Part shown: piece after piece, positions 1 through 28,972 of the stretch
Position numbering within the stretch: position 1 is the first letter of the stretch
Layout: the number at the start of each line of letters is the position of its first letter
Source of the DNA: Candidatus Bathyarchaeota archaeon
GTDB taxonomy: Archaea > Thermoproteota > Bathyarchaeia > Bathyarchaeales > Bathyarchaeaceae
Assembly (NCBI GenBank): GCA_026014605.1
Contig: JAOZIC010000003.1
Coordinates: 1 to 28,972 of the forward strand
DNA: 28,972 nucleotides
Direction: 5' to 3'
The notes under the pieces: generated by a model
Databases searched by the model: none
What the model was told of the DNA's origin: nothing
Seen by the model: the letters and a program-made list of their open reading frames with translations, nothing else
Position numbers and translations under genes: made by a program

Positions 1-170
1 AGCCAAGGTTATAGCAAGGTTATGATGTTATTACCACTTTTTTCAGAAAAAAGGTTGATTTCAACATACTTCTGCTATTAGTATTCTAATATGCCCGAGT
101 TTCAGTGACGAAATCTTTTTCTTGCTGAAAAATTTTTAGAAAAAAACTATTTTTCAACAATGTACCTCTA

Positions 171-1265
171 TTAGGAGTCAAATATGCTCAGTTTTTTGGT
201 TAGCTTCTGTTTTATTACAATAGTAGCTATCGCAGTGACGAGGAGAAGTAAGATAATCAACGATGGAAACTCTGGGATTACGAGTTCGTTCATTGTTGGA
301 TAGTTGTCTTGGTTGTTTTCGTTGATAACATAGGGGGTGTCTCCTGTGCCGTCTGCGTTGGTGTCTGCTCCGGTGTAGTCGCTCCAGTAGTTTCCTTTGT
401 TCCCGTTGTCCCAAATGTTGTCTGAATCATCAATGTCTACTTGAACAGAGTTATTGACAAAATTGTTTCCGTAAATTGTGTTTTGCCAACAATTTGTAAC
501 TACAAGTCCTTGTTCATTGAAGGCTATGTGGTTTTCAATGATGCTGTTTAGTCCTGCACCGTACAGAAGTATGCCTGTGTTGCTGTTGTTGGTTACAGTG
601 TTTCCAATCAGACTGTTATGCATATTCTCAAGGGCAACACCGTCACTGTTGTCTGCGACATAGTTGTTGTAAACAATGTTGTTTTCTGATGCCACCAAGT
701 CTAAACCGCGAAAATTATTTGTTATAACGTTTTCAGAAATGGTGTTGTTATCGGATTCTTTGACTGCGACACCTAAATCGTTGTTTGTTAGATTGTTTTT
801 TGTAACTGTGTTATTTGAAGAACGTTCAAGCAAAACAGCAAACTGGATTCCGTGAGAACCTTCAGTGTAAACATCTTCTACCACATTTCCAACAACAGTG
901 CTGTTTGAGCACCCAAAAAAATGAACCCCATAACCAAAGTTTTTGATTTGCAAGTTCTTTACTGTAATGTTGCTTCGGTGTTCAGCGTATACTCCTTTAG
1001 ACGAATCAACTCCACTTCCCTGAAGTGTAAAACCTGCACCGTCAATCACAATATTGTCTTTTTCCACAACAAAAGAACCGAAAACATCAGCAGTGAAAAC
1101 GTAAAGGTTCCCATCTATTTGTAACGTATCTGTTCCTTCAACAGAGCCGTCACTCCTAATGTAAAGTAGGTCATCTGCTTTCACAGGTTTAATTCTTGGA
1201 ATAGAAACAGCAGCAAAACAGACAACAAGCAACACAGCAAACAAAAAGACTTTGGAAAATGGCAC
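171..1265 (-). other. Embedded gene-equivalent (364 aa from in-frame GTG): signal peptide + beta-helix + PEF-CTERM
   Basis: GTG at 1265 begins VPFSKVFLFAVLLVVCFAAVSIPRIKPVKA; 1095 nt, same length as and collinear with the stand-alone paralog 7717..8811. Confidence 0.7.
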
Positions 1266-2681
1266 ATGATTACTTTGTTCAGGTTTTCTTTTTCTCAGGT
1301 TGACGAAGGACGCCACAAGAATACAGGCAGCAACTGAAACAACTACAGCAGCTACGTACAGTGGAGCGTTTTGGTTGGCGTCTATTTGGAAGTTAATAGT
1401 CTTTGATGAAAGCATGTTACCTGCGGTGTCCTTGGCGTAGAACGTTATACTGTGAGAGCCGTCAGATAAACCAGTTAATGTTATTTGTTCAGTTATTTCG
1501 ACCATGTCTTTTTCGTCAAGACTGTAGGCAGTCCAAGTTAAGGTCTCGTTCGAACTAAGAGATAACACAATTTCGTTTGTTTTGTATGTGCAGTTTTGTG
1601 GTGACGTAACTACAAGGGGAGGCGTTATGTCCCGAGTTAAAACACAGAGGTCCATCATGGGGTAATTGTCTGTGAAGTTTGCGTGAACCAAATAAGGCGT
1701 ATCGCCGATGCCGTCTGCGTTAGTGTCTGTGCCGTTGTAGCGGCTCCAGTAGTTACCTTCTGAGTTGTTGTCAAAAACGTTGGAGCTTTCCACATAGCCT
1801 ATGCCCACGTCGTTGGTGTTGTTCACGAAGTTGTTGCGGTAAATAGCGTTGTTCGCTACCACTTGACGGCGGTCTGAACTGCCAAGGGAAACACCAATTG
1901 AACAATTAATCAGGTTATTTTCATAAACAACATTGTTGCAACCATCTGTAATTGCAATTCCATTTGCGTATGGCGTTGTTATATTGTTTCCAAAAACTGT
2001 GTTGTATGAGCCCCCACTTGTTATAACAATTGTACCGTGATTTTTTTCGTTTAGTATGTTATTTTTTGAGATAATATTGTGGCAACTGTACACGAAAACG
2101 CTAGTGAGACAGTTTGTGAAACGGTTTTCGGAAACAGTTGTATACTTTCCGTCTTTAATTGTAACCCCACTAACGATTTCATTTCTAACAACAATATTGT
2201 AATCTGACCCAGAATTAATTTGAACTGACCCAATTATGTTACCAGTAATTTCGTTAGAACTTGAATAATCCAATATCACACTATTAATTGTGTTTTTAGC
2301 TAGGACATTATTTGTAGAAAAGTGAACATAAACGCCGTCTACGCATAGATTAATTACTGTCACGTTTGTTCTTGCTTCCAAAAATAATTCAGTATTACGT
2401 CTGTCTTTGTTTAAAGTAAAACCAGCACCATCAATTACAATATGGTCACATTCAATCGTCAAAGTGTGATTAAGAAGGTCACCAGTGAAAACGTAAATAT
2501 TCCCTTCGCGCCGAATCGGAACATCAGAAGGTTCAATACTTCCGTCAGGTTGTATGCAAATATCCACAGTTGGAAGCGGCGGAGGAATAAAATTGGCTAA
2601 CGCCGAGGGCGCAAACTGGAACCCAGTAAAAACAAAAAGAAGAATGAACAACAAAATAACCGTTGATACACGTTTCTTCAA
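171..2681 (-). CDS. Secreted parallel beta-helix (NosD/CASH-like) surface protein; apparent fusion of two genes (beta-helix + Ig-like + TM, then signal peptide + beta-helix + PEF-CTERM anchor)
   Basis: TTG start after a GAGGGGG RBS; N-terminal signal peptide; Asn-ladder repeats; two GNYWS..YxGxDxNADGxGDTPY caps; internal hydrophobic pair at aa ~440-495; C-terminal IPEFPS-TM-KQK. Confidence 0.85.
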   Translation of the reverse strand: MKKRVSTVILLFILLFVFTGFQFAPSALANFIPPPLPTVDICIQPDGSIEPSDVPIRREGNIYVFTGDLLNHTLTIECDHIVIDGAGFTLNKDRRNTELFLEARTNVTVINLCVDGVYVHFSTNNVLAKNTINSVILDYSSSNEITGNIIGSVQINSGSDYNIVVRNEIVSGVTIKDGKYTTVSENRFTNCLTSVFVYSCHNIISKNNILNEKNHGTIVITSGGSYNTVFGNNITTPYANGIAITDGCNNVVYENNLINCSIGVSLGSSDRRQVVANNAIYRNNFVNNTNDVGIGYVESSNVFDNNSEGNYWSRYNGTDTNADGIGDTPYLVHANFTDNYPMMDLCVLTRDITPPLVVTSPQNCTYKTNEIVLSLSSNETLTWTAYSLDEKDMVEITEQITLTGLSDGSHSITFYAKDTAGNMLSSKTINFQIDANQNAPLYVAAVVVSVAACILVASFVNLRKRKPEQSNHVPFSKVFLFAVLLVVCFAAVSIPRIKPVKADDLLYIRSDGSVEGTDTLQIDGNLYVFTADVFGSFVVEKDNIVIDGAGFTLQGSGVDSSKGVYAEHRSNITVKNLQIKNFGYGVHFFGCSNSTVVGNVVEDVYTEGSHGIQFAVLLERSSNNTVTKNNLTNNDLGVAVKESDNNTISENVITNNFRGLDLVASENNIVYNNYVADNSDGVALENMHNSLIGNTVTNNSNTGILLYGAGLNSIIENHIAFNEQGLVVTNCWQNTIYGNNFVNNSVQVDIDDSDNIWDNGNKGNYWSDYTGADTNADGTGDTPYVINENNQDNYPTMNELVIPEFPSLIILLLLVTAIATIVIKQKLTKKLSIFDS

Positions 2682-2713
2682 GGAAGACCCCCCTCAATTC
2701 ATTTCATACAATA

Positions 2714-4144
2714 CTACATTTCAGGTTTTGTTTTTCTTAGGCTTATGAAGACCCCCACAAGAACACAGGCAGCAACTGCAACAACTACAGCAGCCGCGTA
2801 CAATGGAACATTTTGGTTGGCGTCTATTTGGAAGCTAACAGTCTTAGATGACAGCATGTTGCCTGCGGTGTCCTTGGCGTAGACGGTTATGTTGTGGACA
2901 CCGTCAGATAAACCGGACAAGGTTTTTTGCACATCGAACTCTTTCATGTTTTTTGTGTCAAGGCGGTAGGCAGTCCAAGTTAAGGTTTTGTTTGAACTGA
3001 AAGTTAACGTGACTTCGTTTGTTGTGTAGGTGCAGTTTTCTGGAGACACAACTACAACAGAAGCGGTTATGTCTGAGCCCAAAACAAAAGGGTACATCAG
3101 GGGATAGGGGTCGGTAAAGTTTGCATGCATAACGTAAGGTGTGTCGCCTATGCAGTTGCCGTTAGTGTCGATGCCGTTGTAGCTGCTCCAGTAGTTGCCT
3201 TGGAAGCTGTTGTCAAAAACGTTGGAGCTTGCATTATAGACCATGTGTAGGTTTTGGGTGTTGTTCACAAAGTTGTTGTTGTAAAAACGGTTGTCTGCAA
3301 CTGTTTGGCTGGAGCCTGAAGACCCAAAAGAAATGCCTATTGGAAAGTTTGTGACAAGATTTTCATAGAAAACATTGTGGCAACCTTTGACAAGTTTGAT
3401 TCCACTTTGAGACCTGCCTGTAATGTTGTTCCCAAAAACAATGTTGTATGAACCAACTTGGGTTATGGTTATGCTGCCACCGCCGCTAACGCCGTTTTCT
3501 ATGCTGTTTTTTGAGACAAGGTTGTGACAATCATGCAGGGCAATGCTGGTAACGCAGTTTGTGAAATTGTTTTCAGACACTGTAGTGTAGTTGCTGTCTA
3601 TGGTTTTAACGCCAGTTGGACAAGTAATGGTGTTTCTAACAACAACATTGTGCAATGACCCAGAAGCCACGTCTACACCTGCAAAGTCTGTTCCCATTGA
3701 GATTGTGTTACCAACAATTTGATTATAGCACGAAGAACGCAACATCACAGTTCTAAAAGCGCAGTTGGAGATAGTAACGTTGGAAGATGAATTAACATAA
3801 ACTCCGCTCATGTTCAGGTTTTTGATGGTTACATTCTTTTGACCAGTTACCCGCAAATCGTTAAGAACATAAGCATTTTTTAAGGCAAAACCAGCCCCAT
3901 CGACAACTACGTTATCGCATTCAACGAAAAGAACATGCCTAACAAGGTCACCAGTAAAAACGTACACGTTACCGTCTTTTTGAATAGGCACATACGAAGG
4001 CATAACGCTTCCATCAGCCCTAATGTAAACGTCTACAGTTGGAGGTGCAGGAAAATAATTAGCAAACGCCAAATCAAACTGGGAACTGTAACAAACCGCG
4101 GTTAATACGAGAACCAAAACAAGGGTCGATGCGTTTTTCTTCAT
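2714..4144 (-). CDS. Secreted parallel beta-helix (NosD-like) protein with Ig-like domain and C-terminal TM anchor (no PEF motif)
   Basis: Signal peptide, YIRADGSV N-cap, beta-helix repeats, GNYWSSYNG cap, ...LSDGVHNITVYAKDTAGN Ig-like module, TM + RKTK; paralog of aa 1-470 of 171..2681. Confidence 0.88.
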   Translation of the reverse strand: MKKNASTLVLVLVLTAVCYSSQFDLAFANYFPAPPTVDVYIRADGSVMPSYVPIQKDGNVYVFTGDLVRHVLFVECDNVVVDGAGFALKNAYVLNDLRVTGQKNVTIKNLNMSGVYVNSSSNVTISNCAFRTVMLRSSCYNQIVGNTISMGTDFAGVDVASGSLHNVVVRNTITCPTGVKTIDSNYTTVSENNFTNCVTSIALHDCHNLVSKNSIENGVSGGGSITITQVGSYNIVFGNNITGRSQSGIKLVKGCHNVFYENLVTNFPIGISFGSSGSSQTVADNRFYNNNFVNNTQNLHMVYNASSNVFDNSFQGNYWSSYNGIDTNGNCIGDTPYVMHANFTDPYPLMYPFVLGSDITASVVVVSPENCTYTTNEVTLTFSSNKTLTWTAYRLDTKNMKEFDVQKTLSGLSDGVHNITVYAKDTAGNMLSSKTVSFQIDANQNVPLYAAAVVVAVAACVLVGVFISLRKTKPEM

Positions 4145-4180
4145 AGTGAAGACCTAACACTTTATGCTGTGCAGAATAAC

Positions 4181-4247
4181 GCATAAAACAGTTTTTGTAA
4201 AGGTTTCTTGACCAACAACTGATACATTTTAGTCAAAGTTTCTTGAC
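4181..4247 (-). promoter_or_regulatory. Promoter of 2714..4144 with two GTCAA-N6-TTGAC dyads upstream of BRE/TATA
   Basis: Dyads at 4232-4247 (GTCAAAGTTTCTTGAC, exact) and 4197-4212 (GTAAAGGTTTCTTGAC, 1 mismatch); on the minus strand followed directly by AAAAACTG-TTTTATGC, 36 nt before ATG. Confidence 0.7.
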
Positions 4248-4359
4248 AAAACAAACACGCAATAGCTATACGCAAAACGTTGTTGTTACTATGGTTTGAT
4301 GGGTATCTATAAATCATGAGTCTCCAAATATGTTGTCAACAGAACTGTGATGAGGTGGT

Positions 4360-4647
4360 TTGTTGAAGCTTCTGCTTGACGAAATGTTTGCGGGTTTGAA
4401 AGAATATTTTGAGATTTTAGGCTGGGAAGTAGTAACTGCTCAAGAGGCGGGTTTGCGTGGAGTAAAAGACCGCGCAGTTGTAGAATACGCAATAAAAAAC
4501 AATTTACTACTGGTAACCGAAGACCAAAAACCTGCAGAACTTGCAGAACTTAAAGGCGCTAAACATATTCTGATTTCTAGTGCATTGATTGCCAAAATTG
4601 CAGATGAACAGATAAAAGAAAAGTACCCCGACGTAACTCAGCAGTAA
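4360..4647 (+). CDS. DUF5615/Mut7-C-like PIN-domain protein (putative RNase)
   Basis: KLLLDEM...D37...LVTED acidic pattern in a 95-aa protein; GAGGTGG RBS at 4352-4358 (start TTG 4360 or 4363). Confidence 0.75.
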   Translation: MLKLLLDEMFAGLKEYFEILGWEVVTAQEAGLRGVKDRAVVEYAIKNNLLLVTEDQKPAELAELKGAKHILISSALIAKIADEQIKEKYPDVTQQ

Positions 4648-4703
4648 AGCATTAATCGTAAATCAACAAACATTGCAACCGCCCTCAAAGGTGTAGAACT
4701 ATT

Positions 4704-5318
4704 ATGGAAACAAAAACCAAGGTTTCCAAAGATTTTCCAAAAGGCAAAGTCGCGTACTTTGTAACAACTAATATTCACAAGTTTTTGGAAGCACACAACG
4801 TTCTGTCAGAATACAAAATAGCCACAGCCAAACTCAAAGTAGAAGCAACCGAAATACAGGACGACAGCCTAGAAAACATCGCCAAATTCAGCGCCCACGA
4901 CGCAGTCAAAAACAGCGGGTTACCCATTTTTGTTGGCGATGCGGGACTGTTTGTTGAGGCTTTGAACGGTTTTCCGGGTCCTTACTCCGCGTTTGTTTAC
5001 AGAACTGTTGGTCCGCAGGGAATACTGGATTTGATGCAGAACAAAACCAACCGAAACGCGTATTTTCAAACTGTAATCGCTTACTGTGAGCCCAACGGGG
5101 AGCCAAAGACCTTCTGCGGAAAGGTAGAGGGCACAATTTGCATGGAGCAGAAGGGTGATTTGGGTTTTGGGTATGACCCGATTTTTGTGCCTAACCGTGG
5201 TGATGGCAGAACCTTTGCCCAGATGTCTACGGATGAGAAAAATGTGTATTCTCACCGTGCTGAGGCTCTTCGTAAGTTTGCTGAATGGTATTCGGGTGTT
5301 GGCAAACGAATATTTTAA
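4704..5318 (+). CDS. rdgB: RdgB/HAM1 non-canonical purine NTP pyrophosphatase (XTP/dITP diphosphatase)
   Basis: FVTTNIHK, DAGLFVEALNGFPGPYS, GFGYDPIF and SHR motifs. Confidence 0.95.
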   Translation: METKTKVSKDFPKGKVAYFVTTNIHKFLEAHNVLSEYKIATAKLKVEATEIQDDSLENIAKFSAHDAVKNSGLPIFVGDAGLFVEALNGFPGPYSAFVYRTVGPQGILDLMQNKTNRNAYFQTVIAYCEPNGEPKTFCGKVEGTICMEQKGDLGFGYDPIFVPNRGDGRTFAQMSTDEKNVYSHRAEALRKFAEWYSGVGKRIF

Positions 5319-5368
5319 ATACCCGCATTCCCTCCGCCTGTAGGGAAGCTTTCGGAGAATAAAGAAAC

Positions 5369-5809
5369 ATGCCGAAACAAGAAAAGGGAATATCTCATCA
5401 AACTCGTCCAGTTACTAAGCGACCACCAGCATGGTGTAGATACACAGCAGAAGAAGTGGAAGCCCTAATCATGAAACTGTCAAAAGAGGGATATCCCCCA
5501 AGTATGATTGGAATAATTCTTCGTGATCAACATGGTATTCCGTTGACCACACCTGTCACTGGAAAATCTGTAACCGCAGTTCTTAAAGAACGAGGAGTAG
5601 TCTCCTCTTACCCAGAAGACCTAGAAAACCTGCTAAGAAAAGCAGCACGCCTACACGTTCACCAAGACAAAAACAAAGCAGACCTACACAACAAACGCGC
5701 ACTGCAGATGGTAGAAGCAAAAATCTACAAACTCTCAAGGTACTACAAACGCGAAGGCGTACTTCCAAAAGACTGGAAATACTCACCAAAAGCGATTTCG
5801 CTATTCTAA
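5369..5809 (+). CDS. rps15: 30S ribosomal protein uS15 (archaeal S15/S13e type)
   Basis: SMIGIILRDQHGIP, PEDLENLLRKA, H..DLHNKRALQMVEAKI.KL.RYYK, LPKDWKY. Confidence 0.97.
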   Translation: MPKQEKGISHQTRPVTKRPPAWCRYTAEEVEALIMKLSKEGYPPSMIGIILRDQHGIPLTTPVTGKSVTAVLKERGVVSSYPEDLENLLRKAARLHVHQDKNKADLHNKRALQMVEAKIYKLSRYYKREGVLPKDWKYSPKAISLF

Positions 5810-5810
5810 G

Positions 5811-5836
5811 TTTTTTACCTCTTTTTTCTTTTCTTT
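5811..5836 (+). terminator. Oligo-T terminator after rps15
   Basis: TTTTTTACCTCTTTTTTCTTTTCTTT immediately after the stop codon. Confidence 0.55.
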
Positions 5837-5858
5837 ACTGTCCGATTACTGTAAACTA

Positions 5859-5871
5859 GAAAGTTTTAATA
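5859..5871 (+). promoter_or_regulatory. BRE/TATA promoter for the DHH-pcc1 unit
   Basis: GAAAG-TTTTAATA in the rps15-DHH intergenic region. Confidence 0.5.
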
Positions 5872-5968
5872 TACGCTTTTTCGTCTGACCTTAGTCTAGA
5901 CTGCACTTTCTTCAGTGCCGCAAAAAGTGCTGTTGATTTGCATTATTTAAAATGAAACGTGAAAACCA

Positions 5969-7423
5969 ATGTCTGTAACCAAAAACCAGCTTGTGGGTCT
6001 AACAAAAGATGCACAAAAAGCAGCGCAAGTTATTCGTGAGCACATCAACAAAGGCAACGTTATCCACGTTTCTACCCACGTAGACGCCGACGGCATATCC
6101 GCAGGAGGCATAATGGGAACTGCTCTTTTGCGTGCGGGAGCAAAGTTTCGTTTACGGCTTGAACGTTGGATGGACGAAAAAGTAGCAGACAGAATCGCCG
6201 AAGAAAACGCTGCTTTAACCATTTTTACAGACATGGGAAGCGGTTACCTTGACATACTGGGTGAACGCCTGAAAAGTGACGTAGTAATCTTGGACCACCA
6301 CCAACCCGTAACCGACCAAGTTCCCTCAAACTTTGTCCAAGTTAACCCACACATCCACGGAATCGACGGAACCCGCGAAATTAGCGGCTCGGGAGTTTCA
6401 TATTTTGCGGCAAAAGCGTTAAACGAAAATAACATCGACTTGGCGTGTCTGGCTATTGTGGGTGCATTGGGTGATTTGCAGGACAAAAACAAGGAACGTA
6501 AACTGGGCGGCGCAAACAAACCAATCGTAGAAGACGCCGTCAAATCAGGGGGATTAAAGGTGGAAACTGACCTGCTGTTTTTTGGGCGCGAAACACGTCC
6601 AATTCATCAGGCTTTGGCACGCACAACAAACCCGTTTATCCCAGAAATAAGCGGAGAAGAAGACAAAAGCCTAGCATTTCTGGTAAATCTGGGCATCAAA
6701 CCAAAAGACGGTGACAAATGGCGAGCCCTACGCGACCTGTCAGGTGACGAAAAAAAGAAGCTATTGTCCGCGATTGCTGACCACCTAGTTTCTAAGGGCA
6801 TGGCTGGTGATGTTGCGTTTGATTTGGTTGGCGAAGTCTACACCCTAACCAAGGAAGAGCCTTGGACGCCTCTTCGCAGCGCCAGAGAGTTCTCTGTTTT
6901 ATTAAACGCCACTGGACGTATGGATAAAGCAGGTTTAGGCGCCGCAATTTGCATGGGTGACCGCAAGAAATGTCTTGAACAAGCAACCAATGTGATTTCG
7001 GATTATCGGCGCACGATTACAAAGTATCTTCGCTGGATCACAGAAAAACCTGGACGACTAGAGGAACTGGAAAACATCTACGTTGTCAGGGGCGACGGCT
7101 TTATCGACGAGAAGGTTCTCAGCCCAGTTTGCACGATTTTGTCAACAACTCTCACACAGTTAGGAAAACCAATCATTGCATACGCCACGATTTCGGGTGA
7201 AGACCAAGTCAAAATTTCGTCCAGAGGCTCAGAGCCGCTGATTCAGAAGGGCTTGAACTTGGGTGACATCATGTTGTTTGCGTCTGAGAAACATTCTGGC
7301 AGGGGAGGGGGACACGATGTTGCTGCTGGGGCACAGATACCGATTAAAGAAGTGGATTCATTCATTAAGCTAGTTGACGGACTGGTTAAACGGCAGTTGG
7401 AGGGTGAAAAGATTGGAAGCTGA
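5969..7423 (+). CDS. DHH/DHHA1 phosphoesterase, archaeal RecJ/Cdc45 (GAN-like) nuclease
   Basis: HVDADG, FTDMGSG, LDHH, GALGD and GGGHDVAAG motifs; conserved position between rps15 and pcc1. Confidence 0.9.
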   Translation: MSVTKNQLVGLTKDAQKAAQVIREHINKGNVIHVSTHVDADGISAGGIMGTALLRAGAKFRLRLERWMDEKVADRIAEENAALTIFTDMGSGYLDILGERLKSDVVILDHHQPVTDQVPSNFVQVNPHIHGIDGTREISGSGVSYFAAKALNENNIDLACLAIVGALGDLQDKNKERKLGGANKPIVEDAVKSGGLKVETDLLFFGRETRPIHQALARTTNPFIPEISGEEDKSLAFLVNLGIKPKDGDKWRALRDLSGDEKKKLLSAIADHLVSKGMAGDVAFDLVGEVYTLTKEEPWTPLRSAREFSVLLNATGRMDKAGLGAAICMGDRKKCLEQATNVISDYRRTITKYLRWITEKPGRLEELENIYVVRGDGFIDEKVLSPVCTILSTTLTQLGKPIIAYATISGEDQVKISSRGSEPLIQKGLNLGDIMLFASEKHSGRGGGHDVAAGAQIPIKEVDSFIKLVDGLVKRQLEGEKIGS

Positions 7424-7655
7424 GATACGTCTATGTTACAACAGCGAAAAAGAGGCACAAGCAGTTACAGAAGCAGTTTCACCCGATAACGTTGAAGTCC
7501 CCGAGGGACTAGTTGTAGAAACAAAACAAAACGGCAGCGAAGTCTACACCGTAGTGGTTTGTGACAAAAAGTTGGGCACGTTGATTGCTACTTTGGACGA
7601 TTTGTTGGCGTGTGTTTCGGTTGCAGAGAAAAGTTTCACCGTGGCTCAAACATAA
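7413..7655 (+). CDS. pcc1: KEOPS complex subunit Pcc1
   Basis: ~80 aa; A.AV.EAVSPDN and L.TLIATLDDLL.C pattern; GGAGGGTG RBS before TTG 7413; follows DHH gene as in many archaea. Confidence 0.85.
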   Translation: MEAEIRLCYNSEKEAQAVTEAVSPDNVEVPEGLVVETKQNGSEVYTVVVCDKKLGTLIATLDDLLACVSVAEKSFTVAQT

Positions 7656-7670
7656 AGTCCAGTGTTTTTG

Positions 7671-7685
7671 GAAAAAATTTTAATG
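7671..7685 (+). promoter_or_regulatory. BRE/TATA promoter of 7717..8811 (no dyad operator)
   Basis: GAAAAAA-TTTTAATG, 31 nt before ATG. Confidence 0.5.
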
Positions 7686-7716
7686 CTTCCTGTTTTAAGG
7701 GTAGTTTGATTGCAAA

Positions 7717-8811
7717 ATGAGTTCAAAATCAAAAATTGTTGCTACTTTAGTGGTTTGCTGTTTGTTTCTTTGTTACTGTCAAATTGGAACAGTAAAAGCA
7801 GTTGACCCAACGGTCTTTATCCAAGCTGACGGAAGCATAGAAGGAACAGATAACATAACCAAAAACGGTGACGTTTACATTTTCAAGGGAGATGTTACTG
7901 GGTCACTTTTTGTTGCTAAAAGCAACATAATAATCGACGGCGCAGGCTATACCCTTCAGGGAAGCAATACTGAAAACTCTAAGGGAATTTACAGCGATTA
8001 CAAAGACAATGTCAGAATAAGAAATCTTGTAGTCAAAGACTTTGATTACGGAATTTGCTTGATGTACGCTACCAACTTCAACATAACCGCAAACACGGTA
8101 ACCTCTGAGCGTTCAGGCGGCGAACCATGGGCAGAATATGGAATAATATTGCATAGCTCATCAAACTGCACAATTTCAGGAAACGACATCAAAAACAGCG
8201 CATGCGGCATAGCGGTTCAGAACTCTAACGATAACTCAATTTCCGAAAACTGGGCAACAGGTAACGGACGTGGCATCGAGTTAATTGGTTCACAGGGCAA
8301 CTTGGTTTCAGGTAACTATGCTGCAGAAAACGATGACGGGATAGTGGTTGAAAACCAAAACAACAGGGTTGTAGAAAACACAATCACAAACAACAACGAT
8401 GCAGGAATCTACATGTTCAGTGCAACCCTTAACGAAATCACCGGAAATGATGTAACAAATAACGAGCGGGGAATGCACATTACTTTTTGTACCCAAAACA
8501 GTATTTTTGGCAACAACTTTGCTGATAACACATTGCAAATCGACACTGATGCATCAGACAGCATCTGGGATGTTGACCAACAAGGCAACTATTGGGGCGA
8601 CTACACAGGCTCAGATAGCAACAGCGACGGCATAGGTGATACCGCATACACCATATCGGAAAACAACCAAGACAACTACCCGTTAATGGCTTCAGTTGAT
8701 GTAGAGGAAATCCCAGAGTTCGGTAGTTTCGCAGTTTTGATGGGCGCAGTAACGTTGGTTGCGGCTATTTTGGCTGTCTACAAACGAAAACTAAGTCATG
8801 CAAACGTTTAG
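7717..8811 (+). CDS. Secreted parallel beta-helix (NosD-like) protein with PEF-CTERM anchor
   Basis: Signal peptide ending VKA; FIQADGS N-cap; Asn-ladder repeats; GNYWGDYTGSDSNSDGIGD; IPEFGS-TM-KRK. Confidence 0.9.
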   Translation: MSSKSKIVATLVVCCLFLCYCQIGTVKAVDPTVFIQADGSIEGTDNITKNGDVYIFKGDVTGSLFVAKSNIIIDGAGYTLQGSNTENSKGIYSDYKDNVRIRNLVVKDFDYGICLMYATNFNITANTVTSERSGGEPWAEYGIILHSSSNCTISGNDIKNSACGIAVQNSNDNSISENWATGNGRGIELIGSQGNLVSGNYAAENDDGIVVENQNNRVVENTITNNNDAGIYMFSATLNEITGNDVTNNERGMHITFCTQNSIFGNNFADNTLQIDTDASDSIWDVDQQGNYWGDYTGSDSNSDGIGDTAYTISENNQDNYPLMASVDVEEIPEFGSFAVLMGAVTLVAAILAVYKRKLSHANV

Positions 8812-8886
8812 TCAAAATTTATTGACTAACTTTTTTCCAAATTTTATCGATTTGGTCAAAGTTTCTTGATAAAAACGTTTTTTACA
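8810..8886 (+). repeat. 77-bp intergenic direct repeat, copy 1 (dyad + T-tract + dyad + BRE/TATA)
   Basis: 68/77 identical to 10706..10782 without gaps; dyads at 8811-8826 (exact) and 8855-8870 (TTGAT), 44 bp apart. Confidence 0.9.
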
Positions 8887-8923
8887 AAACTTTTCCTGTA
8901 ATATACGCGTTGGGAATACCTGT

Positions 8924-10699
8924 ATGCACTGTTATCTTCCGCTTAGACGGTCGTTTTCCACGTTCTTGGCATGTTTGTTAATAGCAACTCTTGGTCTGGT
9001 TTTCGTCAACATTGTTTGCGCGAACATGATGCCTACACCGGTGCCAACACCCTCGTATATAATTAAAGCTGACGGAACAGTTGAGCCAGAAACATCGTTA
9101 ATCCAAAAAGATGGAAACGTCTACACACTAACTGGCGACATTTCAGGTTACACCATTGCTGTTGAAGCAAACGGCATAATAGTTGACGGCGGAGGCTACA
9201 AACTCATAGGAAACGGTAATCTTGCGGGGGTTTTTGTCCAACAGCACACAGTTACTATAAGAAACATGAAAATCAGCAACTACAAATACGGCATTTTGTT
9301 CACATGGTTGTACGGATTGGGAAAACAGGACAACCACAATATTGTTTCAGACAATGTTCTGACAAACAACACGATTGGTCTTGCAATCAAAGATTACTCA
9401 GACGGTTCAGTTATCTCTAGGAATGTTATGGAAAACAACGATTATGGCATTGTTCTGGGCGACAGCAGCAACAGTGTGCTCAGAAACAACCAGATGACCA
9501 ACAACAGGTACAACTTTTTTGTTTCCACAACCACGGTTGCAAGTGCATGCAACGATGTGGATACTTCGAATACGGTTGACGGCAAACCAATCGTTTACTG
9601 GGTTAACCAGCATAACAAGGTGGTTCCTTCAGATGCGGGGTATATTGGTTTAGTTAACTGTAGTAATATCACAGTCAAGGATTTTGAATTGGTTAACAAC
9701 GGTCAGGCTATTTTTTTGGCGGGAGTAAAGGATTCAACCATAACTCAAAATAGTATATCAAATAACCAGAACGGGTTGTGGTTAGCTGAATCATCAAACA
9801 ACACCATCTCTGAGAACAGTTTTACAGACAACACGTATGACACGATTTTTGTTGTTTCATCAACAGACAACAAAATTGTTTCAAACACAATAACAAACAA
9901 CGGACAGCAAGGCACACCAATAGCTCAGGTGCTGGGCAGTATTGGACGTGGAGCAGTTCGTATCTCAAGAGGTTCAAACAACAACGTTTCAAAAAACACC
10001 ATAACCAATAACGGCGAAGGCATCAACATCGACAACTCAATAGGCACGATTGTTGATTCAAACACAATAACAAACAACAACGGAAGCGCAGTGCACCTGT
10101 TTGATTCCTCTCAGGTCAACATAACTCGGAACTTGATGCAAGAAAATAATGGGTGCGGCGTCAAAATCTGGAACTCTAACACCAATTACGTCCACTATAA
10201 CATTATAGAAAAAAACAGCAACGGCATTTCTGTTGACGGCTCACCTGACAACAAAATCACATACAACACCTCAAATGAAAACCTTGAGTGGGGAATACAA
10301 ATTGAAAGCGACACACCCAACGATGTTTTAGCGTCCCGAAACAACGTTATACACCACAACAACTTCGTGGGCAACAAAGCATCTGGGTTAGAGGTGTCTA
10401 TTCCAGGAATCTGGTGGACACACGGATGGATTGACGGATTAGGCAACGTTTGGGATGACGGCTCAGAGGGCAACTACTGGGGCGACTATCAGACAAGATA
10501 CCCAAACGCCAAAAACAGTTCATTAACCACATGGAACACGGAATACGAAATCAACGCAAATAACACAGACCATTTTCCGTTGACCGCACCAGTTGAAGTG
10601 GACCATATTCCAGAATTTGGTTCCTTGGTTGCTTTGGCTGTTGCAGTTGCATTGGTTGCTTTTGTTTTGGCGTTCTATAAACAAAAACTAAGTGTGTGA
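8924..10699 (+). CDS. Secreted parallel beta-helix (NosD-like) protein with PEF-CTERM anchor
   Basis: Signal peptide; IIKADGTV N-cap; internal NDVDTSNTVDGKPIVY module; GNYWGDY cap; IPEFGS-TM-KQK. Confidence 0.9.
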   Translation: MHCYLPLRRSFSTFLACLLIATLGLVFVNIVCANMMPTPVPTPSYIIKADGTVEPETSLIQKDGNVYTLTGDISGYTIAVEANGIIVDGGGYKLIGNGNLAGVFVQQHTVTIRNMKISNYKYGILFTWLYGLGKQDNHNIVSDNVLTNNTIGLAIKDYSDGSVISRNVMENNDYGIVLGDSSNSVLRNNQMTNNRYNFFVSTTTVASACNDVDTSNTVDGKPIVYWVNQHNKVVPSDAGYIGLVNCSNITVKDFELVNNGQAIFLAGVKDSTITQNSISNNQNGLWLAESSNNTISENSFTDNTYDTIFVVSSTDNKIVSNTITNNGQQGTPIAQVLGSIGRGAVRISRGSNNNVSKNTITNNGEGINIDNSIGTIVDSNTITNNNGSAVHLFDSSQVNITRNLMQENNGCGVKIWNSNTNYVHYNIIEKNSNGISVDGSPDNKITYNTSNENLEWGIQIESDTPNDVLASRNNVIHHNNFVGNKASGLEVSIPGIWWTHGWIDGLGNVWDDGSEGNYWGDYQTRYPNAKNSSLTTWNTEYEINANNTDHFPLTAPVEVDHIPEFGSLVALAVAVALVAFVLAFYKQKLSV

Positions 10700-10705
10700 A
10701 AGTTC

Positions 10706-10782
10706 AGTCAAGTTTTGTTGACTAGCTTTTTTCCAGTTTTTATCGTTTTGGTCAAAGTTTCTTGATAAAAACGCTTTTTAGA
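10706..10782 (+). repeat. 77-bp intergenic direct repeat, copy 2
   Basis: Dyads at 10707-10722 (exact) and 10751-10766 (TTGAT), 44 bp apart; then AAAAACGC-TTTTTAGA. Confidence 0.9.
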
Positions 10783-10819
10783 TATTTTTTGTTAGTAAAT
10801 GAATTGTTGTGCATATATG

Positions 10820-12652
10820 ATGAAAAGAATCCTGCCGCTTGTTCTTTTGTTCATTCTTTGTTTTGGTGTTACAGCGTTCCCAAGTGTAACAGTAAAAGCT
10901 GAACCTAACACCCTTATTGTACCCGACAACTATTCCACAATTCAAGCAGCAATCGATGCTGCCTCTGAAGGAGACACAATCTTTGTGAAAGCGGGTAATT
11001 ATGTTGAAAGCCTAGAAATTGGAAAATCTATATCCATTGTTGGCGAAGATAAGCAAACAACAAAAATCGACGGTGATAATACTGGACCCACCTTTCTTTT
11101 GAGTGGAACTAACATTGAAGTTACTGGTTTTACGGTTGTGAATGATGAACAGTCTACGCTTTCAAAATCTCGTGGTCCATACGCGGGGATACATTTGCTT
11201 AATGCAGATTCTTGTAAAATTTACGGAAATATTGTGCTAAATTGCGGCAAAGGTGTTTGGCTTTACAGTGCACATAATAACCAGATATTTAACAACACGC
11301 TTTCAGGCAATAACTATGGCATTATTCTGGGGTCATCCGAGAACAATGAGTTCACCGATAACGTGGTTTCTGATGGTTGGGGCGGAATTATGGTAGAAGA
11401 TTCAAGCAAGAACACGCTTAGAGGCAACAATATTAGCTGTAACGTTCTGGATTTTGCAGTTTCAAGTTCCGAGCTTGATAATTTTGACAATGATGTTGAT
11501 TTGTCAAACCTAGTTAATGGAAAAAAACTGTATTATGTTACTAACCAAGCAAACCTGTTAATCAATCCAGTTTCTTATTCAGACATTGGAGCTTTAGTTT
11601 TAATCAACTGTTCCGACATTACGTTCCGAAACATGGTGATAAGTAACAATTCTGCGGGGATTCATCTTGTTAATGTTGAAAACTGTGAAATAAAGCATAA
11701 TGTGTTCTCAAAAAATCATGACGGGATTAAAATTCAGTTCTCTCGTGACTTTGCTATTTACAATAACATTATAGAAAAAAGCCATAACTATGGAATTCTC
11801 GCAAGGGATTCAGAAAACATCAGTGTATACCAAAATGATTTAATGTCTAATAAAGAGGGGGGAATAGTTTTTGCGAATTCAAACGGTAACTCAATAGCTG
11901 ATAACTCCCTTACTGGAGGGGGTTCTGAGTACGGCTGGTCTGGCATCAGTTTAGTTTCATGTGACCATACTCAAGTAACAAACAACACTTTGTTGGAAAC
12001 TGATAGTTTTGTTGGTGGGATATCCCTCGAAGATTCTTCGCATAATCTGGTTCAGTTTAACATAGTGTATCCAGGCGCACCAGGGATATATATTACTGGA
12101 GTTTCATTTTACAACCAAATCTTTGGAAACAATTTATCTACAGAACGTGGTAGCACAGGAATTCATGTTTACAGTTCATTTAACGAGTTTGCGGGAAACA
12201 ACATCACAAACTTTTGGACAGGAATTGAATTCTGGAATGCGACACATAATATTTTCACTCGAAACGTTATAGAGAGTAGAACACATTCTGTTGAGTTTTG
12301 GCCAGACACCAGCGATAACACGTTTTTTATGAACAATTTTCAAGGAGAAACATTGGTTTTTGATTATTGGTACGATGCACGGAATATAGTTTCAGTTAAC
12401 GTTTGGGATGATGGCGAAACAGGTAACTATTGGGCAGGTTACAACGGAGAAGACATGAACAGTGACGGAATAGGAGATGTGCCATACAACATAACTTATG
12501 GTAATCAGGATAATTATCCGCTGATGGATCCTGTTGAAAACTTGGAGATACCCGAGTTTGGCTCGTGGGCTATCCCAATGCTGTTGTTCAGTTTGGTTGC
12601 AGTTTTGTTAACTGTCTACAAACGGCGACAACCGGTTAATTCAAGTTGCTGA
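10820..12652 (+). CDS. Secreted parallel beta-helix (pectin-lyase/NosD-like) protein with PEF-CTERM anchor
   Basis: Start moved from 10799 to ATG 10820 (MKRILPLVLL..., 37 nt after TATA, like its sister promoters); IVPDNYSTIQAAIDAA N-cap; GNYWAGYNGEDMNSDGIGD; IPEFGS-TM-KRR. Confidence 0.88.
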   Translation: MKRILPLVLLFILCFGVTAFPSVTVKAEPNTLIVPDNYSTIQAAIDAASEGDTIFVKAGNYVESLEIGKSISIVGEDKQTTKIDGDNTGPTFLLSGTNIEVTGFTVVNDEQSTLSKSRGPYAGIHLLNADSCKIYGNIVLNCGKGVWLYSAHNNQIFNNTLSGNNYGIILGSSENNEFTDNVVSDGWGGIMVEDSSKNTLRGNNISCNVLDFAVSSSELDNFDNDVDLSNLVNGKKLYYVTNQANLLINPVSYSDIGALVLINCSDITFRNMVISNNSAGIHLVNVENCEIKHNVFSKNHDGIKIQFSRDFAIYNNIIEKSHNYGILARDSENISVYQNDLMSNKEGGIVFANSNGNSIADNSLTGGGSEYGWSGISLVSCDHTQVTNNTLLETDSFVGGISLEDSSHNLVQFNIVYPGAPGIYITGVSFYNQIFGNNLSTERGSTGIHVYSSFNEFAGNNITNFWTGIEFWNATHNIFTRNVIESRTHSVEFWPDTSDNTFFMNNFQGETLVFDYWYDARNIVSVNVWDDGETGNYWAGYNGEDMNSDGIGDVPYNITYGNQDNYPLMDPVENLEIPEFGSWAIPMLLFSLVAVLLTVYKRRQPVNSSC

Positions 12653-13919
12653 GTTTGGTTACTGCCAGAGGAACTAACATTTCGTCTTTGTTTAGTCCGC
12701 CGTGTTGTCCCCGTGGGGTGTAGTTTACTTCTTTGAAGTGGTCAAACCATACTGTTTCGTTCAGGTACGGCAAAATCAAAAGGTTACCTGCACGGTCTAG
12801 GAACTGTTTTTGGGGTTTTCCGGTGCCAAATAAGCCGTCGTCTATTGCTTGTTTGGTTTCGACGATTTTGGCTTTTGTGCCAACTGTTTTGTTTAGCAAA
12901 TCTTTAGTTTTGTCCATTTTTTCGTCTTGGACATGAAGAAAAACGTCCCGTGCACTGCCCGTGGGCAAAATAGGTTTACTGTCAGCTCCTGTTTTGAGGT
13001 TGTTAAGCAGTTCAGCAAAACCGTTCAGGTAAGTAGTGTGCTCGGGAACTATGTCCACTCCGCCGTGGTCTGAGGTCAACAGCAATAGGGTTTCTTTTGC
13101 TGTTTTGTTGTCGATTTTTTTGGTTAATTCCTTGTTTATCATGTACGAAATGGCGGATACTTCTGCGCCGTATTCGTAGCTGTTTGGTCCGTACTCGTGA
13201 GCGATGGTGTCAAGGTTGCTTAGGTGCACAAAGTAGTAGGCGGGTCCTGTTGTTTTTTCCAGTTTTTTCCTCAAGTTAACGATAAGATCGGATGTCTTCA
13301 ACGACGGAACAAAGGTGCTGTCTTTAAACAACATCTGTGAAGAGTTGCTGTAGGCGTACAACGAAAAAATGTGGGTAAAGGACTGTATATCCTCTTCTTT
13401 TAGCATACTCTGAATGTTTGTTTCATTAAACAACACTCGCAAATCAAAACCGCTTTTCACCAACTCGTTTCCGCCGTAAGACCCTATGGGCTCAAAACGT
13501 TGGGTGTTTACTATTTTGCCGACTTCTTTGATATAGATGTAGTACTCGAAAAGTCCGTGCTGTTGGGGTGTTAAACCCGTGTTCAAGGTTGTAAGGGCGT
13601 TGGTGGTTTGTGACGGAAAAATGCTTGTTAAAGGGTAGACGTCGCTTTTTTCGGTTAGTGTCCTCAAAAACTTGTGTTTTTCATAGCTGCGCAAAAACTG
13701 GTTGTAACCAAAGCCGTCCAAAATAAAGAGCACAACCTTGTCTACTCCGCTATTGTCTATGTTTATTGGAAGTTTTGGAAGACTGGTTTTAACGTCAAAT
13801 AAATCCAGTACTGTTCCGGGAATGTTTGAAATGCAGTTTTCTTCGTAGCAGGGATACAAAAAATCGCCGTCGTCGCGCTTGCGGATGGATTCGCTGAGCT
13901 CATGTATCATGAAAACCAC
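12636..13919 (-). CDS. Alkaline phosphatase-superfamily type I phosphodiesterase/nucleotide pyrophosphatase
   Basis: FILDGFG, FPSQT (Thr nucleophile), DTIAH, SDHG and GQHG metal-ligand motifs; start GTG 13919 or ATG 13910; 17-nt convergent overlap with the upstream gene. Confidence 0.88.
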   Translation of the reverse strand: MVFMIHELSESIRKRDDGDFLYPCYEENCISNIPGTVLDLFDVKTSLPKLPINIDNSGVDKVVLFILDGFGYNQFLRSYEKHKFLRTLTEKSDVYPLTSIFPSQTTNALTTLNTGLTPQQHGLFEYYIYIKEVGKIVNTQRFEPIGSYGGNELVKSGFDLRVLFNETNIQSMLKEEDIQSFTHIFSLYAYSNSSQMLFKDSTFVPSLKTSDLIVNLRKKLEKTTGPAYYFVHLSNLDTIAHEYGPNSYEYGAEVSAISYMINKELTKKIDNKTAKETLLLLTSDHGGVDIVPEHTTYLNGFAELLNNLKTGADSKPILPTGSARDVFLHVQDEKMDKTKDLLNKTVGTKAKIVETKQAIDDGLFGTGKPQKQFLDRAGNLLILPYLNETVWFDHFKEVNYTPRGQHGGLNKDEMLVPLAVTKLSNLN

Positions 13920-14144
13920 AGTTTCAGGAACAAATGCAATGAATACTGTACTATAAAGCTTCTTAGTTTATTTTTTGATGCGCATTTAAAGTGAATTTCG
14001 GCTTTTCTTTTGGGGTTTGTCACCTAAATTAATGTGTACGTAACATAGGAACTATGTATCTGTTTTATATTCTATTGAGATGAATACTATTATACATGCT
14101 CGATTCGCTCGTGTTGGAGCTTATCACGCCGTTTTGCATAGGAG

Positions 14145-16412
14145 ATGCATAACGAGATGAAAGCCGCTGTAACCGACCAATCACCCCAAAAAAGTTACGA
14201 CGAAAACCAAATAACCCGAATACTATGCGTCGACGATGAACAAGATTTTCTTGGCGGCACAAAAACAATTTTGGAACTAGAGCAGTCATTTCACGTAGAT
14301 ACGGTTTTGTCGGTTAAGGAAGCTCTGCAAAAAATGGCGTCTGAAGTCTTTGATGTTATTGTTTCGGATTATTTGATGCCCGGAAAAAACGGTTTAGAAT
14401 TTTTAAAAACCTTAAGAGAAAACGGTAACCAAATCCCATTTATTTTGTTCACTGGAAAAGGCAGAGAAGAAGTTGCAGTCAAGGCATTGAATCTTGGTGC
14501 TGATAGATACTTTAACAAATTTGGGAACCCTGAAACAGTTTACGGTGAGCTTGTTTATGGTATACATCAAGCTGTTGCTCAAAGAAGGGCGGAAAAAAGG
14601 ATATGGGACCGCGAAGAGCGGTTGCGGGCGATTATTGCTTCGTCTCCGGATTCGATGATTGTTATTAACCTTCAGGGAAATGTTACAGATTGTAATTTAG
14701 AGACGTTAAAACTGCTAGAGTTTTCTAAAAAGGACATAATTGGCAAACATTATCTAACGTTGGTAGCTCAAGAGCATCACCAACAACTTCACGAAGTAAC
14801 TAAAGAGTTATTCAAAAATGGGTTTGTGAGTAACATAGAGTGTTCTTTAGTGAAAAAAAATGGTTCTAAGATTCCAGTAGAGTATTCTGCAAATCTTCTC
14901 AGAGACGCATACGGCAATATTGCTGGCGGTGTGAGTTTGGCAAGAGACATCACCGAACACAAAAAGGCTGAAGAAGCACTGAAAAATTCTGAAGAAAAAT
15001 TCAGGAATCTTGCAGACCAATCTCCTAATATAATTTTCATCAACATAGACCGCAACATATTGTATGTAAACAAGAAATACGAAGAAGTCCTTGGCTACAC
15101 ACTAGATGAGTTGTCTTCTGATAAGTTAGACATAACTAACATAATGGCACCTGAAGATGTTGCTAGCATAAAGTCACATTTTTCTAAACACCGTAACGGA
15201 GAAGAGGCTCCGCCATTAGAGTGTTCGCTTATAACAAAAAAAGGAAAAAAAATTGACGTAATACTTACGACGAAACTTATCAAATACCATGAGCAAGACG
15301 CAGTAATCGGAACCATACATGACATTACCAAAGAAAAAAAGGTAAAAAAGCAGTTGCGGGAGCAGCAAGAACTGCTTGAATTGGTGACAGAAAACGTTGG
15401 TGCTGGAATTGCAATGATTTCAAGGGATTTTCAGATATTGTGGATGAACGACGTATTAATGAAATCTTCTAAAGCAAAAACTGGAAAACCTTGTTATTCC
15501 ACATTAGGGCAACAAAAAAGTGTCTGCCCCGATTGTCCAGTAAAGGAAGTTTTTGAAACTGAAAAAAAGCTGGTCACACAAGAAAAACAATTTGCAATTC
15601 GCGGCGAAAGTTTTGTGGAAATTACTGCTACGCCCATCAGAGACAAAAAAGGAAACGTCACAGCAGCGTTAGAACTTGTTATCCCAATAACTAAACGAAA
15701 GAAAGCCGAAGACAAATTGAAAGACACATTAAATGAACTAGAAACTGCGAACCAAAAGTTGGGTGTTCTTGGAAAACTAACCCGCCACGATATAAAAAAC
15801 AAGCTTTCAACGATACTAAACAATACTTACCTTGCTAGAAAGCAACTCGCAAATAATGACGAAGCTCTAACGCATCTGGTGGACATAGAATTAACTGTTG
15901 ACCAGATAGAGAAAATTTTTGAGTTTTCAAGGCTCTACGAACAACTAGGCACTGAAAAGCTGTCATACATCAAAATAAACAAAAAAATTGAAGAAGCAAT
16001 TTTGTTGCAGTCATCTTTAGAAGATATAAAAATATTGAACAAATGTAACGGCTTAACAGTGAAAGCAGATTCGTTACTAAGGCAGGTCTTTTACAACTTA
16101 ATTGAAAACTCGCTAAAACACGGACAAACAGTCAACAAAATAGAAATCTACTACAAAGAACGAAAAAACGACCTCAAACTAATCTATAAAGACAATGGCG
16201 TTGGCATACCAGAACACGCAAAAGAGTTAATCTTCAAAGAAGGCTATGGCTCGGGCACAGGATACGGACTTCACTTGATAAGAAAAATCTGTGAAGGATA
16301 CGGATGGAGTATCACCGAAAAGGGTACGGTTGGAAAAGGAACAAAATTTGTTATCGTCATTCCAAAAATGGGCAAAAATGGAAAACCTAATTACATCGTC
16401 AAAAAAGAGTGA
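14145..16412 (+). CDS. Cytoplasmic hybrid sensor kinase REC-PAS-PAS-PAS-HisKA-HATPase
   Basis: ILCVDDE/IVSDYLMP/FTGK receiver; three PAS/PAC repeats (..RDITEHKKAE); RHDIKN H-box; NLIENS, DNGVGI and GTGYGL boxes; no TM segment. Confidence 0.92.
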   Translation: MHNEMKAAVTDQSPQKSYDENQITRILCVDDEQDFLGGTKTILELEQSFHVDTVLSVKEALQKMASEVFDVIVSDYLMPGKNGLEFLKTLRENGNQIPFILFTGKGREEVAVKALNLGADRYFNKFGNPETVYGELVYGIHQAVAQRRAEKRIWDREERLRAIIASSPDSMIVINLQGNVTDCNLETLKLLEFSKKDIIGKHYLTLVAQEHHQQLHEVTKELFKNGFVSNIECSLVKKNGSKIPVEYSANLLRDAYGNIAGGVSLARDITEHKKAEEALKNSEEKFRNLADQSPNIIFINIDRNILYVNKKYEEVLGYTLDELSSDKLDITNIMAPEDVASIKSHFSKHRNGEEAPPLECSLITKKGKKIDVILTTKLIKYHEQDAVIGTIHDITKEKKVKKQLREQQELLELVTENVGAGIAMISRDFQILWMNDVLMKSSKAKTGKPCYSTLGQQKSVCPDCPVKEVFETEKKLVTQEKQFAIRGESFVEITATPIRDKKGNVTAALELVIPITKRKKAEDKLKDTLNELETANQKLGVLGKLTRHDIKNKLSTILNNTYLARKQLANNDEALTHLVDIELTVDQIEKIFEFSRLYEQLGTEKLSYIKINKKIEEAILLQSSLEDIKILNKCNGLTVKADSLLRQVFYNLIENSLKHGQTVNKIEIYYKERKNDLKLIYKDNGVGIPEHAKELIFKEGYGSGTGYGLHLIRKICEGYGWSITEKGTVGKGTKFVIVIPKMGKNGKPNYIVKKE

Positions 16413-16424
16413 CTTTGTATCTGG

Positions 16425-17063
16425 TTATCTTTCGGCAACGTAACGTCCTCTTTTTTCAATTTCTTTGATTTTTTGGAAAACTTGGTTTGCTTCGTCGCGT
16501 CCTACTGTTTCGCCGTAGCCCTGCATTACTGCATCAAAACACTGTTTCGCGTGCATGTAGTGGGTACTATAAAGCGCCCGTTTCAGAAGGTGTATATCAA
16601 CACCTTTGGCTTCCAAGTCTATGGAGCGTTCGCTTAACCCGAAATCAACAAAAACTACTTTGCCGTAGGGCGTCAAAATCATGTTCGACGTGGTAAGGTC
16701 ACCGTGAATGATACCGTTTTGGTGCATTTTACCAATCATTAACCCTATTACAAAACAAAGGGTGCGGCGCATTTCCGAAGAATCCTCGTTTAGTAATACT
16801 TCTTTGACTTGTTTGCCTTCCACAAACTCCATTATAACCGTGCCCTCAGCAACATCCACCATAAAAATTGTTGGCGTGGGAACTCCGGCTTCTTTGGCTT
16901 TGTGCATAATATTAGGTTCATGAACAGTACGCTGTGAACGAATCATATCCTCCAGTTCTGGGATGCGGTACTTTTTTGGGTGCCTTTTTTTCATGATAAC
17001 CTTGCGGCCGTGCCAAGTCTCCAGATACAGGCTTGCTTCTGCACCTTTTGCTAGCAAAACCAT
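16425..17063 (-). CDS. bud32: KEOPS kinase/ATPase Bud32
   Basis: KGAEA, K.RHPKKYR, IIHGDLTTSN, VDFGLS, EKRGRY; ATG overlaps the kae1 TGA (TGATG). Confidence 0.95.
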   Translation of the reverse strand: MVLLAKGAEASLYLETWHGRKVIMKKRHPKKYRIPELEDMIRSQRTVHEPNIMHKAKEAGVPTPTIFMVDVAEGTVIMEFVEGKQVKEVLLNEDSSEMRRTLCFVIGLMIGKMHQNGIIHGDLTTSNMILTPYGKVVFVDFGLSERSIDLEAKGVDIHLLKRALYSTHYMHAKQCFDAVMQGYGETVGRDEANQVFQKIKEIEKRGRYVAER

Positions 17064-18088
17064 CAGCAACCCTCCACCCACGGCGCGTATACTTCTTCAA
17101 GGCGCCACTTTACATTAACGTAACTTTGGTCAACAGGAGTAGACAAACCACAATTATACGCCAAAATTCCCGCCCACGCAATCATTGCACCGTTATCCGC
17201 AGCCAAACGTAGTGGAACAACACAGAAACGGGCTCCGTGCTCTTCGGCTACTAAACTGAGCATCTGTTGCAGTTTTTTGTTTGCGGCAACGCCTCCAGTT
17301 AACAAGATTTCTGGCTTTTTTGTGTGAGCTAACGCGCGTTCGGTTACTTCGGTTAACATGGAAAACGCGACTTCTTGCAAACTAAAACAGATGTCCTCGA
17401 TAGAGCCCTTGTTTTGCTTATAGGCTTCTGTGGCTGCGGTTAAAAGTCCGCTAAACGAAAGGTCCATTCCTTTCACGGTGTATGGCAACGAAACAAAGTT
17501 TTTGCCTTTTCGTGCCAACTCTTCTACGATTGCGCCGAAGGGTTTGCCTTTTTGTTGTTCTAAACCAACTGCTCGGGCGAATACGTCTAAACAGTTGCCC
17601 ATTGCGATGTCTAGGGTTTCGCCAAAGATTCGGTATCTGCCTGCTTCAAAGGCTGAGACTATGGTGTTTCCGCCAGAAACATACAAGGTTACGGGGTCTT
17701 TTGCTCCTGTTGCAAGTTTGCCGATTTCAATGTGGCCTACACAATGGTTAACGCCAATCAAAGGAACATCAAGATAAGACGCCAAAGCCCGAGCCGCAGT
17801 AGCACCCGTGCGAAGGCAAGGACCTAAACCTGGACCTTGAGCAAAGGCTACTAAATCGATGTCTTTTGGTTTTATTCCCGCAGTATCTAACGCCTGAGTC
17901 AACACTTTTTGTGAGACTTCTGCGTGGTGTCTGGCGGCTTCTCTGGGGTGTATTCCGCCTTCTGCGGGCATGTAAGCGTCGTTTGCGTTGGACAAAACTT
18001 TGCCGTCAAAAGTTACCACTGCGGCGCCGAAGTCGTCTGCTGTTGATTCGATGCCTAAACAGTATTTTGGTACACTTTTTTGGGGCAA
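17063..18088 (-). CDS. kae1: KEOPS tRNA t6A synthase Kae1
   Basis: LGIESTA, GGIHPREAARHH, GPGLGPCL, VNHCVGHIE, VSGGNT, GGVAAN, DNGAMIA; GAGGA RBS before TTG 18088. Confidence 0.96.
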   Translation of the reverse strand: MPQKSVPKYCLGIESTADDFGAAVVTFDGKVLSNANDAYMPAEGGIHPREAARHHAEVSQKVLTQALDTAGIKPKDIDLVAFAQGPGLGPCLRTGATAARALASYLDVPLIGVNHCVGHIEIGKLATGAKDPVTLYVSGGNTIVSAFEAGRYRIFGETLDIAMGNCLDVFARAVGLEQQKGKPFGAIVEELARKGKNFVSLPYTVKGMDLSFSGLLTAATEAYKQNKGSIEDICFSLQEVAFSMLTEVTERALAHTKKPEILLTGGVAANKKLQQMLSLVAEEHGARFCVVPLRLAADNGAMIAWAGILAYNCGLSTPVDQSYVNVKWRLEEVYAPWVEGC

Positions 18089-18310
18089 ATTTTGTTCCTC
18101 ATAACGTGTTAGAGTTGTGTTTGGTAAGTGCAACTTTTTGGGGGTTTATGAGAATATTGTTTTTTGGGTGTGTTAAAATGTTTCGTAGTTCAGTTCAGTT
18201 TTGTGGTTAGCCTATCTTTTATAATGTTAGTCGCAAACTTGTAAAAACCAATACCCTTTTTATGCTTTAAAGTGTCTATATATACTGAATACTTGAAGGA
18301 CAAGACTTCC

Positions 18311-18688
18311 ATGCCAAGACGTAACGAACTAGAGCATAAAGCATTGCATGTTATCGCCAACAACGGAAACGACGGCGTGCTTCAATCTGAACTATGGCGA
18401 AAAATGGACGCCACTAGCAGAGAAGGTTCAAGAATCGCCCTGAAACTAGAAACTAAGGGTTTGATTCGCCGCGAAAAAGAACTTTTTGAAGGAAGGTGGA
18501 CCTACAGACTGTTTCCAAAACGAAAACCTGCATCTCTTAATTCTATAATTAATTCTCCATGTTTGATGTGCCCAAATGACTCGAAATGTGGACCTTGGAG
18601 CCAAATTACTCCTAACGAGTGTCCTAGATTGACTGCGTGGATTTTAGGCATTGAAGAACCAGAAGTGGAATTGTCTGGTGAAGACTAG
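18311..18688 (+). CDS. tfeB: Transcription factor E beta subunit (RPC34/39-like winged helix + 4Fe-4S domain)
   Basis: GVLQSELW..M..TSREGSRI..KLE.KGLI.RE wHTH followed by PCLMC-x5-C-x10-C..L.AW; start moved to ATG 18311. Confidence 0.8.
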   Translation: MPRRNELEHKALHVIANNGNDGVLQSELWRKMDATSREGSRIALKLETKGLIRREKELFEGRWTYRLFPKRKPASLNSIINSPCLMCPNDSKCGPWSQITPNECPRLTAWILGIEEPEVELSGED

Positions 18689-18690
18689 CT

Positions 18691-19308
18691 TTGCCTAGTG
18701 CTTGGGTTAATGAACGAAAAAACGAGTATTACTACAAAAAAGCCAAAAAAGAAAAATTTCGTTCCCGAGCCTCGTACAAACTTTTGCAGGCAGTAAAAAA
18801 ACACAATTTTATCAAACCCGGAAACCTTGTCGTGGACATAGGAGCAGCTCCGGGGGGTTGGACTCAGGCTGCGTTGTCGCTTGTTGAAGATTCAGGTTTT
18901 GTTTTAGCAGTAGACATCAAACCCTTAGAGGGTTTCAAAGAAAAAAACGTGAAAACCATCGTCGGCGACATAACAGACCCAAAAACAGGCGAAGCAATAC
19001 TTGACGCGTTACCGCATTCAGCCGATGTGGTGATTTCGGATGTTGCACCTAACGTTTCTGGGATATGGGAACTTGACCACGCCCGACAAATTGACCTAGC
19101 AACCAATTCGCTAAAAATTGCAACTCAGATTCTCCGACCCGGAGGCAACTTTTTTGTTAAAGCCTTTCAGGGACGTTCAATAAACTATCTGGTTAACGAC
19201 GTGAAACAGCATTTTGTTTTTGTGAAACTTGTAAAACCAAAAGCTAGCAGGTCAAAAAGTGCAGAACTGTACATTCTCGCAAAGAATTTCAGACCAACAA
19301 GACGTTAA
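18691..19308 (+). CDS. rlmE: 23S rRNA Um2552 2'-O-methyltransferase RlmE/FtsJ
   Basis: RSRASYKL, DIGAAPGGW, SDVAP, FVKAFQG, KPKASRSKSAELY (K-D-K-E tetrad). Confidence 0.95.
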   Translation: MPSAWVNERKNEYYYKKAKKEKFRSRASYKLLQAVKKHNFIKPGNLVVDIGAAPGGWTQAALSLVEDSGFVLAVDIKPLEGFKEKNVKTIVGDITDPKTGEAILDALPHSADVVISDVAPNVSGIWELDHARQIDLATNSLKIATQILRPGGNFFVKAFQGRSINYLVNDVKQHFVFVKLVKPKASRSKSAELYILAKNFRPTRR

Positions 19309-19416
19309 ACCTGTTTTTTGTGTCTTGAAAAAAACCTAAACACACAACAGTAAATATCACATACAGCAACTTTTTTGCACAAAAACAGCCCTATTAGTTT
19401 GGGGGAAAAAATCAAT

Positions 19417-20115
19417 TTGAGAATAGTTGCCGCGGATTCCGGCGCCGCAATCCTAAACGACAAGTTTGAACCAGTAACAATGGTTGCGGCATGCGCTGTG
19501 GTCACAAAACCACCATACAAGCAACCAGAATCATGTTTGGCTGAACCGATTTTTGTTAAAGCAAACAGCGGATACAACCTGATAGTGCGTGAACTGGAAC
19601 TTTGTCAACTGCTTCTTAAAGACACAAAAGCAGACGTGGTGCATCTGGACCTTTCGTTAAATGGGGTAAACGTTGAAAACCTGTCTGCGGTGGATGTTTC
19701 ATACTTGAAAAGGTCGCCAAAGGTTCGTGGGCAGATACTGAAAATTGTGCCAAAACTGCGGAAAACTGCTACAAACATTTTGCGTACCTATGAACTGCAA
19801 GTTCTGGCGCTAGGAAAAGAAAGCATGCCAGTTAGAATCGCTGAATTAACTAGTGGCGCTCACGCGGTTGGGTATATTGCCCAGAAGGTAATCACAGAAA
19901 ACGTGAAAATCCGGGTGGGGCTTCCAACTAAATGTCAAGCCGAGCTTTTAGAGGACAAGATTTTGGTTCATTCTTTGATACCAACAGAAAACGGTGTCTG
20001 CGGCATTGCACATTGCAGCAAAGATGTAATAAAAAACGTGAAACTAGAACAGTTTTCCAACCCCTGTGCCAGAGGCTTCAAAGTGTTGGAGATTATGCCG
20101 CTAACAACCAGTTAA
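19417..20115 (+). CDS. DUF4152-family protein
   Basis: RIVAADSGAAIL...PPY...E.ELC..LL....ADVVHLD pattern recalled for the archaeal DUF4152 family; TTG start after a G-rich RBS. Confidence 0.65.
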   Translation: MRIVAADSGAAILNDKFEPVTMVAACAVVTKPPYKQPESCLAEPIFVKANSGYNLIVRELELCQLLLKDTKADVVHLDLSLNGVNVENLSAVDVSYLKRSPKVRGQILKIVPKLRKTATNILRTYELQVLALGKESMPVRIAELTSGAHAVGYIAQKVITENVKIRVGLPTKCQAELLEDKILVHSLIPTENGVCGIAHCSKDVIKNVKLEQFSNPCARGFKVLEIMPLTTS

Positions 20116-20119
20116 CATG

Positions 20120-21298
20120 TTACTTTTTTGCTAGGTCATTTACTATTTTTACGGCAGTTTTCAGCCCGTCGCAGTTCAAAACTGTTTTCTGCAGTTGCTC
20201 GGCTCGTTGCTGATACTTGTTGTTCTTCAACATCTTTCGTACAGTCGCCAACAAAACATTCTTTGTTAGTTCCTCTTGGTGAATGATTTCTGCTACACCC
20301 AAATCAACCGCCTTCTTAGAGTTGTTATACTGCTCAGTGTGGCTCGGCGTAGGAACAAGAATCAAAGGTTTACCATAACAAATCGCCTGCGACATAGTTC
20401 CATGACCACCCCTAGAAACCACCAGGTCACAGGCTTTGAGGTACTCAAAACGGTTAGGAAGCCAACAGTGAATAATCAAGTTTTCATCAACAACAGGCTC
20501 AACAGAGCGGTGCGGATAACCCAACGACATAACGACTTGCAGGTCATCCGGAAACTTGGCAAAAATCTGCCTGATAAGCCCCGTGAAATATGCACGCTCT
20601 TTTGCGGGTCCACTTATTGGCGCAAAAATTATGGGTTTATCTTCGCTTAAGCCCAACTTTTTTCTGAGCTGTTTTTTGTCAGGCAACTCGTCAGAACAAA
20701 CTGGCAATATTGGACCAATAAAACGGGTTTTTTTGTGGTACGCCTTCGGAATATGCAGGTTTCTGGTTGAAATCGTGTAAGGCGGAGGAAAATCCGGAAT
20801 TAGCGCTTGCATCGCGTCTGCCCAGATTTTTCCAACAAGCGTCAAAGTAGTAGCATCTGCGATTCGTGCAAGCCGCAGAAACCGTTGTCTCGCGGGGATG
20901 AAAACCTGAAACTGGTTTAGTATGCAGATTCTGGGCACTCCAACAAGCTGTGCAGCAATAAGTGAAGAAGCCCGTGAGTCAGATACTACGATGTCGGGTT
21001 TGAAGGCTTGGATGACGTTGATTTCGGCGTCGATTTGTTTCATGATTTTTGGAACTGTAATAAACGGTCCAGGGTTCACGGTGGTTTTGCGAAAGTCTAT
21101 GCTTCCATCAGGTTTAACCGCCACACCAATATCAGGCGATTCTACTGCGTTGAAGCCTTCCTTTTTTACGTACTTGTAGCCTTCGCGGTACGTGGAAAAC
21201 AAAATCTCGGCTCCGTCCCGCTTTAGTTTTCTGGCTATTGGGATGCATCGTCCAACATGACCCAAACCAACGCCGGACGGAGTAAACAACACACGCAT
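20120..21298 (-). CDS. GT-B glycosyltransferase (MurG/GT28-like, MJ1255 type)
   Basis: GVGLGHVGR, PDIVVSD and VVSRGGHGTMSQAI..GKPLILVP...H.EQ..N; start moved to ATG 21298. Confidence 0.88.
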   Translation of the reverse strand: MRVLFTPSGVGLGHVGRCIPIARKLKRDGAEILFSTYREGYKYVKKEGFNAVESPDIGVAVKPDGSIDFRKTTVNPGPFITVPKIMKQIDAEINVIQAFKPDIVVSDSRASSLIAAQLVGVPRICILNQFQVFIPARQRFLRLARIADATTLTLVGKIWADAMQALIPDFPPPYTISTRNLHIPKAYHKKTRFIGPILPVCSDELPDKKQLRKKLGLSEDKPIIFAPISGPAKERAYFTGLIRQIFAKFPDDLQVVMSLGYPHRSVEPVVDENLIIHCWLPNRFEYLKACDLVVSRGGHGTMSQAICYGKPLILVPTPSHTEQYNNSKKAVDLGVAEIIHQEELTKNVLLATVRKMLKNNKYQQRAEQLQKTVLNCDGLKTAVKIVNDLAKK

Positions 21299-21311
21299 GA
21301 ACCTGCTTCCT

Positions 21312-21929
21312 TTAGATTTCCTTTTGTACAATTTCGCCTTTCGGAATTTTTTCTTCAAAAATTATCGCTTGGAACCTGTATATTTTAGTATCCTTAAGCA
21401 GCCAAGCGTCGGGCGGCAGTCCTGCCTTCATTGCTGTTTGGCACAGGAATTCTTCTTCGCTCCAACGGTATTCCACGGGCACCTGAGGCAACAGCAAACC
21501 TTTGTGGTAACGGTGTTCAAGGATTAAACCGTCGCGTCCAACTTGGATTTTTACGGGTAAATCAGTTGGTTTGTCTGTTTTCACAAGTTCGGGGGGTGTT
21601 AATACGCTGACTTCAAAAACGATGTGGTCAAGCTCGTTTAGTTTAACTGGTGGAAAACGTGGGTCTTGTGTTGAGGCACTAATCGCAGTTTCTATAACTG
21701 CGCGTGTTAACGGCTGTATCGGAGACGGAATGCCGATGCATCCACGCAACATTTTGGTTTGGTTTTTTATGGTGTTTAATGTAACAAAGACTCCACATTT
21801 TTCCATTAACTTGGATGAAACGTTTTTTGGAACTTGCAAAACTTTTCCTGTTTTCAGGTACTCTGTTACGGTTTGTCGTGCAAGTTTCACCAGAAAGGTG
21901 CCTTCTTGAAGAGTTAACTGAAACGTCAC
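21312..21929 (-). CDS. AMMECR1-domain protein (AmmeMemoRadiSam protein A, TIGR00296-like)
   Basis: GVFVTL...LRGCIG, DPRFPPV, GRDGL, GLLLPQV; GTG start after AGGTG. Confidence 0.92.
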   Translation of the reverse strand: MTFQLTLQEGTFLVKLARQTVTEYLKTGKVLQVPKNVSSKLMEKCGVFVTLNTIKNQTKMLRGCIGIPSPIQPLTRAVIETAISASTQDPRFPPVKLNELDHIVFEVSVLTPPELVKTDKPTDLPVKIQVGRDGLILEHRYHKGLLLPQVPVEYRWSEEEFLCQTAMKAGLPPDAWLLKDTKIYRFQAIIFEEKIPKGEIVQKEI

Positions 21930-22022
21930 GGTAGGTGCACCTGACTTTGGAAAAGTTGGTTCGTGGGGGTATATAGTTTTCTGAACAATCAGAGAACAAA
22001 AAGTTGCCAAAAAAGTGGCGGT

Positions 22023-22637
22023 TTAGAAATTGGCGGATTCTTCTACTATTCCGTCTTTTGTTACGATTAGAATGTCTACGCCGTCGCCGCTCATGGTGTC
22101 TCTTCGTACGGCGGACCGTATGGCTTTTAGTACAAGGGCTTTGGCGTCTTCTTGGGTCATGTTGTCTTTGTATCCTTGTTCTAGTACTCCTGTTGCCATT
22201 TGGGCGCCTGAGCCTACTGCGGCGTATTCGTCAGGTAATAGCGAACCCAGAAGGTCTAAAACGTAGATTTCTGGTTTGTCGCCTGTCATTCCGCCGACGA
22301 TTGTTTGTGTGATTAGGGGTATCATGCGTCTGTTGAAGAGAACATTGGACATTACCTTAGATGCGGCTTTTACGGACATTGGGCGTTTTGCGTTTAGTGT
22401 GAAAAGTTTTGCTTGGGCTTCTACTTCTCGCGACAAAACCTGCATGTCAGAGATTAAGCCTGCGCAGGCTACTCCGACTTGTTCGGATATTGTGAAGACC
22501 TTTTTTACGGTTTTGCTCATTATCATGGAGCCCCATGTTGCTCGTTTTTCTGAAGCTAAGATTACTCCGTTATCAAAAACTAAGCCGATTGTTGTTGCTC
22601 CGGGCATGCTGAAACGTCCTTGTGCTTGGTCGCTCAT
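22023..22637 (-). CDS. psmB: Proteasome beta subunit, predicted non-catalytic (Thr1->Ala)
   Basis: G|ATTIG...ASEKRA, KKVF, AGLISD, AVGSG, RDTMSGDG. Confidence 0.93.
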   Translation of the reverse strand: MSDQAQGRFSMPGATTIGLVFDNGVILASEKRATWGSMIMSKTVKKVFTISEQVGVACAGLISDMQVLSREVEAQAKLFTLNAKRPMSVKAASKVMSNVLFNRRMIPLITQTIVGGMTGDKPEIYVLDLLGSLLPDEYAAVGSGAQMATGVLEQGYKDNMTQEDAKALVLKAIRSAVRRDTMSGDGVDILIVTKDGIVEESANF

Positions 22638-22735
22638 ATTCTCTTTCTCCAGTTTTCAGTTCAGTATTGTCTTGAACGGGACTTTTAAACTTAATTGAAA
22701 AATTGTAATTGCGTACAACCTGTAACATTACCATT

Positions 22736-23968
22736 TTAGGCTGTTTTGTTACCCAGTTTTTGTTTGTAATGGATGGTCACAACCAAAACCAGCGTCATTA
22801 CGGCAAGCAACGAAACCATTGTCGAAAACTCGGGAATCACAAAGGTTTCCATTGCGGGGAAGTTATCTTGGTTTTGTCCGTCTATCACGTAGGGTGTTTC
22901 GCCTACTGTGTTGTTGTATGTGCCTTGGTAGTCGCTCCAGTGGTTGCCTTGTGCGCCGTTGTCCCAACTGTTAACTGAGTTGGTGTTAACGACCTGCTCG
23001 GTGTTGTCTACAAAGTTGTTGCTGTAAAACAGGTTTTCGTCTGAAACAGAAACAGTTACTCCAACGATGTTGGTTTTGAAGTCGTTCGCAACTATGTTGC
23101 AACCCTGCGATTCTGTAAGAAAGACCCCGCCACCGTTACTCTGAAAAATGTTCTGTGATACGTTGTTGTTATCTGCGTTTTGAAGCCAAACCGCGTTTCT
23201 GGTGCTATTCGTTATTTCATTTTGAATCAAAGTATTTTCAGAACAATGTGTTAGAACAACCCCGTTTTCGACACTGTTGGTTACGACGTTTTCTTCTAAA
23301 TTGTTAGAGTCGCTGTTAGACAAGTAAATGCCTTCACCACCAGTTGTGGTTACCGTGTTTCCGTAGATGCTATTTGAGGTACTGTCTTCGATGTGTAGGC
23401 CCTCTGCGTTGTCTTCAAACATGTTTCGGGTTATAGCATTGTTTGAAGCATGACCTTGCATCCAAAGTCCAACACTGCAGTTTCTTATGGTATTAGCAAC
23501 CATTCTAACGTCCGATGCACCCGTTAACATTATCCCAATTTCGCAGTTCAGTATGTTATTTTCTATAATGTTACCCATACGAGTGCTGCTAACGCTTACT
23601 CCTGCCGAAAACGTTTGACCTTTGGCGTTTTGGATTGTGAAACCAGTTACTGTCACGCGGTCTCTGCCTATGCTAATAACAGTGTTGGTGTTATTGCCGT
23701 CTAGTATGGTTGTTTCTTTGTTGTCTCCCCTTAACTCTATAGACTTTGAAACCAGTATGTTCTCGTAGTAGGTTCCTGCCTCAACAAAGATAACATGCCC
23801 ATCCAACGTTTCTGGAGCATTAATCGCTTCCTGAATAGTGTCATAGTTCAGGTCCGAGGTTAAGTTGTGAATAGTTTGGGTTTCGGGTTGGGCATGTATT
23901 TGCCCAAAACAGGCAGACAAACAAAACATGCACACAGTAATTAAAACTAGCAGTTGGCGTTTATTCAT
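22736..23968 (-). CDS. Secreted parallel beta-helix (NosD-like) protein with PEF-CTERM anchor
   Basis: ATG 23968 (ORF opens at TTG 23974); signal peptide; YDTIQEAINA N-cap; GNHWSDY cap; IPEFST-TM-KQK. Confidence 0.9.
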   Translation of the reverse strand: MNKRQLLVLITVCMFCLSACFGQIHAQPETQTIHNLTSDLNYDTIQEAINAPETLDGHVIFVEAGTYYENILVSKSIELRGDNKETTILDGNNTNTVISIGRDRVTVTGFTIQNAKGQTFSAGVSVSSTRMGNIIENNILNCEIGIMLTGASDVRMVANTIRNCSVGLWMQGHASNNAITRNMFEDNAEGLHIEDSTSNSIYGNTVTTTGGEGIYLSNSDSNNLEENVVTNSVENGVVLTHCSENTLIQNEITNSTRNAVWLQNADNNNVSQNIFQSNGGGVFLTESQGCNIVANDFKTNIVGVTVSVSDENLFYSNNFVDNTEQVVNTNSVNSWDNGAQGNHWSDYQGTYNNTVGETPYVIDGQNQDNFPAMETFVIPEFSTMVSLLAVMTLVLVVTIHYKQKLGNKTA

Positions 23969-24001
23969 GTTCAATCGTCTACTAGTTTCAGTGCGTTTTG
24001 C

Positions 24002-24009
24002 TTATAAAA
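24002..24009 (-). promoter_or_regulatory. Consensus TATA box of 22736..23968 (no dyad operator)
   Basis: TTTTATAA on the minus strand, 33 nt before ATG. Confidence 0.55.
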
Positions 24010-24062
24010 AATTTGGAATATCACTTGTTTAACATTGAAACCTGTTTTAAATCTTTGAACGA

Positions 24063-24818
24063 TTAAAGAGGCACAATTATAGGCCTGTCCATGAAGTTTA
24101 CAACATTAACTGGCAAGTCATATACTGCTTCAATGTTTTCTGGAGTAATCACTTCATGACCGCCTGCAGCAAAAACAGTCCCGCCTTTAAGCATGATAAA
24201 CTTGTCACTGTAACGCAAAGCAAGATTGATGTCATGCATGGTCATGATTGCGGTTAAGTCGCTGTTCTTTACAACATCAACAAGAGTAGACATCATATGG
24301 TGCTGGTTACACAGGTCAAGGCTACTGGTAGGTTCATCAAGCAACAAAACTTTAGGTTCCTGCACCAGTGCTCGGGCAAGCTGAACTTTTTGCAGTTCGC
24401 CACCACTTATTTCGTTGATATACTTTAAAGAAAGTTCACTTAAACCAAGGTTGCTGATGACGTCTTTTGTTATTTTAATATCATTTTTTGAAACGTCCCA
24501 TGTGATGTGGGGTTTTCTGCCAAGTAAAACAGAATCAAAAACTGTAATCTGGGAAACATCAGCCCGCTGAGGCACATAACCTATCCGTTTAGCAACCTCA
24601 ACACGATTCATCTTGCGTAGTTCTTCTCCGTCTACTAGAATTGTGCCTTTACGGGTTTTCAGAAGACCGTTGATGCATTTGAGTAACGTAGTTTTGCCTA
24701 CTCCGTTGGGTCCAAGAATTGTTAACATTTGGTTTGCTCCAACAGCCATCTGAATGTCTTCTAATACAGCTGGCCCATTTTTGTAACAGAACTCTACATC
24801 TCTTATTTTCAGTTTCAT
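24063..24818 (-). CDS. ABC transporter ATP-binding protein (FecE/BtuD type)
   Basis: GPNGVGKT, ISGGELQKV, LLLDEPT, MHDIN. Confidence 0.95.
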   Translation of the reverse strand: MKLKIRDVEFCYKNGPAVLEDIQMAVGANQMLTILGPNGVGKTTLLKCINGLLKTRKGTILVDGEELRKMNRVEVAKRIGYVPQRADVSQITVFDSVLLGRKPHITWDVSKNDIKITKDVISNLGLSELSLKYINEISGGELQKVQLARALVQEPKVLLLDEPTSSLDLCNQHHMMSTLVDVVKNSDLTAIMTMHDINLALRYSDKFIMLKGGTVFAAGGHEVITPENIEAVYDLPVNVVNFMDRPIIVPL

Positions 24819-25882
24819 TTTCTGTACCCCCGAATTAGTATAAGTAGAAACAACGGTCCACCTAGAAACGAAGTTATAACACCCACAGGAAGAACAAGCG
24901 GAGAAATGATTGTACGCGCCAAAGTATCGGATATCAACAAAATCAGTGCTCCCACCAACACAGCGGCAGGAATAACGAAGCGGTGGTCAGAGCCAATAAC
25001 ACGCCGAACCATGTGTGGAGCTAGCAAACCCACGAAACCGATGACGCCCATCAGGGAAACAATCAACGCGGCAACAAGTGAAGAGAGAACCATCCCCACG
25101 ATTGTGTGTCTGCTCACGTTCACGCCTAGGCTGCGTGCGGTGTCTATTCCTGCGTCGATGGCGTTGTAGTTCCAGCGGTTATAAATGAAGTATATGAGCA
25201 CAGGCACAGACACCACCGTAATAAGAACAAGATTATCCAACGTTATGCGGCTCAGGTCCCCAAACGTCCAGTACACTATGGAAGCGAGTTGAATCTCGTT
25301 AGCGAAATATTGGATTGCGGTGCGTGCTGCCGCAAAAATTGAGCCCATAACAACGCCTGACAACACTATGGCTTCTGGCGAGACACGGGTCAACCGTGTG
25401 AGAATAAGAACGACACCAGTGGATATCAAAGAGAAAAAGAACGCACACAGGGTCACAGCATACTGGTTGCTGATTACTACTGCGTCTTTGGTGTTACTGA
25501 ACATATTTCCTGCGTCAAGAATTACAATTGCAAAAGCAGCTCCGAACGCGGCGGCTTGGCTAAGTCCAAGAGTGTAAGGTTCGCTTAGAGGGTTTTTGAG
25601 TATACACTGCATGATTGTGCCTGCGACTGCTAGCATAGCACCCGCGACTACAGCAACGAGTACACGGGGAAAACGGATGCTCCAAGCTATTCCATTCTGG
25701 TTGAGTATCTGGTCAACTACTTCAGAGATAGACAGGTTAGCGGAGCCAATAGATAACGCCACTAAAACGGATATAACTAAAACAACGGCACAAACTGTTA
25801 GAAACATCACCTTTTTTCCGATATACTGAGAGTAATCGGGAGTGTCACCGTTTTTTGTGTCAACAGTTTTGCTGGTGTCCAA
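24815..25882 (-). CDS. ABC transporter permease (FecCD/BtuC type)
   Basis: IRFPRV, LKNPLSEPYTLG, ARSLGV, GFVGLLAPH..R, P.GVITSFLGGP; likely TTG start 1 nt after the methyltransferase stop. Confidence 0.93.
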   Translation of the reverse strand: MDTSKTVDTKNGDTPDYSQYIGKKVMFLTVCAVVLVISVLVALSIGSANLSISEVVDQILNQNGIAWSIRFPRVLVAVVAGAMLAVAGTIMQCILKNPLSEPYTLGLSQAAAFGAAFAIVILDAGNMFSNTKDAVVISNQYAVTLCAFFFSLISTGVVLILTRLTRVSPEAIVLSGVVMGSIFAAARTAIQYFANEIQLASIVYWTFGDLSRITLDNLVLITVVSVPVLIYFIYNRWNYNAIDAGIDTARSLGVNVSRHTIVGMVLSSLVAALIVSLMGVIGFVGLLAPHMVRRVIGSDHRFVIPAAVLVGALILLISDTLARTIISPLVLPVGVITSFLGGPLFLLILIRGYRK

Positions 25883-25883
25883 G

Positions 25884-26933
25884 TTATTTCGTACTCCTTT
25901 TTTTGGAAGGTTTTCGTGCAAAAACTATCTCGGACATTTCGTCAACAGGTACAATGTCTAAAATGTTTAGACCAGCGGCTTTCAAATGCTTGACATACTC
26001 GGCTAGGTTCACGACATCCCGTGATGAGTGGGGCTTGCTGCCAAGTTTCTTTCCATCAAAGGTTACAAAGTTCCATTCTAAGGTTTTTAATGCCTGTTCC
26101 CTAGAACTGTCTTTGAATCTTCGCAACACCAAATCTCCAGTGGGATTCAATGCATCCACAAGCTTCGGAATGAGCTCTGGGTCACTGCAACTTTGGTTGA
26201 AAGACGAAAAAATTGCGTCATAGCATTCCCCGATACGGTCAGTATAGAAGTCTCCAGAAATTACATGAACGCGGTCTGCCGTGTAATCATCGATGTACTT
26301 GCATGTTGTCGGAGTTATGGTTGGGCGATCAAATACGAATGCCTCAAGTTCGGGGTTGATAGCAGTAAAAGCGATCGAGTAGAGTCCGTGTCCGCCGCCA
26401 ACGTCAAGCAGTCTTTTCCAGCGACATACTTTCAGGTATTTTGTTACTGCTTTCATAACGTTGAAAACTGAGCCAGCTTCTGCCCATTCTGCGATGCCGA
26501 CTATCCAGTCACCATTAAACATGTCTTTTCGATTTCTGGTGATTGGACCATCCTTGAGCAGGGTTGCCAGTTGGTTCCAGTGGTTGGCGTTTCTTTTCAT
26601 GTTCTGCAGGGTGTGGCTCATGCACCGAGAAGAAGAACGTTTCAGGTAGTTATCAGCTAGTGGCGAATTAACGTATGCATCAGCCCTTTTTGTCAGCAAA
26701 CCAAGTTCGACCAGTGCATCACAAAACAGTTGAGTCATGATTTCTTGATAGCCCAGTTCTTTGGCTATTTCTTGGTAGGTTTTGGGAGTAACCGTGAAGT
26801 CAAACAGTCCGCTCTCCCATGCCGTCGTTATAAGATTATAACGCTTGAAGCCTTCCAGCGATTGCATGATTAGCGTGGAAAACGCTTTGGAGCGAGGAAA
26901 AGGGGGATTTAGTAGGTCGTCGGCGTCTTTCAT
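25884..26933 (-). CDS. Class I SAM-dependent methyltransferase (small-molecule O-methyltransferase family, N-terminal dimerisation wHTH)
   Basis: LLDVGGGHGLYS, FVFDRP, ISGDF; N-terminal LFD...TYQEIA.ELG. Confidence 0.85.
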   Translation of the reverse strand: MKDADDLLNPPFPRSKAFSTLIMQSLEGFKRYNLITTAWESGLFDFTVTPKTYQEIAKELGYQEIMTQLFCDALVELGLLTKRADAYVNSPLADNYLKRSSSRCMSHTLQNMKRNANHWNQLATLLKDGPITRNRKDMFNGDWIVGIAEWAEAGSVFNVMKAVTKYLKVCRWKRLLDVGGGHGLYSIAFTAINPELEAFVFDRPTITPTTCKYIDDYTADRVHVISGDFYTDRIGECYDAIFSSFNQSCSDPELIPKLVDALNPTGDLVLRRFKDSSREQALKTLEWNFVTFDGKKLGSKPHSSRDVVNLAEYVKHLKAAGLNILDIVPVDEMSEIVFARKPSKKRSTK

Positions 26934-27001
26934 TGTTTGTTACTCCCATTTGCACCAAGTTTCAGATTTTGTTAACGTCGTTGGGTTGCGCAGGTTGTAC
27001 C

Positions 27002-28120
27002 TCAGCGTAGACTTACAGGTCCGAAGGGGGCGTAAAGTTCTGCCAGTTCATCATAGCATGGTGCTCCAACGAGGAATGTGTATATTTCGTCAGCTTTTTC
27101 TTCAGGGTCAACATCCGAGAACTGGTCTGGATACAGAACTCTTCCGACGTAGTATGCGTCGGTTAGTACCATGCCGTAGTTTAGGTGGTACCAGTTGTAG
27201 CCTATCAGTCCGTATGTGCAGTTGTTTTTTATCGCATCCAAGTCTCCATATACGTCTGCGTGGTCTGCGACATCGGCTTGGCAGAGGCTTAAGCCGTAGT
27301 AGTCAATGAATATGATGTCGGGGTTGAGGCTAGGAATTATTTCTGCATCTATGCTTACTACCGAAGTGGAACCGTCAACCATCTCGTCAGTTATCACATT
27401 CTTTGAGTTGGTTAACGTGAAAGGAGCATAGTATGCATTGGTTGAAACTATTCCATGTTTTCCACCTGACGAAAGCCCACCTACATACACGGACACCTTT
27501 TCTGAGTCAGGTATGTCTGAGGTTCGGCTGTCAAGGTCGTCGATTATGTCGTTGAAGTAGTTGATGACTTCTGTAGCTCTGTCTTCCTTGTGTAAGATTT
27601 GACCGACAAGAGTAAGTCCATCATAGAATGTTTGAATTTCGTCAGCAGTATCTAACCCACCATAAACGATGCAAACAACAGGTATTCCTGTTTGAGCCTG
27701 CAAACCGTCAAAGTCTGGGCTTCTTGCATCTGAGCAGAATATTACATCAGGATTTTGGGCTGCAATGAGTTCAGGGTCTCCACCATGACCGGGACCAATT
27801 ACAGGCAACGAAGCATATTCAGGGTGCGCCATAGCGTATGGTCGTCCAGTAGGGTCTGATTCAGTTTCTTCAACTGCGCATATCAGGTCGGCGGCGTCCA
27901 TGTAAGTGAGCACCCGCAAACAACCGGAACATACTGCAACGACCCGATTGATTTCAGTGGGAACCGTCACGGTGCGACCGGCCATGTCCACGATTTCTTG
28001 GGTTTCAGGTTCCTGTTCTGGATTACCTGAAAGATTTGGGGTAAGGGCAACTGCGATTGCGGCGACTAAAATAACTGCCACAACTGCAATTACTGCTATT
28101 AGGTGTGTTTTTTTTACCAT
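27002..28120 (-). CDS. ABC transporter substrate-binding protein (class III, metal-chelate/cobalamin type), N-terminally anchored
   Basis: TM anchor; VDMAGRTVTVP..INRVV; DPELIAAQNPDVIF; E.I..LNPDIIF. Confidence 0.9.
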   Translation of the reverse strand: MVKKTHLIAVIAVVAVILVAAIAVALTPNLSGNPEQEPETQEIVDMAGRTVTVPTEINRVVAVCSGCLRVLTYMDAADLICAVEETESDPTGRPYAMAHPEYASLPVIGPGHGGDPELIAAQNPDVIFCSDARSPDFDGLQAQTGIPVVCIVYGGLDTADEIQTFYDGLTLVGQILHKEDRATEVINYFNDIIDDLDSRTSDIPDSEKVSVYVGGLSSGGKHGIVSTNAYYAPFTLTNSKNVITDEMVDGSTSVVSIDAEIIPSLNPDIIFIDYYGLSLCQADVADHADVYGDLDAIKNNCTYGLIGYNWYHLNYGMVLTDAYYVGRVLYPDQFSDVDPEEKADEIYTFLVGAPCYDELAELYAPFGPVSLR

Positions 28121-28122
28121 TT

Positions 28123-28896
28123 TTAGTTTTGACTCCTTTGTGAAGTTTGAATTACAAAATTTGTTACATCATCTAATCCGGACGCGGTTACGTCCATTTC
28201 TTCGCCGCTGAGGCCTTTTTCTTGGATTTCAGAACTGAAGGGGATTTGAGCGATTACCTTCTGTTCGCCAAGTTGTTGTATCATGGCAGCGGCAAGTTGG
28301 TCATTGATTTTGTTAAGAATAAAATAAACAGGCTTGTTTGCTTCACCCACCATTGCAGCGGTTTTCTTGGATAGTTTAATGGACTCGTATGAGGGGTCCA
28401 AAACCATTAAAACGACATCAACCCCAGTTGCTACACCTCTGGCCAGGTGTTCTGTTCCTGCTTCGGTGTCGATTATTGCTACGTCTTTTGGTTCAAGTTT
28501 TAGGTGGGTAACAAAATCTTTAGAGAGTCCACCCATTGGGCACGCGCAACCTTCGCCAAAATGTTGCAGTTTTCCGATTTGCATAAGGTATAGGTCATCT
28601 TTTTTTGAGATGCATTCAACGGGTATTTGGTCTATTGTCCAGTTTTGGTTGATTACGGGGGTCTTTTTTCCGTCGTAGTATGCTGTTAGTATTTTGCTTA
28701 GTAATGTTTTTTTTCCGCCCATTTGATCCATGAGTGATGTTGGGCTCTCTAGTCCAAGTTGGTTGTTGAGTCCGTAGTTTGATTCGTCTGTGTCCACGAC
28801 TAGGACTCTGTATCCTTTTTGGAGCAGGTTTTTTGCGAGTATGGAAGCGATTGTGCTTTTTCCGCTGCCTCCTTTTCCGCAGATTAATATTTTCAT
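28123..28896 (-). CDS. CooC/AcsF-like MinD-family ATPase (Ni-insertion type)
   Basis: GKGGSGKS deviant Walker A, VDTD, GEGCAC (CxC) and IDTEAG motifs. Confidence 0.85.
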   Translation of the reverse strand: MKILICGKGGSGKSTIASILAKNLLQKGYRVLVVDTDESNYGLNNQLGLESPTSLMDQMGGKKTLLSKILTAYYDGKKTPVINQNWTIDQIPVECISKKDDLYLMQIGKLQHFGEGCACPMGGLSKDFVTHLKLEPKDVAIIDTEAGTEHLARGVATGVDVVLMVLDPSYESIKLSKKTAAMVGEANKPVYFILNKINDQLAAAMIQQLGEQKVIAQIPFSSEIQEKGLSGEEMDVTASGLDDVTNFVIQTSQRSQN

Positions 28897-28972
28897 TTTT
28901 GTTGTTCCCCAAGGGTATTTGTTTTATGTGAAAGTGAAATACGAAATTCAATCACAATTAATAAGTATTACT

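Follow-up and report, generated by a model that had tools for sequence, protein, structure and literature searches.

In Bradyrhizobium japonicum the cytochrome b-c1 precursor FbcH is encoded by one open reading frame (ORF) and is split at an internal signal peptide by signal peptidase, yielding two membrane proteins. The glycoprotein polyproteins of viruses (e.g., bunyavirus Gn-Gc) are likewise encoded by single ORFs, and host signal peptidase cuts them at an internal signal peptide into two membrane proteins (PMC7926653). The vertebrate proteins astrotactin-1 and astrotactin-2 mature via a signal peptidase cut at the second helix (bioRxiv 10.1101/493858). Our literature searches turned up no account of fusions like this in Bathyarchaeia.

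We analyzed a 28,972-nt stretch (the window) of an uncultivated Bathyarchaeum genome that encodes a long surface protein, A2::B. With moderate confidence, we interpret A2::B as a real in-frame stop-loss fusion of adjacent, translationally coupled surface-protein cistrons whose product is resolved by signal peptidase. FbcH and Gn-Gc are unrelated to A2::B, and their cleavage is experimentally proven, whereas that of A2::B is predicted. The astrotactins are eukaryotic ER proteins with no sequence kinship to A2::B; they are not fusions of paralogous genes, and their fragments are disulfide-linked.

Architecture of the A2::B reading frame

A2::B is a single ORF of 836 codons on the minus strand, with a TTG start at 2681. 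Both halves are also present in the window as complete separate genes, the pattern of a Rosetta-stone fusion. Residues 1-469 parallel a 476-aa neighbor, A1 (aligned part 27-469, 57% identity, E 1e-146), and residues 485-828 match a free-standing 364-aa paralog at 7717..8811 (45% identity, E 1e-105). From the in-frame GTG (first base 1265) to the stop at 171 there are 1095 nt, i.e., 364 aa plus the stop, and the paralog has the identical length. An earlier, sequence-only reading had proposed collinearity of residues 1 to ~470 with the neighbor and of the remainder with the paralog, and the alignments bear out both. The features are as follows.

171..2681, minus strand: fused ORF A2::B, 836 aa (ORF and translation; the NCBI nr entry is a single 836-aa protein from one contig)
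2595..2681, minus strand: A2 N-terminal signal peptide, residues 1-29, putatively cut between ALA and NF (hydropathy; model helix 5-22; site from the -3/-1 rule)
1647..2573, minus strand: A2 right-handed beta-helix, residues ~37-345 (Pfam NosD and Beta_helix; model pLDDT >90 over most of it)
1380..1637, minus strand: A2 Ig-like beta-sandwich, residues 349-434 (Pfam Big_13 below threshold; model strands 356-433)
1302..1361, minus strand: A2 transmembrane anchor, residues 441-460 (hydropathy; model helix 441-464; aligns to the A1 anchor)
1251..1301, minus strand: 17-residue basic loop NLRKRKPEQSNHVPFSK, residues 461-477, with five Lys/Arg and one Glu (sequence)
1176..1265, minus strand: B internal signal peptide, residues 473-502, with in-frame GTG, 17-residue hydrophobic core and c-region PRIKPVKA, predicted to be cut between VKA and DD (sequence and hydropathy; model helix 475-491)
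282..1166, minus strand: B right-handed beta-helix, residues ~506-800 (Pfam NosD, E 5e-51; model pLDDT ~90-97; best single-domain fold match NosD 7o0y_A, TM 0.59)
210..278, minus strand: PEF-type C-terminal sorting tail with IPEF, a hydrophobic stretch and KQKLTKK (TIGR03024 21.5 bits, cut-off 23; model helix 807-835)
2714..4144, minus strand: A1, the free-standing 476-aa paralog, with signal peptide, beta-helix, Ig-like domain and transmembrane anchor, ending LRKTKPEM-stop (sequence, alignment, Pfam)

The AlphaFold model (pLDDT 85.8) contains two separate beta-helices, the Ig-like domain and helices at 441-464, 475-491 and 807-835. Together with hydropathy it gives the order signal peptide, beta-helix, Ig-like domain, transmembrane helix, 17-residue basic loop, second signal peptide, beta-helix and PEF-type anchor. 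This architecture had been suggested from the translation alone; Pfam, hydropathy and the model support it, and the modeled helices agree with the N-terminal signal, anchor and internal signal peptide that hydropathy places. Two assignments score under their thresholds: the Ig-like region matches Big_13 with E 1.2e-4 (22.9 bits versus a cut-off of 27), and the tail, with a hydrophobic stretch of 17 residues, falls just short of the TIGR03024 cut-off.

Each ectodomain has the fold of NosD (7o0y_A) and of CASH-type beta-helix enzymes (AlgG, PL6 lyases), and NosD aligns to A2::B over 399 columns. Membership in the wider beta-helix/NosD-domain group is clear from PF05048 (173.6 bits, cut-off 23.6), PF13229 (115.4, cut-off 25.9) and TIGR03804 (67.3, cut-off 19.45). 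NosD proper, the N2O-reductase maturation protein (TIGR04247), was rejected, with 151.9 bits versus a cut-off of 300 and no nos genes in the window. Unlike NosD, A2::B lacks a nos operon context and belongs to a group of at least 27 paralogs in this genome of 1.6 Mb; with the low NosD score, this points to a surface-protein family and not to a maturation factor for N2O reductase.

The junction between the two parent gene types

On the minus strand the junction of A2::B reads AAA CCT GAA CAA AGT AAT CAT GTG CCA, where the end of A1 reads AAA CCT GAA ATG TAG. The assembled sequence at the join is CAAAGTAATCAT, and the uncut product would carry the peptide KPEQSNHVPFSK across the join. Two features bear on its origin.

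1266..1277, minus strand: junction proper, CAA AGT AAT CAT, the only 12 nt without counterpart in either parent type, containing an out-of-frame TAA (sequence, DNA comparison)
1278..1448, minus strand: tract 87-90% DNA-identical to the A1 3' end (2720-2890), with its end exactly on the GAA codon that precedes the junction (DNA comparison)

The -1 (= +2) frame holds a TGA in CCTGAA and a TAA in AAGTAA, the latter 4 nt ahead of the GTG. If the CAAAG run were one A longer, A2 would close with Q-K-stop 4 nt ahead of the GTG, leaving two ordinary-size genes; this is the picture expected of a fresh one-base change or of an error. To this extent the claim that one added base restores a stop stands. 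The A1 homology, however, breaks off exactly after CCTGAA, at window 1278 and 12 nt before the GTG, so an ancestral stop at the junction is presumed and not observed. The further proposal, that the fusion arose by a one-base loss at the stop, is not established: the homology ends short of the site, out-of-frame stops are common in this A-rich DNA, and the A1-like tract ends exactly there. Within 1278..1448 identity to A1 at synonymous third positions is 96%, and further 5' nucleotide identity falls to ~60%; we read the tract as recent gene conversion from A1.

An alternative to a real fusion is an error in assembly or consensus (or else a minority variant), in which one more junction base (e.g., CAAAAG TAA) ends A2 at ~470 aa, 4 nt before the GTG of an ordinary 364-aa B. 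We consider this rather unlikely, though not negligible. Both products would have the sizes of free-standing paralogs, and tight stop/start packing is normal in such arrays. The source is also a fragmented metagenome-assembled genome (MAG; 79% complete, 225 contigs, 97 gaps of 100 N, 1.6 Mb), and the locus has been seen once anywhere. Specifically, no second assembly was present in any collection searched, and the gene is known from one contig of one MAG. Protein searches across the junction returned nothing near-identical: at similar lengths they recovered the window's own protein alone, and at shorter lengths identity reached at most 57%. A gapped DNA pattern across the junction had no match among metagenome contigs. 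The sequence-only reading had proposed looking for the orthologous junction in related genomes; among 30 relatives of the genus and order none was found, and the closest syntenic region (G015:C3) has other neighbors. Surface-protein genes of that relative carry frameshifts, which suggests that frame errors or decay are frequent in this family.

Against an error, a 3-to-4-base A run is atypical as a short-read error site, and the bin holds no alternative contig for the junction. There is no general indel damage: no family member is split across frames in the genome, ORFs average 296 aa, and the 24 ORFs of the window cover 92% of it. Because A1 homology ends before the supposed stop, that stop may have arisen by chance in DNA so rich in A; A1 itself has an out-of-frame TGA in CCTGAA. 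In the two-gene version B would also lack a Shine-Dalgarno motif, and conserved fusions of like design exist (below).

The same frame arrangement could in principle serve a programmed -1 frameshift, or slippage, within the A-rich AGAAAAAGAAAAC tract, giving A2 alone (stopping at the TGA) plus the fused product. An A-rich run does lie just upstream, and a -1 shift reaches TGA within three codons. However, the run read in the zero frame does not fit the canonical heptamer X XXY YYZ, transcriptional slippage would need a longer run than A5, and the downstream RNA folds worse than shuffled controls (z +1.41; 188 of 200 shuffles fold at least as well). Lacking a stimulatory RNA structure, this explanation was rejected as extremely improbable.

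Fused and unfused relatives in Bathyarchaeia

The join of anchor, basic loop and signal peptide also occurs in conserved genes of two further Bathyarchaeia lineages, which makes a real polyprotein biologically plausible. One family is represented by P0016 (988 aa), with six distinct full-length variants on 19 contigs (JGI, ENA, Logan). Its relative L014 (81% identity) keeps the fused join; in L015 (68%) unit 2 stands alone. The other comprises P0012 and P0143 (714-733 aa), which align collinearly across the join (46% identity) and retain VNA/VQA as the -3/-1 residues. P0016/L014 and P0012/P0143 belong to the same superfamily as A2::B and share its plan: signal peptide, ectodomain, transmembrane anchor, basic loop of 11-17 residues, internal signal peptide with small -3/-1 residues, second ectodomain and C-terminal anchor. 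They are only 29-33% identical to A2::B, and they are conserved and repeatedly assembled, whereas A2::B is a singleton. The design is rare (three proteins in two families among ~300 long relatives), and none of 105 further proteins that are longer relatives of unit B has the signal-anchor-signal-anchor layout.

A2 is nearer to the unfused A1 (57%) than to the P0016 and P0012 types, which argues that the fusions were independent events; a shared origin with the P0016 fusion was ruled out on this ground. Unfused states also occur. In G138 a pair homologous to P0012 is unfused, with a TAA that directly abuts the next ATG in the same frame, an arrangement that would be one stop-loss short of fusion. 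A separate counterpart of a fused pair was thus shown for the analogous P0012 family alone; the A2::B pair itself has no ortholog among the 30. More broadly, coupled tandem arrays in G138:C28, G012:C3 and G015:C3 have the gene types and orientation of A2::B, with each stop either touching the following start (0-nt same-frame spacer) or overlapping it (ATGA). They have a stop codon and a Shine-Dalgarno motif within the last codons of the upstream gene, and the A2::B junction has neither. We take such arrays to be the precursor state of a fusion.

The absence of general indel damage, the conserved join in two lineages and the stop/start pair of G138 favor a real fusion. Weighing against it are the singleton status of A2::B, the one-extra-A route to two ordinary genes, the frameshifts in G015 and the weakness of the Shine-Dalgarno argument. 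If a one-base error is responsible, the locus is two ordinary genes, and interest remains only in the conserved analogues P0016 and P0012/P0143.

A broader idea, which we put forward tentatively and regard as doubtful, is that Bathyarchaeia repeatedly merge coupled surface-protein cistrons into single ORFs, resolved by signal peptidase where an internal signal peptide has been kept. Such a cellular, rather than viral, use of polyproteins would hold partner surface proteins at a 1:1 ratio and insert them together, and A2::B would be a young case, just after stop loss.

Predicted export, cleavage and expression

We infer the following origin, topology and cleavage for a real fusion. The upstream parent is of A-type (beta-helix, Ig-like domain, simple transmembrane anchor) and the downstream parent of B-type (beta-helix, PEF-type sorting tail). 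The upstream stop would have been lost at the extreme end of the A gene, possibly as a by-product when gene conversion replaced the A2 3' end with A1 sequence. The ribosome would then make a single precursor, whose N-terminal signal peptide exports the first ectodomain until the A2 anchor stops transfer. The 17-residue loop is predicted to be cytoplasmic by the positive-inside rule, and the B signal peptide would start export anew, oriented N-in/C-out. Archaeal signal peptidase I would most likely cut after VKA502, releasing mature B with the N-terminus DDLLYIR, held by its PEF-type tail, while A2 would remain anchored by a two-helix hairpin. Such a fusion may be self-resolving and nearly neutral, or may enforce equal (1:1) amounts of both proteins.

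Candidate enzymes for these steps are encoded. A type I signal peptidase is present at G000:C156:15184-15654 (TIGR02228, 105.6 bits; cut-off 51.85). An archaeosortase-family protein (L019:1174-1890) carries the exosortase/archaeosortase signature TIGR04178 (39.1 bits, cut-off 23) and falls under the cut-offs of the ArtC model (36.3 versus 100) and the thaumarchaeosortase model (56.8 versus 250). A2::B has the layout of a signal-peptidase-resolved polyprotein, with a signal at residues 1-29, anchor at 441-460, loop at 461-477 and a segment at 478-502 ending VKA. Its internal signal peptide is typical of the family and collinear with that of the 364-aa paralog, which ends VKA before VD. Since the anchor of the first protein and the export signal of the second are both kept mid-protein, cleavage into two proteins probably still takes place in the cell.

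Alternatively, the fusion may be real but uncut, the internal signal peptide serving only as a second transmembrane helix in a three-helix protein with two ectodomains, or it may be a recent accident heading to gene decay. We judge this pair of outcomes rather unlikely. The join is a singleton with no conservation evidence, the family turns over fast and relatives have frameshifted copies; some internal signal-like helices also escape signal peptidase, and the two astrotactins differed in their degree of maturation (bioRxiv 10.1101/493858). However, a helix-breaking proline and V/A at -3/-1 persist in the c-region, as in the cleaved N-terminal signals of paralogs, and the hydrophobic core is of signal-peptide length (17 residues versus 20 for the anchor). 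Moreover, the conserved fusions retain small -3/-1 residues across 46% divergence.

If real and cut, A2::B would be a simple cellular equivalent of the polyproteins from which viruses make glycoproteins, and a testable substrate for archaeal signal peptidase at an internal site. A retained export signal would make an in-frame fusion between secreted, anchored proteins self-resolving, which would explain recurrence and persistence in archaeal surface-protein arrays. For annotation, it would be a caution that certain archaeal surface proteins of great length are in fact two mature proteins.

Expression signals were predicted at two places.

4197..4247, minus strand: two GTCAA-N6-TTGAC operator dyads (4197-4212 and 4232-4247) just upstream of the A1 ATG at 4144 (motif scan)
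2682..2713, minus strand: A1-to-A2 spacer, 32 nt, with Shine-Dalgarno-like GAGGGGGG located 6 nt upstream of the TTG start (sequence)

The spacer contains no T-run, so A1 and A2 are probably co-transcribed. B could also, or mainly, be made by internal initiation at GTG 1265, with the fusion protein a minor by-product. This we consider improbable. The in-frame GTG does lie exactly at the expected B-type start, and the P0012 linker FKGGTKAL could, judged from its protein letters, encode a retained Shine-Dalgarno. However, no Shine-Dalgarno-like motif occurs in the 15 nt upstream of the GTG, and no internal promoter or operator precedes it, the motif scan of the window finding no operator dyads near the junction (sigma-70 and terminator scans are uninformative for archaea). 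Termination-reinitiation is impossible with no upstream stop, and the site would be occluded by translating ribosomes. With these signals missing, there is no obvious sign that B is equipped as a separate cistron. By the crude Shine-Dalgarno test only ~44% of tightly coupled starts in the genome are positive, and absence is thus a weak argument; the conserved fusion L014 likewise lacks the motif at its join, whereas unfused arrays possess one. The dyads at 4197..4247 are the only promoter-type element found for the A1/A2::B unit, and the window holds eight matches to the motif versus 1.8 expected by chance.

Anatomy of the fused open frame

The fused ORF A2::B joins an upstream unit (A2) to a downstream unit (B) in a single open frame, with a Shine-Dalgarno-like motif (GAGGGGGG) 6 nt 5' of its TTG start at 2681. 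The genes compared here are:

171..2681, minus strand: fused ORF A2::B, 836 codons
2714..4144, minus strand: A1, free-standing neighbor, 476 aa
7717..8811: free-standing paralog of B, 364 aa

Residues 27-469 of A2::B share 57% identity with A1, and residues 485-828 share 45% identity with the 364-aa paralog. The join reads AAA CCT GAA CAA AGT AAT CAT GTG CCA, where A1 ends AAA CCT GAA ATG TAG. From codon 473, an in-frame GTG whose first base is 1265, exactly 364 codons remain, the length of the paralog. The sequence-only reading had described this frame, its A1-like first part, the join bases, and the paralog-matching remainder correctly in every element. The layout it had proposed, a beta-helix/Ig region, anchor, basic loop, internal signal peptide ending VKA/DD, beta-helix, and C-terminal tail, was also recovered by Pfam, hydropathy, and an AlphaFold model (40-sequence alignment as input; mean pLDDT 85.8).

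Predicted features of A2::B (residues)
Both halves: NosD and Beta_helix repeats (Pfam)
349-434: Ig-like Big_13 match, sub-threshold (Pfam)
3-24, 439-462, 473-497, 800-825: four hydrophobic segments (hydropathy)
41-345: beta-helix (AlphaFold model)
356-433: beta-sandwich (AlphaFold model)
441-464: helix (AlphaFold model)
Between helices 441-464 and 475-491: linker, low confidence (AlphaFold model)
475-491: helix (AlphaFold model)
505-795: second beta-helix (AlphaFold model)
807-835: terminal helix (AlphaFold model)

The loop joining the two central helices, NLRKRKPEQSNHVPFSK, contains five basic residues against a single acidic one. After the second of these helices comes PRIKPVKA/DD, whose VKA ending is shared with the signal of the 364-aa paralog. 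On the PEF-CTERM model, the C-terminal tail (IPEF, a hydrophobic stretch, and KQKLTKK) reaches 21.5 bits, slightly below the cut-off of 23. The top single-domain fold match is NosD (7o0y_A, TM 0.59), followed by CASH-type alginate epimerases and lyases. A role as an N2O-reductase maturation factor was rejected, given a score of 151.9 bits on the NosD-family model (cut-off 300) and the presence of at least 27 paralogs in the MAG (1.63 Mb, 79% complete). A2::B is a member of a surface-protein family.

Real sequence or assembly error

Indirect evidence leans towards A2::B being real sequence. The exact protein occurs on one contig only; no protein fragment with >57% identity across the join was found in 5.8 billion clusters, no metagenome contig matched a gapped DNA pattern over the junction, and the bin holds no alternative contig for it. 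An orthologous junction, suggested earlier as a check, was sought in 30 related genomes, none of which has an ortholog of the A2/B pair.

The main alternative, which we consider improbable, is a one-base error or minority variant at this locus. The loss of a stop codon by one base had been proposed from the sequence, and the join bases are as described, but the case for an ancestral stop is less compelling than it first appeared: A1/A2 DNA homology breaks off right at the GAA codon (window 1278), short of the presumed stop. Out-of-frame stops are also common around the join, and A1 carries the same out-of-frame TGA in CCTGAA. Further against an error, the A run at the site is three bases long rather than a long homopolymer, and signs of general frame damage are absent from the assembly (0 family members of the genome split, mean ORF 296 aa); the 24 ORFs of the window cover 92% of it.

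Two family genes in a sister species' syntenic region (L013, G015:C3) are each split over two frames (3754-5512, 283+318 aa; 12962-14170, 163+193 aa). Either pseudogenization or consensus errors in hypervariable surface genes would account for these splits.

Over its final 171 nt (window 1278-1448), which span the Ig tail and TM anchor, A2 is 87-90% identical to A1 2720-2890; at synonymous third positions the identity reaches 96%, whereas DNA identity 5' of this tract is ~60%. From this difference, the tract looks like a recent gene conversion that stopped right at the join. Conversion itself could have shifted the A2 frame relative to its native stop.

Fused and unfused relatives

Comparative evidence most strongly influenced our reading of A2::B. 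A scan of ~300 long relatives for internal hydrophobic pairs turned up the same anchor-loop-signal design in two other families. For the P0016 family (988 aa; join YFKKHNHK-VEKNVALAKSS), 19 contigs from three sources carry six different full-length variants. A relative from another sample (L014, 81% identical) keeps the fused join with altered residues (YFKKHNRE-VGKDVALAKSS) and lacks a Shine-Dalgarno motif 5' of the internal GTG. In a 68% relative (L015), unit 2 stands alone as a 474-aa gene within the same neighborhood. The second family comprises P0012 (733 aa) and P0143 (714 aa, three members, seven contigs), which are 46% identical and collinear end to end, including the anchor, basic loop, and signal peptide; both keep small -3/-1 residues (VNA, VQA).

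In G138, a related genome (96% complete), the pair homologous to the P0012/P0143 units is unfused. A 340-aa gene there ends in a TAA that directly abuts the ATG of a 377-aa gene, with both genes in one frame; the final codons of the 340-aa gene contain a GGGGTGA motif. Genes in the related genomes G012 and G015 are likewise packed with zero spacers or ATGA overlaps, so such arrays are one mutation from fusion. Arrays of five surface-protein genes in G138 (C28, 398-5106) and two in G012 (C3, 1498-3876) have 0-nt spacers or 4-8-nt overlaps; each gene's Shine-Dalgarno motif falls within the previous gene's last codons, giving tails such as KRGVKS and KREGG.

A2 shares 57% identity with the unfused A1 and only ~30% with P0016, so the fusions appear to have arisen independently at least three times; at least two were retained over long divergence. 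Both the gene family and the concept of a polyprotein resolved by signal peptidase were known already; the literature searched contained no account of recurrent fusions of archaeal surface-protein cistrons as such polyproteins. For experiments, the conserved P0016 and P0012/P0143 fusions offer better entry points than A2::B, a singleton whose reality is uncertain.

Proposed processing and genomic setting

The most economical reading is that A2::B encodes a precursor that resolves itself. In this model, the first signal peptide would export the A2 ectodomain, the A2 anchor would act as a stop-transfer segment, and the basic loop would stay inside (positive-inside rule). The retained B signal would then re-insert, placing the C-terminus outside, and signal peptidase I is predicted to cut after VKA502. 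The PEF-type tail would then retain B, and a helical hairpin would anchor A2. A bacterial parallel is the FbcH cytochrome b-c1 precursor. In astrotactin-1/2, whose topology is the one proposed here, cutting by the ER signal peptidase at the second TM helix has been demonstrated (bioRxiv 10.1101/493858); for the archaeal proteins, cleavage is a prediction. The topology of viral glycoprotein precursors also matches (PMC7926653).

The source genome encodes an archaeal signal peptidase I (C156:15184-15654; 105.6 bits, above cut-off). A real fusion that is uncut or decaying is also unlikely, and ranks just after the one-base error. Internal initiation at GTG 1265 is unlikely, as there is no promoter before this codon and no stop upstream; the lack of a Shine-Dalgarno motif argues weakly in the same direction, since only ~44% of coupled starts in the genome score positive. 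Programmed frameshifting was rejected.

A2::B probably shares a transcript with A1: the 32-nt spacer between A1 and A2::B has a Shine-Dalgarno motif and lacks a T-run, whereas a T-run follows the final stop, so the A1, A2, and B units look co-transcribed. Two GTCAA-N6-TTGAC dyads lie 5' of A1 (4197-4247), and a scan of the window found none near the A2::B junction. Paired dyads precede three surface-protein genes (4197-4247, 8811-8870, 10707-10766), and the window holds eight matches versus 1.8 expected by chance. Genes for archaeal RecJ and ribosomal protein S15 within the window fit an archaeon.

The only archaeosortase-family gene found in the genome (C156:9812-10075), whose product passes the exosortase/archaeosortase signature model, lies ~5 kb from the signal peptidase I gene on one contig. 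On another contig (C43, 3245-4882), a 545-aa polytopic membrane protein with Fer4_5 and 4Fe-4S dicluster domains (NapH/NosR-like) has an N-terminal outside domain ending in an anchor-like PF...TM...KKK segment, and its gene is directly followed by a NosD-domain beta-helix gene (4889-5791). This protein could represent a further fusion, or else a redox partner for the surface-protein family.

Follow-up and report, generated by a model that had tools for sequence, protein, structure and literature searches.

Several archaeal regulators are known to act upstream of the BRE, such as Ptr2 of Methanocaldococcus jannaschii, which belongs to the Lrp family, TFB-RF1, EarA and TrmBL1/Tgr. Regulators of the Ptr2 type bind palindromic sites, often two of them, just above the BRE/TATA region, and work by recruiting TBP or TFB where the core promoter is poor. 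ArsR/SmtB proteins are classical repressors. In anoxic sediments, Bathyarchaeia count among the most abundant archaea, and we know of no genetic system for them. Among the closest described cases is the flaB promoter of Sulfolobus acidocaldarius, where ArnR and ArnR1 act through two ArnR boxes (TCGAC-N5-GTCGA), both of which are required for binding (PMC6396743, where EarA is also mentioned). The consensus operator of ArsR is ATCAA-N6-TTGAT (PMC9137774). The parts of a survey of transmembrane regulators cited here make no mention of ArsR-type members (PMC10269533). B. tardum cells possess an S-layer as well as an outer sheath (PMC10477458). We have found no publication on the element described below, or on any regulator in Bathyarchaeum.

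The window we have analyzed is the whole of a 28,972 nt stretch, one contig of a Candidatus Bathyarchaeum MAG (this MAG, in what follows). Exact copies of GTCAA-N6-TTGAC are only found at positions 4232, 8811 and 10707. Each of them has a partner dyad with one mismatch, at 4197, 8855 and 10751, and the distances between starts are 35, 44 and 44 nt. A first-pass annotation had reported these six dyads and their spacings, and a recount gives the same values. Allowing up to one mismatch, the window contains eight copies, compared with 1.79 expected, a number reached in none of 100 shuffles. The two remaining one-mismatch copies (16398 and 17129) lie in coding DNA and have a low score on the genome-wide matrix.

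The first pair is on the minus strand. Its distal dyad (4232–4247) is exact, scores 31 bits and is kept in six species (alignment A1). The promoter-proximal dyad (4197–4212) reads GTCAAGAAACCTTTAC in gene orientation, with a TTTAC arm and a spacer of the flipped type; this variant is the proximal dyad in at least seven other promoters of this MAG, and it is conserved in alignment A1. Directly downstream of it, at 4181–4196, we read a BRE-like AAAAACTG (4196–4189) and a T-rich TATA-like TTTTATGC (4188–4181), followed by 36 nt up to the ATG at 4144. The A-run of this TATA-like box is invariant across the alignment.

The other two pairs are on the plus strand. The distal dyads at 8811–8826 and 10707–10722, both scored with the matrix, have exact arms and differ in three of the six spacer positions. 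The proximal dyad at 8855–8870 is GTCAAAGTTTCTTGAT, with a spacer of the sense type, and the one at 10751–10766 is identical in sequence. Read directly and in the same fixed register, they are followed by BRE-like AAAAACGT (8871–8878) and TATA-like TTTTTACA (8879–8886) in the first case (8871–8886), and by AAAAACGC (10767–10774) and TTTTTAGA (10775–10782) in the second (10767–10782). A further 37 nt separate TTTTTACA from the ATG at 8924. In the last promoter the first ATG is found at 10799, while the real start is probably the ATGATG at 10817–10822, from which the distance had originally been counted. All three promoters have the gapless AAAAAC-NN and TATA-like box that had been described, and the genes starting at 7717 and 23968 do lack the dyad. 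The duplicated block, which had been given as 77 bp, is in fact a 92 nt duplicate with 85% identity (8803–8894 and 10699–10790), and it includes the dyad at 10751. We should also note that the dyad at 8811–8826 shares one base, the last of the stop codon, with gene 7717–8811.

All genes behind these promoters code for NosD/beta-helix proteins. The minus strand promoter precedes a gene for a 476 amino acid protein (2714–4144), and 33 nt downstream there is a second one for 836 amino acids (171–2681); in both, the N-terminus is signal-like and the C-terminus carries an anchor, and they probably form a single operon. On the plus strand, gene 8924–10699 codes for 591 amino acids; the N-terminus is again signal-like, and the C-terminus consists of IPEFGS, then a membrane-spanning stretch, then a basic tail. 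The 617 amino acid protein of gene 10799–12652 likewise starts with a signal-like sequence and carries an anchor of the PEFGS type. The PEF-CTERM-like tails were not confirmed when scanned against NCBIfam.

These dyads are not restricted to the window. A genome-wide scan, which the first-pass annotation had suggested, finds the motif far above control levels: this MAG contains 39 exact arm matches where about 2 would be expected, as well as about 80 matrix sites of at least 16 bits, compared with 6 in a reversed-genome control. In the complete genome of B. tardum there are 63 sites of at least 18 bits (3 in the control). The sites are almost entirely intergenic in both genomes; for example, 56 of the 63 sites in B. 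tardum, where only about 14% of the genome is outside called ORFs. When genes with a site within 130 nt upstream are taken as targets, a signal-like N-terminus is found in 29 of 37 in this MAG (odds ratio 13.9) and in 28 of 35 in B. tardum (odds ratio 14.3), against a background of about 21–22%. The enrichment of exported or anchored proteins has p values of about 1e-13 to 1e-12 in the two genomes. Target families in Pfam include NosD/beta-helix, Kelch and one 4Fe-4S membrane protein, and many targets have no family. This mixture of beta-helix, Kelch and unknown folds indicates a regulon broader than the subset of the beta-helix repertoire proposed initially, and most NosD genes of B. tardum fall under the module. 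Judging from the sequences, we consider it quite likely that the module heads some 30–40 transcription units for exported or membrane-anchored surface proteins of several folds in Candidatus Bathyarchaeum. The paired 16-base palindromes very probably represent a cell-envelope regulon which had not been described.

The whole-genome motif is TTrGTCAAnnTTTCTTGAC. Since the spacer is asymmetric (nnTTTC) and not a free N6, as had been assumed, the element is better described as a near-palindrome of 16–22 nt. The order of the module is constant: a 16 bp near-palindrome, GTCAA-nnTTTC-TTGAC, in either orientation, then eight BRE-like nucleotides (AAAAAnCC) and a T-rich TATA-like box. The consensus of 71 promoters from this MAG and B. 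tardum is TTT.GTCAAg.ttTCTTGAC-AAAAA.cc-TTTT, and in all of them the distance from the end of the 16-mer to the T-rich box is 8 nt. Start codons are mostly found 35–49 nt beyond the dyad in these two genomes. The dyads are always upstream of the BRE/TATA region, and none of them extends into the TATA-like box or over the expected start. In most promoters a second dyad is present 24/25, 34/35 or 44/45 bp upstream of the proximal one. Among 86 distinct pairs, the spacings are 24–25 (8 pairs), 32–35 (44), 42–46 (33) and 55 (1), with nothing between, and both dyads have the same orientation in 77. The preferred spacings differ by whole helical turns. This arrangement, which is kept throughout the genome and across species, supports the predicted regulator binding sites directly next to an A-tract resembling a BRE and a T-rich box resembling a TATA.

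The core promoter itself also has peculiar features. AAAAANCCTTTT occurs 34 times in B. tardum, 17 of them adjoining a dyad, and the BRE/TATA block AAAAAnCCTTTT is mostly restricted to dyad promoters. An EM model of a general TATA box, built from all upstream regions, drifted to T-run and A-run composition and was replaced by a tRNA-promoter model (aRAAAgC-TTAAATa), scored at fixed register. With this model, the BRE half of dyad promoters scores 3.5 bits (4.7 in tRNA promoters), while the TATA half scores -0.1 bits (4.1 in tRNA promoters). The window-wide comparison of best BRE/TATA scores finds no significant difference between dyad promoters and those of other coding genes. The idea that these are weak promoters is thus only partly borne out: the TATA half departs from the tRNA-promoter consensus, but the BRE half matches it and the window-wide comparison gives no support. 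A block of this kind might suggest an extended core promoter which a specialised paralogue of TFB or TBP would recognise, with no need for a separate regulator, and B. tardum has five TFB genes. However, the number of copies is not linked to the motif, as two TFB genes are found both in a genome with the motif (G075) and in one without it (G038), and a two-way palindrome with a helically phased second copy is ill-suited to a basal factor. We consider this explanation very improbable, and a separate regulator bound to the dyads is preferred.

The module is conserved at orthologous promoters. In the six-species alignment of the 4197/4232 region, a conservation check also foreseen in the first-pass annotation, every invariant column falls within one of the dyads or the TATA-like box. 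All sampled members of Bathyarchaeum (18 of 18 and 9 of 9) contain the exact 16-mer, which also occurs in three genera (g25, g37 and g43) of a second family, f9. About 150 other genomes of Bathyarchaeia yielded only three single matches, so the range of the motif, as found, is Bathyarchaeum and these three genera. Remnants of a mobile promoter cassette or of recombination sites, spread together with surface-protein genes, could also produce repeated elements: the two plus strand promoters of the window are part of the 92 nt duplicate, and many sites are found on short contigs. This origin is even less probable than a specialised basal factor, as orthologous promoters retain nothing but the dyads and the TATA-like box, with no conservation between or around the dyads, and the spacing of the pairs changes by whole helical turns.

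What would bind the dyads? No candidate regulator bearing a site is encoded in the window, as anticipated. Sequences and structural models point, with about even odds, to a family of membrane-tethered one-component regulators as the best candidate. They have a predicted N-terminal cytoplasmic winged helix of the ArsR/SmtB fold (DUF7347/HTH_5/HTH_20 in Pfam), one membrane helix, a stalk and an extracytoplasmic domain, which is a tandem PepSY in the 436 amino acid type. The 436 amino acid gene of this MAG is outside the window (G000:C35:1907-3217). The winged helix of the candidate comprises residues 6–85, followed by a long helix (100–153) with a hydrophobic start and basic residues ahead of it. 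The model (pLDDT 82.6) has the a1-a2-a3-aR-b1-b2-a5 winged-helix fold and superposes on CzrA, SmtB, HlyU and BigR with TM values of 0.65–0.79 over about 90 residues, and the modelled ectodomain matches YpeB/PepSY. Residues 1–95 contain no Cys, and the last helix of the winged-helix domain lacks His, which precludes the usual metal sites. The nearest NCBIfam matches are metalloregulator and SdpR autorepressor subfamilies; the candidate scores 32.5 bits, below the subfamily cut-off of 55.

Close homologues of this winged helix are found in 19 of 20 genomes with the motif and in 8 of 73 without it, a co-occurrence which spans only about two lineages. The first-pass annotation had suggested a search for ArsR-like genes carrying the motif in their own promoter. 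Such genes do exist: a paralogue of 350–400 amino acids has a site in the canonical register in 9 of 10 species, and the 436 amino acid type has its own upstream site in three genomes (G014, G005 and G001), but the 436 amino acid gene of this MAG has none. In family f9, candidate genes are divergent and adjoin canonical regulon promoters.

Since the candidates are membrane proteins, as the other targets are, their genes may simply belong to the envelope regulon, and a different, soluble regulator could be the binder. This MAG has about 50 further winged-helix candidates. In addition, one genome (G231, 96% complete) has ten copies of the motif and no detectable homologue, and two genera (g34 and g47) have a homologue and no exact motif. 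In the only g34 sequence examined (G065), the recognition helix is the same as in homologues from motif-bearing genomes, and a comparison of this helix between genomes with and without the motif does not discriminate between them. No other winged-helix gene of this MAG has a convincing upstream site. On contig C57, a site of 17 bits is found 190 nt upstream of a winged-helix gene for 271 amino acids, but the locus of this gene has a different repeated palindrome of its own, so we have judged the site to be due to chance. A pair of Lrp/AsnC genes is found beside a regulon promoter on contig C113; it has no close orthologue in B. tardum, whose Lrp genes are at least 5 kb from any site. An anaerobic ribonucleotide reductase with an N-terminal winged helix, beside a B. 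tardum site, has been set aside as a bystander. The tethered family also has in its favour the distribution of its homologues and the TCAA-N6-TTGA core, which is that of the published ArsR consensus (PMC9137774). A soluble binder is a serious possibility, somewhat short of an even chance.

The fold of the candidate raises the question of the sign of the regulation. A dimer sitting on the proximal dyad, with the distal one stabilising it, might block TFB and TBP at the BRE/TATA region until a signal removes it. The ArsR/SmtB fold, with its nearest NCBIfam matches, would fit such a repressor; a dyad abutting the BRE-like block could equally hinder TFB, and the window-wide comparison reveals no weakness of dyad promoters relative to others. 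Nevertheless, the dyads are clear of the TATA-like box and of the expected start, and their register does not vary by a single base in about 70 promoters, whose particular block and deviant TATA half also argue against it. Archaeal regulators directly upstream of the BRE are mostly activators, as is the case of Ptr2, TFB-RF1 and TrmBL1, and also of ArnR (PMC6396743). Repression is therefore unlikely in our opinion, and the geometry leads us to favour, with some confidence, activation by the regulator bound to the dyads. RNA runs which would contain this DNA were searched for in order to map starts, and none were listed.

An activator of this kind would bind each dyad as a winged-helix dimer. 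Two dimers would cooperate on the same face of the helix, and the proximal one would contact basal factors at a core promoter with a poor TATA half, a contact which would switch the genes on. The resulting mRNAs would be leaderless or nearly so. The most complete version of this model, in which the tethered ArsR/SmtB-fold family with PepSY-type sensors outside acts from the membrane as a direct activator of most of the exported surface proteome, through phased dyads, BRE and weak TATA, with leaderless mRNAs, can only be put forward tentatively on the basis of sequences and models. If it is correct, the synthesis of the surface proteome would be coupled to the state of the envelope, as a secretome regulon, and an ArsR/SmtB-fold protein would work as a membrane-bound regulator beside the BRE/TATA region. 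In any case, the element supplies a defined operator, some 30–40 target promoters and a short list of candidate regulators. It would reveal how the S-layer, the sheath and other surface proteins are controlled in Bathyarchaeum, where the module is a ready annotation marker for surface-protein genes.

The comparison with known systems shows partial similarities in every case. The dyads resemble the sites of Ptr2-type regulators, as they are palindromic, often paired and adjoin the BRE/TATA region, but protein families and site sequences are different, and the Lrp lead in this MAG is not supported. As in transmembrane regulators such as ToxR and CadC (survey in PMC10269533), the DNA-binding domain of the candidate is N-terminal and cytoplasmic, the protein crosses the membrane once, and its sensing domain is on the outside; ToxR-type proteins, however, use an OmpR-like winged helix instead of an ArsR/SmtB fold. 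The operator ATCAA-N6-TTGAT, which the first-pass annotation had brought up, is indeed the published one (PMC9137774): ArsR/SmtB operators share with our dyads an identical TCAA-N6-TTGA core, and the candidate has a DNA-binding domain of the same fold. Those proteins are bacterial repressors released by a ligand, with operators overlapping the promoter, whereas our dyads are upstream of the BRE and the candidate has neither the usual metal sites nor a score above the NCBIfam subfamily cut-off. The ArnR/ArnR1 system also has two inverted-repeat boxes directly upstream of the BRE/TATA region, and ArnR proteins are membrane-bound HTH one-component activators of cell-surface structures (PMC6396743), a description close to that of our predicted tethered candidate. 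The sequence of the boxes and the spacing of their arms are different. Moreover, ArnR has cytoplasmic HAMP and sensor domains and two C-terminal membrane helices, while the candidate would combine an ArsR/SmtB winged helix, one membrane helix and a PepSY domain outside, with a regulon of tens of promoters.

A pattern search of the window finds the exact GTCAA-N6-TTGAC dyad at 4232, 8811 and 10707 alone, each accompanied by a one-mismatch copy (4197, 8855 and 10751), in agreement with the first-pass annotation. Eight dyads with up to one mismatch are present, a total which includes two low-grade coding matches, versus 1.79 expected; none of 100 shuffles gave eight. Direct reading also bears out the description of the flanks: in gene orientation, the proximal dyad is followed without any gap by AAAAACNN and then directly by a T-rich octamer (TTTTATGC, TTTTTACA and TTTTTAGA in the three promoters), 36–37 nt from the start codon. 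In the 10751 promoter the nearest ATG is just 16 nt past the box, and the ATGATG at 10817–10822 chosen in the annotation gives 34–37 nt. As claimed, no dyad is present at the beta-helix genes of 7717 and 23968. The two promoters on the + strand form a 92-nt direct repeat with 85% identity (8803–8894 and 10699–10790), which holds the entire module (distal dyad, proximal dyad and BRE/TATA) and whose copies bracket the gene at 8924–10699. The promoter module is duplicated together with, or beside, a surface-protein gene. The third promoter is on the opposite strand and is independent of this duplicate, as had been pointed out.

The dyads are found throughout the genome. We have scanned the MAG (1.63 Mb, 79% complete) in which the window is contig C97 and, as an independent second test set, all of B. 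tardum M17C-01 (complete genome, CP122380.1). In the MAG, both arms match exactly at 39 places, where base composition would predict about 2. The spacer is constrained, with consensus TTrGTCAAnnTTTCTTGACaA. About 80 matrix sites of at least 16 bits are found in the MAG versus 6 in the reversed genome; the 54 sites with at least 21 bits are nearly all intergenic and form 32 clusters. B. tardum has 63 sites of at least 18 bits versus 3 in the control, and 56 of the 63 are intergenic. Once the clusters are oriented by gene, both genomes show an invariable register: one 16-mer, then AAAAAnCC, then TTTT. The genome-wide scan proposed by the annotation gives enriched, nearly always intergenic dyads, one per promoter being at a constant distance from the BRE-like and TATA-like elements.

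The consensus of 71 promoters from the two genomes is TTT.GTCAAg.ttTCTTGAC-AAAAA.cc-TTTT, with the start codon mostly 35–49 nt from the dyad. The promoter-side arm is frequently TTGAT or TTTAC, and the asymmetric spacer is found in either orientation relative to the gene (47 sense, 24 flipped). The AAAAANCCTTTT block differs from the general core promoter. Its B. tardum copies number 34, of which 17 abut a dyad; when a start codon lies 15–60 nt downstream, 13 of 15 do so. Start-to-start spacing in 86 distinct site pairs takes values of 24–25 (8 pairs), 32–35 (44), 42–46 (33) and 55 (1), intermediate values are absent, and both sites share orientation in 77 pairs. Such helical-turn steps would be expected if two protein units bound cooperatively to the same face of the DNA.

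The dyads are also conserved. When the 4197/4232 region is aligned with five other species, neither dyad varies, nor does the A-run in the TATA-like box, whereas the inter-dyad spacer and the flanks have diverged; at this promoter, the conservation in relatives which the annotation had proposed to examine extends over six species. The exact 16-mer is found in all sampled members of the genus Bathyarchaeum (2–64 copies, 0–1 for controls). Beyond it, only three genera (g25, g37 and g43) of f9, a second Bathyarchaeia family, contain it, likewise with sites upstream of signal-bearing NosD-like genes. It is absent from the sister genera in Bathyarchaeum's own family, and about 150 genomes of other Bathyarchaeia families give just three single matches.

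Genes with a site at most 130 nt upstream usually code for exported proteins. A signal-like hydrophobic N-terminus is found in 29 of 37 such genes in the MAG versus 323 of the 1560 remaining genes (odds ratio 13.9, p = 2e-13), and in 28 of 35 versus 453 of 2071 in B. tardum (odds ratio 14.3, p = 8e-13), where the combination of signal and C-terminal anchor without internal membrane segment reaches an odds ratio of 22. Most of the genes with a site but no signal simply adjoin a regulon promoter in divergent orientation. Pfam assigns NosD/beta-helix to the window targets and to 7 of the 16 targets examined in B. tardum; the remaining 9 are one Kelch propeller, one 4Fe-4S membrane protein and proteins without family. 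B. tardum has approximately 17 NosD genes: 8 of them are targeted directly, and about 4 more follow a target in the same direction. Broadly, then, the probable regulon is the exported surface proteome, and not a subset of the beta-helix repertoire as first suggested. Both an S-layer and an outer sheath are found on B. tardum cells (PMC10477458). In the window, surface-protein C-termini (8700–8811, 10600–10699, 12550–12652 and 171–300) have IPEFGS or IPEFPS, a membrane-spanning stretch and a basic end. These tails look like PEF-CTERM sorting signals, but an NCBIfam scan of them gives no PEF-CTERM match at E below 0.01.

At ordinary genes, TATATA or TAAATA precedes the start by about 50 nt, and GGAGG or GGTGA, which resembles a Shine-Dalgarno motif, is found near -13. 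Regulon promoters of both genomes have the start codon just 27–41 nt from the start of the TATA-like box, which predicts leaderless or almost leaderless mRNAs. From 51 tRNA promoters in the two genomes we have built a model (aRAAAgC-TTAAATa at about -44) with which each half can be scored at fixed register. The BRE half scores 3.5 bits in regulon promoters, 4.7 in tRNA promoters and -6.2 in random sequence; the TATA half scores -0.1, 4.1 and -3.8. By these scores, the BRE looks good and the TATA poor. The weak promoters claimed by the annotation are supported in the TATA half only, and the fairer comparison, which takes the highest score of every gene within 85 nt, shows no significant difference for dyad promoters, with a model too weak to give it power. 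A good BRE with a poor TATA fits a possible Ptr2-like factor; Ptr2 helps TBP. TFB copy number does not follow the motif. B. tardum has five TFB genes, versus two or three in its relatives. A dyad-bound factor might repress by blocking TFB, which we consider less likely than activation. Activation is the favoured, reasonably probable reading because the dyad lies upstream of BRE, its register is exact to the base and these promoters have a private core block.

As for the binder, none of the approximately 50 wHTH genes of the MAG has a convincing site upstream. In B. tardum, a canonical single-site promoter precedes the gene for a 360-aa protein which combines an ArsR-type wHTH and an outside domain with two membrane helices, one of them C-terminal; 9 of 10 species retain a site in the same register upstream of the orthologue. 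A 436-aa paralogue is found in nearly all genus members. Its gene has strong sites immediately upstream in three genomes (G014, G005 and G001) but none in the MAG (C35:1907-3217). ArsR-like genes carrying the motif in their own promoter, as the annotation envisaged, exist in relatives, and in the MAG no wHTH gene does so convincingly. In family f9, homologous regulator genes adjoin canonical regulon promoters in divergent orientation. Pfam identifies DUF7347 with HTH_5/HTH_20 in the candidate regulators. The model of the 436-aa protein (pLDDT 82.6) has ArsR/SmtB topology, a single long helix, hydrophobic at its start, and an outside domain matching YpeB and PepSY proteins; its N-terminal domain superposes on CzrA, SmtB, HlyU and BigR. 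The dyad has the same TCAA-N6-TTGA core as the published ArsR consensus operator, ATCAA-N6-TTGAT (PMC9137774).

Among 93 genomes of the order, a close wHTH homologue (E at or below 1e-29) is found in 19 of 20 genomes with at least two exact motifs, versus 8 of 73 without, all eight in family f9. In an out-of-sample batch of 12 genomes, 5 of 6 motif-rich genomes have the homologue and 2 of 5 motif-free ones lack it. This co-occurrence reflects about two lineages. In one genome (G231), ten motifs are present and no DUF7347 protein is detected, and in genera g34 and g47 the homologue is present and the exact motif is not; from g34 one sequence (G065) has been examined, and its recognition helix is the same. 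Being membrane proteins, the candidates could merely be targets of the regulon. The chances that this membrane-tethered ArsR-type family is the binder appear evenly balanced.

Other wHTH genes and elements have been observed. A small gene in the window (18272–18688) weakly matches a MarR_2-like winged helix and lacks an upstream dyad. In the MAG, contig C57 has another palindrome, GGATGG-TTAA-CCATCC and then AAAGATTWATAAAA, in two copies (about 2255–2300 and 2435–2480) which separate a chelatase-like gene from the gene for a 271-aa wHTH protein and resemble an operator of their own. A DUF7347 winged helix is also found at the N-terminus of a 740-aa anaerobic ribonucleotide-reductase-like protein of B. 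tardum (L045:17069-19291, genome 177069–179291), a fusion also present in MAG contigs C153 and C34 and recurrent in most genomes searched. A paralogue of the candidate regulators (L066:18549-19244, B. tardum 598549–599244) combines the DUF7347 winged helix with an RDD membrane domain.

A full-text literature search for the motif plus archaeal terms gave nothing relevant, and the Bathyarchaeum papers found do not treat regulation. Transmembrane regulators are widespread (PMC10269533). Among described systems, ArnR/ArnR1 of Sulfolobus come closest: they are membrane-bound activators of surface-structure genes with two inverted-repeat boxes upstream of BRE/TATA, both required (PMC6396743). The Bathyarchaeum system shares the paired inverted repeats upstream of BRE/TATA, the surface targets and a candidate regulator bound to the membrane. 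On the other hand, it differs in the DNA-binding fold and membrane topology of this candidate, in the site and in the size of the regulon.
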